Shown here in pieces: positions 1 through 64,000 of a stretch of DNA of 64,000 nt. The stretch comes from Candidatus Pampinifervens sinense (GTDB taxonomy: Bacteria > Aquificota > Aquificia > Aquificales > Aquificaceae). The notes under the pieces were generated by a model. It was not told where the DNA came from and did not search any database. It worked only from the letters and a program-made list of their open reading frames with translations. Location: contig JAXSPP010000004.1 of the NCBI GenBank assembly GCA_037927135.1, positions 99,710 to 163,709 on the forward strand, written 5' to 3'. Made by a program: the position numbers and the translations under genes. Positions within the stretch are counted from its first letter, which is position 1, and each line of letters starts with the position of its first letter.

Positions 1-535
1 CCAACTCAACCCTTGCCAAATCAAGCTCCCTTTCGGACCTAAAGACCTCCAGCTTGGTGGTCTCTCCAAGTTCAAAAAGCCTTTTTATAAAACTGTGAAG
101 CTCTTGGCTTATCTTGTAGTTTTCCTGTGCCACTTTTAATAGTTCTTTCCTGTATAGGGCCATATAGTAGGCCAGATAGACCTCGCTTATCAAAAGGCTT
201 TTTTCCTGCTCCATCTTTTCAAGGAAGGCCTTCTCTTCGTAATCTACCATCTTTTTGAAGCTTTTCCCAATGGGATAAATACTAAGAGGTTGAGAGTAAG
301 AAAGGCTGTATATAGGATTTGTTTTGACGCTTTCCTTTGATGTGCCAAAGTTTCCCACTTCTACCTCAAGGCTTGGGTTTAGGTAGGACCTGTAGGTCAT
401 GGCCTTGCCCTTGAACTTGACGCTTTCTTCCTTTAGCGCCTTTAAGGATGGATAGTGCTCCAAAGCCCTATCAATGGCACCCCTTAGGTCTATGGCGTAG
501 CACACTTGGATAAGCAAAAGTAGGGCTATTATCAT
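1..535 (-). CDS. TolC/CzcC-family outer-membrane efflux protein, partial (runs off left edge)
   Basis: Hand translation from ATG 535 (ATGA overlap with upstream gene): MIIALLLLIQVCYAIDLRGAIDRALEHYPSLKAL...YLNPSLEVE...EVYLAYY...LFELGETTKLEVFRSERELDLAR; signal peptide plus OEP-repeat pattern. Absent from ORF track. Confidence 0.85.
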   Translation of the reverse strand, partial: MIIALLLLIQVCYAIDLRGAIDRALEHYPSLKALKEESVKFKGKAMTYRSYLNPSLEVEVGNFGTSKESVKTNPIYSLSYSQPLSIYPIGKSFKKMVDYEEKAFLEKMEQEKSLLISEVYLAYYMALYRKELLKVAQENYKISQELHSFIKRLFELGETTKLEVFRSERELDLARVEL

Positions 536-933
536 GGCGTTTTAATAAGGTGTTCATATACCACAACCCCACCCATCCATCCCTGCAAAAATAAAAGCAA
601 TACACCAATCAAAAGCATGATTGTAAAAAGGTTCCTCTTCTTATAAAACCTGACAAGGCCAAGGGCCAAAAAGTACAAAGCCAAAAATAGGCCTAAGGCC
701 TCATGATACTTGAAGATAGATATGCTTTCCAAAAGCTTTTCAACAGGCTCGTGGGCTATTATACCCGATATGCTTCCTCCCACTACCGCCAAGACAGATA
801 AATAGGTCAAAAGGGCATGCAAGCCATCAAGCTCCCTTTTTGTAATCCTATAATACATATCAACCACAAGCAGAAATGCTGGAAAGGCAATGGCAAAATG
901 CACCACTGGTGGATGTAGCTTAATAAGTTCCAT
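532..933 (-). CDS. DUF2231-like membrane protein
   Basis: LHPPVVHFAIA N-terminal motif, internal His (HEALG), four TM segments, C-terminal GGVVVY. Confidence 0.75.
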   Translation of the reverse strand: MELIKLHPPVVHFAIAFPAFLLVVDMYYRITKRELDGLHALLTYLSVLAVVGGSISGIIAHEPVEKLLESISIFKYHEALGLFLALYFLALGLVRFYKKRNLFTIMLLIGVLLLFLQGWMGGVVVYEHLIKTP

Positions 934-956
934 GTTTTAATTTTAACTTACCAAGC

Positions 957-2204
957 TTAACATAAACTTAACCGCAACTTCAAGGAAGCCTCCACCCTAT
1001 AGCCTTCTTCTACCCTCTCTTGTCCTATTTTTAAATCACAGCCCATCATCTTACACAGGTTATAAGCCACATAAAGGCCTATGCCCGTATGCCTTCCCTC
1101 AAAGGGCTTAAAAAGAACCCTCTCTTCTACAGGCTTTTCCGAAAGGTTGCTCACCTTTACATAAACATATTCTCCATCCTTTTCCACCCTTATATCCACC
1201 TTACCATCTTCAATGCCATGCCTTATGGCGTTATCCACAAGCACGCCAAGCACCTCCAAAAGCACATCCCTATCACAATAAGCACAAAGAGGTTCTTCCC
1301 AAAGGTTTAGCCTTATCCTTTTGCCCTCTGGGTCATACAGCCTTACTATGCCTTTTAAAACCTCCTCCAGATTGCACCTTTCCTTCTTTATAAGGTCCTG
1401 CTGGCTTTCCATTTTGGCCATCCTAAGGAATGTGCTTAGGCTTCTTTCTAGCCTCCACAGCTCTTCATGGATAGTCTTTAGCCTATCATCTTTATGGGAC
1501 CTCATGAGGTCTTCCAAAAGAAGAAGGGCAGTAGAGAGGGGAGTTTTTACAGAGTGGCTGAGGGCCAAAAGGATGTTCCTATGCCTTTCTGCACTCTCCC
1601 TTATTTTCTTTATCCCCTCATACACCTTTTCCATAAAGGGCTTTAGCTCTTCATATACCTTTTCATCAAATCTCTGTTCAAAAAGGCTATCACTTGCCCT
1701 CTTTATAGAATTTAGCAAAGACCTTACGGTAAAAAGGTATATGCCAGCCAAGATGAGAAGGAATGAAAGCCATGATAGGAACAAAAAGACCTTTAACCTT
1801 TCTAAAAACTCCTTTTCTGATGTGAAGTTTACCGCATACTGCACATAAAAGCCGTCCTTCCTTTGGTAGGTTAGCATCCTGTAAAACCTGTCTCCTACCT
1901 TTACAAGTCGTAAATCTGGCATTGTCCAGTCTTTACTAAAGGGTAAAGAGATGTCTTCCGAAACTTCCAAAAGAGTCCCATCGGGCGTCCTTATGGCATA
2001 AAGCTCATAGCCTGGGTGAGGCTCAAAGTCTTTTCCCAAAAAGTAAGATTGTTCAAAGATCCTCGCATCATCCGCTATGTGCCTGTCCACCGATGCAAGA
2101 AGGGCCTTTTCCACCACCATATAAAGCACAAGGCTATAGAAAGCAAAGAGAAGAAGGAGAATTGCAAAAAACAAATTTAGATGAAGCTTTATGGACCTTT
2201 TCAT
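957..2204 (-). CDS. Sensor histidine kinase
   Basis: Two TMs, H-box SHSVKTPL, N-box LVDNAIRH, HTGIGL. Confidence 0.9.
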   Translation of the reverse strand: MKRSIKLHLNLFFAILLLLFAFYSLVLYMVVEKALLASVDRHIADDARIFEQSYFLGKDFEPHPGYELYAIRTPDGTLLEVSEDISLPFSKDWTMPDLRLVKVGDRFYRMLTYQRKDGFYVQYAVNFTSEKEFLERLKVFLFLSWLSFLLILAGIYLFTVRSLLNSIKRASDSLFEQRFDEKVYEELKPFMEKVYEGIKKIRESAERHRNILLALSHSVKTPLSTALLLLEDLMRSHKDDRLKTIHEELWRLERSLSTFLRMAKMESQQDLIKKERCNLEEVLKGIVRLYDPEGKRIRLNLWEEPLCAYCDRDVLLEVLGVLVDNAIRHGIEDGKVDIRVEKDGEYVYVKVSNLSEKPVEERVLFKPFEGRHTGIGLYVAYNLCKMMGCDLKIGQERVEEGYRVEASLKLRLSLC

Positions 2205-2851
2205 TCCACCATATACCCCAATCCTTTTACAGATTTTATGATATGCTTTGACCCAAGCTTCTTCCTTATCCTTGAGATAAGCACCTCCAAGCTGTTGCTA
2301 TCGGAGTGGTAGTAAAAGACCTTTTCCCTTAGCTCCTCCTTGCTTACATACCTTCCCCTGTTTAGACACAGGTATTCAAGGATGGCATACTCTCCATGGG
2401 TAAGCTTTATCTCCTCCCCTTTCACAAAGACCTTTTTCCTTCCCATATCCAGTCTCAAATCCTCTATCTGTATCACATCGGAAGATCCTCCATACCTCCT
2501 CCTTATCAAGGCCCTCACCCTTGCCAAAAGCTCTTCAAGATGAAAAGGCTTAGTAAGATAGTCATCCGCACCCAAAGTGAAAAGCTTGACCTTTTGAGAT
2601 ATATCTCCCATAACAGTTAGCATAAGAATAGGTGTATTGACCCCCTCTTCCCTTAGCCTTTTTACTATCTTATCCCCCTCCAAAGTGGGAAGAAGAAGGT
2701 CCAGAATAATGAGATCAAAGCCTCCACTTAAAGCCAGCTCAAGCCCCCTTTTACCATCCGAAGCCAAGCTGACCCTGTAGCCTTCCCTCTCAAGGATGCT
2801 CTTTAAAGACCTTGCCAGAGAAAGGTCATCCTCTATGAGGAGCACCCTCAA
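2201..2851 (-). CDS. OmpR-family response regulator
   Basis: LIEDD, DLIILDLLLP, GADDYLTKPF, winged-helix KSVKGLGY. Confidence 0.95.
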   Translation of the reverse strand: MRVLLIEDDLSLARSLKSILEREGYRVSLASDGKRGLELALSGGFDLIILDLLLPTLEGDKIVKRLREEGVNTPILMLTVMGDISQKVKLFTLGADDYLTKPFHLEELLARVRALIRRRYGGSSDVIQIEDLRLDMGRKKVFVKGEEIKLTHGEYAILEYLCLNRGRYVSKEELREKVFYYHSDSNSLEVLISRIRKKLGSKHIIKSVKGLGYMVE

Positions 2852-3138
2852 GGTCTTGGCGTTGCCTCCATTAGCATCTTTTTACGTATTTCATAATGTT
2901 CCCTTCTTTTTTGTTCTTTTACATCCATCATACAAAGCTTCATATCCCTATAGCTTTTTGCCTTCTCCACACACTCTCTTTCCTTGGGAAGATACTTCTC
3001 CTTTAGCTTTATCTTTTCCAGCATATACACTTTACACTTTTCCCAGTTTTGTTCACACCACTCTTTGTGCATCTTTCCATCCATGGGATGGGCAAGGCTT
3101 ACGCTTGTAAGAACCATCAAAAGTAGAAGTTTCTTCAT
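2848..3138 (-). CDS. Small exported His/Met/Cys-containing protein
   Basis: RBS AAGGAGGT, signal peptide ending SLA, mature start HPMDGKMH, four Cys. Confidence 0.7.
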   Translation of the reverse strand: MKKLLLLMVLTSVSLAHPMDGKMHKEWCEQNWEKCKVYMLEKIKLKEKYLPKERECVEKAKSYRDMKLCMMDVKEQKRREHYEIRKKMLMEATPRP

Positions 3139-3175
3139 GGCTTTACCTCCTTAAGTTTAATCTAGAGCCTTTTCC

Positions 3176-3192
3176 TTAACCAAAGATTAACC
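3176..3192. promoter_or_regulatory. TTAACC-N5-TTAACC direct repeat, candidate OmpR-family binding site
   Basis: 11-bp-spaced direct repeat about 40-55 bp upstream of the two-component operon start. Confidence 0.45.
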
Positions 3193-3269
3193 ACAAAGGC
3201 TGAGCCATATCACTAAAAGAGTGGCTTTTAAGGATTAAAATTTCTCTTTAATTAAATAAGGAGGCAATC

Positions 3270-5447
3270 ATGTGGAGAGTGATATATACTGGCCAGAGGC
3301 CACACTATGAGAACATAGCCCTTGATAGGATCATGCTAGACCTTATGGCAGAGAATAAAATCCCACCAACAATAAGGTTTCTGCAGTTCAAGCCAGAATG
3401 TGTTCTTATAGGCTTCCACCAGGCGGTAGAACAAGAGGTAAGGCTTGAATATACTCAAAGGGAAGGTATAGAGGTGGGAAGGCGTATAACGGGCGGTGGT
3501 GCCATATACTTTGATGAAACCCAGATAGGCTGGGAGGTGATAGCCACAAAGGACCATCTTGGGGACCTAAACTACGAAGAGCTTACAAGGAAGATATGCA
3601 CTGGCGTGGCAAAGGGGCTTCAAAAGCTTGGAATAAAGGCGGAGTTCAGGCCAAGGAATGACATAGAGGTGGAGGGAAGGAAGATTTCTGGCACCGGCGG
3701 AGTTTTTGAGGGCAAGGCCTTTTTATACCAAGGCACTGTGCTTATGGATTTTAACGTAGAGAGGATGTTAAAGTCCTTGCAGATACCCGTGGAAAAGCTA
3801 ACCTCTAAGGGGATAAAATCTGCAGAGGACAGGGTAGAGTGGGTAAAGAGGGCTTTGGGCTATCTTCCGGAGAAGGAAAAGGTCTTTGAGGCCATACTCC
3901 AAGGGTTAAAGGAGGAGCTAAACATTGACTTCCAATGGGGAGAGCTGACCGATGAGGAGCTGAGGCTCCTTGAAGAAAAGAAGGACTACTTTAGAAGTGA
4001 GGAATGGATATACCATGTAAAGAAGGCTCCCACCGACAGCGAGATGCTCTTTGGTATATACAGGTGTCCAGGTGGAACCTTTAGGGTCTCCGCCAAGGTG
4101 GACCTTCAAAGCAAAGTCTTACAACAGATTATCATAAACGGAGACTTCTTTGTAAGGCCCCAAAGGCTCATATACGACCTTGAGGCCTATCTAAAGCATA
4201 CGCCCATAAAAGATGTGGAAAAAAGGATAAGGGAGTTTTTCTCTCAAAGAGAATGGGAAGGTCTAAACCTAAGGGTAGAAGACTTTGTAGAAGCTGTCTT
4301 GTTTCCCCTTAGAAAGATAGAAGGTGTGGAACTTGGCATAGAAAAAAAAAGATTGAATAACATAATAGCCTCTATAGGAGGAGGCCTAATAGAAAACCTT
4401 CAAAAGGCAAAGGTTATGCTCCTTCCTTACTGTGCCAAGCCAAGATGGTGTGATTACAGACACCTTGACGACTGTGGTGAATGTGGTGGATGCACCGTGG
4501 GCGATGCCTACAGGCTTGCCTACCAAAAGGGTATGATACCCATAACTATAACTTCTTTTGAACTTCTTAGAGACACCCTTCTCTGGTGTGCCCAAAATGG
4601 CTACACCTATGTAGGCCACTGCTGTTATGAGTTTTATGAAAAGAGGTATGAGATATTCAAAAGGGCTGCGGAAGAAGGTGCCAAGGGTGTGCTTTTTGAC
4701 ATAGTGGGAACCACATGCTACAGCCTTGGAGTGGAAGAGGAGGAAAAAGCCTATCATGGAGAGTTCACTGTGGAGCTGGATCTAATAAAAGAGGATTTAT
4801 ACAAGAGTCTTTCCGTTAAAGAGGATGTGGAAAAGGTAGAAAGACAAAGGGTTGACTTTGACTTCTCGCCATATCTCTTGGAATTCAAGCCTAGCTACTA
4901 CAAAAAGCCAAAGGCTGTGCCTACACCAAAGGAGGATATGACGAGAACTTCTATGCAAAGGGAGGTCTTCTTAGGGGAGGCCACCATTGAGGAGAAAGCG
5001 GTAAGCTATAAAGAGGCTTTGGAGCTTCTTGCCAAATGGATAAAAGAGTCGGAAAGGCCTACCATAGTGCTTGGACCTCTTGTCTTTTGGGACTTTGGAG
5101 AAAGAGATCTTCAAGAAAAGGCAAAGGCTGTGAGAGACCTTATAGAAAAGGTAGGAAGGTTCAACGTTAAAGTCCTTCCAGATTATAGGCCAAAGCTGAA
5201 AAAGTATGACCCTTCTGTGGAGATGGACCCACCAAACCCCCATCATGCCATCTTACATGGCAAGCATGACCTCACCATCCTTGTGGGAGTCCATTGCTAC
5301 AGGACAGACTTTGTTATAAGACTTTTGAGAAAACACACGGATACAAAGATAGCAACCTTGTGTGGCCTATACGGCCATCCTACAGCCCATCTTTCCACTG
5401 CCTTTACCGATGCGCAAAAGATTGAAGACCTGATAAAGCTACTTTAG
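3270..5447 (+). CDS. Lipoate-protein ligase (LplA-type) fused to a Cys-rich DUF116-like domain and a PorD/ForD (CODH epsilon-like) domain
   Basis: RRITGGGAIY, RPRNDIEVEGRKISG, C-terminal GDFF; then LLPYCAK...CGECGGC...HCC; then PDYRPK...VGVHC...LCGLYGH. Confidence 0.85.
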   Translation: MWRVIYTGQRPHYENIALDRIMLDLMAENKIPPTIRFLQFKPECVLIGFHQAVEQEVRLEYTQREGIEVGRRITGGGAIYFDETQIGWEVIATKDHLGDLNYEELTRKICTGVAKGLQKLGIKAEFRPRNDIEVEGRKISGTGGVFEGKAFLYQGTVLMDFNVERMLKSLQIPVEKLTSKGIKSAEDRVEWVKRALGYLPEKEKVFEAILQGLKEELNIDFQWGELTDEELRLLEEKKDYFRSEEWIYHVKKAPTDSEMLFGIYRCPGGTFRVSAKVDLQSKVLQQIIINGDFFVRPQRLIYDLEAYLKHTPIKDVEKRIREFFSQREWEGLNLRVEDFVEAVLFPLRKIEGVELGIEKKRLNNIIASIGGGLIENLQKAKVMLLPYCAKPRWCDYRHLDDCGECGGCTVGDAYRLAYQKGMIPITITSFELLRDTLLWCAQNGYTYVGHCCYEFYEKRYEIFKRAAEEGAKGVLFDIVGTTCYSLGVEEEEKAYHGEFTVELDLIKEDLYKSLSVKEDVEKVERQRVDFDFSPYLLEFKPSYYKKPKAVPTPKEDMTRTSMQREVFLGEATIEEKAVSYKEALELLAKWIKESERPTIVLGPLVFWDFGERDLQEKAKAVRDLIEKVGRFNVKVLPDYRPKLKKYDPSVEMDPPNPHHAILHGKHDLTILVGVHCYRTDFVIRLLRKHTDTKIATLCGLYGHPTAHLSTAFTDAQKIEDLIKLL

Positions 5448-5526
5448 AGTTTTTTCCAAAGGCTTGACAGAAAAGCTTATTGGCCTTGCAACTTTGCAAA
5501 AGCATAAGGCTTATATTAGATAACCC

Positions 5527-6585
5527 ATGATAAGGATCATTGAGCCAAGGTTTTCGGAAGAGGAAAAAGAGATTGTCTTGGAAATTTTAAATAGCGGGCA
5601 CATAACAAGAGGCAAGTGGACAGCCCTATTCCAAGAGGAGTTTGCCAAATACATCGGCGTAAAGCATGTCTTTACCGTGTGTTCTGGAACTGTGGCCCTC
5701 TTTATAGCCCTAAAGGCTTTGAATGTGGAAGGAAGGCATGTGATTGTTCCTGCCATGAGCTTTATGGCCACCATAGATGCGGTCTATTTGGCGGGAGGCA
5801 TTCCTGTGGTGGTGGACGTGGATGAATACTACACCATGGATCCAAACCAGCTGGAAGATGCGGTAAAAAGATGCAACCCTAAGGTGGTTATCCCCGTTCA
5901 CCTTTATGGGCAGACGGCGGATATGGATTCAATCATGTGGCTTTCAGAGAAGTATGGCTTTTATGTGCTTGAGGACTCTGCCCAGGCCCATGGTGCCCTG
6001 TGGAAAGGCAAAAGGGCAGGGTCTTTGGGTCATCTTTCGGCCTTTAGCTTTTACGCCTCTAAAAACATTCCCATGGGAGAAGGTGGTGCCATAGCTACCA
6101 ACGATGATGGGCTTGCCCAAGAGATAAAAAAATGGATAGACTTTGGAGATCATCCTGCCTTCAATGTAAGGATTACGGAATTTCAAGCGGGAATTGGCTA
6201 TGTGCAACTCAAAAAAGTAGAAGAAAACAACAGAAGGAGAAGGGAGATAGCTTCAAAGTATAGGCAATGTTTAAATGGGGGCTTTATTCATCCGGAAGAG
6301 AGGGAAGGAGCTTACCATGTTTATCATCTTTATACCCTCAGGCATCCAGATAGGGATAAGATAGTTAGAGGTCTAAAGGAGAGGGGGATAGACGCAAGGG
6401 TATATTATCCCTATCTACTTCATGAGCTAAGAGATGCAAAGCACTTGCCTACTCCAAGGGCGGAAAGCTTTAAAAAGGAAGTTTTTTCCATACCAGTCCA
6501 TCCATACCTTACAGAGGAGGAGGTAAATTTTGTTATTGATTCTCTTCTCTCTTTGGCACAGTTAGCTCCGCACCCCTTATGTTGA
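5527..6585 (+). CDS. DegT/DnrJ/EryC1/StrS PLP-dependent sugar aminotransferase
   Basis: SGTVAL, PVHLYGQ, EDSAQAHGA, SFYASKN.GEGG. Confidence 0.95.
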   Translation: MIRIIEPRFSEEEKEIVLEILNSGHITRGKWTALFQEEFAKYIGVKHVFTVCSGTVALFIALKALNVEGRHVIVPAMSFMATIDAVYLAGGIPVVVDVDEYYTMDPNQLEDAVKRCNPKVVIPVHLYGQTADMDSIMWLSEKYGFYVLEDSAQAHGALWKGKRAGSLGHLSAFSFYASKNIPMGEGGAIATNDDGLAQEIKKWIDFGDHPAFNVRITEFQAGIGYVQLKKVEENNRRRREIASKYRQCLNGGFIHPEEREGAYHVYHLYTLRHPDRDKIVRGLKERGIDARVYYPYLLHELRDAKHLPTPRAESFKKEVFSIPVHPYLTEEEVNFVIDSLLSLAQLAPHPLC

Positions 6586-7273
6586 GTATAACTATCTCCA
6601 CCCTTCTGTTTTGAGCCCTACCCTCTGGTGTAGCATTGGAAACCAAAGGTCTCGTATCCGCATAGCCAGAAGCCTTTAACCTTTCTGAGTTTATACCTCT
6701 TGATATGAAGTATCTCACTATTGAGCTTGCCCTTGCAGTAGAAAGCTCCCAGTTGGAGGGAAACCTTTCGGTAGATATGGGTATGTTGTCTGTGTGTCCT
6801 TCCACCTCCACAGGGTTTGGAAGGTCCTTGATTATCTCATAAATCTTGTCCAATATAGGTCTCATCTCCGGCTTTATGTCCGCACTTCCCGAATCAAAAA
6901 GAAGTTTTTCTTGAAGTATAAGCCTAATGCCTATGGCCTCATAGGCTATCTTAAACTCACCTTCTAGACCAAGCTTTTTAAGCATCTCTTGGAGCTCTTG
7001 AAGTTGTCTAAGTATCCTTCTTCCCCTCTCCGTTGGTTCAGCCTTTTTTAACACTGGCTCTGGCAATATCTGTTTTGGAAGCGTCTCTTGAAAGGGCACA
7101 AACCTCATACCAAAAGCCCTCGCAAAGGCTTGAGCATACTCTAAGGCTGCTTGCTTGCCCGCTTGAGCCATGGCAAAGAGGGCGATAAAGAGACAAAGAA
7201 GTAATGTAAGAAAGTCTGCATAGGGTATGGCCCACCTTTCGGAAACCTCTTCTGGACACTTTTTCTTCTTCAT
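6533..7273 (-). CDS. motB: Flagellar motor stator MotB
   Basis: WAIPYADFLTLLL, OmpA-like EGHTD, NWELSTARA, NRRVEI. Confidence 0.95.
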   Translation of the reverse strand: MKKKKCPEEVSERWAIPYADFLTLLLCLFIALFAMAQAGKQAALEYAQAFARAFGMRFVPFQETLPKQILPEPVLKKAEPTERGRRILRQLQELQEMLKKLGLEGEFKIAYEAIGIRLILQEKLLFDSGSADIKPEMRPILDKIYEIIKDLPNPVEVEGHTDNIPISTERFPSNWELSTARASSIVRYFISRGINSERLKASGYADTRPLVSNATPEGRAQNRRVEIVILNIRGAELTVPKREENQ

Positions 7274-8022
7274 TATCCCTTCACCTCAATGTAGGAACTT
7301 AGCCTCTCTTCTATAAGCCTTGGGTTTTCACCCCTTACCATCATCCTACATGCATCCAAAACCATGTACATTTTGAGTATTTCCTCCTTAGATTTTATTT
7401 TTATCTTCTTTGCAATAGGTCCAAAGATAAGATAAGAGAAGGTTATGCCGTAAACTGTAGCCACAAAGGCCGAAGATATGCCGTAAGCAAGCTCTTGAGC
7501 GTTATCAAGGCTTTTTAGGGCTTTCATAAGGCCAAAGACAGCACCCACAAGGCCAAAGGTTGGAGCACTTTCCGCAGAGTTCTTCCAATACTCTACGGCT
7601 ATTTCAAAGTCTTCTTCCTTTTTTGCTATCTCTGCCTCAAGGCTTTCAGCCAAAACGTTTTCATCCACACCAAGCACCATAAGGTCTATAGCCCTTCTAA
7701 GAAAGGGATCTTCTATCTCTTCAGCTTTCGTCTCAAGGGCAAGCATACCTTCCTTTCTTACAAGGTTTGCAAGCTCTATAAGCCTATTTTTCATCTCGAT
7801 CATCTCATTGCTTCCCCCTTTGAAGGCCAATTTAAGACCTTCTATTATCAAAGAAAATTTATGAATAGGCATGACTACAAGGCTTGCAAAAAGTGTGGTA
7901 GGAACCACTATTACAAAGGCTGCAGGCTGGATTAAAAAGAGGATGCTCGCTCCTTTGAGAACTGCTCCCACAAGAAGTGCGATAAGTCCTCCAACTATGC
8001 CAATGATTGTAAGAAGGTCCAT
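7273..8022 (-). CDS. motA: Flagellar motor stator MotA
   Basis: Start MDLLTIIG; RKEGMLALE, APTFGLVGAVFGL, AFVATVYG, GENPR. Confidence 0.95.
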   Translation of the reverse strand: MDLLTIIGIVGGLIALLVGAVLKGASILFLIQPAAFVIVVPTTLFASLVVMPIHKFSLIIEGLKLAFKGGSNEMIEMKNRLIELANLVRKEGMLALETKAEEIEDPFLRRAIDLMVLGVDENVLAESLEAEIAKKEEDFEIAVEYWKNSAESAPTFGLVGAVFGLMKALKSLDNAQELAYGISSAFVATVYGITFSYLIFGPIAKKIKIKSKEEILKMYMVLDACRMMVRGENPRLIEERLSSYIEVKG

Positions 8023-8064
8023 GGTTATAATTATAATCGCCTCTTGTGGTTTAATATTTAAGCC

Positions 8065-9249
8065 ATGAGAGTTTTGAGCGGTATGAGACCAACTGGAAAG
8101 CTTCATCTTGGACACTATTTTGGTGTTATAAAAAACTGGATAAAGCTACAGGAAGAACATCAAACCTTTTATATGATCGCAGACTGGCATGCTCTCACCA
8201 CGGGCTACAAAAAAGTTCAGGAGATACCACAGAACATAGAGGAGATGCTTATAGACTGGATTACCCTTGGTATAGACCCTAAAAAGAGTGTCCTTTTTAA
8301 ACAATCGGACATAAAAGAACATGCGGAGCTTTTTCTTATATTTTCCATGATAACACCCAAGAGTTGGCTTGAATGGAACCCAACCTACAAGGATACAAAA
8401 TACAACCTTTTGAGGATAGCAGACCTCAGCCTTATGTTCAAAGGTGGCATAAGGGACCTTGTGAGGACCTTTATAGCCTCTTTGCCTTATAAGGTAGAAG
8501 ACTTTGAGGCCCTTGAAGAAATGCTTTTGGACAACCTTTCAGATGCCCTTATTGAGGCCCTCTTTGAAGGCCACTTGGACAAGGAAATCCTAAAAGAGCT
8601 AAATGTTTCAAAAAGAGAGTTTTACGATACGGATACTTATGGCTTTCTTGGATATCCTGTTTTGCAAGCTGTGGATATTCTCATATACAAGGCGGAGGCT
8701 GTGCCTGTAGGAGAGGATCAATTGCCACACATAGAGCTGGCAAGGGAGATAGCAAGGAGGTTCAACAGCCTATACGGTGAAACCTTTCCAGAGCCACAGG
8801 CTATGCTTACAGAAACACCAAAGCTTCCCGGCACCGATGGGAGAAAGATGAGCAAATCTTACAACAACGCCATCTATTTTGCAGACAGCAAAGAAGAAGT
8901 CCAAAGGAAGGTGATGAGCTTTTTCACAGACCCTCAAAAGCTCCGTAAAGGGGACCCAGGAAGGCCTGAAATCTGTCCTGTCTTCTTCTATCATAAGCTC
9001 TTTAGTCCATCACAAAAGGTAGAGGAAATAGAAAGGGACTGCAGAAGCGGTAAACTTGGCTGTGTTGACTGTAAAAGGCTTATGTTTGAAGGCCTTGAGG
9101 CCTTCCTTGAGCCTATAAGAGAAAGAAGAAAGGAGGTGGAAAAGGATAAGGAGATGTTAAAAGAGGTGTTAAAGGAAGGTGCTAAAAAAGCCAGAGTTAT
9201 AGCGATCAAGACTATGGAAGAGGTAAGGGAGAAGATTAGGGTGGGATGA
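8065..9249 (+). CDS. trpS: Tryptophan-tRNA ligase with a ~70 aa insertion
   Basis: SGMRPTGKLHLGH, VPVGEDQ, KMSKS. Confidence 0.97.
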   Translation: MRVLSGMRPTGKLHLGHYFGVIKNWIKLQEEHQTFYMIADWHALTTGYKKVQEIPQNIEEMLIDWITLGIDPKKSVLFKQSDIKEHAELFLIFSMITPKSWLEWNPTYKDTKYNLLRIADLSLMFKGGIRDLVRTFIASLPYKVEDFEALEEMLLDNLSDALIEALFEGHLDKEILKELNVSKREFYDTDTYGFLGYPVLQAVDILIYKAEAVPVGEDQLPHIELAREIARRFNSLYGETFPEPQAMLTETPKLPGTDGRKMSKSYNNAIYFADSKEEVQRKVMSFFTDPQKLRKGDPGRPEICPVFFYHKLFSPSQKVEEIERDCRSGKLGCVDCKRLMFEGLEAFLEPIRERRKEVEKDKEMLKEVLKEGAKKARVIAIKTMEEVREKIRVG

Positions 9250-10337
9250 TCCTTTTTTTGACAGTCTTATTCTTATTGCTTATCTACATTGTCTTTTTAG
9301 AGTTATACCCTACAAAGAGGATAAAAGCCAAGAACATCAACCTTTTCCCCTCTAAGCTACCCAGCCTTTACCTCTATTCTTTTGAGATACACCTTCATAG
9401 CCAGTTCTCCTATGATTCTTTGGGAAAGCCAGAGGACATAACAGACTCTGCAAAGTTGGAGGATATAGACTATGTGATAGTCACGGACCACGACAAGGAC
9501 CACATAAAATACTTTGCGGACCACAGGCTTATAGCCGGCGTAGAAAAGAAGGTGCTAGGAGAGGATGGTAGCATACTTGGAGACCTTCTCCTCGTAGAGG
9601 ATATAAGGGTGGTGGCCCATCCCTTCAAAGAAAAGTATAGATGGAGGATGGACCTTCCAGAGGACTACCTTTTTGAGCTTATAGACCTAAAGGATGCCCT
9701 TTTTGAAAGAAAAGGTTTGGTGTTTTTCTTCCTTCCTTATATCCTAATAAGGGGCCTCTTTTCTGTAAACTGGGCCCTTGAAGCCATTAAAAAGTTAATA
9801 CCTGTGGAAAGGTATGCCCTACAGTATCTTTCTATGGGTATAGAAAACCCTATAGTGGGAGGGCTTGACCATCATGTAAAGGTGTATGTCAGAGAGGTAA
9901 AAATACGGTTCCTTTTTCCACACTATAGACACAGCTTCAGGCTCATGAGGAACTTCCTTATCTCAGAAGAAAGGGTAGAGGGTAAAGAGGATTTTCTAAA
10001 ACAGCTCAAAAATGGCCATACGGTAATATCCTTCAGCAAAAAGCCCACGCTATACTGGAAGGAAGAAGGAAGGGTTAAGATATACCCTCCTGAAAGGTGT
10101 TTGTTAATTAGGTGCAGTAAAGATGGTTCAGAAGCCTACATAGGGTCTTACTTTGAGATGGAACAGGTTGGCACAAGCCTTTTTATTGCATATACTTATA
10201 AATTCCGATGGTCAAACTTCTACTTTGGTCTAAAGCCCCTTTTTATCTTTTTATACAAGGAGGAAAAGGGTGATGATAGTGGAAGAGATGCCTTTGCCGG
10301 AGGAGATAAAGGAGAAGATTCTTCAAAAGGTTTCTAA
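9246..10337 (+). CDS. Membrane-anchored PHP-domain phosphoesterase-like protein
   Basis: N-terminal TM; HLHSQFSYD, TDH, AHP, GLDHH metal motifs. Confidence 0.7.
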   Translation: MILFLTVLFLLLIYIVFLELYPTKRIKAKNINLFPSKLPSLYLYSFEIHLHSQFSYDSLGKPEDITDSAKLEDIDYVIVTDHDKDHIKYFADHRLIAGVEKKVLGEDGSILGDLLLVEDIRVVAHPFKEKYRWRMDLPEDYLFELIDLKDALFERKGLVFFFLPYILIRGLFSVNWALEAIKKLIPVERYALQYLSMGIENPIVGGLDHHVKVYVREVKIRFLFPHYRHSFRLMRNFLISEERVEGKEDFLKQLKNGHTVISFSKKPTLYWKEEGRVKIYPPERCLLIRCSKDGSEAYIGSYFEMEQVGTSLFIAYTYKFRWSNFYFGLKPLFIFLYKEEKGDDSGRDAFAGGDKGEDSSKGF

Positions 10338-10509
10338 TAAGGCCTTAGCCCTCAAGGCCTTTGAATATATAAAGCTTGTCAGAAGGGAGGATGGAACTCT
10401 TTGGGTTAAAGAAGAGTTTGAAGACATAAACAACCATGCCCTTTGGTTTATGGTGCTTGCCTGTGTAAACTATGCTCAAAGAATATTGAGAGGAGAGGAT
10501 ATAGACTGA
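10273..10509 (+). CDS. Hypothetical protein
   Basis: Typical codon usage; stop overlaps the queD start (TGATG). Confidence 0.7.
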   Translation: MIVEEMPLPEEIKEKILQKVSNKALALKAFEYIKLVRREDGTLWVKEEFEDINNHALWFMVLACVNYAQRILRGEDID

Positions 10510-10856
10510 TGCCTTGGAATGTGATCGTCAAAAAAAAGTTTAGCTGGGCCCATTTTTTGACAGATTACCATGGTGCGCCAGAACCTGTGCATGGCCACAC
10601 ATGGATTGTAGAGGTGCATATAAGGGTGGACAAGGTGGATGCGGGTGGGATGGGTATTGACTTTTTAGAGATAGAAGAGTTTTTAAAGAAGCTCCTTCCA
10701 GACTATGTGCTTTTAAATGATATTGTGGATTTTTCTCCAAGTGCAGAAAATATGGCAAAATGGATATACGAAAGGGTAAAAGAAAGGTTCCCCACAGTCT
10801 CCAAAGTTTTAGTTTGGGAAAAGGAAGACTGTGGGGCTGAGTATTGGGAAGATTAA
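10509..10856 (+). CDS. queD: 6-carboxytetrahydropterin synthase / PTPS family
   Basis: FSWAHFL, HGHTW, SAENMA, VWE. Confidence 0.85.
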   Translation: MPWNVIVKKKFSWAHFLTDYHGAPEPVHGHTWIVEVHIRVDKVDAGGMGIDFLEIEEFLKKLLPDYVLLNDIVDFSPSAENMAKWIYERVKERFPTVSKVLVWEKEDCGAEYWED

Positions 10857-11308
10857 CAGCTTACACAGTTCTTTTCTTTTGCTTCCCTTGCCTTCTTTGC
10901 CATTTCTGGGTCATAGGCCTTGCCTTGCCAAAGCATTTGATAGACTACTTCGTAAGTGCTTTCTGCAAGCTCTGTCAGCTCTTTGAAGAGCTTTTTAAAC
11001 CCTTCGCTTTTGTGAGACTCTTCATGATCTTCCAAACTTCTCCAAAAGGTGATTATAAGCACTTCCCTATTCTTTAAAGGATGCTCTGTAGTCTGCCCTG
11101 CAGTGGAACCTTCCAAAGAAACACCGCCAGTATTGAGAGCCACAAATCCACCATAAAAGCCTGTGTCTGAGTGGTAGGTCTTTACATACTCACAAAGGTA
11201 AGCCACCTTTTCCGCCACATCGTCCAAGGTGACCCCTTCTTTTAACACCACGTAGTTTATGTTAACTATGGCATCTTCTGGCACATCCACTATATAGTTT
11301 CCATACAT
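10853..11308 (-). CDS. Single-domain sulfur oxygenase reductase-like protein (dimeric alpha/beta barrel)
   Basis: RBS AAGGAGGT; motifs NINYVVLK, YLC, GFYGG, VLIITFWRSLEDHEESH, YEVVY, C-terminal CVSC. Confidence 0.7.
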   Translation of the reverse strand: MYGNYIVDVPEDAIVNINYVVLKEGVTLDDVAEKVAYLCEYVKTYHSDTGFYGGFVALNTGGVSLEGSTAGQTTEHPLKNREVLIITFWRSLEDHEESHKSEGFKKLFKELTELAESTYEVVYQMLWQGKAYDPEMAKKAREAKEKNCVSC

Positions 11309-11322
11309 GGTAGCACCTCCTT

Positions 11323-11354
11323 TTAAGATCATTCCGATATTCTAATATACTTAA
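11323..11354 (-). promoter_or_regulatory. 32-bp promoter/operator element shared with 36530-36561
   Basis: TTAAGATCATTCCGATATTCTAATATACTTAA; 25/32 identical to the RND-operon upstream element. Confidence 0.6.
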
Positions 11355-11405
11355 AGCTTAGAAAATAAACCATGTTCTAAATCACAGAGTAAAAGAGGCC
11401 TTCAA

Positions 11406-12566
11406 TCAATAGCCCTCGTAGGCTCTCTCGTAAAGTTTGTATATATCCTCCATGGTAGGTTCTACTGGATTTATGGGAAAGAGGCCCCTTGAAAGCATGT
11501 AGGTATCCTCTGTAAGCCTCTCTATCTTTTCCCTCTCCACTCCAAGCTCCTTTAGGCTTAGCCTCAGGCCTACTTTTTCAAGGAACTTTTCAAGGGCCTT
11601 CACCGCCATATGCGGCTTTGGCTCATAGCCCATAAGCTCTGCAAAGAGGGCATATTTTTCTGGATTGCCTTTATAGTTGAAGTCTGTAACAGCTACACCA
11701 AGGGCAGCAAGGCCTTCTGCATGGGCTATGTGCGGATAGTGGGCAGATACGGGATGTTCCATGCCGTGTATAAGGGCAACCCTTTTCCTGTCTATGGCTA
11801 TGCCTGCCAGCATGGCAGCGTAGCTCATGTAGGACCTTGCCTCTAAGTTCTCCGGATCTTCTATGGCCACTGGTAGCCACCTTCTTATAATCTGTATGGC
11901 CCTTATGGCCAGTTCTTCCGCAAAGAAGTTTGAAAGCCTGTTGGTAAGGGATTCAAGGGCGTGCATGAGTGCATCTATGCCCGTTAGGGCTGTGAGCCTT
12001 CTGTCCATACTTACTGTGAGGGAAGGGTCTATTATGGCTACCCTAGGATAGTTCAAGGAGTGGGATATGACCATCTTTTCCTTTCTTATGGGGTTTGACA
12101 GGACAGAATACCTATTTACCTCGCTTCCCGTTCCGGCGGTGGTAGGAATGCATATGACAGGCCTGTTTAAAAAGGGTATGAGTCTTGGCCCTTCTGGATA
12201 GTTCACATAGTCCCACGCATAGCCTTCATTGGAGGATACTATGGATATGGCCTTGGCAGAGTCCAAGCTACTCCCACCACCGAGGCCTACAATGTAGTCT
12301 ATCTTCTCTCTTACCACCATTTCACTGGCAAGGTTTACAGCCTTGTCTGTGGGATTGGGTTCTATCTGGTCAAAGACTAAAACCTCTTCTGCGCCGTTTT
12401 TCTTTAGAGACTCTATCACCCTGTAAAGGGCACCGTTTTCCTTAGTGCTCCTTCTGCCTGTAACTACAAGCACCCTGTAGCCAAAGCGTCTTCCTACTTC
12501 ACCAACCCTATCTACGGAACCGATTCCAAAGATAACTTCTACAGGCAAATAAAAGTCAAAGTTCAT
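11406..12566 (-). CDS. Iron-containing alcohol dehydrogenase
   Basis: GGGSSLD, PTTAGTGSE, DALMHALE, HGMEH, HAEG. Confidence 0.95.
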   Translation of the reverse strand: MNFDFYLPVEVIFGIGSVDRVGEVGRRFGYRVLVVTGRRSTKENGALYRVIESLKKNGAEEVLVFDQIEPNPTDKAVNLASEMVVREKIDYIVGLGGGSSLDSAKAISIVSSNEGYAWDYVNYPEGPRLIPFLNRPVICIPTTAGTGSEVNRYSVLSNPIRKEKMVISHSLNYPRVAIIDPSLTVSMDRRLTALTGIDALMHALESLTNRLSNFFAEELAIRAIQIIRRWLPVAIEDPENLEARSYMSYAAMLAGIAIDRKRVALIHGMEHPVSAHYPHIAHAEGLAALGVAVTDFNYKGNPEKYALFAELMGYEPKPHMAVKALEKFLEKVGLRLSLKELGVEREKIERLTEDTYMLSRGLFPINPVEPTMEDIYKLYERAYEGY

Positions 12567-13006
12567 GCTTCTGTTATATCTTCTCGCTGGATTTCCACGT
12601 CCTCTGGAATGGTTGCTTCAAAGGTAAAGGCTTGGTACGTGGGCACTATACCCTCTTCTTCTGCCTTTTCTGCGCAGTGGGCATGATACCTTGTCCAAGG
12701 TATAGCCATAAGTCTTTCAATAGGGATCTCTTCTCCACAGTATTCACAGATACCGTAAGTGCCAGCTTGCATTTTGCTAAGAGCATGGTCAATTTCCTTG
12801 ATGATGAATATCTCTCTGGTGGATAGACTATCAAGGAGCTCTTGAGTGTAGGTCATTTGGCTCACATCTTCCAAGTCTCTTGGTTCCTTTACCTCTTCTT
12901 CAATGCGGGCCTGTGTGTCTTCCTTTTTCCTGTAGCGTTCAAGGAGTTTAGCCTTTTCCTCAAGGAGCTTATTTCTCAAAAGTTCAAGCTGTTCCTTGCT
13001 TAGCAT
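12563..13006 (-). CDS. dksA: DksA/TraR family protein
   Basis: RBS AAGGAGGT; coiled coil with DLED tip; TYGICEYCGEEIPIERLMAIP. Confidence 0.85.
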   Translation of the reverse strand: MLSKEQLELLRNKLLEEKAKLLERYRKKEDTQARIEEEVKEPRDLEDVSQMTYTQELLDSLSTREIFIIKEIDHALSKMQAGTYGICEYCGEEIPIERLMAIPWTRYHAHCAEKAEEEGIVPTYQAFTFEATIPEDVEIQREDITEA

Positions 13007-13061
13007 CCCTAACCTCCTTCTTCCTAGAATGTCAAAATAATATATGCTAAAATTTTCCCTA

Positions 13062-14399
13062 ATGTATTCCCTAATACACAGGTATAAGGGTATTACTGTA
13101 GCTATTATAGCTGTTGCTACAGGTGGTTTTCTCCTCTGGCTCTTCTTCACTGGAGGGCTGACAGACATCACCTCCCCATCAAAGAGATGTGTAGTGAAGG
13201 TAAACTCTGGATGTATCACGCTTAAAGATTATAGAAGGGAGATGCTTAGGTTTTCCAGTCTTCTTCAAAATCCACAAATGGAAAAGCTTGTAAGAGATCA
13301 AGTACTATCAAACCTTATAGCTCAAGAACTTCTTTATCAAAAGGCAAAGGATCTTTCCTTGATAGCCAGCGATGAAGAGGTTATAGAGGTAATAAAGTCA
13401 GACCCTACTTTTCATGAAGGTGGTCTCTTTTCTTCTTCTAAGTACAGGGAGGTTCTTTCAAGGAATGGCTTAACACCAGAGGAGTATGAGGAATATCTAA
13501 GAAGGACCCTTAGTATACAAAAGCTTTTGAGGTTTTTGACCAACGGAGTTTACATAACAGAAGAGGAGCTAAATATGAACCTCTTGGTAGATTCTGTTCT
13601 TCTGAGCGGAAGTCTCTTCCTTATTACCCCTTCGGACATAAAAGAAAAGTATGTGCCTACAGAACAGGAGCTATTGGAATACTATCAGAAGAACAAGGAA
13701 GCTTTTAAAAGGCCAGAAAGAAGGGTACTATGGATATGGAAGGAAGGAGATAAAGGAAGGGCCCTTTCCATATATAGAGAACTGAAGGATGGAAAGGAGC
13801 CTGGTGGCTACCAACAGTTCAATTTGCCGGAAGAAGAGCAAAAATTGGAAGAGGTTGTAAAGAGGGAAGCACAAAGGCTAACACCCCAAGATAGGGTCAG
13901 TATTCTTAAAGTTGAAGGAAAGGGGTATGTGGTGGTATATTTGAAAGAGGTTGTGCCAGCTGGCTATGAAGACTTTGAGAAGGTGAAGGAAAAAGTTAAA
14001 GAGAAGCTTTTGGAGGAGAAAGGTCAAGCTTTAGCTCTTGAAAAGGCAAGGGAGATAGCAAAGGCTTTAAAGGAAGGTAAAAAGGTGGAAGTGAAAGCCC
14101 TCAACTTCTCAGATACACCAACCATACAGCTGAGCGCTGTGGTAAATATAGATCAAAAGGACCTCATACGCGTAGCTATTTCCCAGGAGAGGGTTTTTGG
14201 TCCTTATTCCCTCAGGCAAGGCTATGGAGTGCTTTGGATAGAAAGGAGGTCTAAAAGAGAGGTCAAGGAGGAAGAAAAGAGAGAGATATTAAAGGATCTT
14301 TTGAGCTTAAAAACTCAAGCTTTGCTATCAAGGTACATAGAACACCTTGAAAAGAATTCAAAGATTAAGATAAACAAAGAACTTCTTGGAGGTAGCTAG
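13062..14399 (+). CDS. PpiD/SurA N-terminal-domain periplasmic chaperone
   Basis: N-terminal TM, LIAQELLYQKA, SDEEV..I...PTF..GG.FS..KY; start uncertain (13044 or 13062). Confidence 0.85.
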   Translation: MYSLIHRYKGITVAIIAVATGGFLLWLFFTGGLTDITSPSKRCVVKVNSGCITLKDYRREMLRFSSLLQNPQMEKLVRDQVLSNLIAQELLYQKAKDLSLIASDEEVIEVIKSDPTFHEGGLFSSSKYREVLSRNGLTPEEYEEYLRRTLSIQKLLRFLTNGVYITEEELNMNLLVDSVLLSGSLFLITPSDIKEKYVPTEQELLEYYQKNKEAFKRPERRVLWIWKEGDKGRALSIYRELKDGKEPGGYQQFNLPEEEQKLEEVVKREAQRLTPQDRVSILKVEGKGYVVVYLKEVVPAGYEDFEKVKEKVKEKLLEEKGQALALEKAREIAKALKEGKKVEVKALNFSDTPTIQLSAVVNIDQKDLIRVAISQERVFGPYSLRQGYGVLWIERRSKREVKEEEKREILKDLLSLKTQALLSRYIEHLEKNSKIKINKELLGGS

Positions 14400-14400
14400 G

Positions 14401-15180
14401 ATGGAAAAGAAGTGGAGAACAGCCATAACTCAGCATGTAGGTCATGAAACCTACATAAGAGGCTACAGGCTTTTGGACCTTGTAGGCAATCTAAGCTTTG
14501 CCCAGGCTATCTACCTTGTCCTTAAGGGCGAGCTTCCAAATGAAAAGGAGTCTAAGATGATGGAGGCCATATTTGTCTCCGTTATAGACCACGGCATTGC
14601 TCCACCTTCTGTGATAGCTGCTAGGGCTGTAGCTTCCGGTGGAAACTCTTTAAATGTAGGTGTAGCTGCAGGCATACTTGCCTTTGGCTCAGCCCATGGT
14701 GGAGCCTTAGAGGATGCTATGAAGTTTATTCAAGAGGGTGTGGCAAGTCAAAGGCCCGTAGCGGATATTGTTAAAGAATACCTAGAGGCGAAAAGGCCCA
14801 TACCAGGCTATGGGCACAGATATTACAAGGACTTTGATCCAAGGACAAAAAGGCTTATGGATATAGCCAAAGAACTTGGTTTTTATGGTAAACATTGTAA
14901 GTTTGCAGAGGAGGTGCAAGAGGAGATAGAAAGACAGAAGGGTAAAAGGCTTGTGCTTAACGTAGATGGAGCCATAGCGGCCATAGTTTCAGAGATGGGC
15001 TTTGACTGGAGGCTTGGAAAGGGCTTTTTCATCATAGGAAGGGTGCCAGGCCTTGTGGCCCATGTGTATGAGGAGCTAACCATGGAAAAGCCCTTCTCCA
15101 AGAGATTGGATGAGGAGACGGAGACAGAGTATATAGGCGTTCCCCCAAGGGAGTTGCCAAGCGAGTTCAAAAAGATATGA
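14401..15180 (+). CDS. ccl: Citryl-CoA lyase (reductive TCA cycle)
   Basis: WRTAIT, DHGIAPPS, HGGA, PGYGHR, DPR, LNVDGAIAA; short citrate-synthase-like fold. Confidence 0.9.
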   Translation: MEKKWRTAITQHVGHETYIRGYRLLDLVGNLSFAQAIYLVLKGELPNEKESKMMEAIFVSVIDHGIAPPSVIAARAVASGGNSLNVGVAAGILAFGSAHGGALEDAMKFIQEGVASQRPVADIVKEYLEAKRPIPGYGHRYYKDFDPRTKRLMDIAKELGFYGKHCKFAEEVQEEIERQKGKRLVLNVDGAIAAIVSEMGFDWRLGKGFFIIGRVPGLVAHVYEELTMEKPFSKRLDEETETEYIGVPPRELPSEFKKI

Positions 15181-15593
15181 GCCTTCAGGAAAGGATACTT
15201 AGGGTATATAAGTTCTTTACAGGTCTTGCCTTTAACATAGCCATAATCATCCTTCTCTTTTCCCTTTCTGTGGGTATAACAAGGACTATGCTTGAGATCG
15301 GCCTCCTCTTTACGGAAGCCACTGTGAGACTCAGCATAAAGGAGCTGGTTACAAACGTGCTTTCCATTGTTATTATTCTTGAACTCATAAGGGCCTTTGT
15401 AGATTATTTTGAACACGAAAGAGTAAGGATGGAGATACTCATTGAGGTAGCTGTAGCCTTTATGATAAGAGAGTTTATGATATACATATTTGCGGGAAAT
15501 CTGAAGGGTCTGGACGTGGTCCTTTGGATACTTGGCATATTCCTACTTGTAGGTGCAAGGACCCTAACGGTTGTATTCAAACCTACTAAGTAG
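15177..15593 (+). CDS. PsiE-family membrane protein
   Basis: Four TMs; IILELIRAFVDY, IEVAVAFMIRE. Confidence 0.8.
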   Translation: MSLQERILRVYKFFTGLAFNIAIIILLFSLSVGITRTMLEIGLLFTEATVRLSIKELVTNVLSIVIILELIRAFVDYFEHERVRMEILIEVAVAFMIREFMIYIFAGNLKGLDVVLWILGIFLLVGARTLTVVFKPTK

Positions 15594-15975
15594 TGTCTTG
15601 TTCTTCTTTGCGTAGGACCCTTTCTAATTTTAAAAGTAGCTGGAAAAGCTCTGTAGACTTATTCTTAACCATGTTTAAGATTTTTAGCTTCTCCTCTTCC
15701 GAGCTTACCCTTTCAATCTCAAAAGCAATCTCATGAAATTCACGATGGGTTTTTTCTATTTCTTCAATCAACTCCCTTATGTGTGGTGGATACTCTTCCA
15801 ATCTGGCATATACTTCTGGATAAAACCTTTTACCAAAAGAGCAATCCTTGTGCGATTTGTGTTCAAAGGGTTGGTTGTTCTTTATGCTTTTTTCAAGCTT
15901 GGATATATATGTAGCATGGCTTGCCATGATTAAGTCTATATCCTTAGCCATTAATAATAGTTCTTGCAACATCAT
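15586..15975 (-). CDS. Stand-alone CZB (chemoreceptor zinc-binding) domain protein
   Basis: SHATY, HKDCSFGK, HREFH (3His-1Cys); RBS AGGAGG. Confidence 0.85.
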   Translation of the reverse strand: MMLQELLLMAKDIDLIMASHATYISKLEKSIKNNQPFEHKSHKDCSFGKRFYPEVYARLEEYPPHIRELIEEIEKTHREFHEIAFEIERVSSEEEKLKILNMVKNKSTELFQLLLKLERVLRKEEQDTT

Positions 15976-16058
15976 ACCTTCCTCCTAAAATAAGTTTTTT
16001 TAAGATGGAAATTATTATAAAAGAAAAAACATGAAAAACAAATGAAAAACTTTTACAT

Positions 16059-16304
16059 TTATACGCCGTATATTATATCCAAAAGTTCCTTTGCCTTTTC
16101 CTTATCTATCTCCCTTAACTTTTTATAGATTTCCCTTGCCTCCTCCACCTTTCCAGCCCTGCTGTAGGCAACGCCAAGCTTAAAAAGAAGGTCTGGGTCT
16201 TCTGGCCTTTCTTGTAGTTCCTTTTTAAGGTCCTCTATGAACTTCTCAAGCAGGCCTTCGCCCATCTTGCTAAAAATTCCTTTATAACCCTTATCCATCA
16301 TCAT
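16059..16304 (-). CDS. Small TPR protein
   Basis: PEDPDLLFKLGVAYSRAGKVEEA. Confidence 0.85.
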   Translation of the reverse strand: MMMDKGYKGIFSKMGEGLLEKFIEDLKKELQERPEDPDLLFKLGVAYSRAGKVEEAREIYKKLREIDKEKAKELLDIIYGV

Positions 16305-16807
16305 TTTGCCCCGTAGAATTTATAATTTAAGCCTTTTATCCTTTCAAGGTTTTCTATAAGCAGGTCTTCCAAGTAAGGGTTATAAGATAAGACCACTACT
16401 TGGAGGCCAAAGCCACCCTCCTCCAAAATCTTCCTTGATGTCTTTAAAAATTCCCTTAGCACTTCATCCTGTTCTATCTCAAAGGGTGCGCCCAAAAAGT
16501 GATGGCTTATTCCCAAAAAGCTTCCGGGCTTTACCCTCACCGAAAGCCTTATGGGGTTTAGGTTTTCTATCAGCCTTTCCTTTTCAATTGCATACTCAAG
16601 ACCAAACATGAGCATGGCATCGGTAATAAGGTGCATGGAAGACAAAGAAACAAACTGTCTAAAACCACTTTCTTTAAAGTCCAGCTTTAGATTGTCTCTT
16701 ACCGTCTCTACCCAATGGGGGTGTGGATGTTCCAAAAGCCAAAGTATTTTCTCCGGATAAAAGCTTTGGCCCTCCTGTCTTCCCCAAAACATACTGACAA
16801 GTGGCAT
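16301..16807 (-). CDS. Hypothetical protein
   Basis: Fills the gap with typical codon usage; ATGA overlap with the TPR gene. Confidence 0.7.
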   Translation of the reverse strand: MPLVSMFWGRQEGQSFYPEKILWLLEHPHPHWVETVRDNLKLDFKESGFRQFVSLSSMHLITDAMLMFGLEYAIEKERLIENLNPIRLSVRVKPGSFLGISHHFLGAPFEIEQDEVLREFLKTSRKILEEGGFGLQVVVLSYNPYLEDLLIENLERIKGLNYKFYGAK

Positions 16808-16843
16808 TGTTATAAATATAGGCAGGGTTTATATTTTTATGCT

Positions 16844-18235
16844 ATGCTTGGCATACTAAAAAGGAAACCAGTAGATAAGCTTATAGAAGTTCTTGGAAAG
16901 GATAAGGTAAACACATCCATTGTGGAAAGAAAGCTCTACTCTTACGATGCCACACCTATACCCATAGAAAGGGCCATTCCTTCAGCGGTGGTTTTTCCAG
17001 AGAGCCATGAGGATGTGGTAAAGATTGTAAGGGTGTGCTATGAGGAAAACATTCCTATCTTTCCAAGGGGTGCTGGCTCGGGCCTGACCGGTGGAGCGGT
17101 GCCTACCTTAGAGAAGGGTATAGTGGTTTCCTTTGAGAGGATGAACAGGTTTGAAGTCAATGTGGACAATGCTACTGCAGAGGTCCAACCTGGTGTTATA
17201 ATCTCGCAGTTCCAAGAGTATGTGGAAAGGCTTGGGCTATTTTATCCGCCTGACCCTTCCTCTTTTAAATACTCTACCATTGGTGGAAACATTGCAGAAA
17301 ACGCCGGTGGCCCAAGATGTCTAAAGTATGGAGTGACCCGTGAGTATGTGCTTGGCCTTACTGCGGTCATAAAGGAAGGTCATACGCTAAAGACGGGAAA
17401 TCCCATCATAAAGGATGTGGCAGGCTATGATATAACTAAGCTATTTGTGGGATCTGAAGGTACTTTGGGCCTTATAACCTCTGCCACTCTAAAGCTTATA
17501 CCAAAGCCAAAGGCAAGGGCTACCGCATTGGCCCTCTTTAATAACCTTGAAGATGTAGGCAAGGCAGTCACTAAAATCTTTACTTCCGGTATATTCCCTT
17601 CTGCTCTGGAGTTCATGGATTCGGATGCCATAAGAGCCGTGGAAGATTACAAGCCTGTAGGCCTACCCAAAGTGGAAGCACTGTTGCTTATAGAGGTGGA
17701 TGGCTCTCCCCAAAGCGTTGTAGAGGACCTAAAACAGATAGAAGAGCTGTTAAGGCCAATGGAAGTAGAAGTTTTGGTGGCAAAAAGCAAAGAAGAGGAA
17801 GAAAAACTGTGGTCTGCTCGCAAGAGCCTTGGCCCAGCCCTTGGAAATTTGCGCACAGGCAAGATTAACGAGGATATAGTCATACCAAGGATATACCTAT
17901 CGGAGGCCATACCAGAGCTAAGGAAGATAGCTCAAAAGTATGGCCTTCTTATGGTGATATTTGGCCACATAGGAGATGGGAACTTGCATGTGAACCTGCT
18001 TTATGATAAGGCAAATAAAGAGGAAGAAGAGAGGGCAGAGAGGGCTGTGGATGAAGTCTTTGAATTGGCTTTAAGGTACAACGGTTCTATAACAGGAGAG
18101 CATGGAGTAGGACTAACGAAGAAGAAGTTTTTAAGATGGCAATTTGGAGATGTGGGCTATGAACTTCTAAAGGGCATAAAGCTCCTCTTTGATCCAAAAA
18201 ATCTGTTTAACCCCGGAAAGGTGGTGGAGGTGTAA
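16844..18235 (+). CDS. FAD-linked oxidase, GlcD/D-lactate dehydrogenase family
   Basis: RGAGSGLTGG, PPDPSS, GSEGTLG, GHIGDGNLH, GEHGVG, NPGK. Confidence 0.92.
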   Translation: MLGILKRKPVDKLIEVLGKDKVNTSIVERKLYSYDATPIPIERAIPSAVVFPESHEDVVKIVRVCYEENIPIFPRGAGSGLTGGAVPTLEKGIVVSFERMNRFEVNVDNATAEVQPGVIISQFQEYVERLGLFYPPDPSSFKYSTIGGNIAENAGGPRCLKYGVTREYVLGLTAVIKEGHTLKTGNPIIKDVAGYDITKLFVGSEGTLGLITSATLKLIPKPKARATALALFNNLEDVGKAVTKIFTSGIFPSALEFMDSDAIRAVEDYKPVGLPKVEALLLIEVDGSPQSVVEDLKQIEELLRPMEVEVLVAKSKEEEEKLWSARKSLGPALGNLRTGKINEDIVIPRIYLSEAIPELRKIAQKYGLLMVIFGHIGDGNLHVNLLYDKANKEEEERAERAVDEVFELALRYNGSITGEHGVGLTKKKFLRWQFGDVGYELLKGIKLLFDPKNLFNPGKVVEV

Positions 18236-18260
18236 ATTATAAAACTGGGGAGGTGTAAAG

Positions 18261-19145
18261 ATGAAGGGGTTTTTTATAGCTCTTCTTTTTATGGTAAGTT
18301 TTAGCTTTGCTACCGATGAGTTTGTAAGGGGTTTGATTGATAAGCTTATGGAAAAGGGGCCAAATGCCTGGTGGTGGGACAAAAGATGGTGGGAGGAGGG
18401 CTATATAGAGAACTTGCCAAACTATAAGGTGCGCACAGAGACAGTGGTAGTGAAGAAAAAGGATGTGGAGATCCCAGTCTATGTGTACAGGCCCGACGAT
18501 GATAAGGCCTATCCTGGAGTTCTCTTTATCCATGGAAGGAGGGGCCTTGATGAACTTTTCCAGCTTCATGCAAAAAGGCTGGCAAGCAAAGGCTTTGTTG
18601 TGGTGGCACCAGACCTATACACAGGCAGGCTCATACCTCAGTTCCCCATAGAACATGATCCTATTGTAGAGGAAGACCTTGATGCGGTGCTTTTGTATGC
18701 GGTAAACAGGAAGGATATTAAGAACGGAAAGTTGTGTGCCTATGGTCTTACAAGGGGAGGCTACTATGGTATAAGGCTTTTAGTGACATACAAAAGGCAA
18801 GAAAAAGAAATAGTGTGTTTTGTTGCTTATTATCCACATATGCAAAATCCTAACGCTCCAGAACCGGAGCAGGTTTACAGATATGCCCCAGAATGGGAAA
18901 GCTTGAAGATACCTACATTGATACTGGTGGGTGAAAACGAACAGTATCAAAGGATAAGGCCCGCTTTAGTTGCGGTTGATCATCTCAAAGCCAAAGGCGT
19001 GCCCATATGGATAGTAGTATACCCTGGTGTGGGCAGAGGCTTTGACTTCAGACTTGACAGAAGAACCTTTGCCGATGACCTTGCCGCAAAGGATGCCCTA
19101 ATAAGGGCTTCCCTCTTTATGAAGAGGTATCTTGAGGGGAAATAG
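18261..19145 (+). CDS. Exported dienelactone-hydrolase-like alpha/beta hydrolase with atypical triad
   Basis: Signal peptide; PGVLFIHG, LASKGFVVVAPDLY, GLTRGG, YPGVGRGF. Confidence 0.8.
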   Translation: MKGFFIALLFMVSFSFATDEFVRGLIDKLMEKGPNAWWWDKRWWEEGYIENLPNYKVRTETVVVKKKDVEIPVYVYRPDDDKAYPGVLFIHGRRGLDELFQLHAKRLASKGFVVVAPDLYTGRLIPQFPIEHDPIVEEDLDAVLLYAVNRKDIKNGKLCAYGLTRGGYYGIRLLVTYKRQEKEIVCFVAYYPHMQNPNAPEPEQVYRYAPEWESLKIPTLILVGENEQYQRIRPALVAVDHLKAKGVPIWIVVYPGVGRGFDFRLDRRTFADDLAAKDALIRASLFMKRYLEGK

Positions 19146-19550
19146 GGTACTTTTTTCAGAGTAAAGCATCTCCAAAGCCCTTTTAAATATCTCCTTGTCT
19201 CCCTTGTATTTTAAAAGCCTCTTTGCCTCCTCCAGGGGGAAAAACTTGGCCTCCTTTACTTCCCAGGAGGGCCTTGGCTCACCCTCCAGGTACTCCATAA
19301 GATAAAAAAGCACCTTTTTCCTTATCCTTTCTCCCTCCCTCATATACCAGTATCTTATCTCGCCAATAGGTGCAATTATTTTCCCTTTCACCCCCGTCTC
19401 CTCAAACACCTCCCTTATGGCCGTCTCTTCTGGTTTTTCTCCAGCCTCCACAAGCCCTTTGGGAAAGGTCCAAACGTCCGATGGATTCTTTATAAGAAGG
19501 ACCTCTCCATTTTTCAAAAGCACACCACCTGCCGAAAACTCCTCCCTCAT
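19098..19550 (-). CDS. NUDIX hydrolase (Ap4A hydrolase-like)
   Basis: SAGGV, FPKGLVEAGEKPEETAIREVFEETG Nudix box. Confidence 0.92.
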   Translation of the reverse strand: MREEFSAGGVLLKNGEVLLIKNPSDVWTFPKGLVEAGEKPEETAIREVFEETGVKGKIIAPIGEIRYWYMREGERIRKKVLFYLMEYLEGEPRPSWEVKEAKFFPLEEAKRLLKYKGDKEIFKRALEMLYSEKSTLFPLKIPLHKEGSPY

Positions 19551-20164
19551 GGCACCACCTCTACCTTACCCCTTGATATCACCTTACCTCTCAATATCTT
19601 CTCATCCCTTTTAATCCTTATTACCTTTCCAACAGTACCTGTATCTACAGCTATAGCCTGAAAGCTTATCTCTATAGCACCGCTTTTGAAGATGGCTTCC
19701 ACCACATCCCCCGCCCTGACCGCCGGCAACTCTCTTAGCAAGGACCTTCTCAGCATGGTCCCTTTCACTATCCTTGTGGAGGCAACAAAGTTTTCCAACT
19801 CTTCTTGGCTTAGCCTCAGGTCCGATGGGACGCTTCTCATAAACCTCTCTTCCACTCTAAAAAGATCTGGGTTTATAGGCGTGCCTTTCTCTATGTCTTC
19901 CTTTGCCACAAAGACCCTAACCTTCCACAAAGCATCTATAATGGCTTGATACTTCTCATCCCCAGAATAGATATAAGCAACCATCCTGCTTTTACCATAC
20001 TCCATATCCAGCTCAATCTTATCAACCTTTTCTACCTTACCGATGATCTTTACCTTGTTGACTTTAACCAAGTCTCCAAACCTTTTATAGACCTCTTCCT
20101 CCACAAGCTTTTCTACTTTCCCAAAGCAAAGGCTTGCAAGCAAAAAGAGGCTAAGTAGCCACAT
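19547..20164 (-). CDS. flgA: Flagellar P-ring chaperone FlgA
   Basis: Signal peptide, SAF domain VAKEDIEKG, VRAGDVV, G.VGKVIRI. Confidence 0.85.
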   Translation of the reverse strand: MWLLSLFLLASLCFGKVEKLVEEEVYKRFGDLVKVNKVKIIGKVEKVDKIELDMEYGKSRMVAYIYSGDEKYQAIIDALWKVRVFVAKEDIEKGTPINPDLFRVEERFMRSVPSDLRLSQEELENFVASTRIVKGTMLRRSLLRELPAVRAGDVVEAIFKSGAIEISFQAIAVDTGTVGKVIRIKRDEKILRGKVISRGKVEVVP

Positions 20165-20834
20165 CCATAGCCTTCATAAGCTCCCTTATCAGCGTGGCCG
20201 GCTCTACCTCCTTTGGACACACAAGGTTGCATTTATTACAAGAAAGGCAGTGGTAAAGATTTCCTTCCTTTATGGCCTGAAGGGCTCTCAGATCCTTTTC
20301 TTCTTCCCTTGGATCCTCATAAAACCTGTAAAGCTTGGCAAAGAAGAGAGGTCCAGCATACTTTTCTTCCAGAACCTGTGGACAGTAAGCCTGACAGGAA
20401 AGGCATAAAATACAGTCGGCGGAACTTTCTATCCTTTTGCTCACCTCTGGTGGTATGCGTGGGTCCTTGGACTTTTCCTTTATCCAAAGGCGCATATCCT
20501 TCATCTTTCTGATGACCTTTTCGTTGTCCACCACAAGGTCCCTTATGACTTCAAAGTTCTTGAGGGGTTCTACGGTAATCTCCTCACCAAAAAGCACATA
20601 GGGCAATACTTGTTCTTTGCAGGCAAGCTTTGGAAAGCCGTTCACCATAAGGGCACAAGTTCCGCATATACCGGCCCTGCAAAAGTGTCTAAAGCTCAAG
20701 GTTGGGTCCATTTCTTCCTTTATCCTCTGTAGGGCCATAAGAAGGGTCATGCCCTCTTCATAAGGAACTTGAAAGCTCTGGTAGTATGGTTTTCCCTTTT
20801 CTTCCTGCCTTCTAATTTTCAGCCTTAGAACCAT
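20151..20834 (-). CDS. frdB: Fumarate reductase/succinate dehydrogenase Fe-S subunit
   Basis: CRAGICGTC, LAC, CILCLSCQAYCP, CLSCNKCNLVCP. Confidence 0.9.
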   Translation of the reverse strand: MVLRLKIRRQEEKGKPYYQSFQVPYEEGMTLLMALQRIKEEMDPTLSFRHFCRAGICGTCALMVNGFPKLACKEQVLPYVLFGEEITVEPLKNFEVIRDLVVDNEKVIRKMKDMRLWIKEKSKDPRIPPEVSKRIESSADCILCLSCQAYCPQVLEEKYAGPLFFAKLYRFYEDPREEEKDLRALQAIKEGNLYHCLSCNKCNLVCPKEVEPATLIRELMKAMDVAT

Positions 20835-20862
20835 GAGTAAATAATGTATGCTATTCTATATG

Positions 20863-22038
20863 ATGGTCAAGCACTTTGAAAGTAGGGATGCCTTTTACAG
20901 ATTTCTTAAGGAAAAAGTAGGAATATTCTTTAGAGAAGCTTACGATAGGGCTTTTGAAGGTGTTTTTCATGTTATATATCTAAAAAATGTAAAGCCAGAA
21001 ATGCTTTTCCCTTTGGCAAAGCAGGCTTGCCTTCATGCTTTTTATGGAGAGGGTGGCTTTGTGCTTTGTGGCTCTGAGGCAAAGATAAGGGATTTTTGCT
21101 CCCTTCTCGTAAAAGAGGATAAGGCCCTTGCCTTTGAAATACTTCAAAGGCTTCAAAACTACCGAAAAAGGTCCTTTAAGATACAGTATAACCAAAAGAT
21201 ATTACCACTGGGAATAAAAACGGCCATAATGGGCGTGCTTAACGTTACACCGGACTCTTTTTCCGATGGAGGGCTGTATTTGAAGCCTTCTGAGGCGGTA
21301 AAAAGGGCTGTGCAGATGGCAGAGGAGGGAGCTGATATAATAGATATTGGAGGGGAGTCTACAAGGCCGGGCTCCCAAAGGATAGGAGTGCAAGAGGAGC
21401 TAGAAAGGGTTTTACCCGTTTTAAGGGAAGTAAGAAAAGAGCTTCCAAAGGTTTGGATATCTATAGATACCTATAAGGCTCAGGTGGCAGAAGCTTGCCT
21501 TCAAGAGGGTGCGGACATGATAAACGATATTAGCGGTGGAACCTTTGACCCTAATATGTATAACGTGGTGGCCAAATACAACTGCCCTTATGTGATAACA
21601 CACATTAAAGGTAGGCCAGAAACATGGAAGGAGATGCCTATAGTTTATGAGGATGTGATGGAGGAGATCATCCTTTGGTTTGAAGAAAGGTTAAGGGCCC
21701 TTAAGGAATCAGGCTATAAGGGTCAAGCCATCCTTGATCCAGGTATAGGTTTTGGAAAGCTTCCAGAACATAATGTAGAAATATTAAAGAGGTTTGATGA
21801 ACTCCGACTCTTTGGCCTTCCTTTGCTTGTAGGGGTTTCAAGAAAGTCCTTTATAGGTCTTATTATAGAGGGACTATTAAAGAGGAAAACGGAGCCAAAA
21901 GAGAGGCTTTATGGAAGCCTTGGAGCTTTAGCGCCAGCGGTGATAAAAGGTGCCCACATAGTGAGGGTTCATGATGTTAAAGAGACCCGTGAGTTTTTGG
22001 CCTTGCTTGATACGGTGAGGACCTATGGTGAATTTTGA
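20863..22038 (+). CDS. folP: Dihydropteroate synthase with N-terminal extension
   Basis: MGVLNVTPDSFSDGG, GGESTRPG, DPGIGFGK, SRKSFI, RVHDV. Confidence 0.95.
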   Translation: MVKHFESRDAFYRFLKEKVGIFFREAYDRAFEGVFHVIYLKNVKPEMLFPLAKQACLHAFYGEGGFVLCGSEAKIRDFCSLLVKEDKALAFEILQRLQNYRKRSFKIQYNQKILPLGIKTAIMGVLNVTPDSFSDGGLYLKPSEAVKRAVQMAEEGADIIDIGGESTRPGSQRIGVQEELERVLPVLREVRKELPKVWISIDTYKAQVAEACLQEGADMINDISGGTFDPNMYNVVAKYNCPYVITHIKGRPETWKEMPIVYEDVMEEIILWFEERLRALKESGYKGQAILDPGIGFGKLPEHNVEILKRFDELRLFGLPLLVGVSRKSFIGLIIEGLLKRKTEPKERLYGSLGALAPAVIKGAHIVRVHDVKETREFLALLDTVRTYGEF

Positions 22039-22789
22039 TCTTTTTAGGATCATATCTTGGAAAGACCTTGTGGATATACTAGCGGTCTCTTTGTTCTTTT
22101 ATAGCATACTATACTTTCTGAGGATAACGAGGGGCTTTCAAATATTCAAAGGTCTGGGTGTGCTTGCAGTTTTTTGGCTCCTTGCCGAGCTTTTAGAGCT
22201 TAACACCCTCTCTTGGATATTTGAGAAACTTTGGACTATAGGCCTTTTCTCCCTTGTGGTCATCTTTCAACCGGAGATAAGAAAAGCCCTAAGTAGGCTA
22301 GGTCAGAGGACTGGTGTTTCCATGATAAAGCCTGTAGGAGAAAGGGTTGTGGACAGGGTTGTAAGGGCTTGTTCTTTTCTTTCCGAAAGGCAGATAGGCG
22401 GGCTGATAGTTATAGAAAGGGGGCAAAGTGTGGATGGATTGGTGGAAGGCTGTGTTCTCATTGACAGCCTTGTTTCCGTTGAACTTCTTATCACCATATT
22501 CAATCCTCTGTCCCCTCTCCACGATGGAGCTGTGGTGATAAGAGGAGACAGAATTGTCTATGCTTCCTGTATACTTCCCCTTTCTAGGTCTGCTAAACTT
22601 CCAAAAAAATATGGAACAAGGCATAGGGCAGCTCTTGGCATATCTGAAGAGAGTGATGCTTTGTGCGTGGTAGTTTCCGAAGAGACGGGAGAGATCTCAC
22701 TGGCTGTAGACGGCAAACTTCAGAGGAATTTAGATCCAGAGATGTTAAGAACATTGCTTATGAAGGAGCTGAGGTTGGAAAATGCTTAA
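22025..22789 (+). CDS. cdaA: Diadenylate cyclase CdaA
   Basis: Three TMs, FQPEIR, LHDGA, GTRHRAA, SEETG. Confidence 0.95.
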   Translation: MVNFDLFRIISWKDLVDILAVSLFFYSILYFLRITRGFQIFKGLGVLAVFWLLAELLELNTLSWIFEKLWTIGLFSLVVIFQPEIRKALSRLGQRTGVSMIKPVGERVVDRVVRACSFLSERQIGGLIVIERGQSVDGLVEGCVLIDSLVSVELLITIFNPLSPLHDGAVVIRGDRIVYASCILPLSRSAKLPKKYGTRHRAALGISEESDALCVVVSEETGEISLAVDGKLQRNLDPEMLRTLLMKELRLENA

Positions 22790-23168
22790 GGATCTTCTTT
22801 TAAAGGACTGGCAATATAAGCTTTTAGCTCTTTTCATGGGCTTTAGTCTGTGGTTCATCCTAAACTTTGGTGGAAAGGTCCCTATAAGCTTAGAAAAAAG
22901 CGTAGAGATTTTCAATCCTAGAGATGGCTATACATACAGGTTAGAAAGAAGAAAGATAAAGCTAAAGCTGAAGGTTATGGAAAGGTTTGCCTCCGAGGAG
23001 ATGTTGGAGAAGATTACTGTTGGTGTAGATGTGGGAGGACTTAGTGAAGGTGAGTATGTGCTTAAGGTGGAAGTAAGAAATATGCCAAAGTTTATAGTAT
23101 CTATGGAAAAGTTAGAACCAGAATATGTAAAGGTGAAGGTTATAAAAGCCCCCAACAGGGGGCCATAA
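22782..23168 (+). CDS. Short CdaR/YbbR-like protein
   Basis: KDWQYKLLALFMGFSLW anchor; VDVGGLSEGEY; immediately follows cdaA. Confidence 0.7.
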   Translation: MLKDLLLKDWQYKLLALFMGFSLWFILNFGGKVPISLEKSVEIFNPRDGYTYRLERRKIKLKLKVMERFASEEMLEKITVGVDVGGLSEGEYVLKVEVRNMPKFIVSMEKLEPEYVKVKVIKAPNRGP

Positions 23169-23171
23169 GGC

Positions 23172-23516
23172 TTATCCGCAAGAGAAGGAGCTACCGCAAC
23201 CGCACGTACCTGTAACGTTAGGATTCCTTATGGTAAAGCCACCACCCATAAAGTCCATTACATAGTCAAGCTCTGCGTTGTTCACATAGGGCATAGAAAA
23301 CTGATCTATGACTATCTTTAGATTACCAAATTCAAAAACGTTATCTCCCTCTTCTATAGTATCATCAAAGCCCATAGCATATTGAAAGCCAGAGCATCCT
23401 CCAGGCACAACCCTTATCCTAAGTATAGGGTCTGTTATATTGTTCTCCTGGGCTATTCTAAGCACCTCTTGAACAGCCTTTTCTGTAGCATAAAAGTTAA
23501 AACCCACCTTTTGCAT
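23172..23516 (-). CDS. iscA: A-type Fe-S carrier (IscA/ErpA/HesB)
   Basis: GGCSGFQY, NPN, CGCGSSF. Confidence 0.92.
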   Translation of the reverse strand: MQKVGFNFYATEKAVQEVLRIAQENNITDPILRIRVVPGGCSGFQYAMGFDDTIEEGDNVFEFGNLKIVIDQFSMPYVNNAELDYVMDFMGGGFTIRNPNVTGTCGCGSSFSCG

Positions 23517-23587
23517 AATCATCACCTCCTTACGCAAATTTTGGTTTAATAATAATTCCAGGATAATTTTTTTCAATATGACCAGGC

Positions 23588-24019
23588 TCATGGAGCTTTT
23601 GCTTCTACATTGTGTATTATCCAGTATATCAAGCCTAAGGCGATAAGGACAGCGGATAAAGAAAGTAGCTCCATGAATTTCTCTGGAGATAAAGATAGTA
23701 TCAAAACCTTTCTTATTACTGCTGCAAGAGCTACCCCTACGAAAACCTTAATGCTTACCGGACTACCTCTTATATGTTTGACTTCCTCAGCAAGTAGTTC
23801 AGATATAGCGTATAGGATAAGCACAGATCCAAGTATGCTTAGGCCTCCTTTTTCCAGAGGCAACAAGCCTTTTATAACTAGATAGAACTCATAAACTATC
23901 CATACTACTAGGAAAAAGCCTACGATGGATAAAGTGGCTACGATAAAGATATCAAAGAGCTATGATACAATTTTTATGATGTTCAGCAGTAATCTTTGCT
24001 TCTCTCCTAAGCCTTCCAT
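23588..24019 (-). pseudogene. PsiE-family membrane protein interrupted by in-frame TAG at codon 20 (23960-23962)
   Basis: [39 protein letters not shown]... continues in the same frame to VGVALAAVIRKVL. Confidence 0.7.
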
Positions 24020-24034
24020 GAATATAATATTAGC

Positions 24035-24595
24035 ATGCCCATAGACAAAGAAAAGATAAAGCAGGCCATTAGGCTTTTTTTGGAAGGAATAGGAGAGGAT
24101 CCGGATAGGGAAGGCCTCAGAGAAACACCCGATAGGGTAGCCCGTATGTGGGAAGAGTTTGAAAGGCAAAGGGAATTTGACTTTAAGCTCTTTGAAGAGT
24201 TTGGCTCTTACAACGAAATGATACTTGTAAAGGATATAAACATATACTCTTTATGCGAGCACCACCTTCTACCCTTTTTTGGTAAAGCTCATATTGCCTA
24301 TATACCAGATGGTATTATCTGTGGACTTTCCAAGCTTGTAAGAACTGTGCGGGCCTTTGCTCTGAGGCCTCAGGTGCAAGAGAGGCTTACAAACCAAATT
24401 GCAGACTTTCTTATGGAACAGCTAAAGCCAAAAGGTGTGGCTGTAGTTTTGGAGATGGAGCATCTTTGTATGTCCATGAGGGGGGTGATGTCTCCGGGCC
24501 ATCTAACGGTTACATCAGCCCTCAGGGGTGTTTTTCTCAGCGACCTTAGGACAAGGGAAGAGTTCCTCAAGCTTATAGGAAAACAGGTATTATGA
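24035..24595 (+). CDS. folE: GTP cyclohydrolase I
   Basis: [35 protein letters not shown]. Confidence 0.97.
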
Positions 24596-25374
24596 AGGTC
24601 TGTCTAGTGGCAGGTGCTGGAGAACTTCCTAGGGTTTTTTTAAGAAAAGCAAAGGAAAAGGGCTCTGAAGTCTATGTAATAGGTGTAAAGGGCATAACAG
24701 ATATTCCCGCCGATGAATACATACCTTTAGGAAAGGTGGGAAGGCTCATAAGAATCCTTGAAAGACAGGGGATTAATAAGATAGTTATGCTGGGCAAGTT
24801 TGAGCACAGCTTGATCTTTTCACACCTTTTGACCCTTGATGAGGTAGCACTTAAGATATTTCAAAAAGCCAAAGACAGGAAGCCTCAGACCCTTATAAAG
24901 GTGCTTATAGAGGAGTTAGAATCTATGGGCTTTGAATTTCCAGATCCAAGGCCCTTTCTAGAAGATCTTTTGGCACCAGCGGGCAGGATATCTTCCGTTG
25001 ACCCTTCTCCCTCAGCCATGGAGGATGGCCTTTGGGGCTTTCCAATAGCAAAGGAGATAGCAAGCCTTGATATAGGTCAGACTATTGTGGTAAAGGATAA
25101 GGCGGTGGTAAGTGTGGAGGCTATGGAGGGCACGCAGAAGGCTATAGAAAGGGCGGGTCAGGTGGCAGGAAAGGGTTGCAGAGTTATAAAGGTGGCAAGA
25201 AAAAGTCAAGATTTTAGGATAGATGTGCCGACGGTGGGACCTAAAACCATTGAAATAATAAGGAAGATAAAAGGAGATGCCCTTTTTTTGGAAGCTGGAA
25301 AGGTTTATGTGCTTGAGAGAGAAAGGCTCCAAAAGCTTGCAGATAGATACGGCATAGCCGTCTATGGACTTTGA
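24592..25374 (+). CDS. lpxI: UDP-2,3-diacylglucosamine pyrophosphatase
   Basis: [29 protein letters not shown]. Confidence 0.92.
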
Positions 25375-27011
25375 AGGAAAAAGTCAATAGCTTCCCTTGG
25401 ACTTCCCTCAAAGACCATCCTACCCTCTTTGAAGACAACCACTCTGTCGCACCTTAAAAGGTTTGAAAACCTGTGTGCTACTATAACAAAGGTTTTATCT
25501 CGGAAGTGCTCAAAGAGGTTGTTTAAAACCTCCTCTTCTTTCTTTGCATCAAGGGCCGATGTGGCTTCATCAAGGAGTATTATCTCTGGAGATTTTAAAA
25601 AAAGTCTTGCAATAGCAAGCCTTTGTTTTTCTCCTCCGGAGAGACTTTTAGGATCAATACGTTGATCAAGGCTTTTTACAAAATCGCATCCTGCTAACCT
25701 TAAAGCCTTCCAAAGATCTTCTTCTCCTTTTTCTACAATGAGATTCTCCCTTACCGTTCCAGGGAATATGAAGGGCTCCTGAGAGAGGAAAAGTATGATT
25801 TCCCTTAAGTCTTCTTTCTTTATTTTGCTTAACTCAACGCCGTCTATCTTTAAGCTCCCTTCATAGGGTAAAAGTCCCGCAAGCACCCTAAGAAAGGTGC
25901 TTTTTCCAGAGCCCGTATCGCCCATTATACCAAGCTTTTCCCCTTTCAATATAGAAAGGTTCACATCCCTCAAAAGCTCCTTTCCGTTTATTTGAACATA
26001 TAACCTTTCTGCCCTAATACCTTCCTTTATACCTTTCAGAGGAACTTCTCCTTCCTTCTCTTCCTCAAGGTTTAGAAGGTCCCTTATCCTTTTTATTACA
26101 GGCAGAGAGGACTTTAGCTCCATAAAGCCCTTTTGCATCTCCACAAGAGGATTTTGTAAGAAGACAAGGGCTGTTATGTACGATATGAAATCTCCCGGTG
26201 TTAGTCCACCCTCCGCTATCCTATAACTACCATAGAGTATAACAAGGGCCGCCACCAGGTATCCAAAGGTGTAGTTGAATACAGAATTGAGGGCAAAATA
26301 GGCCTCAGACTTTAAACTGGATCTAAAAAGAATACTGTTTAATTGAGTAAACAAACCTTCAAAGAGCTTTGTAGCCTTCAGACCCCTTATGGTTTCAAAG
26401 CCAGAAAAGGAGCTAAAAAGTCTGTCTGCCACGCCTGCATAACTTTCCTGCGTCCTTTTGATATGCTTTCCTCTCTTTCTTCCAAAGTACCTGATGGCAA
26501 ATATAAGTATAGGTATGAGAAGGGCGAGGTTTAGTGTAAGAAGCCAATCTCTGTAAAAGAGAACGCCTACTAAGAAGATGACGGTGATGGGATCCCTTAT
26601 CACCTTGGGTGCGTAGAACCCAATTAGGTTTCTATAGAGGTTCATGTCGGATATTATCCTTGAAGCAAGCTCACCTGGAGAGAGTCCAAGGAAGGTAGAA
26701 TACTCTGCCTTAAGAAGCTTTCTAAAAGCTTCTTCTCTTAGCCTTTTGAGTTCAAGCTCCGTATACAAGGCCGAGAAAAAGGATGTGGTAAAATTGCCTA
26801 CCTGTGAAAGTATGACAAAGGACATAAGACCGATGACTATCTTAAGTATCTCTTCCTTTTCTTTAAGAAGAAAAACTCTATCTACCAAGGATTTTATCAA
26901 GAAGCTTACCCCCGCCGTACCGCTAGCTTCTAACAGAGATCCTATAAGGCTGAGCAGTAAAAAAGGCCAATAGGTTTTAAGCCGAAAAAAAACCCACTTG
27001 ATATGCTCCAT
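25362..27011 (-). CDS. ABC exporter, fused TMD-NBD (MsbA-like)
   Basis: GDTGSGKS, LSGGEKQR, LLDEATSALD, AHR. Confidence 0.9.
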   Translation of the reverse strand: MEHIKWVFFRLKTYWPFLLLSLIGSLLEASGTAGVSFLIKSLVDRVFLLKEKEEILKIVIGLMSFVILSQVGNFTTSFFSALYTELELKRLREEAFRKLLKAEYSTFLGLSPGELASRIISDMNLYRNLIGFYAPKVIRDPITVIFLVGVLFYRDWLLTLNLALLIPILIFAIRYFGRKRGKHIKRTQESYAGVADRLFSSFSGFETIRGLKATKLFEGLFTQLNSILFRSSLKSEAYFALNSVFNYTFGYLVAALVILYGSYRIAEGGLTPGDFISYITALVFLQNPLVEMQKGFMELKSSLPVIKRIRDLLNLEEEKEGEVPLKGIKEGIRAERLYVQINGKELLRDVNLSILKGEKLGIMGDTGSGKSTFLRVLAGLLPYEGSLKIDGVELSKIKKEDLREIILFLSQEPFIFPGTVRENLIVEKGEEDLWKALRLAGCDFVKSLDQRIDPKSLSGGEKQRLAIARLFLKSPEIILLDEATSALDAKKEEEVLNNLFEHFRDKTFVIVAHRFSNLLRCDRVVVFKEGRMVFEGSPREAIDFFLQSP

Positions 27012-27038
27012 TGAAAAGACTATTTTATTAGAAAAACC

Positions 27039-27278
27039 ATGATAAGATGGCTAGTAGGCATAACTGTGGCCTTTTTGATCATAGACCACCTTTGGGTGCA
27101 CTATGGTGGACCTATTATAGAGAAGTGGAGGGGGGAGTATAGGGAGGAGTTAAAAAAGGGTGGCGGTGAGGAGGTTCAAGTGCCCTTAGAGCAAGCCTAC
27201 AGAAAGAGTATTTTGGATAGTCTTTGGGAAAGGATAAGAGAAGTTATAAGGAAGGATGATAAAAAGGAAGGAGGTTAG
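27039..27278 (+). CDS. Small membrane-anchored hypothetical protein
   Basis: N-terminal TM; 3 bp upstream of ribBA. Confidence 0.65.
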   Translation: MIRWLVGITVAFLIIDHLWVHYGGPIIEKWRGEYREELKKGGGEEVQVPLEQAYRKSILDSLWERIREVIRKDDKKEGG

Positions 27279-27281
27279 AAG

Positions 27282-28490
27282 ATGGAGTTCAAGTTCAACA
27301 CTATTGAAGAGGCCCTAGAAGACATAGCACAGGGTAAGATGGTCATAGTGGTGGATGACCCCGACAGAGAAAACGAAGGTGATCTTGTTATGGCTGCCGA
27401 AAAGGTAACTCCAGAGGCTATAAACTTTATGGCAAAGTACGCAAGGGGCTTGATATGCCTTACCTTAACACCCCAAAGGTGCGAGGAGCTTGATCTGTAC
27501 CCTATGGCCATAAGGAACACAGACCCTAAGGGTACCTACTTTTGCGTTTCCATAGATGCTCACCCCAGGTTTGGGACCACCACAGGTATATCGGCCTACG
27601 ATAGGGCTATAACCATAAAGCTAGCTGTAAGTCCAGATGCAAAGCCTAGCGATTTCATAAGGCCAGGGCATGTTTTTCCCCTTAAGGCTAGGCCAGGTGG
27701 AGTTCTAGAGAGGGCTGGCCACACAGAGGCAAGCGTAGATCTGGCAAGGCTTGCTGGACTTTATCCTGCTGGTGTCATATGTGAGATAATGAAGGATGAT
27801 GGTACTATGGCCAGGCTTCCCGATCTTATGGAGTTTGCCAAGAGGTTTAATCTCAAGATAATAACCATAGCGGACCTGATAAGATACAGGCTAAGAAGGG
27901 AAAGGCTTGTGGTAAGGGAGGCAAGCGCCAACCTGCCTACAAAGTATGGCTTCTTTAGAATACACGCCTACAGGCATGTGCTTACAGGTGAAGAGCAGGT
28001 AGCCCTTACCATGGGTGAATGGAAGGAGGAAGAGCCTGTGCTTGTAAGGGTTCATTCTGAGTGCTTGACTGGTGATGTTTTCAAGTCTTTAAGGTGTGAT
28101 TGTAGATCACAGTTGGAGTCTGCTATGGAAGCCATTGCTAAAGAGGGTAAAGGTGTGCTCGTGTATATACGCGGGCATGAGGGAAGAGGTATAGGAATAG
28201 TCAATAAGATAAAGGCATATCAGTTGCAGGATATGGGTTATGATACGGTGGAGGCAAACGAGAAGATAGGCTATCCACCAGACCTTAGGGATTATGGTAT
28301 AGGCGCACAGATACTTTTGGATTTGGGTGTGAGAAAGATGAGGTTGCTTACCAACAATCCTAGAAAGATAGTGGCCCTTGAAGGATACGGTTTGGAGGTG
28401 GTTGAAAGAGTTCCTCTAAAAGTGCCAGCCTGCGAACACAATCAAAGGTATTTGGAGACTAAAAGGGACAAGCTAGGACATCTACTCTAA
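27282..28490 (+). CDS. ribBA: Bifunctional DHBP synthase / GTP cyclohydrolase II
   Basis: [35 protein letters not shown]. Confidence 0.97.
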
Positions 28491-29468
28491 AGGTAGATAT
28501 ACGCGGAAGGTGCTTCCTTTGCCCTCTGTGCTTTCTACCTCCACCTTTCCACCGTGGGATAAGGCTATGTGCTTCACGATAGAAAGGCCTAGGCCTGTGC
28601 CACCCCTCTCCCTGGACCTAGAAGGATCCACCCTATAGAACCTCTCAAATATGAAGGGTAGGTGTTCTTTGGGAATGCCTATGCCCGTATCTATTACCTC
28701 AACTACTGCCATACTATCCTTCTTGTAAGCTTTTACCTCTACCCTTCCACCCTCCCTGTTATACTTTATGGCGTTATCCACAAGGTTTTTAAAAAGCAGA
28801 AAAAGCTTATCCCAGTCTCCTTTTACCTTAAGGCCTTCCTCCACAGAGTTTTGCAAACTCACCTTTGCTTCCGAAGCCTGGGCTTCAAAGAGGTCAAAGA
28901 CCTCCTTTATAAGCTCCTTTAAATCTACTTCTTCCCTCTTTATCTTCTCCTCACCAGATTCTAGCTTTGTAAGTATTAGTAAGTCTTCTACCAACCTTCT
29001 CATATCCTCCACACGCTTTAAGGCCTTCTCTAAGAAGACCTTCTTCTCTTCTCTGTCTTCTTCCTCATAAAGCGTCTCCAAAAGGCTTTTTAAAACGGCG
29101 ATAGGTGTTTTAAGCTCGTGAGAGACATTAGCCACAAACTCCCTCCTAGACCTCTCATACCTTTTTAGGTCTGTAATATCTGTAAAACGCACCACTGCGA
29201 GATCACTGCCTATAAAAACATACAAAGAATACTCCCTTTCTTCATGGTCAAAGTTGCAAAGCTTATTCTTCCTTTCAGAGAGGGCCTCTGCCAAACAGCT
29301 TACCACTGTGAGATTGTTCACACACTCATAATAAGGTCTATTTTCAAAATCCTTCTTTACTAAACCCTTCTTTACAAGGAAATCGTTGCAAAAGGCCACC
29401 TTTCCTTCCCTATCTATGAGCATATAACCTTCATCCACCTGGCTTAAAAATTCCTTAAGAAGGCTCAT
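28482..29468 (-). CDS. Soluble PAS-domain histidine kinase, PhoR-like
   Basis: [40 protein letters not shown]; no TM. Confidence 0.9.
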
Positions 29469-30537
29469 GGGAGTATATGAGGTTTATTATCCTTTCAATC
29501 TTCTCCTCCACTTCCTGCTCTGTGCTTCCTACCAAATTTATATGCCCCATCTTCCTCCTTGGCCTTTTTTCCTTTCCATACCAATAGAGCTTAACCCCTT
29601 CTATGGATAATATGGCATTTAGGTCTATATCTTCAAGGGAGAGGCCTAGGATGTTCACCATACCAGAGGGAGCCTTTAGCTTTGTTGATCCAAGAGGCAG
29701 TCCGCATATGGCTCTGATAAGGTTTTCAAACTGTGAAGTATAACAGCCATCAAGGCTGTAATGGCCTGTGTTGTGAGGCCTTGGTGCAAACTCGTTTATA
29801 AGAACTTTTCCATCCCAAGTGTAGAAGAACTCAACGGCGATAAGGCCCACTAGGTTTAGGTCTTCCATAAGGGATAAAACTATATCTTCAGCTTCCTTTA
29901 TCTGGAAGCTTCTGGTGGAGTTGTGCAAGAGAATACCGTTTTCATGATGGTTTATCGTCAAAGGATAGAGGCGTGTGTTCCCCTTTGAATCCCTTACACC
30001 TATCAGGGAAAACTCAAAGTTAAAATCTACAAGCCTTTCTATCAAAAACCACTCTCCAGGCCCATGATTTTTTAAAACCCTTTCTATATCTTCCCTGTAG
30101 TATACCCTATACTGTCCCTTACCATCATAGCCTAGCTTTTCAGCCTTTATGACACATGGAAAACCAAAGCTTTGCACCTTTTCTTCTAGGTCTTCCCATT
30201 TTGCGATTACAAAATCCGGTATGGGATAGCCCGCCTTCTTGTAAAACTCCTTCTCCTTTATCCTACTCCTCTTTAGCTCAAGAACGTTCAGAGAAGGTGT
30301 GGTAAGGTCATAGACCTTTTCAAGGATGCTGTCTTCAATGTGTTCAAACTCGTAGGTTATCACGTGGCATGCCTTTATAAAGTCTTCTACCTTTTCTGGT
30401 GGGAACCATCTGTCCGCTATCCTGCTGGCTGGAGCCTCTGAATTTGGATCAAGCACAAAGAACTCAAAGCCTAGCTTTCTGCCCTCCAGTATGGTCATCC
30501 AGCCCAGCTGTCCACCACCAAGTATTCCCACGCGCAT
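29455..30537 (-). CDS. purK: N5-CAIR synthase
   Basis: GILGGGQLG, TYEFE, GYDGKGQ, NEFAPRPHNTGH, RKMGH. Confidence 0.96.
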   Translation of the reverse strand: MRVGILGGGQLGWMTILEGRKLGFEFFVLDPNSEAPASRIADRWFPPEKVEDFIKACHVITYEFEHIEDSILEKVYDLTTPSLNVLELKRSRIKEKEFYKKAGYPIPDFVIAKWEDLEEKVQSFGFPCVIKAEKLGYDGKGQYRVYYREDIERVLKNHGPGEWFLIERLVDFNFEFSLIGVRDSKGNTRLYPLTINHHENGILLHNSTRSFQIKEAEDIVLSLMEDLNLVGLIAVEFFYTWDGKVLINEFAPRPHNTGHYSLDGCYTSQFENLIRAICGLPLGSTKLKAPSGMVNILGLSLEDIDLNAILSIEGVKLYWYGKEKRPRRKMGHINLVGSTEQEVEEKIERIINLIYSHEPS

Positions 30538-30569
30538 GGATTAAAATTATAAGGCTGGGAGGAGAAGGG

Positions 30570-30851
30570 ATGATAAAAAAGACCTACGTGGGAGATGTGT
30601 GTGTTGTGAGCTTTTATGTAAAGAAGGATGGGGCTCAAAAGGTGGAGATTGTAGGGGAGTGGAACCAGTGGAAGCCTGAGGCTATGAAAAGAAAAAAGGA
30701 TGGTACCTTTTGGATAAGCAAAAGGCTAAAGAGGGGGAAAAGCTATAGGTTTAAATACCTCATTGATGGAGAGCTTTGGGAGAACGAGCTGGAGGCAGAC
30801 CAGCAGGTACCCAATCCCTTTGGCACAACGGATAGCCTTATAGTTATCTGA
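30570..30851 (+). CDS. Stand-alone isoamylase early-set / CBM48-like domain protein
   Basis: VEIVGEWNQW, YRFKYLIDG, NPFG. Confidence 0.85.
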   Translation: MIKKTYVGDVCVVSFYVKKDGAQKVEIVGEWNQWKPEAMKRKKDGTFWISKRLKRGKSYRFKYLIDGELWENELEADQQVPNPFGTTDSLIVI

Positions 30852-33800
30852 GTATATCCCTCTGCACTTCCTCCGCTGTGGGCACCCTTTCTATCCTCTT
30901 TACCTTGCTTGAGTAATACATAAGGGGTATGAGCACAAGGGTAAGGGTTGTGGATCCTATTGTTCCAAAGATAAGGGATATGGCAAGGCCGTTGAAGATA
31001 GGGTCAAAGAGGATTACAAAGGCACCCACAATAACGGCCACAGCTGTGAGCAGTATGGGTCTTGTCCTTATCACACCAGCTTCCACCACAGCCAGATGGG
31101 GTGGCACGCCATCTTTTATCCTCTCTTCTGCAAAGTCTACAAGGAGTATGGAGTTTCTCACTATTATGCCCGCAAGGGCTATAAAGCCTATCATGGATGT
31201 GGCCGTGAAGAAGGCACCAAGAAGGAGATGTCCTGGGATTATGCCCACCAGGGTAAGTGGTATGGGTGCCATTATTATGCCCGGTATCCTAAAGTCCTTA
31301 AACCATCCAAGGATCAGCACGTACATGACAAAGAGGGCCACCGCAAAGGCAAGGCCTAGGTCTCTGAAGACCTCAAGGGTTATGTGCATCTCTCCATCCC
31401 ACTTTACGTATATGCGGTCTTCTATCAAGGGCAAGGACATCCAAAGCTCTTTTACCTCTCCGTAGGGGTTGGGTATGTTCTTTATGTCCTTCCTTACATC
31501 AAGTATGCCGTAGAAGGGTGCCTCTTCCCTTCCAGCCACATCCCCTATCACATAGACCACCCTTCTTAAGTTCTTGCGGTATATGGTTGTTGGAACTGTA
31601 TCTTCCTTAACTTCCACAAGCTCAGAAAGGGGTACACTTTTCCCTTCCTTTGTAGGTATCTGTAGCATCTTTAGCACATCAAGGGTTCTGTACTTTTCAT
31701 CAAACCTTATCACTATAGGTGTATGCCTTGTATCTGTGTTTTGCATTATGCCAGCCTGATAGCCACCAAAAAGTGCCTGGAGTGTGTATACCACCTCTTG
31801 CTTTGAAAGTCCAGCCATTTTAGCCTTGTCTTCCTTTACCACAAGCCTCAAAAGGGGTGAAGGCTCTTCAAGGTATATGCCTTCGTCGGTTATGCTCTTG
31901 CTTTCTTTAAAGACCTTTAGCACTTCCCTTGCAAAGGCCTGCTGTGTCTTTAGGTCTGGACCGTATATCTCCGCCACTATGGGTGAGAGGACCGGTGGGC
32001 CAGGTGGCACTTCTACCACAGCCACATACTTGGCTCCATACTTTTGGGCTATCTGATGCACCGCTGGCCTTATCCTTTTGGCAAAGTCGTGAGACTGCTC
32101 CTTTCTTTCGTGTTTGTCTATCAGGTTTACCTGTATGTCTGCCAAGTTAGGGCTCTGCCTCAGATAATAGTGTCTTACAAGGCCGTTGAAGTTAAAGGGT
32201 GATGCTGTACCCACATAGATCTGATAGTCGGTAACTATGGACTGCCTTGATATGTAATCTCCTATGGCCTTTGCCACCTCAAGGGTCCTTTCAAGGGGTG
32301 TGCCCTCCGGCATATCTATCACTATCTGAAGCTCACTTTTGTTATCGTATGGAAGCATCTTGACAACTACAGCCTTTGTAAGCAAAAGGCCTACCGAAAG
32401 GCCCATAAGGGCAAGGGTAAAGCCGTAAAAGGCATACCTTTTAGGCTTGCTGATAAGGAGGGGCACCATTATGCGCGAATAGATCTTCCAGAAGGTTGTC
32501 TCCTTTATGTTTATCTCATGCTTTTGATGTTCCTTTTCAAAGTCCTTTTTCAAAAGTAGATAGCTTGCCCATGGGGTTATTATAAAGGCCACAAGAAGTG
32601 AAAAGAACATGGCCACAGAAGCGTTTATGGGTATGGGCCTCATGTAAGGACCCATAAGGCCGGAGACAAAGGCCATAGGCATGAGGGCTGCTATAACGGT
32701 AAAGGTGGCCAGGATGGTAGGGTTTCCAACTTCGTCTGTAGCTCTAACTATGGCCTCTCTTGGAGTCTTTGCCAGCTTTAGCTCAAACCATCGGTGTATG
32801 TTTTCTACCACTACAATGGCATCATCCACAAGGATACCTATGGCAAAGATGAGGGCAAAGAGGGTTACTCTGTTTAGTGTAAAGCCAAACATATGGCTCA
32901 GAAAGAGGGCTATGGCTAAGGTCACTGGCACGGCTATGCCTACCACTATGGCTTCCTTTACACCTAAGGCAACCGCTATGAGGAGTATGACGGAAAAGGT
33001 GGCTATAAAGAGGTGTTCTAAAAGCTCGTTGGACTTTTCCTTTGCCGTCTCTCCATAGTTCCTTGTGATTGTTATGTTAAGGTCCTTGGGAATGATTTTG
33101 CCCTTCAGATGTTCTACAAGTTGAAGTACCTCATTGGCCACATTTACCGCATTGGTCCCTACCCTCTTTGAGACCGCTATGGTGACCGCAGGGTATAGCT
33201 CTCCAGGCTTTACACCTTTAATGCCCTTCTCTTCGTGCTTTGGCCCAAAGCCCATAAGCACATAGTCTTTTATCTCAGAGGGCCCATCTATAACTGTGGC
33301 CACATCCTTTAGATACACAGGCCTTCCACCGAAGACACCCACCACGATGTTCTCCACATCTTCCTTTGACCTCAAAAACTCACCCGTCCTTACCACAAAC
33401 TCCTTCCCCCCTTGGACCGCTTTACCGCTCAGGGCCTGTGCGTTGGCGCTCTGAATCAGCTGTGCTATATAAAGTGGAGAGATTCTGTAGGCGCTAAGCC
33501 TGTGAGGGTCCAAGATTATACGTATCTCCCTTGGCCTTCCACCCACAATGAAGACATCTGCCACATTCTGCACCTTCTTTATCTCATTCTCAAGGGCTTC
33601 GGCCATGCGCCTGAGGTCATAGTAGTCATAGTTTTTGCCCCAGAGGGTGAGGGTAAGTATGGGCACATCGTCTATGGATTTGGGCTTTATAAGGGGTGGA
33701 AGCATTACACCGGGTGGAGCCAAATCTAAAGCGGACATCATCTTTGTGTTAAGGTCTACTAGGGCCTTTACTGGGTCTGTGCCCACATAGAAGCGGGCTG

Positions 33801-34086
33801 TGACTATGGCCATACCTTCCATACTGGCCGAGTATATGTACTCAATGTCCTTTAGCTCCCATAGTTTCTTCTCAAGTGGTGCCACCACCCTCCTTTCTAC
33901 CTCCTCTGGTGTGGCACCAGGGTAGGAGATCATTATGTCTATCATTGGAACTACTATCTGTGGCTCCTCTTCCTTTGGAGTGGCCACTATGGCAAAAAAA
34001 CCTAAGGCCAAAGATACAAGTATGAGTATGGGTGTGAGCTTAGAGTCTATAAAGTAATGGGCTAGCCTTCCAGCCAAGCCATACAT
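30844..34086 (-). CDS. RND efflux permease
   Basis: KEEEPQI, GILVDDAIVVVEN, GIIVRNSILLVD, RTRPILLT. Confidence 0.96.
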   Translation of the reverse strand: MYGLAGRLAHYFIDSKLTPILILVSLALGFFAIVATPKEEEPQIVVPMIDIMISYPGATPEEVERRVVAPLEKKLWELKDIEYIYSASMEGMAIVTARFYVGTDPVKALVDLNTKMMSALDLAPPGVMLPPLIKPKSIDDVPILTLTLWGKNYDYYDLRRMAEALENEIKKVQNVADVFIVGGRPREIRIILDPHRLSAYRISPLYIAQLIQSANAQALSGKAVQGGKEFVVRTGEFLRSKEDVENIVVGVFGGRPVYLKDVATVIDGPSEIKDYVLMGFGPKHEEKGIKGVKPGELYPAVTIAVSKRVGTNAVNVANEVLQLVEHLKGKIIPKDLNITITRNYGETAKEKSNELLEHLFIATFSVILLIAVALGVKEAIVVGIAVPVTLAIALFLSHMFGFTLNRVTLFALIFAIGILVDDAIVVVENIHRWFELKLAKTPREAIVRATDEVGNPTILATFTVIAALMPMAFVSGLMGPYMRPIPINASVAMFFSLLVAFIITPWASYLLLKKDFEKEHQKHEINIKETTFWKIYSRIMVPLLISKPKRYAFYGFTLALMGLSVGLLLTKAVVVKMLPYDNKSELQIVIDMPEGTPLERTLEVAKAIGDYISRQSIVTDYQIYVGTASPFNFNGLVRHYYLRQSPNLADIQVNLIDKHERKEQSHDFAKRIRPAVHQIAQKYGAKYVAVVEVPPGPPVLSPIVAEIYGPDLKTQQAFAREVLKVFKESKSITDEGIYLEEPSPLLRLVVKEDKAKMAGLSKQEVVYTLQALFGGYQAGIMQNTDTRHTPIVIRFDEKYRTLDVLKMLQIPTKEGKSVPLSELVEVKEDTVPTTIYRKNLRRVVYVIGDVAGREEAPFYGILDVRKDIKNIPNPYGEVKELWMSLPLIEDRIYVKWDGEMHITLEVFRDLGLAFAVALFVMYVLILGWFKDFRIPGIIMAPIPLTLVGIIPGHLLLGAFFTATSMIGFIALAGIIVRNSILLVDFAEERIKDGVPPHLAVVEAGVIRTRPILLTAVAVIVGAFVILFDPIFNGLAISLIFGTIGSTTLTLVLIPLMYYSSKVKRIERVPTAEEVQRDILR

Positions 34087-34089
34087 TCC

Positions 34090-35208
34090 TTAACCTCCTA
34101 CCTTACAGCCTTCACAAGCCCTTTCTATGCCCTTTATAACTATCCTTTCACCCTCTTTGAGGCCAGAAAGAACTTCCACCTTATCACCCCTCCTTTCCCC
34201 AAGCTTTACAAACCTAAGCTCTAATGTGTTATCTGGCCTTACAACCCATACTCCTGTAAAGTCAAACCTTTTGACTATGGCAGACTCTGGCACCAAAAGG
34301 GCTTCTACCCTCTCTGGTATGAGAAGGCTTCCATACATACCGCTTCTCAAGTCCTTATTTTGTTCAAGCTCAAGCTTTACTTTAAAGGTCCTTGTGGAAG
34401 GATCAAGGGCCAAAGACACCTCTTTCACTTTTGCCTTTAGCCTTTTGCCCAAGCTTGGCACATAAACCTCATACTCTTGGCCTACCTTTACCCTATTGAC
34501 AAACCTCTCTGGCAAAAACACCTCAAAGAGATAAGGTGGAGACTCTATCACAAGGAGAGGTTGTCCTGGCATTGCCATATCTCCCACATCCACCTGCCTT
34601 TGTGCCACATATCCATCTACAGGAGATACAAGGCTTGTATACTTTAGATTGCTTGCTACCGCTTGCCTTTGGTTCTGCAAGGCCCTTATGCCCGCTCTTG
34701 CTTGTTCCACCTGTGCCCTTGCCGACTCATACTGAGCCTTCACCTGGTCAAACTCCTGCTGTGTTATGGCACCTTCCTTCAAAAGCCTTGAGTACCTTTC
34801 AAAGGTCCGTTGAACAGCCTCATAGTTTGCCATGGCAGACCTCAGCGCCTGCTCAGCCTGGGCTATCTGCTCATTTATGGCCAAGATTTGAGCCTTTATA
34901 TCTTCCGCATCCACCTCCACAAGCCTTTGCCCCAGTCTTACCCTTTGCCCCTCTTCCACAAAGACACCCTTTACCCTACCCATCACCCTTGTGGTGATCT
35001 CTATCCTCTTGTCAGCTACCACCTGCCCAGAATAGGGTGAGCTTACTTCAGACACCTTTTCCACAGAACCTATCAGCAGGCCATCTACAGTAGCCTTTTC
35101 CTCCTTTATCTCTCCAGCCTTCTCCTTCTTTGCAAAAAAACCACTAAGCCATAGAACTATCAGAAGCATAAGAAAGGCAAAGGCCACATACTTTATCCAA
35201 CCTCTCAT
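34090..35208 (-). CDS. RND periplasmic adaptor (MFP)
   Basis: GRVKGVFVEEGQRV, SPVDG, DPSTRTF, VPESA, VLSGL. Confidence 0.95.
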   Translation of the reverse strand: MRGWIKYVAFAFLMLLIVLWLSGFFAKKEKAGEIKEEKATVDGLLIGSVEKVSEVSSPYSGQVVADKRIEITTRVMGRVKGVFVEEGQRVRLGQRLVEVDAEDIKAQILAINEQIAQAEQALRSAMANYEAVQRTFERYSRLLKEGAITQQEFDQVKAQYESARAQVEQARAGIRALQNQRQAVASNLKYTSLVSPVDGYVAQRQVDVGDMAMPGQPLLVIESPPYLFEVFLPERFVNRVKVGQEYEVYVPSLGKRLKAKVKEVSLALDPSTRTFKVKLELEQNKDLRSGMYGSLLIPERVEALLVPESAIVKRFDFTGVWVVRPDNTLELRFVKLGERRGDKVEVLSGLKEGERIVIKGIERACEGCKVGG

Positions 35209-36515
35209 CTTCTCACCTCCTCCATAGAGCCTGCGTTAAAAAGAAGGTCAGCATAAGCTTTATGGCAGGCATTTAAAGCCTGTATCCTTTCAAGCCTAGC
35301 CTTGTCAAGCTCCGTTTGTGCATCCAAAACATCCACCATTCTGGCAAGGCCGTTTTTATACCTTAGCTCAATTACCCTTAACACTTCCTTACTTGCTTTT
35401 ATCCTGTCTTCTGCGGACCTTAGCATATCCAAAGCATTTTTGTATTCCACATAGGCCTTTTCCATATCAAGCAAGGCCATACTCCTCATTAGCCTTATCC
35501 TCTCTTCTAGCCCTTGCTTCTTTTCAAGGTTTGCCTGAGCCTTTCTAAGCGTTGTCAAGCCTGTATCAAAGGTCCAAGAGAAACCTAAACCCACCATGTA
35601 GCCCTTTCCGTCCGATCCAAAGGGGTGGTCCTTTGAGTTAAGGAAGTATTGGCCAAAGGCGTAAACCTGTGGAAGGTTATCGGAGAGGGTAAACCTGTAG
35701 GCCTCTTGTAAGGCCTTCATCCTCTCTTCCATAGCCCTAATGTCTTTCCTTTGGACAGCCTTCTCTCTTAGCCCCTCCATGCTAACATTCGGACAGACCT
35801 TTAAGCCTTCCACCTCAAAGTCTCCAAGCTCAAGTCCTATTGCAACCTCAAGGGCCCTCTTTGCTATCTTGTAGTTCCTTTCTGCCTTTTCTAAGTTCTC
35901 CTGAGCCTTTGAAAGATAGACCTTAGCCCTTAGCACATCGGACAAAAGCCCCATACCCACCTTATACATCTCTTCCGCAAGCCTCAAATGCTCCTTTGCA
36001 TCCTCCACAGCCTGCTTTGATACCCCTATAGCCTCCTTTGCCAGTGAAGCATCCACATAAGCATGATAGACCTGCCTTATTACCTCCTCCTCTTTTCTTT
36101 CTGCCTCAAGGCTTACCGCCTTGTATTCATACTCGGCCATCCTTTTGGCAGATTGGATTTTCCCACCTAGCCATATTGGCACTTCCAAGCTTATCTTTGT
36201 TTCAAAGTTGTTTATGGCCGATGGATTATTCAGCTTTGCTGGATCAAAGTCTTGTATAGTGATTTTCTCCTGGTTTAACTTGCTCATAAAGGCATAGGCG
36301 GGCACATCCGTCCTTGTGTAGATCTCCTCAAGCTTTATCCTTGGAAATAGGGCACCCTTAGCAGCCTTTAGCTCAAGCTCTTGGGCCTTCACATCCCTCT
36401 GGGAGGCCTTTATGGCCAAGCTGTTTTTAAGAGCAAGATCTATGGCCTCTTGGAGTGAAAGCTCCTTAGCGAAGGATAACCCTATCCATAAAAGTAGTAC
36501 TAGACTTGCCAGCAT
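35205..36515 (-). CDS. TolC-family outer-membrane protein
   Basis: Signal peptide, LSLQEAIDLALKN, two OEP repeats, YKNGLARMVDVLDAQ. Confidence 0.93.
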   Translation of the reverse strand: MLASLVLLLWIGLSFAKELSLQEAIDLALKNSLAIKASQRDVKAQELELKAAKGALFPRIKLEEIYTRTDVPAYAFMSKLNQEKITIQDFDPAKLNNPSAINNFETKISLEVPIWLGGKIQSAKRMAEYEYKAVSLEAERKEEEVIRQVYHAYVDASLAKEAIGVSKQAVEDAKEHLRLAEEMYKVGMGLLSDVLRAKVYLSKAQENLEKAERNYKIAKRALEVAIGLELGDFEVEGLKVCPNVSMEGLREKAVQRKDIRAMEERMKALQEAYRFTLSDNLPQVYAFGQYFLNSKDHPFGSDGKGYMVGLGFSWTFDTGLTTLRKAQANLEKKQGLEERIRLMRSMALLDMEKAYVEYKNALDMLRSAEDRIKASKEVLRVIELRYKNGLARMVDVLDAQTELDKARLERIQALNACHKAYADLLFNAGSMEEVRR

Positions 36516-36529
36516 GTTTTACCCCTTCC

Positions 36530-36561
36530 TTAAGAATATAATTATATTCTAATATCCTTAA
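36530..36561 (-). promoter_or_regulatory. Operator/promoter of the TolC-MFP-RND operon with perfect palindrome AGAATATAATTATATTCT (36533-36550)
   Basis: 18-bp perfect inverted repeat just upstream of the RBS; homologous to 11323-11354. Confidence 0.65.
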
Positions 36562-36565
36562 CAAA

Positions 36566-37159
36566 TCAAGCCTCAAAGATCCTTTCAATAGCCTTAATGA
36601 CATAAAACCTTACCTTTGTGGCGTTTGCATCATCCAAATCCATCTCGCAAGAAAGCCTTATTACCCTTTTGTCCTCCATTATACCAACAAGGCGAAGAAA
36701 GCCAGAAACACCAGAAAGCTCCTCCCTACCAGCTATCTTAAACTCCAAGCTTTTACCCAGCATCATGGCCAAAATAGATTCCTCTGTAGTTATAAAGGAT
36801 ATGCCTACCTCAGATATATCCACAGGTTCAAAGGCTCTATAAACACCGTCCAACTTTATAAGGATGGTAAAACCAAAATCCTTTTGGACTGGCACCCTTG
36901 GCTTGCTCCTGTCTCCCCATCCACCCTCTCCGGCGTATTGTATATGAACTATCAGATTTTCGCCTTTACCCACAACCCTACCCGGCAGAAGCATGGTCAT
37001 ATAGCCTATCTTGACAGCATCACCAAGAAGCAGGAACTTTTGCGAAAGCGGAGTAGGGCTCAAAAATAACTTTCCATCTTCATACCTTATCTTCTCAAGC
37101 TTCGTATGGAAAAGTACATCCTCTTCAAGCTTTTTATAAACATCTACCAGATTAGCCAT
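36566..37159 (-). CDS. PilZ-domain protein
   Basis: RSKPR (RxxxR) followed by DISEVG (DxSxxG). Confidence 0.7.
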   Translation of the reverse strand: MANLVDVYKKLEEDVLFHTKLEKIRYEDGKLFLSPTPLSQKFLLLGDAVKIGYMTMLLPGRVVGKGENLIVHIQYAGEGGWGDRSKPRVPVQKDFGFTILIKLDGVYRAFEPVDISEVGISFITTEESILAMMLGKSLEFKIAGREELSGVSGFLRLVGIMEDKRVIRLSCEMDLDDANATKVRFYVIKAIERIFEA

Positions 37160-38456
37160 TGAAAAAGCCCTCCACCAACTCTTCCATTCTCATCCCCCTT
37201 GAACCTTTAAAAAGTATAACAGCTTTTCTAAGGTCCTTTCTCAGAAGAAACTCCAAAAGCTCCCTTTTATCCCCAAAATGAAGACAGCTTCCACCCCTCT
37301 TAAGGCATCCCTCGTAGGCATACCTCATGTGATCCCCATAGAAAAGGCAAAGGTCTATTCCTAGCTCTACACAAAGCTCCCCTATTTCCCTGTGGTAGTC
37401 CATTGAAGCCTCCCCAAGCTCCAACATATCTCCCAAAACGGCCACCTTATATCCATCAAAGAGGCTAAGGCTCCTCAAGGCCATTCTTACAGAGAGTGGG
37501 TTGGCATTATAAGTGTCGTCAATGAGGATAAGATCGCCTTTCTTCAAAACCCTAAACCTACCTTCCACCGGATGAAAATCTGTAAGGCTATCGGAGAGAT
37601 CTCTCCAGTCAATGCCAAGGGCTTCAAGTATGCGAAAGGCACAAAGGGCATTCTCTACTACAGCAAGGCTTGGAATGGGTATAAAGACCTCTTTACCACC
37701 CACCTTAAAGCTTACACCTTCAGCAAGGATCCTTATCTCTCTGGCAGAAAACTCACCACCAAAGGTAAGCTTCCTAGGAATAGGGTAGCAGTGGGCTACC
37801 TTTTCAGGACACACTCCCCAATCCTCTTCCCCCATCCCATAAAACACCTCCCCGTTTCCCAAGATCACATCATCAAGACAGCCAAAGGTTTCTAAATGCT
37901 CTTCACCTATGGCGGTTATAGCCCTCACATGTGGCCTTACTATCTCCACAAGCTTCCTTACATCACCTCTTTGGCTTGCACCAAGCTCCACAACCCAAAA
38001 GGCGCAATCCTCCTCAAAGTTTGCTACAGATAAAGGCACACCTATCTGTGAGTTGTAGTTCTTTGGAGTTTTGCATACCTTCCCTACCTTAGAGAGCAAA
38101 AAGGCGGTCATCTCTTTAGTGGTGGTTTTGCCGGCAGATCCAGCTATGGCCACCACCTTACCTTTAAAGCTTTCTCTCCTCCATAGGGCAATCCTCCTCA
38201 AAGCCAAAAGGCAGTCTTCTACCACTATCTGAGGCACATCCGCTGGAAGGTCAAGAGGCCTTTCGCAAAGGACGGCCACAGCCCCCCTATCTACAGCCTC
38301 CTTTGCAAAATCATGACCATCGTGCACCTTCCCCCTTAAGGCCACAAATATCTCCCCCCCTTTCACAGTCCTGCTATCTATTGAAAAGCCACAAAATTGT
38401 CTCTCTTGTCCTATATGCCTTGCTTTAAGAAGGTTTGCAAGATCCTTTGTGTTCAT
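37152..38456 (-). CDS. murF: UDP-MurNAc-tripeptide:D-Ala-D-Ala ligase
   Basis: [40 protein letters not shown]. Confidence 0.96.
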
Positions 38457-39559
38457 GAGAATAAATTATAGGATCCGTTGATAAACTTACCTTTTGTAAA
38501 GGTAAATATTTTAGTAATGGCCTCTTGGTATGTGGATATACTTGAAGGATACTCAAGCTTTATAAAATCCACGTCTACGTTAATATCCTTCATAGCCTTT
38601 ATAACTCCAAGGATCTTCTCTTCTGGTGGTATGTACGGTGCTATAACGGCAAACTCATCACCACCTATCCTGAACACCACAGGGCTTGTTATATCTATCA
38701 CATCTTCCTTCATAAGCTTCAAGATCATATCCTTTATATCGTAAGAGGTATAGCACTGGGCACCTATCGTTCTTACAAGATGTTTTAAGATCTCATTCCC
38801 CACTTCCCATCCCCTTTCAAGGTTGATCTGAGTGAGGTTCCTTATGTCAAAAACGGTCAAACAAAAACTTTCCCTCTGATCCATAAAGGCTTTAAGCGTA
38901 GGAAGGAAGAGATCACCCTTTATGGCTCCAGTTGCATCTATATACTGAAAGCTCCACCTTATCTTCTCTATTTCTTGGTTTACGCGTGGATGGTTTATCT
39001 CTACATGCTTCAAATCCCTCAAGGCCCTAACGGCGTAATTTACTATATCAGGGTCAAACTGTATACCAGCCAACTCCTCAAGCTCCTCAAGAGCCTCATC
39101 CCAGCTTTTTGCCTTTTTATATATCCTCCTTGCAGTCATGGCCTCAAAGGCATCCGCAACGGTGTATATCCTTGCAAGGAAAGGTATTTCCTCCCCTTTT
39201 AAGCCGAAAGGATAGCCACTTCCATCGTACTTTTCTTGATGGTATAGTAAGACCTCTAAAGCTTCAGAGGGCAAATCAAGGCTTTTGACCATATCATAGC
39301 CTAGCTGTACATGCAGCTTCATGATTTCAAACTCCTCTTTTGTAAGCTTTCCCGGCTTTAGAAGTATGATATCGGGTATGGCTATTTTACCAACATCGTG
39401 CAATATACTGCCAATACGCAAAAGCTCAAGCTCCCTTTCATACAATCCAAGGCCTTTACCTATGCTTAAAGCGTAAAATATTCCCCTCTCCGTATGTCCT
39501 CTTGTATACACATCCCTATACTCAAGTATGGTAAGAAGAAACTCAAGCTTTCTAAACAC
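38453..39559 (-). CDS. HD-GYP domain plus C-terminal divergent GGDEF domain
   Basis: [40 protein letters not shown]. Confidence 0.88.
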
Positions 39560-39564
39560 AGCCC

Positions 39565-40755
39565 TTACACAGCCAGTAAGCTTTTTAAGCTCTTAAACCA
39601 AACATGACTCCAAAGGAACCACACTATTGAAAGTATTATAGCTACAGTGGTCATAAAAGCATGACCATGCTTTAGGGCTAACCCGCCCCACAGGCCTCCT
39701 AAAAAGGCCCCAAGGAACTGGGTGGTATTGAAAAAGCCTAAGGAAAGGCCCCTAAGATCCTTGTGAGTAAGCTTTGTAAGAAGGGAAGGAATTAGAGCTT
39801 CTAGCACATTAAACCCTAAGAAGAAAAGAAATATGGCTAAGACTATACCAAAAAAGTTTCCTACAAAATGTAAAGTGATAAAGGCGAGCCCAAGAAGAAA
39901 GACTCCAAGGAGGAAAACTTCCTTATACCTTTTTCTTTTTTCAGCTATCACTATAGCTGGCATCATAAGAAGGAGAGATAGTAAAACAGCGGGAAGGTAG
40001 ATTTCCCAATGCTTTATCTTTGGAAGGCTATAATGATATACAAGCTCGTAAGGTAACACTGTAAAGAGAAGCACTAGGTAAGCGTGGAGTAAGCCTACAG
40101 AAAGGTTTAGAAAGATCTGGTTTTTATCCTTTAAAAGATGGATTATATTTCCAAGGGAAGGGTTTATCTCCCTTTCTGCAAACCTTGTCTTTGGCTCTGG
40201 CACCTGAGTCATAAGGATAAGCAAAGCCAGTATGCTCAAAAATGCTGTAAGGAAGAAGAGAAAAGGAACGCCAAGCTTTCCTGCAAGCACAGGAGATATG
40301 GCAAAGCTTAGTGCAAAGGTAAGGCCTATGGAGGCACCTATCTGCGCAAAGGCCCTGGTTCTTACCTCTTCTCTGATGAGGTCTGCCGATAGGGCTACCA
40401 TGGCGGAGGAGACTGCTCCAAAGCCCTGAACAAAACGTGCAAAGATCATACTCCATATATTTCCCACAAGGCCAGCCATAAGGCTACCTATGGCATAGGT
40501 AAACATGCCTACAAAAATTATTGGCTTCCTACCATACTTATCTGAAAGATAGCCAAAGGGTATTTGCAAAAGGGCCTGAGCAAGGCCGTATATGCCTATG
40601 GCTAGGCCTATAAGCTGTGGTGTAGCACTTTCTAAGGTCTTAAGATAGGGGGATAATACGGGCAGAAGTAAAAAAAGACCAAGCATACGCACCATGACGG
40701 CAAAGGTTATGCTCAGAACTACCCTTCTTTCCTCTGATGTAAATTCCTTTAACAT
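39565..40755 (-). CDS. MFS transporter (YajR-like)
   Basis: [20 protein letters not shown], about 12 TMs. Confidence 0.9.
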
Positions 40756-40757
40756 GA

Positions 40758-41771
40758 TTAAAACTGTTTTAGGAACCTAAGGTCATTTTCAAAGAAGAGC
40801 TTTATGTTATCTATGCCAAAGTACAACATGGCAAGCCTTTCTACTCCCATACCAAAGGCAAAGCCCTGATAGACCTCCGGATCAATTTGACAGTTTTCAA
40901 GCACTACAGGATGCACCATACCGCACCCCATCACCTCAAGCCATCCAGATTCTTTGCAAACTCTACAGCCTTTCCCACCGCATATAACACATCCTATATC
41001 CACTTCGGCGGAAGGCTCTGTGAAGGGGAAGTAAGAGGCCCTAAAGCGCACAGGCACATCGCTTTCAAAAAACTCCTTGAGAAAGGTCTCTATCGTATAC
41101 TTCATATGGCCAAAGCTTATATCCCTATCCACCACGAGCCCTTCCACCTGGTGAAACATGGGCGAATGGGTGGGGTCATCATCCCTTCTGTAGACCTTTC
41201 CGGGAGCTATCATGTATATGGGTGGCCTTTGAGACAACATGGTTCTTATCTGAACGGGTGAGGTATGAGTCCTCAAAAGATAGCCTTCCCTGTTTATATA
41301 AAAGGTGTCTTGCATGTCCCTTGCAGGATGATCCTTTGGAATGTTTAGCATGTCAAAGTTGTATTCTTCCAGCTCCACCTCTGGACCTTCCATAACGGAA
41401 AAGCCCATACTTACAAATATGTCCTTTATCCTCTTGAGCGTTTGAGTTATAGGGTGGTATGTGCCAAAGGAAGGTTCAAAAGCTATAGAGAGATCAAGCC
41501 ACTCTTCCGAAAGCTTTCTTTGAAGCTCAAGGTTTTTGAGCTCCTCTTCCTTCCTTTTTATTAGCTCCTCCGCATACTCCTTTAACCTATTTACCCTTTG
41601 CCCATACTCCCTTCTTTCCTCAGGTGGTATATTCCTTATGTTGGCTATGGCTTGAGTTATAAGGCCGTTTTTGCCCAAATACTTCGCCTTTACACTCTGT
41701 AGCTCAGATACAGATCCTACCTTGGATATATCCCCTTTTAGCTCTTCCTCTAAGCTTTCTATATCTATCAT
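40758..41771 (-). CDS. pheS: Phenylalanine-tRNA ligase alpha subunit
   Basis: [36 protein letters not shown]. Confidence 0.98.
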
Positions 41772-42127
41772 ACAGGCTGGGCCAGAACTTCTTTTACCTT
41801 GTTAACTATCTGGGCAAAGCCTTCAGGGTCTCTTACCGCCATATCAGCAAGCACCTTCCTATTTAGGTTTATACCAGCCTTTGAAAGCCCATACATGAAC
41901 CTGCTGTAGGATAGCCCATGGAGTCTTACAGCCGCATTTATACGAGCGATCCAAAGCCTTCTAAACTGCCTCTTTCTCTGCTTTCTATCCCTGTATTGAT
42001 ATTGCAAAGCTCTAAAGACATACTCCTTTGCCCTTCTGTAAACGTTCTTCCTCTGACCTCTAAAGCCCTTAGCAAGCTTGAGGATCTTCTTCTTAAACTT
42101 CCTTGAAGATGGACCCTTTACACGCAT
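41768..42127 (-). CDS. rplT: 50S ribosomal protein L20
   Basis: [27 protein letters not shown]. Confidence 0.98.
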
Positions 42128-42172
42128 CCTTCACCTCCTTATACAGAAGACTCTATTATAACACAAAAAGGT

Positions 42173-42194
42173 AAAAAGCAGGCCAAAGGCCTGC
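42173..42194 (-). terminator. Intrinsic terminator
   Basis: Minus strand GCAGGCC-TTT-GGCCTGC hairpin followed by TTTTT, 11 nt after the stop at 42206. Confidence 0.8.
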
Positions 42195-42205
42195 CCCAAA
42201 ATCTA

Positions 42206-43288
42206 CTACTCTTTTTCTATCTTTATGGCCTCATTGTTGGAGTTTACCTTTACCTCCACAAGCCAGCTAGTTTGAAGGTTTGTGAGACAGTCAGGACCCA
42301 CATTGGATTTGCCATTGTATTCGCAGTAAGTGGAAGGTGTTACCTTTATGGGATTGTTATATGTATTTATGCTAAAGGTTGAGTTTTGGCTGTCTTTTGA
42401 TAATACAGTGCCTTTTAGTTTTGTGTAGTAGTTAAACATGCATTTGTCTGGGTCTTCCACTTCTATTTCTGTGGCAGTTAAAGTGTTAGAGCTTGAAGGA
42501 TCTTGATAAGCCTTCACCTCAATGCACATACCACTTTGTATTTGACTTGTGCAGTTAGTCCCTGGATAGTTTGTGCCGTTTATCTTACATACCGTGTTTG
42601 AGCTTATGTTTACCGTGTAAGTTTTGCCCATCCAAGTGCCTGTAATGGTGTTGTTCTGTGAGCTTTGCACCATAAGGTAAACTTTGTATTTATTGGTCTG
42701 TGGAGTCAGTGGCATCATCTTTACTTCCGTGACCCGCCATGGAGTAGTAGATTCATCCACTTCAAACTCCTTTAGCTGGAAATCTACCACAAGCTTACTC
42801 ATGGCAAAGGGCTGGACTATACCGTTATACCTTATATAACATCTGTTGCTGCTATCAGGGCATTGTACCGTATTAGGCTTGTTAGGTTTTTCTTGCATGG
42901 GCATAAAAACAGCATCATGTGATTGGCCAGAACTATCTACTATCTTCAGATTTCTGTCCATCACCACCTCAAGCCTGTTGTAAGTTCCCTGTGGTATGTT
43001 GGCAGTGCTTATATACTGGAGAATGCCGTTTAGCTTGCTGAGGTCAACCTCTAGGCCTTGCTGGCTTGTAAAGAGGTTCACCTTGTTTTGGCACTGGTTG
43101 TCCGAACAGAGGTTTACCTCATAGACCTTTACGAGAACAGAAGAATACTCATTCCCCGGCCTATCTGTAAAGAATAGAGGGACGCTACCCGTTTATGTGC
43201 CACCACCTCCACCACCGCAAGCTATAAAAGAAAACCCAGAGAATAAAACAAAGGCCGATCCAATACCTGTCAATACCACCTTTCTCAT
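42206..43288 (-). pseudogene. DUF4382/DUF5666-like lipoprotein interrupted by in-frame TAA at codon 32 (43193-43195)
   Basis: RBS GAGGAGG; MRKVVLTGIGSAFVLFSGFSFIA-CGGGGGGT*TGSVPLFFTDRP... in frame with ORF 42206..43081. Confidence 0.75.
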
Positions 43289-43367
43289 CGCTATCCCTCC
43301 TCAAAAGATTGTATACGTTTAACTATCTATCAAGTTTATGAATTTTGCGTGATAATTTTGTGAAGGC

Positions 43368-43396
43368 TTGACACAGACCCTTATATCCTTTATAAT
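43368..43396 (+). promoter_or_regulatory. Consensus sigma70 promoter for the spc operon
   Basis: TTGACA-N17-TATAAT, exact. Confidence 0.85.
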
Positions 43397-43487
43397 CTAA
43401 TTTCCTTGAATATGGGCTGGTAGAATTTGGGACCTTTATGGATGATTTTTATGGTATAATACATAGTTTATGTGAGAGGTGAGAGCC

Positions 43488-43853
43488 ATGTTGCAGAGGC
43501 AAAGTTATGCTAATGTGGCGGACAATTCGGGAGCTAAGAAGGTTCAGATAATAGGTATTCCATATGCTCCTAGAAAGTATGCTACCTTGGGTGATGTGGT
43601 AACCGTTACTGTAAAAGAGGCTGCTCCGCACAGCCCAGCTAAAAAGGGTAAAATCTACAGGGCTGTGGTGGTAAGGACAAAGAAGGAGGTGAGGCGCCCA
43701 GATGGGAGCTATATAAAGTTTGATGATAATGCGGTGGTGCTTTTAAACCAGTACGGTGAGCCTTTGGGCACTCGTATACTTGGCCCCATAGCCAGAGAGG
43801 TAAGAAACAAAGGTTTTACTAAGCTGGCATCCTTGGCACCGGAGGTGGTCTGA
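43488..43853 (+). CDS. rplN: 50S ribosomal protein L14
   Basis: [21 protein letters not shown]. Confidence 0.98.
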
Positions 43854-44209
43854 TGGCTCAGAAGATAAGGAAAGGAGATACTGTAGTGGTTATGAGAGGA
43901 AGGGAAAAGGGTAAAGTGGGTGAGGTTATAAAGGTTCTTAGAAAGGAAAACCGTGTGATAATAAAGAATGTGAACCTTGTGAAAAAGCACGTCAAAGCTA
44001 TTCCCGGTGTAAGGGAAGGTGGTATATTTGAGATAGAAGCACCTATTCACATAAGCAATGTGATGCTTTTGTGTCCAAAATGTCAAAAACCTACTAGGGT
44101 TGGCATAAGAACTGTGGTTGAAGGAGACACTGTAAGGAAGTATAGATACTGCAAGAAATGCAATGAAAACATAGATCTAATAAGAGAAAAAGTGAGGGTT
44201 AAAGGATGA
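43853..44209 (+). CDS. rplX: 50S ribosomal protein L24
   Basis: [22 protein letters not shown]; carries CxxC...CxxC. Confidence 0.98.
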
Positions 44210-44769
44210 GTGTAGGGACGAAGTATGTACCTAGACTTTACATCAAGTATAAAGAAGAGGTGGTTCCACAGCTCATAAACAGGTTTGGCTATAAAAACCC
44301 TATGCAGGTACCCAAGATAGTCAAGATTGTGGTAAACATGGGTGTGGGCGAAGCGGTAAGCGACATCAAATACCTTGAGAGGGCTATGGAAGACCTAAAG
44401 GCCATAACGGGACAGCATCCATCTGTAAGAAGGGCCAAAAAGTCTGAAGCAGGATTCAAGCTAAGGAAGGGCATGCCTATAGGTCTAAAGGTTACCCTCA
44501 GAAAGGAGAGGATGTGGGACTTTCTTGACAAGCTCATATCTGTAGCCTTACCAAGGGTTAAAGACTTTAAAGGTTTGAACCCAAGGTCCTTTGACGGAAG
44601 GGGTAATTATGCCTTTGGCATTTCCGAACAGATAGTCTTTCCAGAGATAGACTATGAAAAGGTGGATGCCATTAGGGGTATGGATATTATAATTCATACA
44701 ACTGCAAGGACGGATGAAGAAGCCTTATGGCTTCTTGCCCTCCTTGGACTACCTATAAGGAGTGCATAA
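44206..44769 (+). CDS. rplE: 50S ribosomal protein L5
   Basis: [21 protein letters not shown]. Confidence 0.98.
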
Positions 44770-44770
44770 C

Positions 44771-44959
44771 ATGGCAAGGAAGGCAAAGATAGCAAAGGAT
44801 TTGAAGCATTTTCCTAAGTATGTGGTAAGGCAGAAGAACAGGTGCCCTCTGTGCGGTAGGCCAAGAGGCTTTATAAGATGGTTTGGTATGTGTAGGCTAT
44901 GCTTTAGAGAACTTGCCCTAAAGGGTGAGCTACCCGGTGTGAGAAAAGCAAGTTGGTAA
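44771..44959 (+). CDS. rpsZ: 30S ribosomal protein S14, zinc-binding type Z
   Basis: [24 protein letters not shown]. Confidence 0.97.
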
Positions 44960-44972
44960 AGGAGGTGGTGGA

Positions 44973-45377
44973 ATGGATCCTGTAGCAGATATGTTTTCTG
45001 CAATGAAGAACGCCATCCTTAGACGCATGGACTATGTGGATGTTCCTTCCTCAAAGCTAAAAGAGGCCATACTTGAGGTCTTAAAAAGGGAAGGCTACAT
45101 CAAAGGATGGGAAAGGCTGGAGGATCAAAGAAAGGGGACACAGTACAAGCTGAGGATTTACCTAAAGTATATAGGCCCCAAAAAGGAGAAGAGTGTGATC
45201 TCTGAGATTGTTAAGGTTTCAAAGCCCGGGAGAAGGATATATGTGCCCAAGCACAAGATACCCTATGTGAAGAGAGGCCTTGGAATAGCCATCCTTTCCA
45301 CCGATGCTGGTGTTATCACAGACCACGAGGCCAGAAAGCTTGGAAAGGGTGGCGAACTTATAGCCTATGTATGGTGA
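44973..45377 (+). CDS. rpsH: 30S ribosomal protein S8
   Basis: DPVADM, SKPGRRIY, GGE. Confidence 0.98.
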   Translation: MDPVADMFSAMKNAILRRMDYVDVPSSKLKEAILEVLKREGYIKGWERLEDQRKGTQYKLRIYLKYIGPKKEKSVISEIVKVSKPGRRIYVPKHKIPYVKRGLGIAILSTDAGVITDHEARKLGKGGELIAYVW

Positions 45378-45386
45378 GGTGGAGCC

Positions 45387-45941
45387 ATGTCAAGGATAGG
45401 TAAAAAACCTATTGAAATTCCCCAGAATGTAAAGGTTAGTCTAAAGGATGGAGAGCTCACAGTAGAAGGTCCAAAAGGAAAGCTGTCTATGAAGATCCAC
45501 CCTGATATAAAGGTGTCCATTGAGAACAACTTTATAAAGGTGGAAAGGCCCTCTGACCAGCCTTTCCATAGGGCTATGCATGGCACCACCGCAGCCCTCA
45601 TAAGGAATATGATCAAAGGTGTTACAGAGGGCTATACTCAAGTGTTGGAAGTGGTAGGTCTTGGATACAGGGCGGCGGTAAAGGGCAATGTGCTTGAACT
45701 CAACCTGGGCTACTCCCATCCTATCCTGTATCCTATACCACCCGATGTGAAGATAGAGGTAAAGGAAAACAAGATATATGTAAGTGGAATAGATAAACAA
45801 AAGGTTGGTCAAGTGTGCGCGCAGATTAGAGCCTTTAGAAAGCCAGATCCTTATAAAGGTAAAGGTATAAGGTACGAAGGAGAGGTGTTAAAGCTCAAGG
45901 CTGGTAAGAGCGCAGGAAAAGGTAAGGGTGGTAAGAAGTAA
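45387..45941 (+). CDS. rplF: 50S ribosomal protein L6
   Basis: [18 protein letters not shown]. Confidence 0.98.
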
Positions 45942-45952
45942 GGAGGTAGGCC

Positions 45953-46324
45953 ATGGCAAAGCTAAATAGGCATGAAAGGAGAGAAAGAAGGCACAAAAGG
46001 ATAAGGAAAAAGATATTTGGTACACCAGAAAGACCTAGGCTCTGTGTGTATAGAAGCCTTAATGCTTTTTACGCTCAAATCATAGATGATACTAAGGGAC
46101 ACACCCTTGTTTCCGCATCCTCTATAGACAGGGAGTATGTGCAGATGTTTGGTAAAAGAGGTGGTAAATCTATAGAGGATGCAAAAAGGGTGGCCGAACT
46201 TTTGGTAAAAAGGGCTTTAGAAAAGGGTATTAAGAAGGTAGTTTTTGACAGGGGTGGATTTCTGTATCATGGTAAAATAAAGGCCTTTGCCGATAGATGT
46301 AGAGAGCTAGGTCTTGAATTTTAA
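45953..46324 (+). CDS. rplR: 50S ribosomal protein L18
   Basis: [19 protein letters not shown]. Confidence 0.98.
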
Positions 46325-46335
46325 AGGAGGCAAAG

Positions 46336-46923
46336 ATGGGTGGTGTATCAATTGAAAGGTTGATTGATCTAAAGAGGAAGGAGCAGAGAATAGCGGAGAT
46401 TGAAGATCAGCTACAGATAGAAGAGAGGCTCATATACGCCAGGAGGACTGCAAGGGTTACAAAGGGTGGTAAAAGGTTTTCTTTTAGTGCCCTTGTGATA
46501 GTTGGCGACAAAAGGGGACATGTGGGCTTTGGCCTAGGTAAGGCTAGGGAGGTTCCTATAGCTATAGCTAAGGCCATAGAGGATGGGAAGAAGCACATAA
46601 TAAGGGTGCCTATAGAGAATGGAACTGTTCCGCATGATGTGATAGGACATTATGGGCCTACTATGATAAAGGTGCTTCCCGCAAGGCGTGGAACTGGTAT
46701 AGTGGCCGGTGGTGCAGCAAAGCCCATATTTGAGCTTGCGGGCTACACAGACGTGCTTACAAAGATTCTGGGAAGCACAAACCCAAACAACGTAGTAAGA
46801 GCTGTTTTTGACGCCCTGTTGAAGCTTAAGTCTTTGGAAGAGGTGGCAAAGGAAAGGGGTATAGATCCGGAGATTCTCAAAAAGAGGTATAAGCTATACG
46901 CTAAGGAGCTCCGTATACCCTAA
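46336..46923 (+). CDS. rpsE: 30S ribosomal protein S5
   Basis: KGGKRFSF, GKAREVP, GTGIVAGG. Confidence 0.98.
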   Translation: MGGVSIERLIDLKRKEQRIAEIEDQLQIEERLIYARRTARVTKGGKRFSFSALVIVGDKRGHVGFGLGKAREVPIAIAKAIEDGKKHIIRVPIENGTVPHDVIGHYGPTMIKVLPARRGTGIVAGGAAKPIFELAGYTDVLTKILGSTNPNNVVRAVFDALLKLKSLEEVAKERGIDPEILKKRYKLYAKELRIP

Positions 46924-46935
46924 GGAGGTGAAAGC

Positions 46936-47130
46936 ATGGGTAAGTTGAGAGTAAAGCTGGTAAGAGGGCTTGCGGGAAAGTCTGAAGCACAGATAAAGGC
47001 TGTAAGAAGCCTAGGTCTTAAAAAGCCAGGTCAAGAGGTTATCCTTGAAGACAACCCTATGGTAAGGGGAAATATACGTAAGGCCTTTCATCTTCTTAAA
47101 GTGGAGGAGGTGAAAGATGAAACTGCATGA
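46936..47130 (+). CDS. rpmD: 50S ribosomal protein L30
   Basis: [14 protein letters not shown]; operon position. Confidence 0.95.
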
Positions 47131-47562
47131 ACTTGCTCCAAACGAAGGAGCTACTAAAAAGAGGAAGAGAGTAGGAAGGGGTATAGGTTCTGGTCATGGT
47201 AAGACCTGTGGAAGAGGACACAAGGGTCAAAAGAGCAGGTCTGGAGATAGAAAGATGCCCTCTTGGTTTGAGGGTGGACAAACACCGCTTCACAAGAGGA
47301 TACCAAAGAGGGGCTTTAGATCACCAAACAGGGTTGAATACACGGTGGTAAACGTTAAACTACTTGAAAAATACTTTGAGGCTGGAGAAGAGGTCACACC
47401 AGAAAAGCTGTTGGAGAAGGGTCTTGTGAAAAAAGGAATGCCGGTAAAGATATTGGGAGACGGAGAGCTTACAAAGGCTCTAAAGGTAAAAGCACACGCC
47501 TTTTCCAAGTCTGCAAGGGAGAAGATAGAGGCAGCGGGTGGTGTGTGTGAGGAGATAAGGAA

Positions 47563-47566
<4 letters not shown>
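47117..47566 (+). CDS. rplO: 50S ribosomal protein L15
   Basis: [25 protein letters not shown]. Confidence 0.98.
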
Positions 47567-50269
<2,703 letters not shown>

Positions 50270-50277
<8 letters not shown>

Positions 50278-50509
50278 GAAGAAGGGTGAGGAAAAGCCAA
50301 AGGAGAAGGGTATAGTCCTTGAGGGAGAGGTGATAGAGGCCTTACCCAATGCCATGTTTAAGGTAAGGTTAGACACGGGCCATGAGGTGTTGGCCCATGT
50401 GTCTGGAAAGATGCGCATCCACTTTATAAGGATACTGCCCGGTGATAGGGTAAAGGTGGAGCTTTCTCCCTATGACCTTACCAGGGGTAGGATTATCTAC
50501 AGAGAATGA
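50270..50509 (+). CDS. infA: Translation initiation factor IF-1
   Basis: [23 protein letters not shown]. Confidence 0.98.
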
Positions 50510-50522
50510 TTTTATGGTATAA

Positions 50523-50660
<138 letters not shown>

Positions 50661-50672
50661 AGGAGGTAAGGT

Positions 50673-51053
50673 ATGGCGAGGATAGCGGGTGTGGACCTTC
50701 CAGACCACAAAAAGTTGGAAGTTGCCCTTACTTACATCTACGGCATAGGCTGGTCTAGAGCAAGGGAGATCTGTGAAAAGACTGGCATTCCATGCACAAA
50801 AAGGGTGGGTGAGCTCACACCGGAGGAGCTCAACACCATACGTAAGTTTATAGAACAGAACTACACGGTGGAAGGTGATCTAAGGAGGGAAGTTCAACTG
50901 AACATTAAAAGGCTTATAGATATGGGATGCTATAGAGGAATAAGGCATGCAAAGGGCTTGCCAGTTAGGGGTCAGCAAACGAGGACGAACGCACGCACCA
51001 GAAAAGGTAAGAGAAAGACTGTTGGTGGTACAAGGAAGAGGGTAGTCAAGTAA
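50673..51053 (+). CDS. rpsM: 30S ribosomal protein S13
   Basis: [23 protein letters not shown]. Confidence 0.98.
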
Positions 51054-51066
51054 GGAGGTGTAAGCC

Positions 51067-51453
51067 ATGGCAAAAAAACCGCAAGGCAAAAAACAAAAAA
51101 GAATTGTTACAGAAGGTATAGTGCATATACTTAGCACCTTTAACAACACCATAGTTACCATAACGGATAAGCAGGGAAATACCCTTGTTTGGGAAAGTGG
51201 TGGTACTGTAGGGTTTAAGGGAACTAGGAAGAGTAGCCCATACGCCGCCCAGTTGGCCGCTCAAAAGGCAGCCAAAAGGGCTATGCAGGAGTATGGCCTA
51301 CAGGAGGTGGAAGTGAGGATAAAGGGAGCTGGTGCTGGAAGGGAGCCAGCTCTTAGGGCCATACACGCCGCCGGTTTGAAGATAAAGGCCATAAGGGATG
51401 TTACACCCCTTCCTCATAATGGGTGTAGACCGCCTGCCAAAAGGAGGGTTTAA
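51067..51453 (+). CDS. rpsK: 30S ribosomal protein S11
   Basis: [18 protein letters not shown]. Confidence 0.98.
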
Positions 51454-51456
51454 AGG

Positions 51457-52086
51457 ATGGGTAGGTATATAGGACCTTTGGTAAGGTATGACAGAAGGTT
51501 TGGAGTGGTAGTTTCTGGAAAGTCAAGCGCCTATAAGATCTTGGCAAAGAGGAACTACCCACCAGGCCAGCATGGAAGGCTGAAGGGAAGAAAGAAGAAG
51601 CTTACCGAATACGGACTTCGTTTAATGGAAAAGCAAAAGCTCAAGTTCCTTTACGGTGGATTGAGAGAAAAGCAGTTCAGAAGATACTTTGAAGAGGCTT
51701 CCCGTTCAAAGGGTAATACGGGACAGGTGCTCCTCCAGCTTTTAGAAAGAAGATTGGACAATGTGGTCTACAGGCTTGGTTTTGCTAAAACAAGGAGACA
51801 GGCAAGACAGTGGATAGTGCATGGACACTTCTTAGTAAACGGAAAAAAGGTCAACATACCTTCCTATAGGGTGGAACCTGGTGATGTAATTGAGGTAAAG
51901 CCTAGTTCAAGGGATATTCCTCAGCTCCTTGAAAACCTTCAAAACGTAGATCCAAGAAGCATACCTTCTTGGTTGGAATTGGACAAGGAAAACTTTAGAG
52001 GAAAGGTGTTGGACATACCAAAGGATATTCAACTGGAGGTGCCTATAAACCTTCAGTATGTAATAGAATTCTACTCAAGGGTTTAA
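51457..52086 (+). CDS. rpsD: 30S ribosomal protein S4
   Basis: [27 protein letters not shown]. Confidence 0.98.
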
Positions 52087-52099
52087 AGGAGGAGGTTTT

Positions 52100-53053
52100 A
52101 TGCTGAGAGAGTTTATCCTTCCCACAAAGGTCTATTGGGAAGAAAGGAGTAAGACCTATGGTAGATTTGTGGTAGAACCACTGGAGAGGGGTTTTGGTAT
52201 AACGGTAGGTAATTCTCTCAGAAGGACCCTTCTTTCCTCCATTGAAGGCACAGCCATAACCGGCGTAAAGATATACGGTGTTTACCATGAGTTTTCAGCC
52301 ATTGAAGGTGTGCTGGAAGACACTCTTGAGATAATAGCCAACCTTAAGAAGGTGAAGTTCAAGTTGCACGATGCAGACGTAGAGATACTCTACCTTAAGA
52401 AGAAGGGTGAAGGAGAGGTGTATGCAAGGGATATAAGCTTGCCACCCAACGTAGAGATCATAAATCCCGATCAGAAGATACTTACTATAACGGACCCTGA
52501 GAAGGAGATAAATATGGAGATAAGGATAGAAAGGGGCTTTGGATACGTTCCTACCGAAGAAATGGAAGTGCTTGGAGACATAGGGTGGATACTGATAGAT
52601 GCGGACTTTTCACCCGTTCGTCAGGTGGCCTTTAGGGTTGAGAAGACAAGGGTTGAAAGGAGAAGCGATTACGACAAGCTTATAATGGAAGTCTACACCG
52701 ACGGAACAAAAACACCGGAAGAGGTTGTAAAAGAAGCAATACAGATACTCATAAAGAACTTTAAAGCCCTTGAAAACATGTCCTTTGAGATACCGAGAGT
52801 GGAAGAGCCTGTCGTCCTTGTGGACGAGTTTATGGAAAAGCTGAACCTGCCCATAGAAGAGCTGGATGTTTCTCAAAGAGCTTTGAACTCTATAAAGAGG
52901 ATGGGTATAACCACCATAGGGGACTTGGTAAAGCTTACAGAAGAGGACCTTAAAAACACTAAGAATGTAGGTAGGAAGGCTATAAATGAGATAAAGGAGG
53001 CTCTAAGGCAAATGGGCCTTCACCTCGGCATGGATATAGAAAGCAGGAGGTAA
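52100..53053 (+). CDS. rpoA: RNA polymerase alpha subunit
   Basis: EPLERGFG.T.GNSLRR, DADFSPV, NVGRK. Confidence 0.98.
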   Translation: MLREFILPTKVYWEERSKTYGRFVVEPLERGFGITVGNSLRRTLLSSIEGTAITGVKIYGVYHEFSAIEGVLEDTLEIIANLKKVKFKLHDADVEILYLKKKGEGEVYARDISLPPNVEIINPDQKILTITDPEKEINMEIRIERGFGYVPTEEMEVLGDIGWILIDADFSPVRQVAFRVEKTRVERRSDYDKLIMEVYTDGTKTPEEVVKEAIQILIKNFKALENMSFEIPRVEEPVVLVDEFMEKLNLPIEELDVSQRALNSIKRMGITTIGDLVKLTEEDLKNTKNVGRKAINEIKEALRQMGLHLGMDIESRR

Positions 53054-53056
53054 AAC

Positions 53057-53413
53057 ATGAGGCATAAGGTAAAAAAGAAGCACTTTGATAGGACAAAGGA
53101 GCAAAGGTTGGCACTCTATAGGTCCCTTGCCAGGGCCCTAATACTGGAGGAGAGGATAGAGACATCCCTTCAGAAGGCTAAAGCTGTAAGGCCCTTTATA
53201 GAAAGGTTGATCACCTTGGGTAAAAAGGGAGACCTTCATTCTCGCAGGCTGGCCCTAAAGCTCCTTCCAGACAGAAAGGTGGTCAAAAGGCTTTTTGAGG
53301 AGATAGCACCAAGGTTTGAAAACAGGAACGGAGGCTACACAAGAATTATTAAGCTTCCAGAGAGGAGAAAGGGAGACGGATGCGAATTGGCCATACTTGA
53401 ATTTGTAGAATGA
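53057..53413 (+). CDS. rplQ: 50S ribosomal protein L17
   Basis: [17 protein letters not shown]. Confidence 0.98.
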
Positions 53414-53649
53414 TAAAGGCCTTCCTTTCCCTTCTTATAAACCTTTTGATAGTTCTTATAATTGTTCATGCCATAGGCTCATGGATCCCCGCCATAAGGG
53501 AAAGTAGATTTTACAACTCCCTTGATAGGCTAATATCCCCTTTGCTTGAGCCCTTCAGAAGGGTTCTCCCACCCTTTGGAGGGCTAGACTTTTCACCTTT
53601 CGTTCTATTGCTTATACTCTACCTTATTAAGCACCTTCTGAAGCTTTGA
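53410..53649 (+). CDS. YggT family membrane protein
   Basis: [23 protein letters not shown]. Confidence 0.9.
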
Positions 53650-54422
53650 GGCTTGATGTGTATTTGGTTGAAAAAGGCTATGCACCCACAAGGGAAAAGG
53701 CACAAGCCCTTATAATGGCTGGATTGGTCCTTGTGGATGGCAAGGTGATAACTAAACCTGGCACAAAGGTAAAAGAGGGTCAAAGGATTGAAGTAAAGGA
53801 ACTACCAAAGTATGTATCAAGAGGTGGCTATAAGTTAGAATGGGCTCTGCAGAGATTCGGGCTCAATGTGGAAGGTATGATAGCCCTTGATGTGGGGTCT
53901 TCTACAGGTGGCTTCACTCAATGTTTGCTTGAACACGGTGTGAAGAAGGTTTACGCTGTGGATGTGGGCAGGGGCCAGATGGATCCAAAGTTAAGACACG
54001 ATCCAAGGGTGATTTTATATGAAGAGACGGACGCGAGAGATTTGACCGAGGCACATGTGCCGGAAAAGGTGGACCTTATAACTGTAGATGTATCCTTCAT
54101 ATCTGTGAAAAAAATCCTTCCAAATGTATTAAGATTTCTAAAAGAGGAAGGTATTTTGCTTGTGCTAGTAAAACCACAGTTTGAGCTAGAACCCAAAAAG
54201 GTTAAAAAGGGCATAGTGAGGGAGGAGGCTTATAAGAGGGAGGCTGTGTATAATGTGGTAAATTTTTTAATGTCTATGGGTATGAATATAGGTGGGATAA
54301 TAAAGGCAAAGCCGAAAGGGGCGAAAGGGAATGAGGAGTTTTTCGTTCTTGCAGGCAAAAATATAAAACCTGTTGAAAATTTAGAAGAGGTTTTAGAGAA
54401 TGCCCTTAGAGAGGTTGTTTGA
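53646..54422 (+). CDS. tlyA: TlyA-family rRNA methyltransferase
   Basis: RLD S4 domain, YVSRGGYKL, DVGSSTGGFT, DVSFIS, KPQFE. Confidence 0.95.
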   Translation: MRLDVYLVEKGYAPTREKAQALIMAGLVLVDGKVITKPGTKVKEGQRIEVKELPKYVSRGGYKLEWALQRFGLNVEGMIALDVGSSTGGFTQCLLEHGVKKVYAVDVGRGQMDPKLRHDPRVILYEETDARDLTEAHVPEKVDLITVDVSFISVKKILPNVLRFLKEEGILLVLVKPQFELEPKKVKKGIVREEAYKREAVYNVVNFLMSMGMNIGGIIKAKPKGAKGNEEFFVLAGKNIKPVENLEEVLENALREVV

Positions 54423-54807
54423 AGGAAATTACATAAAGGGTAAGCAGTTAGGTTGGTATCCTTTTACTGCAGAAAACTTGCTTAGGGTAGGCTTGGCCCT
54501 TTGTGTATACTTGAAAATCCATAAAGAGGTAGATAGACCATTTATGGTTTTGGAAAACCTTGATTTTCTAACAGTGTCTCTCAGCGTTGGTTTTATGGCT
54601 GGTGGTGGGGATGTAAGTGTAGGGGGTGATCAAGCTCATATAAAGGTAAGGTCAAGTTATGGCATAGATGAGATAAGGCTTATAATAGAAAACATGGAAG
54701 ATTATGAGCTAAAGATGGTTGAATCTATACTCTTTAGTAGGTATAATATGCCAAGGGCTGAAGGGGAGGAGGTAGGTAAGATATGGATACAAGACAGGAT
54801 GCCTTAA
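54400..54807 (+). CDS. Hypothetical protein resembling phosphohexomutase (GlmM) domain I
   Basis: LFEGNYIKG...PFTAENLLRVGLAL resembles the GlmM N-terminus; no phospho-Ser loop. Confidence 0.5.
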   Translation: MPLERLFEGNYIKGKQLGWYPFTAENLLRVGLALCVYLKIHKEVDRPFMVLENLDFLTVSLSVGFMAGGGDVSVGGDQAHIKVRSSYGIDEIRLIIENMEDYELKMVESILFSRYNMPRAEGEEVGKIWIQDRMP

Positions 54808-55031
54808 AGCTTTCAGAGGAAGTGATAAAGGAGCTTTTAGTTTTTGGTACGGAGATAGACGAATTTTACAGAAGGTTTAGAGAGCTAAGGTTGTTAGAGG
54901 ATGACCTTTCCTTTCAAGCAGCCCTTCTAAAGGTAGAGCATGCCTTTTTTATGCTTGTACAGTCTATAAACATACTTAAAGAGCAGCTAAATCTGCTAAA
55001 AGTAGCTAGTCAGAAAGGGGAGGTATACTGA
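54783..55031 (+). CDS. Small coiled-coil hypothetical protein
   Basis: RBS GGAGGT; overlaps both neighbours. Confidence 0.7.
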   Translation: MDTRQDALKLSEEVIKELLVFGTEIDEFYRRFRELRLLEDDLSFQAALLKVEHAFFMLVQSINILKEQLNLLKVASQKGEVY

Positions 55032-56734
55032 TGGGAGTTTTATGCTTACTTTTGGACAAAAAAAAGCAATATTTTCCACTGCTAGTAGATATATTCAATG
55101 TAACTGGCCATAAGCTACTTATCGGCTTAGATGAAGAGAAAGCTTTAGACTTTTTAAAAGTATCCTCACCGGAAGTATTACTGTTGCCTTTAGAAGATAT
55201 AAACTTTTGGTTTGAAGTACTCAAAAACGGCAATTATATTTTACCAATATTCTTTGTAGAGGATTATGAAAAGGTGGAAGAATTTAAGATCTATGGCTTT
55301 AAAGATGTAAACTTTGCGGTTTTACCGTTTAATCCTATGGAGCTTTTGACAAAAGTTGTAGCATTGAGTAAAAAGACTCACAATCAGGAAGTTTTAGAAT
55401 ATTTAGGTCCATTGAATCTTGCTATAAAGTTTATGCGGTCTGGATCCACTCTAATTTTAAACATTGAAGGTGAAGGATACGCCTGTTCTTTATTCTTCCT
55501 CCAGGGTATTATAAAGGGTAGTACATGTCAGGAGGATAAAATAGCTGAACTTATGGCTAAGCATACAAAGATAAGGTTGGAACCCTTCAAAGAAGATAAG
55601 CTGATATATACCTTTGAAGGAAATTGGGATTTCCTTTCAAAGCTTGTGTATAACCGTATTTACAGACCTACAGCTGTGGAGCGTAGCTTAGAAAAGGAAG
55701 GTGAAGAATCTGTCGTTATTAAGCCTAAAGTGGATCTAAGTCAAGCTGTTAAATTAAGGGATGGACTGTACTGGGTTGGTGTGGAGGATGAAAAGGGTCT
55801 TTTCCAAAAGAATTCATACCTTAGAATCTATGAGAAGGGTGACATTAGAATACCTATCCTTATAAATATAGGTACACCTCAGGATTATGTTTTGATTAGA
55901 TCAAAAGTTGAACAAGTAGTGGGTACAGTGGATGTTATAAAGGCTGTAATCCTTATGGGTGCAGGGGTAGATATAGCGTCTGGACTTTTTAATTTTCTTC
56001 AATCTAACCAAAAGGCTTTTGTAATAACCACCTTAAACATAGCTCAAAGGTTAAGATCCTTTGGTATACCTCAGAGTAGAATAAAAGCTGTGGAAAGCCT
56101 TGCTAGTATGAGGTTAAAGTTGGCAACTGGTGATGTTCTAAAGTTTATATCTATGCCCTTCTTGCCGGAAGTAGGCAGTTTTGTAGTTTTAGAGGAGAGT
56201 ACGGGATACCTTTTTACAGGCCAGTTTCTAAGTTCATACTGTTCCATAGATGAGTTTAATCCTCTTGAAAATGCAAATATTGATGATGTTCTCTCATACA
56301 CTTTGCCGAATATACCATCAAAAGATATTCTTATGCCCGCACTCAAAAGGCTATTAGCAATGAATTTCACATGCGTATATCCTATGTTTGGAAACCCTAT
56401 AACTTCTCTTGATTCACTCAATCAGATATTTGAAAGATTGATTAACACTGTGGGATCTTCTCATAAGCTGGATGAGAGGATGATTTTGGAAGTATGTGAA
56501 GATATATTAAGATTGCTTAAGGAAAATGCAGAAAAAGGTGAAATTTCTGCCCTTCTTGAGGAGTTAAATCAGTTCATATATATGGAAGATGCAAAGATTT
56601 TGCAAACCTTTGTAGAAGTGGAAAGTCTACCTCATCTGTTGCTTAGTCTTGCTTTTACAAAAGGTATAGATGTACATCTTATAAAAAAGATTATAAGCAA
56701 GCTTCAACGTATAGGTTTAACTCTTACCATATGA
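55031..56734 (+). CDS. Pseudo-receiver + DUF4388-like + degenerate metallo-beta-lactamase/ODP-like fusion
   Basis: SPEVLLLPL, LPFNP; GLYWVG, NSYLR, LKFISMPFLP, GYLFTGQ, YPMFG. Confidence 0.65.
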   Translation: MGVLCLLLDKKKQYFPLLVDIFNVTGHKLLIGLDEEKALDFLKVSSPEVLLLPLEDINFWFEVLKNGNYILPIFFVEDYEKVEEFKIYGFKDVNFAVLPFNPMELLTKVVALSKKTHNQEVLEYLGPLNLAIKFMRSGSTLILNIEGEGYACSLFFLQGIIKGSTCQEDKIAELMAKHTKIRLEPFKEDKLIYTFEGNWDFLSKLVYNRIYRPTAVERSLEKEGEESVVIKPKVDLSQAVKLRDGLYWVGVEDEKGLFQKNSYLRIYEKGDIRIPILINIGTPQDYVLIRSKVEQVVGTVDVIKAVILMGAGVDIASGLFNFLQSNQKAFVITTLNIAQRLRSFGIPQSRIKAVESLASMRLKLATGDVLKFISMPFLPEVGSFVVLEESTGYLFTGQFLSSYCSIDEFNPLENANIDDVLSYTLPNIPSKDILMPALKRLLAMNFTCVYPMFGNPITSLDSLNQIFERLINTVGSSHKLDERMILEVCEDILRLLKENAEKGEISALLEELNQFIYMEDAKILQTFVEVESLPHLLLSLAFTKGIDVHLIKKIISKLQRIGLTLTI

Positions 56735-57407
56735 GGCTTTTCCCTATTCTTTCAAAGCGGGGGTTTAAAAGGGCCAAAAAGAGCTGTCTAAAGCCTGTAA
56801 GTATGTTTACATCGGTGGTTTCTAAGGGTGGTATGTCTCCGGAGAAATAAATTACAAAAGCTTTACCCACTATGTTTTCTCTTGGTAAGAGTCCCCAATA
56901 TCTACTGTCTTTGCTGTTGTCCCTGTTGTCCCCCATTACAAAATAGTATCCATCTGGTATTTTGGCATAGTAGGCGTCCCTCCTGGGAATTATGGGATTT
57001 TCATAAAGGGCTATCTTATACTTTACACCGTTTGGCAAAGTTTCTTCGTATATTAGCTTATCTACACCGTCTTCTTGCACCTTCTTTATAAACCTTAAAG
57101 GCACCTCTTGGCCATTTATAAAAACCTTACTCCCTCTTACTTCAATGGTATCTCCAGGCATACCTATTATCCTCTTTATAAAATCAATCTGTGGGTTGGC
57201 AGGCCATTTGAACACCACTATATCACCCCTTTGAGGTTCCGAAAGCTTGTAAACAAGTTTATTCACCAATATAAAGTCGCCCACAAGAAGGGTTGGCTTC
57301 ATAGATCCTGAAGGAATATTGTATGCTTGCACAAGGAAAGTTCTAATTAATATCACAACTATGATAACTATTAAAAGTTCTTTGAACCATTTGGGTATGG
57401 ACTTCAC
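56724..57407 (-). CDS. lepB: Signal peptidase I
   Basis: IPSGSMKPTL, FIKRIIG, GDNRDNSKDSR. Confidence 0.97.
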   Translation of the reverse strand: MKSIPKWFKELLIVIIVVILIRTFLVQAYNIPSGSMKPTLLVGDFILVNKLVYKLSEPQRGDIVVFKWPANPQIDFIKRIIGMPGDTIEVRGSKVFINGQEVPLRFIKKVQEDGVDKLIYEETLPNGVKYKIALYENPIIPRRDAYYAKIPDGYYFVMGDNRDNSKDSRYWGLLPRENIVGKAFVIYFSGDIPPLETTDVNILTGFRQLFLALLNPRFERIGKSLIW

Positions 57408-57412
57408 CCTAT

Positions 57413-58456
57413 CTATTTTACCATAATTTGTATTCTCTTGCTCCTTAGCTGACCACAGGCACCGAAAACGTCCACACCCTTGCTAAGCCTTATAAAGGCA
57501 GAAATGTTATACCTTCTTAGAACTTCCTGAAAAGCGTAAACCCTTTCCAAACTTGGCCTATCAAAGGGCAAGGAAGGGTCTGGATTGTATGGAATTAGGT
57601 TCACTTTAAACTTTCGCCTATAGGGTAGTATAAGCTTGGCAAAAGCGTTGGCATGCTCTATAGTATCGTTTACATCCTTTATAAGTACATACTCTAGCAT
57701 TATTCTTCTATCGGGTGGGTATGGAAATTGGCCAAGGGTTTTTATAAGCTCACCAAGGCTGTTTGTCTTGCTTATTGGCATAAGCTCTTCTCTTAGATGC
57801 TGGTTTGGCGCGTTTATTGAAACGGCAAGGTTTACTTCCCTTAGTAATGGATCATTAGCCATCCTTTTTATCTGTGCTATAAGACCGCTGGTAGATATGC
57901 TTACCCTTCTCTTTGATAGGTTTATACCCCAAGGGCTTATAAGTATTTCAACGGCCTTCCTTACAGCATCGTAGTTGGCCAAAGGCTCACCCATCCCCAT
58001 AAAAACCACATTCCTTATCCTTTCCTTTACATCCTTTTGAACCAAAAGGTATTGGTCTACAATCTCGGAGGTGGTAAGGTTCCTTATAAGACCATCCATA
58101 GCGGTGGCGCAGAATTTACACCCTACAGCACAACCTATCTGAGAGGAAAGGCATAGGGTAAGATGATCCCTCTCAAATATCAAAACTGTTTCCAATATAT
58201 GGCCATCGTAGGTTTTGAAAAGATACTTTACCGAATCCCTTGCCTCCACCTTGTCAAAAAGCTCTAGACTATGAACCTTAAAATGTTCAGCCAAAAAATG
58301 ACGGTGCTGTTTAGAAAGGTCTGTCATCTTCTGAAAGTCATCTTCAAACCTTTTGTATAACCAATTCATAACCTGGTTTGCCCTGTAGGCTTCCAGGCCT
58401 AACTGTTCAAACCTTTCCCTTAGCTCCTTTAACGTGTAAGAGGTCAAAAGCTCCAT
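57413..58456 (-). CDS. rlmN: 23S rRNA/tRNA C2-methyltransferase (radical SAM)
   Basis: SSQIGCAVGCKFC, MGMGEP, GACGQL. Confidence 0.96.
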   Translation of the reverse strand: MELLTSYTLKELRERFEQLGLEAYRANQVMNWLYKRFEDDFQKMTDLSKQHRHFLAEHFKVHSLELFDKVEARDSVKYLFKTYDGHILETVLIFERDHLTLCLSSQIGCAVGCKFCATAMDGLIRNLTTSEIVDQYLLVQKDVKERIRNVVFMGMGEPLANYDAVRKAVEILISPWGINLSKRRVSISTSGLIAQIKRMANDPLLREVNLAVSINAPNQHLREELMPISKTNSLGELIKTLGQFPYPPDRRIMLEYVLIKDVNDTIEHANAFAKLILPYRRKFKVNLIPYNPDPSLPFDRPSLERVYAFQEVLRRYNISAFIRLSKGVDVFGACGQLRSKRIQIMVK

Positions 58457-58496
58457 AGTTAAAAATTTAGTATAATAGGAACGTGGAGGGAAGACT

Positions 58497-59435
58497 ATGA
58501 AAAAAGGATTCCTCCTGCTGTCTTTCCTGTCCATCTTCTCTTGCACACCCACCGTCAGACAAGCCATCATACCTGGTGCCAACCATCAATTAAGCGTAGT
58601 TCAAAGAGGTAATCTTTATTTTTCCGAAGAGGAGGAAAAGTTTATACAGAAGGAAGCCCAAACCTTTGGTATACCTATTCCAGACAGAGAAGAAATTAGA
58701 AGGTTTATAAACTATTATCTTTCCAACAAACAATCTTTTGAAGCTGCCCTTCAAAGGGCCAGATATTACATGCCTATTATAAGGCCCATCCTTCAAAAGT
58801 ATGGCCTTCCGGAAGAACTTGCCTTTTTACCTGTAATAGAAAGTGGGTTTAACAATTTTGCAGTATCAAGATCTGGTGCGGCAGGTCTTTGGCAACTTAT
58901 GCCTTCCACAGCAAGAAGGTACGGCCTTAGGGTAGATCAGTATGTGGATGAGAGGTTTGATATTGTAAAAGCCACGGAGGCTGCAGCAAGGTATTTAAAG
59001 GACCTTTATTCTATGTTTGGAAATTGGGAGCTGGCTCTTGCTAGCTATAATTGTGGTGAAAACTGTGTGGTAAGAAGGACTGGTGGTGTGGATTTCTGGA
59101 TAAGTCAAAGGTTTTTACCGGAGGAGACTAGGAATTATGTACCGGCCTTCTTTGCCGTTTTACTGCTAGCTAGCAATCCAGAAAAATATGGCCTTTCTGT
59201 AAATGTAGAAGGTATATCTGTGGCAAGGAAGCTTTTAGAAAAGGACACACCTGTGGAAGAGTTTGTGGAAAAAAGTGGGTTAAAGGAAAGTTTGTTTAAG
59301 GACCTTAACCCTCACATAAAGGGAGGAATTATACCAGCAGGCACCTTTGTTTACTTGCCCAAGGAGAGCAAAGAGTTTGGAAGGGAAAGGGTTGAAAGGT
59401 TGCCCAATGGAGCCAAGCTTATCATAAGAGAATGA
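58497..59435 (+). CDS. Lipoprotein lytic transglycosylase (MltD-like SLT)
   Basis: Lipobox IFSC, IESG, GAAGLWQLMP, ASYNCG, ETRNYV. Confidence 0.92.
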   Translation: MKKGFLLLSFLSIFSCTPTVRQAIIPGANHQLSVVQRGNLYFSEEEEKFIQKEAQTFGIPIPDREEIRRFINYYLSNKQSFEAALQRARYYMPIIRPILQKYGLPEELAFLPVIESGFNNFAVSRSGAAGLWQLMPSTARRYGLRVDQYVDERFDIVKATEAAARYLKDLYSMFGNWELALASYNCGENCVVRRTGGVDFWISQRFLPEETRNYVPAFFAVLLLASNPEKYGLSVNVEGISVARKLLEKDTPVEEFVEKSGLKESLFKDLNPHIKGGIIPAGTFVYLPKESKEFGRERVERLPNGAKLIIRE

Positions 59436-60034
59436 TTGAATGCTTTGTTCTTGCCGGTGGGCTAAGTAGACGTTTTGGTGAAGACAAGCTCCTTTACAAA
59501 ATCGGTGACAAACACACTATAGAATGGGTAGTGGACCGTCTAAAGCATACATGCCAGAGACTATGCATTGTAGCTAAGGATGTAAGCAAGTTTTCCTTTT
59601 TGGAGGAGGTTGAACTCATTGAGGATCTTTTAGAAAAACAGTATGCTTTAGCGGGTTTATACACTTCCCTTATGAATACCCATAGTGATAGGGCCCTTGT
59701 GGTAAGTGGAGATATGCCTCTTATAAAGGGTCAGGTGGTAAGGTATCTATGGACCTTTTCACAGCCTCCTTTAACTCTTTTCAAGATAAAGGGTAAATAC
59801 TATCCACTCTTTGCTGTCTATTATAAAGAGCTTTTAGGGGCTCTTGAGAAGTATATAAAAATGGGTGGAGAAAGGCTTATGGACTTTGTTCTAAAAACGC
59901 CTCATAAGGTAATAGAGGAAAAGGATATACTCTCTTATGATCCACGGCTCCTTTCCTTTATAAATATGAACACGAAGGAGGATGCTCAGCTTATAATAAA
60001 ACTCTATGAAAGTGGAGAAGCATTTAAAGATTGA
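59432..60034 (+). CDS. mobA: Molybdenum cofactor guanylyltransferase
   Basis: LAGGLSRRFGEDK, DMP, PLFAVY, FINMNT. Confidence 0.92.
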   Translation: MIECFVLAGGLSRRFGEDKLLYKIGDKHTIEWVVDRLKHTCQRLCIVAKDVSKFSFLEEVELIEDLLEKQYALAGLYTSLMNTHSDRALVVSGDMPLIKGQVVRYLWTFSQPPLTLFKIKGKYYPLFAVYYKELLGALEKYIKMGGERLMDFVLKTPHKVIEEKDILSYDPRLLSFINMNTKEDAQLIIKLYESGEAFKD

Positions 60035-60221
60035 AGGAATGACATGTGGTCATTGTGTGGAAAGGGTAAAAAGAGCCCTTTACTCTATAGAAGGAGTAAT
60101 TCACGTGGATGTGAGCTTAGAGAAGGGCTTGGCCAGTGTGCAAATGGAAAAGGATATACCTTTTGATGTTCTTAAATCCGCTGTAGAGGAGTGGGGCTAC
60201 AGGGTGCTTGGTGAGGTTTGA
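60006..60221 (+). CDS. CopZ-like heavy-metal chaperone
   Basis: GMTCGHC HMA motif. Confidence 0.92.
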   Translation: MKVEKHLKIEGMTCGHCVERVKRALYSIEGVIHVDVSLEKGLASVQMEKDIPFDVLKSAVEEWGYRVLGEV

Positions 60222-60798
60222 AGATTTTAAAAAGGATTTAGAAGGTCTTGAGCTTTTCAGTAAGGGCTGGAGGAGTTATGTATATAGAGCAAGATGGAAG
60301 GATGTTTGTGTGGCTATAAAAGTAGCAAAGGATAAAGAAAGGGAGTATGCTATAAGGAAGGAGGGAGAAATACTAAGGCTTTTAAAGGGTTATAGGGGTT
60401 TCCCTCAGCTATTGGAAGTAGGAGAGGACTTTTTGGTTTATGAGTTCATTGAGGGCTTGCCTTTGGAAAAAATTCCTTTAGACAAGAGTCAAAAAGGTAA
60501 GGTATACCTTAAGGTTCTTGATCTTATCAAGCTCTTAGATCATTTAGGAATAAACAAGGATGAACTTCACAGGCTGGATAAAAACACTCTAGTAGATAAG
60601 AATTTTGAAGTTTATTTGATAGACTTTGAAAGGGGGAGTCTTAACGCGAAGAAAAAGCATAACCTGAGCCAATTCTTACAACTGTTGGTTAGAGAGGGGT
60701 TTATATCCTTGGATAAGGCTAGGGAGCTTGGCAGAAGATATGCTTTGTGTGAGGATGTTTACCATGAAGTTGGAGAGATTATACGAGCTTTTACTTGA
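60211..60798 (+). CDS. Minimal Ser/Thr kinase-like protein (RIO/Bud32-like)
   Basis: SKGWRSYVY, VAIK, E, IDFE; start uncertain (60208 or 60211). Confidence 0.75.
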   Translation: MRFEDFKKDLEGLELFSKGWRSYVYRARWKDVCVAIKVAKDKEREYAIRKEGEILRLLKGYRGFPQLLEVGEDFLVYEFIEGLPLEKIPLDKSQKGKVYLKVLDLIKLLDHLGINKDELHRLDKNTLVDKNFEVYLIDFERGSLNAKKKHNLSQFLQLLVREGFISLDKARELGRRYALCEDVYHEVGEIIRAFT

Positions 60799-61414
60799 TC
60801 TTTATGGACCGCAAGGCTGGTGGCCTGTGGATAAGGAATATCATAAAAACAGGGGTACAGATGAAAGGGAGGAGATAATAATAGGGGCTGTGCTTACGCA
60901 GAATACAAGTTGGAGAAATGTGGAAAAGTCTTTAGAGAATCTCAAAAAATTTGGAGAACTCTCTTTGAGATTCATAAGAGATGTAAGCTTAGAAAGACTA
61001 AAGGAGCTTATAAAGCCATCAGGGTTTTATAACCAAAAAGCTTTAAGGTTAAAGCACGTTGCGAACTTTTTCAATCCAATAGATAAGATAAAGGAGGTCA
61101 GTAGAGAAGAGCTTTTGAGGGTGCCCGGTATAGGGAAAGAGACGGCGGATGTTATACTTTTGTACGCTGGTGAAAGGCTTAGCTTTGTTATAGATAAATA
61201 TACGCAGAGGTTTATGGCAAGGTTTGCTAAAGTAGAAGGCAATTATGAAAGCTTAAAAGAGTATTTTGAAAGGAATCTTCCACAGGACATAGTAATATAC
61301 AAAGAGTTTCATGCGCTTATAGATGAGCATGCAAAGAGGTATTGTAGGAGCACTCCCTTATGTAGGGAGTGCCCCTTAAGCAGATTTTGTCTTAGTGTAA
61401 GCCCATCCTTTTGA
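60764..61414 (+). CDS. Endonuclease III-related HhH-GPD protein
   Basis: GPQGWWP, LTQNT, PGIGKETAD, C-x6-C-x2-C-x5-C. Confidence 0.9.
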   Translation: MKLERLYELLLDLYGPQGWWPVDKEYHKNRGTDEREEIIIGAVLTQNTSWRNVEKSLENLKKFGELSLRFIRDVSLERLKELIKPSGFYNQKALRLKHVANFFNPIDKIKEVSREELLRVPGIGKETADVILLYAGERLSFVIDKYTQRFMARFAKVEGNYESLKEYFERNLPQDIVIYKEFHALIDEHAKRYCRSTPLCRECPLSRFCLSVSPSF

Positions 61415-62024
61415 GAACTCTGCTTCTGTATATCCAAATTAGGATACCCATAACTATAAGGTAGGCTATGGTTCCTATACCCATAAGCATCCTTTTGTGC
61501 TTTTCTTCTGGGCTGGGCTCTGCTACTGATTTAAGATAGGCTATGATCTTTGCTGTTTCTTCTGGCCTACCTGTCATAACCGCTGGCATGGATGTTCCAG
61601 GTAATACCTTTTGAGGATCAAGGATAAAGTTAAACAAGTATTCCTTACCTTTTACTAGGTATATGGTGGAGAGATCTGGAGGTACCTTACCAAAGGACTC
61701 TTTTAAAGCCATTAGGTCCTCATAAAATACCGATTCATAGACATTTTTTGGTAGCACTTTGCCATATTTCTCTTGAAGGGTTTTAAGCTTTGGGTTGGCC
61801 TGCACAGAGGATATGTATACTCCATCGTACCTCACAGAGTGGCATGACTGACAGTTTTGTTCAAAGAGCTGTTTTCCTTCCTTTGCATAGCTTTTTACAT
61901 CTTCCGCTATTTTGGCATATTGGGCCGGCATTTCATACTTCTCATGAGGGGCAAAGATGTTGTTTATCCATATGATGTAGAAGAAGGCTACTGTTATCAC
62001 TGTGAAAAATATTGCCTTGATCAT
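61392..62024 (-). CDS. petC: Cytochrome c1
   Basis: CQSCH, PPDLS, PGTSMP, N- and C-terminal TMs. Confidence 0.92.
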   Translation of the reverse strand: MIKAIFFTVITVAFFYIIWINNIFAPHEKYEMPAQYAKIAEDVKSYAKEGKQLFEQNCQSCHSVRYDGVYISSVQANPKLKTLQEKYGKVLPKNVYESVFYEDLMALKESFGKVPPDLSTIYLVKGKEYLFNFILDPQKVLPGTSMPAVMTGRPEETAKIIAYLKSVAEPSPEEKHKRMLMGIGTIAYLIVMGILIWIYRSRVLKRMGLH

Positions 62025-63232
62025 TGCTTCTCACCTCCTTTTGCCTTATACCATCCCCACTCTATTATGGATATGATTGGAAGCGATAGGAAGAAGGCAA
62101 AAAGTCCAGCGGTAAATATAAGCCCAAGCATGGCGTTTGTAGGTGTGGGTGGCATTGTGCCGAGTATGGTAAGTGCCATGGAGGAGACCACAAGTACTAA
62201 GAACATGATGAAGAAAAGCGGTCTGTTCCTTGCACTCTTCAACGGTGAGAAGTCTAAGAAAGGTAAAAGTAGCAGTAGTAGCAATATTAGGTTGAAGGCT
62301 ACAAAGCCCAAGAACTTATCTGGTATGGACCTAAAAACGGTATAGTAGGCAAGAAGATACCATTCTGGGGCTATGTGGGCTGGTGTTTTAAAGGGATCTG
62401 CTGGATCAAAGTTGTCTGGTGGGAGGAAGTGATGCATGTAGAAGAAGACAAAGAAGAAAAAGATGGCTAAATAACCCATAAGGTAAGATCCTTCCTTTAA
62501 GGTCATGTAGGGATGGAAGGGCACACCTTCTTTTTTCTTATCTATTTCCCTACCCTCTGGATTGGAGATGCCGGCCGCACGTACAAGATAAAGGTGAATA
62601 CCTACCAATAGGAGTAGTATAAGAGGTAATAGCCATATATGTAGGCCAAAGAACCTTCCTAAGGTTATCTGTCCTATTTCATATCCACCTTTCATCCATA
62701 TGGAGATGGTCTCACCTATTTTGAACTTGCCTATTATGGGAGCGGAGTCAATGGATGTGGGTATTTCTGATGTGACTACCATACCCCAGTAGGAGAGCTG
62801 TCCCCAAGGGAGCAAATATCCAGTTAAAGCTGTAGTAAGCAAGACAAAGTAAATCAACCACCCAACTATCCATGTGAGTTCCCTAGGTTTTTTATAGGCG
62901 TTGTAGTATATGCCTGTAAATATATGAAGGTAAACTACAGCTAAAAAGAAGTTTGCTCCTGCAGCATGCACATGTCTTATAAGCCACATAAAGGGCACTT
63001 CCTTCATTATGGTATAGTTAACGCTATCAAAGGCTGTGTGTACGTTTGGCTGGTAATACATGGTTAGGAATATACCGGATATGACTTGTATGACAAAGGC
63101 CACTAGGGCCATTACTCCAAAGGCATAAGGAAAGGTAAGGTTTTTAGGCACTTTATAATCTACCATTTGGGAGCGCCAAACCTCAGAAAGATGGGTTCTT
63201 TCATCAATCCATCTTGCTATCCTTCCAAACAT
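62021..63232 (-). CDS. petB: Cytochrome b
   Basis: RHVHAAGA, GYLLPWGQLSYW, PEWY. Confidence 0.97.
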   Translation of the reverse strand: MFGRIARWIDERTHLSEVWRSQMVDYKVPKNLTFPYAFGVMALVAFVIQVISGIFLTMYYQPNVHTAFDSVNYTIMKEVPFMWLIRHVHAAGANFFLAVVYLHIFTGIYYNAYKKPRELTWIVGWLIYFVLLTTALTGYLLPWGQLSYWGMVVTSEIPTSIDSAPIIGKFKIGETISIWMKGGYEIGQITLGRFFGLHIWLLPLILLLLVGIHLYLVRAAGISNPEGREIDKKKEGVPFHPYMTLKEGSYLMGYLAIFFFFVFFYMHHFLPPDNFDPADPFKTPAHIAPEWYLLAYYTVFRSIPDKFLGFVAFNLILLLLLLLPFLDFSPLKSARNRPLFFIMFLVLVVSSMALTILGTMPPTPTNAMLGLIFTAGLFAFFLSLPIISIIEWGWYKAKGGEKQ

Positions 63233-63244
63233 CCTTCCACCTCC

Positions 63245-63763
63245 TTACGTTAGTTCTTTTACAAAGCCAGCTTCGCCTATTATAAGCTTGTTGCCATCCC
63301 TTTTTTGTGGTGGCACATAAAGAGGTCTAGGAGGTGGTCCAGCAATATTGTCTCCCCAAGGAGAATAAAAACCACCATGACAGGGGCAATGAAAGACAGG
63401 ATAGTTATATTCTGCTTCTCCTTGAGGCTTCCATAGTGGAACACAGCCAAGGTGTGTGCATACTGCAACCATGGCATAGGCATCTTGTCCTTCCAAAAGT
63501 TTTCTGTTTCTGTCTTCTTTTGTCTTCCCGTTCCATTGAAATCCTTGAGGGAGTTTGACCACAAACACGGGCTTGCCTTTCCAAGATACCACCCTCACTT
63601 GCAAGTCTGGTATGGAGCTTACATCCACTTCCACCCTGGCTCCCGCAAGGGATGCTGCACTGGGTGCCAGCGTCTTGACTATAGGATATAAGACTCCAAT
63701 AACTCCTACTGCTCCTAGGCCTCCTATGGCAAGGCCCAAAAGGTCTCTCCTTGATGTTTCCAT
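63245..63763 (-). CDS. petA: Rieske Fe-S protein
   Basis: Tat motif SRRDLL, CTHLGC, CPCHG. Confidence 0.96.
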   Translation of the reverse strand: METSRRDLLGLAIGGLGAVGVIGVLYPIVKTLAPSAASLAGARVEVDVSSIPDLQVRVVSWKGKPVFVVKLPQGFQWNGKTKEDRNRKLLEGQDAYAMVAVCTHLGCVPLWKPQGEAEYNYPVFHCPCHGGFYSPWGDNIAGPPPRPLYVPPQKRDGNKLIIGEAGFVKELT

Positions 63764-63890
63764 AATTTTACCTCCTGATGAATTACTGATTTTTTTATTA
63801 TACACCCAGATAAAAGTGCGGTGTTAAACTCTTCAAGTTTATAAACCATAGCTTATATAATTATAAGTGATAAATACGCTGGGTGAGAAA

Positions 63891-64000
63891 TTAGACCTCA
63901 AGTTCACCCCTCCTGTAATAACTATATCCAATAGCATAAGCATATACATACACAAGCACACAAGTTAAAGTCCTCCACCCACTACCAGCATTGAAAAGCT
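63891..64000 (-). CDS. Possible C-terminus of a membrane protein entering from the right edge
   Basis: Open frame ...LFNAGSGWRTLTCVLVYVYAYAIGYSYYRRGELEV*. Confidence 0.35.
   Translation of the reverse strand, partial: LFNAGSGWRTLTCVLVYVYAYAIGYSYYRRGELEV

Follow-up and report, generated by a model that had tools for sequence, protein, structure and literature searches.

Joining two further domains to a lipoate ligase in Aquificaceae raises the question of what those domains do for the ligase, and of whether such a gene makes one protein or two. We addressed it for a fusion gene in the window, which is the whole stretch of 64,000 nucleotides of Candidatus Pampinifervens sinense DNA analyzed here.

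Domain organization of the fusion gene

The open-reading-frame listing gives the gene as a single ORF of 725 aa (Table 1). Three modules had been claimed from the sequence alone, and Pfam indeed finds LplA-B_cat, DUF116 (at a borderline score) and CO_dh (PF02552) within this one ORF, whose translation contains all of the motifs quoted with that claim (PYCAK, WC, CGECGGC, HCC, TTC, PTIVLGPLVFW, PDYRPK, VGVHC and LCGLYGH). The fusion is real and no assembly artefact, as full-length homologues occur in records of Hydrogenobacter, Thermocrinis, Hydrogenivirga, Aquifex and Hydrogenobaculum; within the window's family, 30 of 33 genomes have the triple fusion. Conservation along the gene is highest in DUF116 (mean pairwise identity 0.88), and the linker region (aa 501-574) averages 0.53. 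A model of DUF116 together with the delta-like domain reached pLDDT 85 and pTM 0.75, docking of the two domains within the chain being predicted from the pTM, and pLDDT fell below 50 at its residues 200-211 in the linker.

Table 1. Features of the fusion gene, in window coordinates
Feature	Position	Strand	Basis or remark
Long form: sLpl(AB)-type ligase + DUF116 + delta-like domain	3270..5447	+	ORF listing, Pfam, relatives
Lipoyl protein ligase catalytic domain, aa 12-213	3303..3908	+	Pfam PF21948, E 7.8e-45; RRITGGGAIYFD and GRKISGTGG kept
Putative LplB-like accessory domain, aa 262-343	4053..4298	+	Below-cut-off NCBIfam LplB, weak Pfam Lip_prot_lig_C
A9 run, GAA AAA AAA AGA = E358 K359 K360 R361, at ligase end	4342..4350	+	Candidate slippage site
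Stops of both alternative frames: TGA 4354-4356, TAA 4358-4360	4354..4360	+	
DUF116 module, aa 384-500, eight invariant Cys	4419..4769	+	Pfam, alignment, model pLDDT 91.5
Linker, aa 501-559, poorly conserved, partly disordered in model	4770..4946	+	Identity, pLDDT
Delta-like domain, aa 560-725; PF02552 match aa 570-717	4947..5444	+	Pfam, BLASTP, tree, structure comparison

Probable assignment of the ligase part to sLpl(AB)

The closest unfused relatives of aa 1-345 are ligases of ~360 aa from Thioalkalivibrio/Ectothiorhodospiraceae (46-48% identity), and the motifs RRITGGGAIYFD and GRKISGTGG line up with those of the Thioalkalivibrio ligase P0152 and cluster-encoded relatives. The Lys of the ligase motif presumably has the catalytic role known from E. 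coli LplA. Profile scores behind the catalytic domain were low (Lip_prot_lig_C at aa 265-341 with E 0.0045 and 17.3 bits vs a cut-off of 24; NCBIfam LplB at aa 262-343 with 45.1 bits, cut-off 65), and the region of aa 262-343 aligns over its entire length with the ~360-aa relatives. TIGR00545 scored 175.6, below its cut-off of 280.

Two-domain sLpl-DUF116 ligases of ~517 aa from Nitrospirota, Asgard and other archaea and further MAGs are 44-48% identical to the fusion protein over both parts and lack the delta-like domain; they are encoded in a lip cluster, unlike the fusion in its own genome. Around eight such genes (44-48% identity) we found a radical-SAM gene in 7/8 cases, a GGR-like flavoprotein in 6/8 and GCV_H in 4/8. 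This layout is that of the gene order lipS1-slpl(AB)-lipT-lipS2 given in the accessible sections of the published work (PMC10332631), which supports the identity of the fused ligase as sLpl(AB). In the window, the fusion gene is flanked by a two-component system and a DegT aminotransferase, with no lip or lbpA pathway genes adjoining, so that its link to LbpA and LipS is drawn from homology and co-occurrence. In the same genome LipS1 lies inside an sHdr-lbpA cluster, and LipS2-like and LipT-like genes lie elsewhere. Over 61 genomes sLpl-DUF116 and LipS1 share one presence pattern (31/33, 0/15 and 0/13), a co-occurrence that reflects few independent events.

The sequence-only reading had placed an LplA beside dedicated LbpA ligases; the ligase stands, but its separateness from the dedicated enzymes probably does not, the protein appearing to be of the sLpl(AB) type itself, with unfused relatives of the Thioalkalivibrio type and two-domain relatives in clusters of lbpA, radical-SAM and LipT-like genes. 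By homology, the fused ligase probably represents the sLpl(AB) octanoate/lipoate:protein ligase as it occurs in Aquificaceae. It shares the catalytic domain, and putatively the LplB-like domain, with sLpl(AB) of Thioalkalivibrio sp. K90mix and Hyphomicrobium denitrificans (Cao et al. 2018, PMC6067878; Tanabe et al. 2023, PMC10332631). In contrast to those systems, the Aquificaceae gene adds two domains (about 365 aa), sits outside the sHdr/lip cluster in its own genome and carries an A9 run at the ligase end. Aquifex ligases were omitted from the assays of a 2026 preprint, according to its available part.

A cysteine-rich DUF116 module

The middle module had been described as Cys-rich and DUF116-like, and this description holds, with eight invariant Cys (C388, C394, C402, C405, C408, C451, C452 and C483, including C402-x2-C405-x2-C408), an alpha/beta model and a Pfam score at or just under the cut-off: PF01976 matched aa 355-427 with 23.6 bits vs a 25-bit cut-off in Pfam and with 26.2 bits in a six-frame search. 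The two-domain relatives, in which the same eight Cys are invariant, score 35-46 bits. Structural matches of the model were generically Rossmann/flavodoxin-like (Z up to 6.8); searched alone, DUF116 gave no Foldseek match at E <= 0.001 and no VIA match at Z >= 8, which does not imply a new fold, and a sequence search against solved structures gave no match. A conserved Cys set on a flavodoxin-like fold agrees with section 3.6 of Makarova et al. 2015, the section available to us, on DUF116 (arCOG02078). This was the sole relevant work in a literature search for DUF116 as a whole word, and no mention of two-domain sLpl-DUF116 ligases was found in the literature searched.

The eight invariant Cys make DUF116 a candidate metal or Fe-S site. 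We know of no experimental function for this domain, which occurs on sLpl(AB) ligases in many phyla, and the present gene bears on the open point of what it does.

A delta-like domain outside the oxidoreductase operons

Homology of the C-terminus to PorD/ForD, proposed from its motifs, was borne out. PF02552 matched aa 570-717 with E 3.5e-33 (115.2 bits vs a cut-off of 21), and in BLASTP the C-terminal 166 aa are 35% (E 3e-30) and 33% (E 1e-27) identical to the two delta subunits of the same genome, the quoted motifs falling in conserved columns. Invariant in the delta-like domain are LPDY.P, DPPNPH, G.HCYRTDF and C...GH. The best structural match was the ACDS epsilon subunit 1ytl_A (Z 12.5, rmsd 2.5, 129 residues aligned; Foldseek E 2e-4), which by sequence was a marginal match of the domain among solved structures (E 0.77). 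This CdhB epsilon subunit of archaeal acetyl-CoA decarbonylase/synthase (1ytl; 9c0s chain C) belongs to the same Pfam family but has a different partner enzyme. With PorD/ForD (H. thermophilus; A. aeolicus aq_1192 and aq_1166) the fused domain has the PF02552 fold and motifs in common; unlike them, it lies outside any por/for operon, is attached to a ligase and forms a separate clade. Sirtuins also matched its DHS-like fold at Z 8-9, and a sirtuin-like delipoylase was rejected as no feature supported it. Replacement of LipT by the delta-like domain was ruled out by the LipT-like gene present in the genome.

The fold allows the reading that the domain docks the ligase on PFOR/OGOR, replacing PorD/ForD or beside them, and thereby couples lipoylation and sulfur oxidation to the carboxylating enzymes of the rTCA cycle. 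The homology to the genome's own deltas is genuine, with PTI..GP, PDYRPK, GVHC and C...GH in common; deltas are described, in the accessible part of the report, as true subunits of the biochemically defined five-subunit enzymes of A. aeolicus (PMC10052474); a natural fusion of POR-gamma with CO_dh (P0259) implies that the fold serves as an oxidoreductase-bound module; and the triple fusion is restricted to a family that has five-subunit oxidoreductases. The phylogeny, however, separates the fused domains (25 rows) as a clade of their own with SH-aLRT 100, on a long branch from every true delta. Compared with the copy in the window, the fused domains range over 43-93% identity; for PorD/ForD of the same genomes the range is 82-95%, and the tree path between genomes G000 and G056 amounts to about 2.2 changes per site in the fused domain vs 0.13 for PorD (roughly 15x). 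The other two PF02552 proteins of the genome (L019 and L022) each head a D-A-B-G oxidoreductase cluster, an arrangement shared with the A. aeolicus enzymes (PMC10052474). Among the genomes lacking the fusion, 6 still have true deltas, and the distribution of the fusion tracks that of LipS1. Finally, a search of the A. aeolicus ferredoxin (Fd7) pull-down tables, as far as they were searchable, turned up no lipoate ligase, a weak indication as these tables give selected proteins only. We consider such docking very improbable. The physical or regulatory link between lipoylation and the rTCA oxidoreductases that had been suggested for this gene is thus not supported, the fused clade lying far from true deltas and the gene tracking LipS1 instead of the delta subunits; this corrects the idea of a bridge between the two pathways.

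We conclude that the delta-like domain and the delta subunit are paralogs, the former fast-evolving and specific to the family; it is probably a borrowed fold and no shared subunit, and the long form probably does not belong to PFOR or OGOR. A literature search on the delta subunit with one combination of terms found nothing, and the domain bears on the open point of what purpose this subunit has in five-subunit PFOR/OGOR.

A conserved A9 run at the ligase boundary

The position of the A9 run coincides exactly with the end of free sLpl(AB) proteins. In the 1.55-Mb genome, which has 5 A/T runs of at least nine against 23 expected, no other sense-strand A9 lies within a long ORF. The run is A9 at 47 of 52 junctions, A10 and A8 at one each, and missing at three; A9 is present in 19 of 20 species-representative genomes, and 0/19 two-domain relatives have an A-run of at least eight at the joint. 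K359 and K360 are each encoded by AAA in 33/33 orthologs (66/66 codons), whereas AAA is used in 255/816 codons (31%) at 24 other conserved Lys columns. Synonymous identity over aa 358-364 reaches 0.843 vs a gene mean of 0.486 (sd 0.073; 688 windows), the highest peak in the gene. From codon choice and synonymous conservation we judge that selection acts on the DNA or RNA sequence itself to preserve the run. The alternative frames terminate within 0-6 codons in all 40 in-frame loci, and in the window an mRNA with A8 is predicted to end after EKKD (361 aa) and one with A10 after EKKKIE (363 aa).

A metatranscriptome contig of a ~94%-identical relative has one extra A at the run (A10) as its only gap; it is a single assembled sequence, with no DNA from the same sample to compare. 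The sequencing runs consist of assembled contigs, which cannot show run-length heterogeneity; in DNA run X3 the stretch 4219-4364 is not spanned by any contig, and the coverage of RNA run X17 is limited to 3309-3484.

Out-of-frame relatives and a genus with two genes

Nine loci have an intact downstream ORF of 362-374 codons that lies, without exception, in the -1 frame. This state arose at least 4 times. Eight of the nine loci keep A9, with the indel beside the run and not inside it; the ninth, L074, has A8 at the junction. In every complete single-contig genome examined the gene is in frame, and the out-of-frame cases are all MAGs, so some of them could be errors, and the A8 of L074 is the change expected of an error. 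The downstream part in these genomes could also start separately at the conserved Met384.

These observations speak for a reading in which the run has no decoding role: A9 would be a Lys-rich linker and mutational hot spot in a gene for one 725-aa protein, and the out-of-frame relatives would be assembly errors, pseudogenes or two-gene splits from Met384, at the start of DUF116. Stable RNA structure downstream of A9, such as a hairpin acting as frameshift stimulator, is also absent (z 0.24). Yet a linker of this kind would leave unaccounted for the exclusive use of AAA in the run, the synonymous peak at that very point and the avoidance of such runs elsewhere in the genome, as well as the retention of A9 where the indel lies outside it, the same -1 shift needed in 9/9 out-of-frame loci over an ORF that stays open, and the second ligase gene in the one genus without the run. 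We regard it as unlikely that the run has no decoding role.

In that genus, g6 (3/3 genomes), the A-run is missing, a separate intact sLpl(AB) gene encodes ~345 aa, and the ligase domain of the fusion is degenerate and has lost its motifs, but DUF116 is still 81% identical. The module has thus been retained beside a degenerate ligase, with no ligase on the same chain to regulate. This argues against a sensor of redox state or oxygen, formed by DUF116 and the delta-like domain, that would turn the ligase on and off instead of helping LipS1/LipS2, as does the position of two-domain relatives next to LipS and LipT genes. Such a sensor would suit the eight invariant Cys on a flavodoxin-like fold and the microaerophilic sulfur and hydrogen oxidizers that host the gene, and delta-carrying five-subunit oxidoreductases are of the oxygen-tolerant type according to the accessible part of PMC3578206; on balance, we give a sensor little credence.

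A proposed model of two products from one gene

We think it reasonably probable that the sLpl(AB)-DUF116-delta gene yields, by slippage on A9, a free ligase and a long form that both serve lipoate assembly on LbpA. The ligase would start the sLpl(AB)-LipS1/LipS2-LipT route that serves LbpA of the sHdr sulfur-oxidation system, and the gene would give two proteins, a free ligase of ~361-363 aa and the 725-aa long form, most probably through RNA polymerase slippage on the run and less probably through a ribosomal -1 shift. In the long form, the ligase or ligase-like domain may hold the acceptor protein. DUF116 would contribute a site for a metal or an Fe-S cluster, which the delta-like domain would hold or cap much as true deltas may act with Fe-S enzymes, and the two domains together might help the sulfur-insertion step of LipS1/LipS2.

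A fuller account can be put forward only tentatively. Here the LbpA-specific ligase gene of Aquificaceae would be decoded non-linearly, slippage on A9 setting the ratio of free ligase to long scaffold; the zero-frame product would have flipped at least 4 times, and g6 would have resolved the gene into two; and the Fe-S DUF116 of the long form, held or shielded by its delta-like partner, would serve the lipoyl synthases LipS1/LipS2. If true, the built-in partner would show a general role of delta in oxygen-tolerant five-subunit oxidoreductases, namely holding or shielding an Fe-S domain. The gene also bears on the open point of what helps LipS1/LipS2.

Programmed slippage is, to our knowledge, rare in cellular, non-mobile genes. 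A literature search on lipoate plus transcriptional slippage found nothing related, and the main text of the GeneTack paper contains neither lipoate nor lipoyl. A precedent is the A9 of Thermus thermophilus dnaX, at which slippage leads to tau and gamma according to the available part of the report (PMC1088944). Like the fusion gene, dnaX is a cellular gene with a sense-strand A9 and nearby stops in the other frames, and it has a short and a long product, as our model proposes for the fusion gene, whose products are predicted from sequence. Unlike in dnaX, the run of the fusion gene is found midway through the coding sequence, where two domains meet, and relatives of this gene differ in which product is zero-frame. 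If slippage does occur here, the gene would be a clean new case with natural controls in its in-frame, out-of-frame and two-gene lineages.

A triple fusion in the Aquificaceae

The ORF listing of the window gave one long frame of 725 aa at 3270..5447, and Pfam mapping placed within it the three modules described by the sequence-only reading, all of whose quoted motifs are present in the translation (see table). NCBIfam made the same call, a lipoate ligase with an LplB-like part, with all models below their cut-offs. The Cys-rich module proved DUF116-like as proposed, with a match close to the Pfam cut-off and eight invariant Cys, CxxCxxC among them, and the C-terminal module, which had been related to PorD/ForD, shows 35% and 33% identity to the two delta subunits of its own genome. 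As for an assembly artefact, full-length homologues with 53-93% identity are on record from Hydrogenobacter, Thermocrinis, Hydrogenivirga, Aquifex and Hydrogenobaculum, and a PF02552 match in such a long frame was found in 30 of the 33 Aquificaceae (f1) genomes in a 61-genome sample of the phylum. The triple fusion is therefore real, and the observation on this ORF is confirmed.

Coordinates of the features, with mean pairwise identity of the modules
Feature	Position	Strand	Evidence or remark	Mean pairwise identity
Long ORF	3270..5447	+	725 aa	
Ligase catalytic module	aa 12-213		Pfam LplA-B_cat, E 7.8e-45	0.71
Ligase C-terminus	aa 265-341		Pfam Lip_prot_lig_C, weak	
Cys-rich module	aa 355-427		Pfam DUF116, 23.6 bits vs cut-off 25	0.88
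Linker				0.53
C-terminal (delta-like) module	aa 570-717		Pfam CO_dh (PF02552), E 3.5e-33	0.63
A9 run	4342-4350	+	read GAA AAA AAA AGA	
Sulfur oxygenase reductase match	10853-11332	-	159-aa ORF; PF07682, E 8.4e-5, 22 bits, below cut-off, ~1/3 of profile	
LipA-type gene (L027)	G000:C2:160416-161240		328.5 bits, above TIGR00510 cut-off	
LipA-type gene (L028)	G000:C4:35009-35800		325.1 bits, above TIGR00510 cut-off	
GcvH/LbpA-type gene	L026:4915-5433	+	G000:C3	
Uma2-family gene	L022:6566-7102	-	G000:C2	
T9 run	G000:C12:6275-6283		sense strand	
Distant ligase-DUF116 copy	L094:9562-10674		Aquificaceae MAG contig end	
Delta-like match with stop	G036:C1:1465284-1465763		TAA	
Delta-like match with stop	G059:C4:48025-48480		TAG	

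In the public protein P0058 (1117 aa) the ligase fusion is longer: it contains two stretches of the catalytic domain along with DUF116 and the delta-like domain. The second, more distant ligase-DUF116 copy L094 (42% identity over aa 30-426) comes from a MAG that also has a fragment of the usual fusion (L085); it could be either a paralog or the result of mixed binning. In two genomes, G036 and G059, the genome search flagged one in-frame stop each within the delta-like match, in long frames that are otherwise open.

An sLpl(AB)-type ligase

The neighbours of the gene in the window (a two-component system, a DegT aminotransferase, MotAB and a tRNA synthetase) are unrelated to it. Ligase-DUF116 proteins of ~517 aa (44-48% identity) are common in Nitrospirota, in archaea (Asgard and others) and among various MAGs. 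We listed 103 ORFs around ten loci of such two-domain relatives and ran 53 ORFs from eight of them through Pfam, leaving out L102 and L108 (high G+C, spurious ORFs) and distal ORFs. A radical-SAM gene adjoins the ligase at seven of the eight loci, a geranylgeranyl-reductase-like flavoprotein gene is found at six and a GCV_H gene at four, with DsrE genes too at two (L090 and L100, both Nitrospirota); this gene set is the lipS1-slpl(AB)-lipT-lipS2 arrangement described in Tanabe et al. 2023 (PMC10332631). Outside the family, the closest unfused relatives of aa 1-345 are ~360-aa Thioalkalivibrio/Ectothiorhodospiraceae ligases (46-48% identity). sLpl(AB) has been characterised in the genus Thioalkalivibrio, and the Thioalkalivibrio ligase P0152 may be the protein concerned.

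The window genome has five GcvH/LbpA-type genes, two of them within an sHdr cluster ordered TusA, DsrE, HdrC1B1A, HdrC2B2, LbpA, thioredoxin, DsrE, LbpA, radical SAM. The radical-SAM protein of this cluster reached the NCBIfam LipS1 cut-off with 230 bits, a second one encoded elsewhere had LipS2 as its best model (206.6 bits vs a cut-off of 270), and a LipT-like reductase gene lies on a third contig, the LbpA maturation genes being scattered across the genome. The only other ligase-like genes encode proteins of 262 and 217 aa, both without the LplB part. Judged from the clusters of its relatives, its Thioalkalivibrio-type homologues and this inventory, the ORF is most likely the sLpl(AB)-type ligase of the family, with a predicted role in the maturation of LbpA.

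Two LipA-type lipoyl synthase genes add to the LipS1 and LipS2-like genes, and this small genome therefore has three sulfur-insertion systems and five GcvH/LbpA-type proteins. One GcvH/LbpA-type gene, directly behind formate dehydrogenase genes and fdhE (L026), recalls the LbpA1-like gene that a 2026 preprint describes beside fdh genes in Roseovarius mucosus. The window also holds a weak, partial match to sulfur oxygenase reductase.

A conserved A9 run at the joint

Among shorter proteins, a search found 20 clusters (361-364 aa) that match the ligase part at 70-90% identity. In nine related loci the gene is split over two frames, the break always falling at the A run that closes the ligase part. 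A or T runs of at least nine bases number five in the 1.546-Mb window genome, vs 23 expected from composition, and none is longer; the other four are intergenic, after a terminator or tRNA end, or a T9 near a gene 3' end, and apart from the run at the joint no A9 lies on the sense strand within a long ORF. The T9 on contig C12, in a membrane-protein ORF of 506 aa that overlaps the next ORF, lies 36-44 bases from the end of its host frame and is the only other homopolymer of nine within a gene.

The window and 51 loci together provide 52 junctions: the run is A9 in 47 of them, A10 in one and A8 in one, and it is absent from three, while the amino-acid context varies (EKKR, DKKKL, LKKKE). A9 was present in 19/20 species-representative genomes with the marker and in every complete single-contig genome fetched except G024, which is of the Hydrogenobaculum type and has no run; at the joint of 19 two-domain relatives, A+T-rich ones included, no A run of eight or more was found. 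In a codon test on 36 in-frame orthologs, each of the two Lys codons of the run was AAA in all 33 sequences scored, compared with 255 of 816 codons (31%) at the other 24 conserved Lys columns. Synonymous identity, scanned in 688 windows of 7 codons over 33 orthologs (Hydrogenobaculum type left out), peaked at aa 358-364 (0.843; mean 0.486, sd 0.073; best elsewhere 0.715). The A9 run itself appears to be selected.

Both alternative frames stop within 0-6 codons of the run in 40/40 in-frame loci (after 1 and 2 codons in 29), and the predicted window products, 361 aa from an A8 mRNA and 363 aa from an A10 mRNA, have the length of free sLpl(AB). Of the nine out-of-frame loci, eight have a stop of the upstream frame 0-1 codon past the run, and all nine have a downstream ORF in the -1 frame that is open for 362-374 codons; the exact A9 is kept in 8/9, where the indel lies next to the run rather than inside it. 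A ligase-part tree of 46 rows, seven of them out of frame, gave six changes of frame state, of which the starred branches force at least four.

In RNA data consisting of assembled contigs, from an RNA sample without paired DNA, the X15 metatranscriptome contig (1255 nt, ~94% identical, depth ~8) has a single gap, an additional A at the run, which is a hint of slippage only; a DNA contig from a different sequencing run shows A9 and no differences. The sequence downstream of the A run showed no stable RNA structure (z 0.24), a result more in line with slippage during transcription than with a stimulated ribosomal shift, though compatible with both. A precedent is dnaX of T. thermophilus, whose A9 yields about half shorter product, and selection against such runs begins at nine bases in many genomes, as reported in Baranov et al. 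2005 (PMC1088944). On balance we lean towards the reading that the ORF encodes a fusion of sLpl(AB), DUF116 and a delta-like domain and probably has a programmed slippage site, from which two isoforms would result; confidence is greater for the module identities than for the whole, and lower for the role of the extra modules. New in this analysis are the A9 run, the changes of frame and the genus with two genes, described next.

Two genes in genus g6

Genus g6 of the family has a 671-aa Hydrogenobaculum-type fusion with no A run, and all three of its genomes have a separate ~345-aa sLpl(AB)-type gene (46-47% identity), found by genome search in no other family genome outside g6. The separate ligase of G024, whose gene adjoins a FabA-like gene, gave a full-strength catalytic match (165.7 bits), and the fused protein gave a ligase match of only 45.7 bits. 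By alignment, the g6-type fused ligase domain lacks the first ~27 residues, the GGG motif, a 13-residue stretch and the SGTGG motif, and the accompanying DUF116 is 81% identical to that of the window. The intact separate ligase, degraded fused ligase and conserved DUF116 indicate that g6 has one gene for a free ligase and another for a long scaffold, which is probably non-catalytic; the A9 run would give other genera, from one gene, what g6 makes from two.

The delta-like domain and the oxidoreductases

The window genome encodes two further PF02552 proteins, one of 237 aa from the first gene of a D-A-B-G cluster and one of 188 aa from the first gene of a cluster with a Uma2 gene between D and A, a layout as reported for OGOR and PFOR of A. 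aeolicus, where mass spectrometry identified the delta subunits (PMC10052474). What the sequence-only reading says of PorD/ForD in Aquificae is therefore correct. The Uma2-family (putative endonuclease) gene, between the porD-like and porA-like genes of the PFOR cluster, has the same placement as aq_1194 of A. aeolicus, described in that report as not found in the enzyme band (PMC10052474).

The two true deltas share 65% identity, and across the family identity to the copies of the window genome is 82-95% for true deltas vs 43-93% for the fused domain. In a delta tree of 71 rows from 84 sequences (PorD/ForD rows dropped for genomes without a fused sequence at hand), the 25 fused rows all fall into a single clade (SH-aLRT 100), a long branch away from every true delta, and the path between the same two genomes, as summed branch lengths, is ~2.2 changes per site for the fused domain vs ~0.13 for PorD. 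On this phylogenetic evidence the fused domain is no ordinary PorD/ForD copy. Its family is small: a search of 1.84 billion proteins gave 41 representatives at E <= 0.001; one of these, the public protein P0259 (387 aa), is a natural POR gamma and CO_dh delta-like fusion. The best structure match of the domain was the ACDS epsilon subunit 1ytl_A (Z 12.5, rmsd 2.5, 129 aligned), followed by ThDP-enzyme middle domains, sirtuins and transhydrogenase dIII.

Among the same 61 genomes, in which relatives are not independent and co-occurrence amounts to few events, sLpl-DUF116 and a LipS1 homologue were each found in 31/33 f1, 0/15 f2 and 0/13 f3 genomes (f2 and f3 being other families of the phylum), and true deltas in 33/33, 4/15 and 0/13. 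Neither sLpl-DUF116 nor LipS1 was found in the same two f1 genomes, of genus g8, and deltas thus occur in six genomes without the fusion. This presence pattern speaks for an association with lipoate assembly and against one with the oxidoreductases. Because of this pattern and the divergence seen in the tree and the identities, the proposed link between lipoylation and rTCA enzymes is not supported; what stands of that interpretation is the modules and their homology.

DUF116 and the long form

Of all the modules, DUF116 is the best conserved. Its predicted structure is a confident alpha/beta sandwich (pLDDT 91.5) with generic Rossmann/flavodoxin-like matches only, the same fold being predicted for arCOG02078 by Makarova et al. 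2015 (PMC5898192, section 3.6), and our literature search found no experimental function for DUF116. A joint model with the delta-like domain (pTM 0.75) suggests that the two pack together. Tentatively, the delta-like domain would hold or shield a putative DUF116 metal site, which the long form might then bring to acceptor-bound LipS1/LipS2 chemistry, both steps being proposed with low confidence.

Follow-up and report, generated by a model that had tools for sequence, protein, structure and literature searches.

A one-domain protein of sulfur-oxidising bacteria, related to the catalytic half of sulfur oxygenase reductase and possibly a minimal sulfur-oxidising enzyme

A 151-residue protein encoded by Candidatus Pampinifervens sinense (Aquificaceae) is best explained as a stand-alone protein of one domain that is related to the catalytic N-half of sulfur oxygenase reductase (SOR) and would act as a dimeric iron/cysteine protein oxidising sulfane sulfur; we hold this explanation tentatively, at a little short of an even chance. 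Judged by sequence profiles, the likeness of the protein, hereafter mini-SOR, to SOR exceeds chance. Because it resembles the catalytic half of SOR and keeps the essential Cys and iron-ligand residues, mini-SOR is a candidate for a minimal sulfur-oxidising enzyme that has so far been overlooked. The gene lies in the window analysed here, a stretch of 64,000 nucleotides of contig JAXSPP010000004.1, for which an earlier, sequence-only reading had proposed a half-size SOR; its overall interpretation is partly supported by our analysis.

No enzyme other than SOR is known to disproportionate elemental sulfur with oxygen. So far, this two-domain, cage-forming enzyme has counted as a rarity found in a few thermoacidophiles and some bacteria. 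A half-size relative that keeps the SOR-essential residues and occurs in the genomes of at least 578 species of sulfur oxidisers would revise this picture of rarity. Our search of the openly accessible literature, limited to the articles themselves, returned no description of a half-size SOR.

The gene and its conserved residues

The coding sequence occupies positions 10853..11308 of the minus strand, stop codon included, as given by the ORF list and its translation. It is preceded on the same strand by a Shine-Dalgarno sequence, AAGGAGGT (11315..11322), 6 nt 5' of the ATG at 11308. The ORF list also offers a longer form of 159 aa starting from an ATG at 11332. We prefer the 151-aa start because of the 6-nt spacing of AAGGAGGT and because the N-termini of the homologues coincide with this Met in the alignment. 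The sequence-only reading had claimed a 151-aa ORF with a strong ribosome-binding site, which is borne out, on the minus strand. A close relative's sequence in an assembled hot-spring RNA library is about 94% identical and spans the whole gene, which is not proof of transcription. Of three raw-read metatranscriptomes, two yielded no reads on the gene and the third only 5, too few to bear on expression.

The translation contains NINYVVLK at residues 16-23, YLC39, GFYGGFVALNTGGVSLEGS at 50-68, VLIITFWRSLEDH95EESH99, YE120VVY and a terminal CVSC at 148-151, all of them quoted beforehand with the same numbering. The SOR motifs that had been cited for comparison, AINMAELK...KVC, VLQYTFWKDWKDHEEMH, WEPIY and GFLGAMVLKEIG-VSG, were likewise found in the sequences of solved SORs.

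The central claim had been that a Cys and a His-His-Glu set match the catalytic residues of SOR. In the HMMER alignment with the solved Sulfolobus tokodaii SOR sequence, Cys39 (codon 11192..11194, minus strand) falls on Cys31, chain residue 31 of 6m35_A; the His95-Glu-Glu-Ser-His99 segment (11012..11026, minus strand) falls on His86-x3-His90, and Glu120 (10949..10951, minus strand) on Glu114, these three SOR residues being the iron ligands. Conservation, like the neighbour counts given below, was assessed in 77 homologues and their loci from species genomes, and all four residues are kept in 77/77; a lack of conservation in homologues had been named as refuting the claim. Cys39 is invariant in the 66 rows of the family alignment, and the four putative catalytic residues also persist in divergent members (27-46% identity) and in rhodanese-fused relatives. 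According to a published account (PMC7398979), Cys31, His86, His90 and Glu114 are each essential for both activities of S. tokodaii SOR, and the Cys-to-Fe distance in SOR is 9.5-13 Å. Across phyla, 42 of the 151 positions are invariant in the 77 genomes. Moreover, 16 columns that are at least 90% conserved in both the mini-SOR family and SOR are aligned with each other, and 12 of them hold the same residue, including the four named above. The pattern of HExxH with a Glu some 20 residues further on is also compatible with a zinc site.

Neither Cys101 nor Cys104 of SOR has a conserved equivalent in the family. Aquificaceae members have Ala/Ser there (ELAES), and proteobacterial members carry one Cys (ELCENG) that adjoins the SOR Cys104 position and does not fall on it. 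The terminal CVSC, which had been listed among the motifs, has both Cys residues in just 8/77 homologues; we regard it as a local feature of some Aquificaceae and reject it as a functional redox pair.

Sequence profiles favour SOR

The best Pfam match of the protein is SOR (PF07682; E = 7.4e-5, profile positions 31-117 of 300), at 22.2 bits, below the gathering score of 25. SulOxRed (NF047630) is the sole NCBIfam match, its 20.8 bits falling short of the cut-off of 400, and no haem-oxygenase model was matched in that search. The Pfam ABM model (PF03992) also stays below its cut-off (19.5 against 23.1 bits) and covers residues 79-108 only. Over the family, SOR is the best Pfam match in 46/66 members and ABM in 13/66 (E ≤ 0.01).

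Comparison of the family with an SOR alignment by hhalign gave a probability of 90.1% and an E-value of 1.6e-6 over 110 columns, with P between 1.4e-6 and 1.6e-6 for the profile-profile comparison with SOR and 4.9e-7 for the SOR N-half alone. By the same method the C-half is not significant (P = 0.08 over 31 columns), and the proposal that motifs from both SOR halves are united in one domain therefore fails for the C-half. The GFxG motif is present in both halves of SOR. The clear signal needed divergent family members and an SOR alignment in place of one SOR sequence; a 25-row alignment against a single SOR sequence reached a probability of only 15.5%.

When the family profile was run against the PDB, SOR chains came first (6m35_A, E = 3.6e-5, with residues 13-126 of the query aligned to 6-122 of the chain) and eleven distinct SOR sequences were found, with zero ABM or IsdG chains at E ≤ 10. 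At that threshold, chains of IsdG, IsdI and MhuD were matched neither by the single protein nor by the family profile. PDB matches to triosephosphate isomerase, GlnK, MscS and T4 RNA ligase, which have other folds and E-values of 0.004 or worse, were set aside as chance. ABM proteins for a control alignment were scarce (0/18 in the genus at E ≤ 1e-5 and only six in a sister family), and as ABM controls we used the Pfam model and the PDB. In the ESM Atlas, the matches are the family's own unnamed clusters only. Pfam, NCBIfam, hhalign, the PDB profile search and the 46 of 66 members thus agree on SOR as the nearest sequence relative, and the profile test of SOR against ABM/IsdG, which had been proposed to decide the matter, favours SOR.

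These results bear on another reading, in which the protein is an ordinary enzyme or binder of the ABM superfamily with a substrate other than sulfur, such as a small aromatic or quinone-like molecule, and owes its SOR likeness to common fold ancestry alone. The conserved His, Glu and Cys residues would then have a different chemical role or bind a different metal, for instance zinc. The near-tie of the Pfam scores agrees with such an assignment, as do some divergent relatives that exceed the ABM threshold (P0149 at 35.3 bits and P0210 at 43.5 bits), the alcohol dehydrogenase encoded upstream in the window and a gene context that is mostly non-sulfur. Yet the PDB search with the family profile retrieved eleven distinct SOR sequences and no ABM chain at E ≤ 10, the taxon range is narrow and consists of sulfur oxidisers, the catalytic residues of SOR are kept unchanged throughout the family, and rhodanese-fused relatives exist. 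We consider this reading unlikely.

Distribution, hosts and database names

The homologue search found 292 sequences. At least 578 species genomes contain relatives, and these belong to Aquificaceae and to sulfur-oxidising Gamma- and Betaproteobacteria. Hydrogenobacter thermophilus is among the carriers, and the Aquifex aeolicus copy has a frameshift, which may mark either a pseudogene or an error of assembly. A phyletic profile against sulfur oxidisers had been suggested as a check on the SOR assignment, and these hosts fit it. Within the Aquificaceae, SoxZ is present in 56/61 genomes, including the source genome, and the mini-SOR gene in 35/61. Because it is patchy where SoxZ is near-universal, mini-SOR is dispensable for sulfur oxidation in this family; the contrast with Sox is uninformative as phyletic evidence there. 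No full-size SOR was found in the source genome, and true SOR is absent from most of the Aquificaceae carriers searched. The relatives in Thermoplasmata carry a fused rhodanese domain.

Neither Pfam nor NCBIfam has a model dedicated to the family, and its members are called 'ligand-binding protein SH3', 'ABM family', 'HmoA' or 'hypothetical' in databases. These labels are inconsistent and uninformative, in line with the expectation that the protein would prove mis-annotated.

Gene neighbourhood

In the window, a gene for an iron-containing alcohol dehydrogenase (11406..12566, minus strand; its orthologue matches Pfam Fe-ADH) lies upstream of the mini-SOR gene with a gap of 97 nt, and is itself preceded by a DksA/TraR-type zinc-finger gene (12563..13219, minus strand; orthologue matching Pfam zf-dskA_traR). 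On the other side, a 6-pyruvoyl-tetrahydropterin-synthase (QueD-like) gene (10443..10856, plus strand; orthologue matching Pfam PTPS) is convergent with the mini-SOR gene, and their ends overlap by 4 nt. The three minus-strand genes possibly form a unit with the DksA-like gene at its head. We found no promoter-like site on the minus strand of the 97-nt gap; one at 13257-13228 (minus strand), before the DksA-like gene, has 10/12 matches to the consensus only, in a promoter and terminator scan whose counts were not above those of shuffled sequences. Fe-ADH is near mini-SOR in 10/77 loci, as the upstream neighbour in nine Aquificaceae and within four genes in one gammaproteobacterial locus (L076).

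Sulfur genes occur within four genes of mini-SOR in 16/77 loci, and none in the other 61. ATP sulfurylase lies directly downstream in four loci, and a Mo-oxidoreductase/DmsC-like set is nearby in four. In nine Thioalkalivibrio loci, the mini-SOR gene is divergent from an ArsR-HTH+rhodanese regulator with which it shares the intergenic region, and in three of these a persulfide-dioxygenase-like gene follows. The commonest neighbours are housekeeping and stress genes, namely the Mrp antiporter (13 of 77 loci), DegP (10) and Hsp20 (6), and a DnaJ-type gene is near in four loci. In several Gammaproteobacteria, the mini-SOR gene comes after a response regulator (five loci) and a hybrid kinase (four loci). 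No conserved operon was apparent, as only 60 of the 253 gene clusters within three genes of the target recur in two or more loci, and no partner gene conserved across lineages was found.

Such neighbours would also suit a non-catalytic sulfur handler, whether a persulfide carrier, a stress protein of sulfur oxidisers, or a sensor of persulfide, sulfide or oxygen whose Cys39 and metal site would signal the redox or sulfur state to partner proteins. The promoter region shared with the Thioalkalivibrio regulator points in this direction, together with the response regulators, hybrid kinases, DegP, Hsp20 and DnaJ-type genes. An invariant Cys and rhodanese fusions fit a sulfur relay equally well, and the 42 invariant positions, too many for a simple metal site, may include contact surfaces for partners. 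On the other hand, a carrier would need the Cys only, and the full Cys plus 2-His-1-Glu set is kept without exception; among the 125 search matches of all lengths (longest 228 aa), there is no fused DNA-binding or signalling domain, and the lack of a partner gene conserved across lineages also speaks against it. Such a role seems rather unlikely to us.

Fold and predicted dimer

The AlphaFold model is confident (pLDDT 88.6) and consists of one domain with a ferredoxin-like beta-alpha-beta-beta-alpha-beta fold, in agreement with the earlier claim of a single domain in 151 aa. Helix 28-49 of the model bears Cys39, helix 92-99 both His95 and His99, and strand 115-124 Glu120, and the four side chains would cluster in one pocket, as their alignment with SOR suggests. 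Foldseek had been named as a check of SOR likeness, and in this respect the expectation failed: generic ABM proteins rank above SOR, with IsdG and IsdI among the top matches. The longest structural alignments are nevertheless those with SOR, covering 130 residues for 2cb2_A and 125 for 6qpa_A, whereas those with ABM proteins do not exceed 106. The structural aligner also superposes the model on SOR residues 145-308, the C-half.

The proposal that the protein is a homo-oligomer agrees with the predicted homodimer, which scored 0.77 against 0.00 for the best control, with contacts agreeing by at least 83% between runs and a partner pLDDT of at least 81. In our calibration, 20 of 30 proteins solved as pairs reached the mark for a dimer, as did one of 23 solved as single chains. 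Since ABM dimers have been solved, the pass may reflect likeness to them. In the prediction, beta2 (55-62) pairs with beta4' (121-127) of the partner, sheet to sheet, and the conserved C-terminal helix (134-147) is part of the interface.

An IsdG/HmoA-type haem binder or degrader, with His99 as axial ligand and with Asn18 and Trp89 in the roles of the IsdG Asn-Trp-His triad, is very improbable: it can draw on the JGI label 'heme-degrading monooxygenase HmoA' of some members, on IsdG and IsdI having the highest identity (18-22%) among the top Foldseek matches, on the conservation of Asn18 (76/77), Trp89 and His99 (77/77 each) and on a Trp89-His99 spacing of 10, which we take to be that of Trp to His in IsdG, but it faces the absence of IsdG, IsdI and MhuD matches in the PDB at E ≤ 10 and of a haem-oxygenase model among the NCBIfam matches, and leaves the invariant Cys39, His95 and Glu120 unexplained. 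The Trp-His spacing is not haem-specific, because SOR itself has the same Trp-x9-His spacing.

Proposed mechanism and significance

For the dimeric iron/cysteine protein that we prefer, the following mechanism can be envisaged. Two copies would pair via their beta-sheets into an ABM-type alpha+beta barrel, each with a pocket between sheet and helices. There, His95 and His99, at i and i+4 of one helix, and Glu120 on strand beta4 would coordinate a mononuclear metal; to go by the alignment, non-haem iron, the metal of SOR, is the most likely one. Cys39 on helix alpha1 may hold sulfane sulfur as a persulfide, and rhodanese fusions and neighbours suggest that the sulfur donor is probably a rhodanese-type sulfurtransferase. 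The most likely chemistry would be the oxygenase part of the SOR reaction, in which O2 and Cys-bound persulfide or polysulfide sulfur yield sulfite, presumably inside the cytoplasm of sulfur oxidisers that live aerobically or microaerophilically. The more specific proposal, a homodimeric non-haem-iron 'protein-persulfide oxygenase' that is fed by rhodanese via Cys39, forms sulfite and also represents the single-domain ancestral state of the duplicated SOR, is doubtful as a whole. With respect to its origin, mini-SOR may be either a pre-duplication-like form or a secondary truncation of the SOR N-half.

If sulfur is turned over by mini-SOR, a missing oxygen-dependent step would be added to models of cytoplasmic sulfur oxidation, SOR chemistry would become accessible in a small, dimeric, thermostable system without a 24-mer, and there would be a bearing on the evolution of SOR. 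Should it be a protein-persulfide oxygenase, hundreds of sulfur oxidisers, among them neutrophiles, alkaliphiles and thermophiles, would have an unrecognised cytoplasmic O2-dependent route beside Dsr and sHdr. Even without sulfur turnover, this is an unnamed, strongly constrained family, with 42 invariant positions and three unrelated database names.

Comparison with known systems

SOR (PF07682, NF047630; 2cb2, 6m35, 6qpa) is the closest family by sequence profile, with an alignment that spans its whole N-half, invariant counterparts of Cys31, His86, His90 and Glu114 in the mini-SOR family, and the longest structural alignment. Both share the ferredoxin-like fold with a long beta2-beta3 insertion, and both are found in sulfur oxidisers, partly of the same lineages (Aquifex, Thioalkalivibrio). 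However, mini-SOR has one domain of 151 aa, whereas SOR is built from two fused ferredoxin-like halves in about 300-330 aa, and mini-SOR lacks a conserved counterpart of Cys101 and Cys104, has the extra C-terminal helix 134-147, and scores below the thresholds of both SOR families in Pfam and NCBIfam. SOR works as a 24-subunit hollow sphere; this known 24-mer contrasts with the homodimer predicted for mini-SOR.

The ABM proteins (PF03992; SnoaB 3kg0, RslO4 7bio, ActVA-Orf6 1lq9, IsdG 1xbw) have the same type of sheet-to-sheet homodimer as the one predicted here. Mini-SOR is about 45 residues longer, owing to the conserved beta2-beta3 insertion and the C-terminal helix, and carries the Cys and His-x3-His...Glu set, which the cofactor-independent ABM enzymes are not known to possess. 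By sequence, ABM chains remain unmatched at E ≤ 10.

Finally, the persulfide dioxygenases (ETHE1/PDO/CstB) use 2-His-1-carboxylate non-haem iron to convert persulfide and O2 to sulfite, and the chemistry proposed for mini-SOR would share this outline. Rhodanese domains are frequent partners or fusion modules of these enzymes (3r2u, 3tp9, 5ve3), and a PDO-like gene adjoins the regulator beside the mini-SOR gene in the three Thioalkalivibrio loci. Their metallo-beta-lactamase fold is unrelated to that of mini-SOR, and there is no homology between the two. The substrate of PDO is a low-molecular-weight persulfide, whereas mini-SOR would carry the sulfur on a cysteine of its own, Cys39.

Gene, start site and catalytic residues

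The mini-SOR gene, a half-size relative of sulfur oxygenase reductase (SOR), occupies 10853–11308 of the window on the minus strand and comprises 151 codons plus a stop. In the ORF listing, a longer form begins eight codons upstream, at 11332. The start at 11308 is preferred, because the ribosome-binding site AAGGAGGT (11315–11322, minus strand) lies six bases ahead of its ATG and the aligned homologues begin at its Met. The translation contains Cys39, His95, His99, Glu120 and a terminal CVSC (148–151), numbered as in the sequence-only reading, and the SOR motifs cited there are seen in the sequences of solved SOR structures; its observation on this stretch is confirmed.

HMMER alignment to the SOR of S. 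tokodaii (6m35_A) pairs Cys39, His95, His99 and Glu120 with SOR Cys31, His86, His90 and Glu114, respectively. As reported for that enzyme (PMC7398979), His86, His90 and Glu114 bind the iron together with two waters, the H86A, H90A, E114A and C31A mutants lose both oxygenase and reductase activity, and C101A and C104A retain about a tenth of the activity. Among 77 mini-SOR proteins, each translated from the genome of a different species, 42 of the 151 positions are invariant, and Cys39, His46, Trp89, His95, His99 and Glu120 are each kept in all 77. When the family is aligned with SOR, 16 of 109 column pairs reach a conservation of 90% or more on both sides, and 12 of these 16 hold the same residue (Cys39, Gly50, Phe51, Gly61, Gly67, Thr87, Trp89, His95, His99, Phe108, Glu120 and Tyr123). 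The Cys, the H-E-x-S-H helix and the Glu are also retained in divergent members (27–46% identical) and in rhodanese-fused relatives; the rows that lose the set are visibly frameshifted metagenome calls. As judged from these alignments, all four residues essential in SOR are conserved in the family without exception, in agreement with the conservation expected earlier for Cys39 and the His-His-Glu triad. A conserved counterpart of SOR Cys101 and Cys104 is missing from the mini-SOR alignments. The CVSC end is not conserved: a C-terminal Cys pair occurs in 8 of the 77 proteins.

Relationship to SOR

The mini-SOR scores 22.2 bits against the Pfam SOR profile (PF07682; E 7.4e-5, residues 42–125 on profile positions 31–117 of 300), just short of the cut-off of 25, and 19.5 bits against the ABM profile (PF03992), below its cut-off of 23.1. 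Its sole NCBIfam match is SulOxRed, at 20.8 bits under a cut-off of 400. Within the family, Pfam SOR is matched by 46 of 66 members and ABM by 13 of 66 (E<=0.01). The best solved structure for the single sequence is 6m35_A (E 4.6e-4), which is also the top PDB match of the family profile (E 3.6e-5, query 13–126 on chain residues 6–122). This profile, built from 22 members including divergent ones, matched eleven different SOR sequences among PDB entries, and ABM, IsdG and other barrel proteins were absent at E<=10. The remaining matches, such as triosephosphate isomerase, were rejected as chance matches.

For profile–profile comparison, a 24-row SOR alignment was built from the true SOR of an Aquifex aeolicus genome (G015; 476.9 bits to PF07682). 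With hhalign, the mini-SOR family matched this alignment with 90.1% probability (E 1.6e-6, 110 columns); a shallow mini-SOR alignment against one SOR sequence gave a weak match (15.5% probability). Motifs of both SOR halves had been claimed for the single domain: the N-terminal, catalytic half was borne out (P 4.9e-7, 101 columns), but the C-terminal half was not (P 0.08, 31 columns). Between the two SOR halves themselves, the match is only weak (P 5.4e-4, 20 columns). By profile comparison, the mini-SOR is significantly similar to the SOR N-half over its full length, and the Pfam, NCBIfam, PDB and hhalign searches identify SOR, rather than generic ABM/IsdG barrels, as the nearest relative by sequence, as had been proposed.

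A word-indexed search with the mini-SOR returned 292 proteins at E<=0.001 among 316 candidates, with identities of ~80–89% for Aquificaceae members and ~58–65% for members named Thioalkalivibrio, Thiohalobacter, Thioalkalispiraceae, Thiobacter, Thiotrichales or Chromatiales. When one genome per species was scanned, at least 599 stretches matched, at least 578 of them encoding a mini-SOR relative, and the best 80 were kept. Searching 1.84 billion cluster representatives exhaustively with HMMER yielded 125 matches at E<=0.001, none exceeding 228 aa; only two reached E<=1e-30, so the core family collapses into two 50%-identity clusters. The fringe of divergent members spans 118–155 aa, and a Sulfurisoma sediminicola protein belongs to one divergent cluster. 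The family has no covering model in Pfam or NCBIfam, and its database names are inconsistent and uninformative, in line with the mis-annotation foreseen ('ligand-binding protein SH3', 'antibiotic biosynthesis monooxygenase family protein', 'heme-degrading monooxygenase HmoA', 'hypothetical'). One 90%-identity cluster (P0151) mixes 124-aa 'HmoA'-named relatives with 74–87-aa proteins named ribosomal protein S21, which suggests either an artefact of the clustering or, in marine metagenomes, overlapping gene calls. No description of a half-size SOR protein was found in the non-subscription literature searched (main texts).

Fold and predicted assembly

The AlphaFold model of the mini-SOR is confident (mean pLDDT 88.6, pTM 0.78) and consists of beta1 (14–22), alpha1 (28–49), beta2 (51–58), an inserted hairpin (62–64 and 73–75), beta3 (82–89), alpha2 (92–99 and 102–112), beta4 (115–124) and a C-terminal helix (134–147). 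Fold searches with this model lead to the ABM dimeric alpha+beta barrel, the top Foldseek matches including 3bgu, 9lmm and IsdG 1xbw; SOR is therefore singled out by sequence, not by fold. The mini-SOR is a real, conserved gene with an ABM-type fold. That it is an ordinary ABM enzyme acting on another substrate is considered unlikely, given the preference of the profile searches for SOR. Given their positions on alpha1, alpha2 and beta4 and the SOR alignment, Cys39, His95, His99 and Glu120 would line one pocket.

Modelled as two copies, the protein scored 0.77 (three controls reached at most 0.00), with at least 83% contact agreement between runs and a partner pLDDT of at least 81. In calibration, 20 of 30 proteins solved as pairs reached the mark, as did 1 of 23 solved as single chains; the pass may reflect likeness to known complexes, because ABM dimers have already been solved. 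Beta2 (55–62) would pair with beta4' (121–127) in the manner of ABM dimers, with an interface taking in the C-terminal helix and residues 39, 95–96 and 99–100. The mini-SOR is thus predicted to be a homodimer.

Distribution

In its own genome (1.55 Mb, 12 contigs, 99.96% complete), no full-size SOR was found, and the mini-SOR ORF is the only PF07682 signal. Among 61 Aquificaceae genomes, a true SOR occurs in one (G015) and the mini protein in 35, corresponding to 31 of 46 good-quality genomes and 8 of 12 genera. In a sampling of 151 genomes across the phylum, with its own genome set aside, the mini protein is present in 43 of 72 Aquificaceae genomes, and none of the 78 genomes sampled from the other four families has it. 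This patchiness, and the ~60% identity to proteobacterial copies, suggests lateral transfer of the gene. SoxZ is found in 56 of the 61 Aquificaceae genomes, including the present one, so the hosts are sulfur oxidisers. The mini-SOR gene, however, shows no tie to Sox.

In G015, a frameshift after ...SLEGSTA breaks the mini gene (L097 236–702, C1:1302035–1302501) into two overlapping frames, a single case, perhaps a pseudogene, perhaps a sequencing error. The rhodanese-fused relatives derive from Thermoplasmata MAGs: P0210 (196 aa) and P0218 (199 aa) join an N-terminal rhodanese with a Cys-x4-Arg loop to a SOR-like domain that retains the Cys/His/His/Glu set, and their Pfam SOR match falls on the C-half (profile 151–205). 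Six loci (L004, L021, L038, L058, L062, L063) are assigned to Acidobacteria, Halobacteria, Spirochaetia and Jiangellales MAGs, likely mis-binned contigs; L004 has the Aquificaceae gene order and a protein 90% identical to the mini-SOR.

Gene neighbourhood

Upstream of the mini-SOR, on the same strand, lie an iron-containing alcohol dehydrogenase (Fe-ADH) gene (11406–12566, minus) and a DksA/TraR-type gene (12563–13219, minus). A convergent QueD-like gene (10443–10856, plus) overlaps its 3' end by 4 nt (10853–10856), leaving no space for a terminator between them. No minus-strand promoter-like site was detected in the 97-nt upstream gap, where the scan did no better than shuffles. The Fe-ADH is a neighbour in 10 of 77 loci: directly upstream in nine Aquificaceae, and downstream on the opposite strand in the gammaproteobacterial L076. 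A 363-aa ORF (9246–10337), without a Pfam family at E<=1e-8, adjoins the tryptophanyl-tRNA synthetase gene and is conserved in neighbouring Aquificaceae loci (neighbour-gene cluster c24).

Within three genes of the mini-SOR there are 253 gene clusters, of which just 60 are found at more than one locus. In 16 of the 77 loci, sulfur-linked genes are located no more than four genes away, and the other 61 have none at this distance. The sulfur-linked genes include ATP sulfurylase directly 3' (4 loci), a nearby set of molybdopterin oxidoreductase and DmsC-like anchor (4 loci), read as SoeABC-like by composition only, and a YeeE-type sulfur transporter (1 locus). In nine Thioalkalivibrio loci (L027, L032, L036, L039, L040, L042, L044, L045, L048), an ArsR-HTH+rhodanese regulator, in its HTH part also similar to repressors of the BigR and SqrR types, is divergent from the mini-SOR, at about 5000–5900 in each. 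In three of the nine it is followed by a metallo-beta-lactamase whose closest relatives among solved structures are persulfide dioxygenases, both rhodanese-fused and free (3r2u, 3tp9, 4ysb, 5ve3, ETHE1 4chl). This looks like a persulfide-response locus. An MFS transporter also follows the regulator in Thioalkalivibrio loci. Stress genes are about as frequent as sulfur genes (DegP in 10 loci, Hsp20 in 6, DnaJ-type in 4), and iron genes are sporadic (Fur in 1, bacterioferritin with Bfd in 2). The context lends weak support to a sulfur role, because the nine Thioalkalivibrio loci, being close kin, amount to about one observation and stress genes are about as common. A sulfur carrier, sensor or stress protein could keep similar company; we consider this, too, unlikely, alongside the unbroken retention of the SOR-essential residues.

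Signal in an RNA library

In a hot-spring RNA library (X1, assembled contigs), a 991-nt contig covers 10652–11642 with 61 differences (~94% identity) at a depth of 36.5, versus 5.5 and 18.2 for the flanking contigs. Among the differences listed, most of those inside the mini-SOR gene fall at third codon positions. Of three raw-read runs, two gave no reads on the region and one gave five. The mini-SOR gene of a close relative is present in one RNA library, a presence that is not proof of transcription and defines no transcript. In the same library, 31–60-nt contigs with depths of 500–2600 stack on ~12033–12087 inside the Fe-ADH gene (12017–12093; bin depth 1627 versus 18 nearby), probably a conserved word common to other abundant organisms.

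Proposed function and comparison with known systems

The mini-SOR is probably a true homologue of SOR that has kept the metal/Cys site. That it also performs sulfur oxygenase-type chemistry is a tentative proposal, with a little under an even chance. In the proposed mechanism, His95, His99 and Glu120 would hold a mononuclear metal and Cys39 would carry a sulfane sulfur, delivered by rhodanese-type carriers and oxidised to sulfite in an O2-dependent manner. The metal could be zinc instead of iron, since HExxH with a Glu ~20 residues on also fits a gluzincin-like site. A haem protein of the IsdG type, to which the 1xbw fold match would point, is very improbable in light of the profile searches.

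The mini-SOR may represent a pre-duplication state or a truncated SOR N-half. Its sequence favours the N-half, whereas its structure aligns best to the C-half, and the signal is too weak for a rooted tree. Compared with SOR, the mini-SOR scores below both curated thresholds, consists of a single domain where SOR has two, and is missing Cys101/Cys104; it should therefore not be filed as SOR. Structurally it belongs to the ABM-fold superfamily, though it scores below the Pfam ABM threshold. The most fitting description of the mini-SOR is a new, single-domain form of the SOR type.
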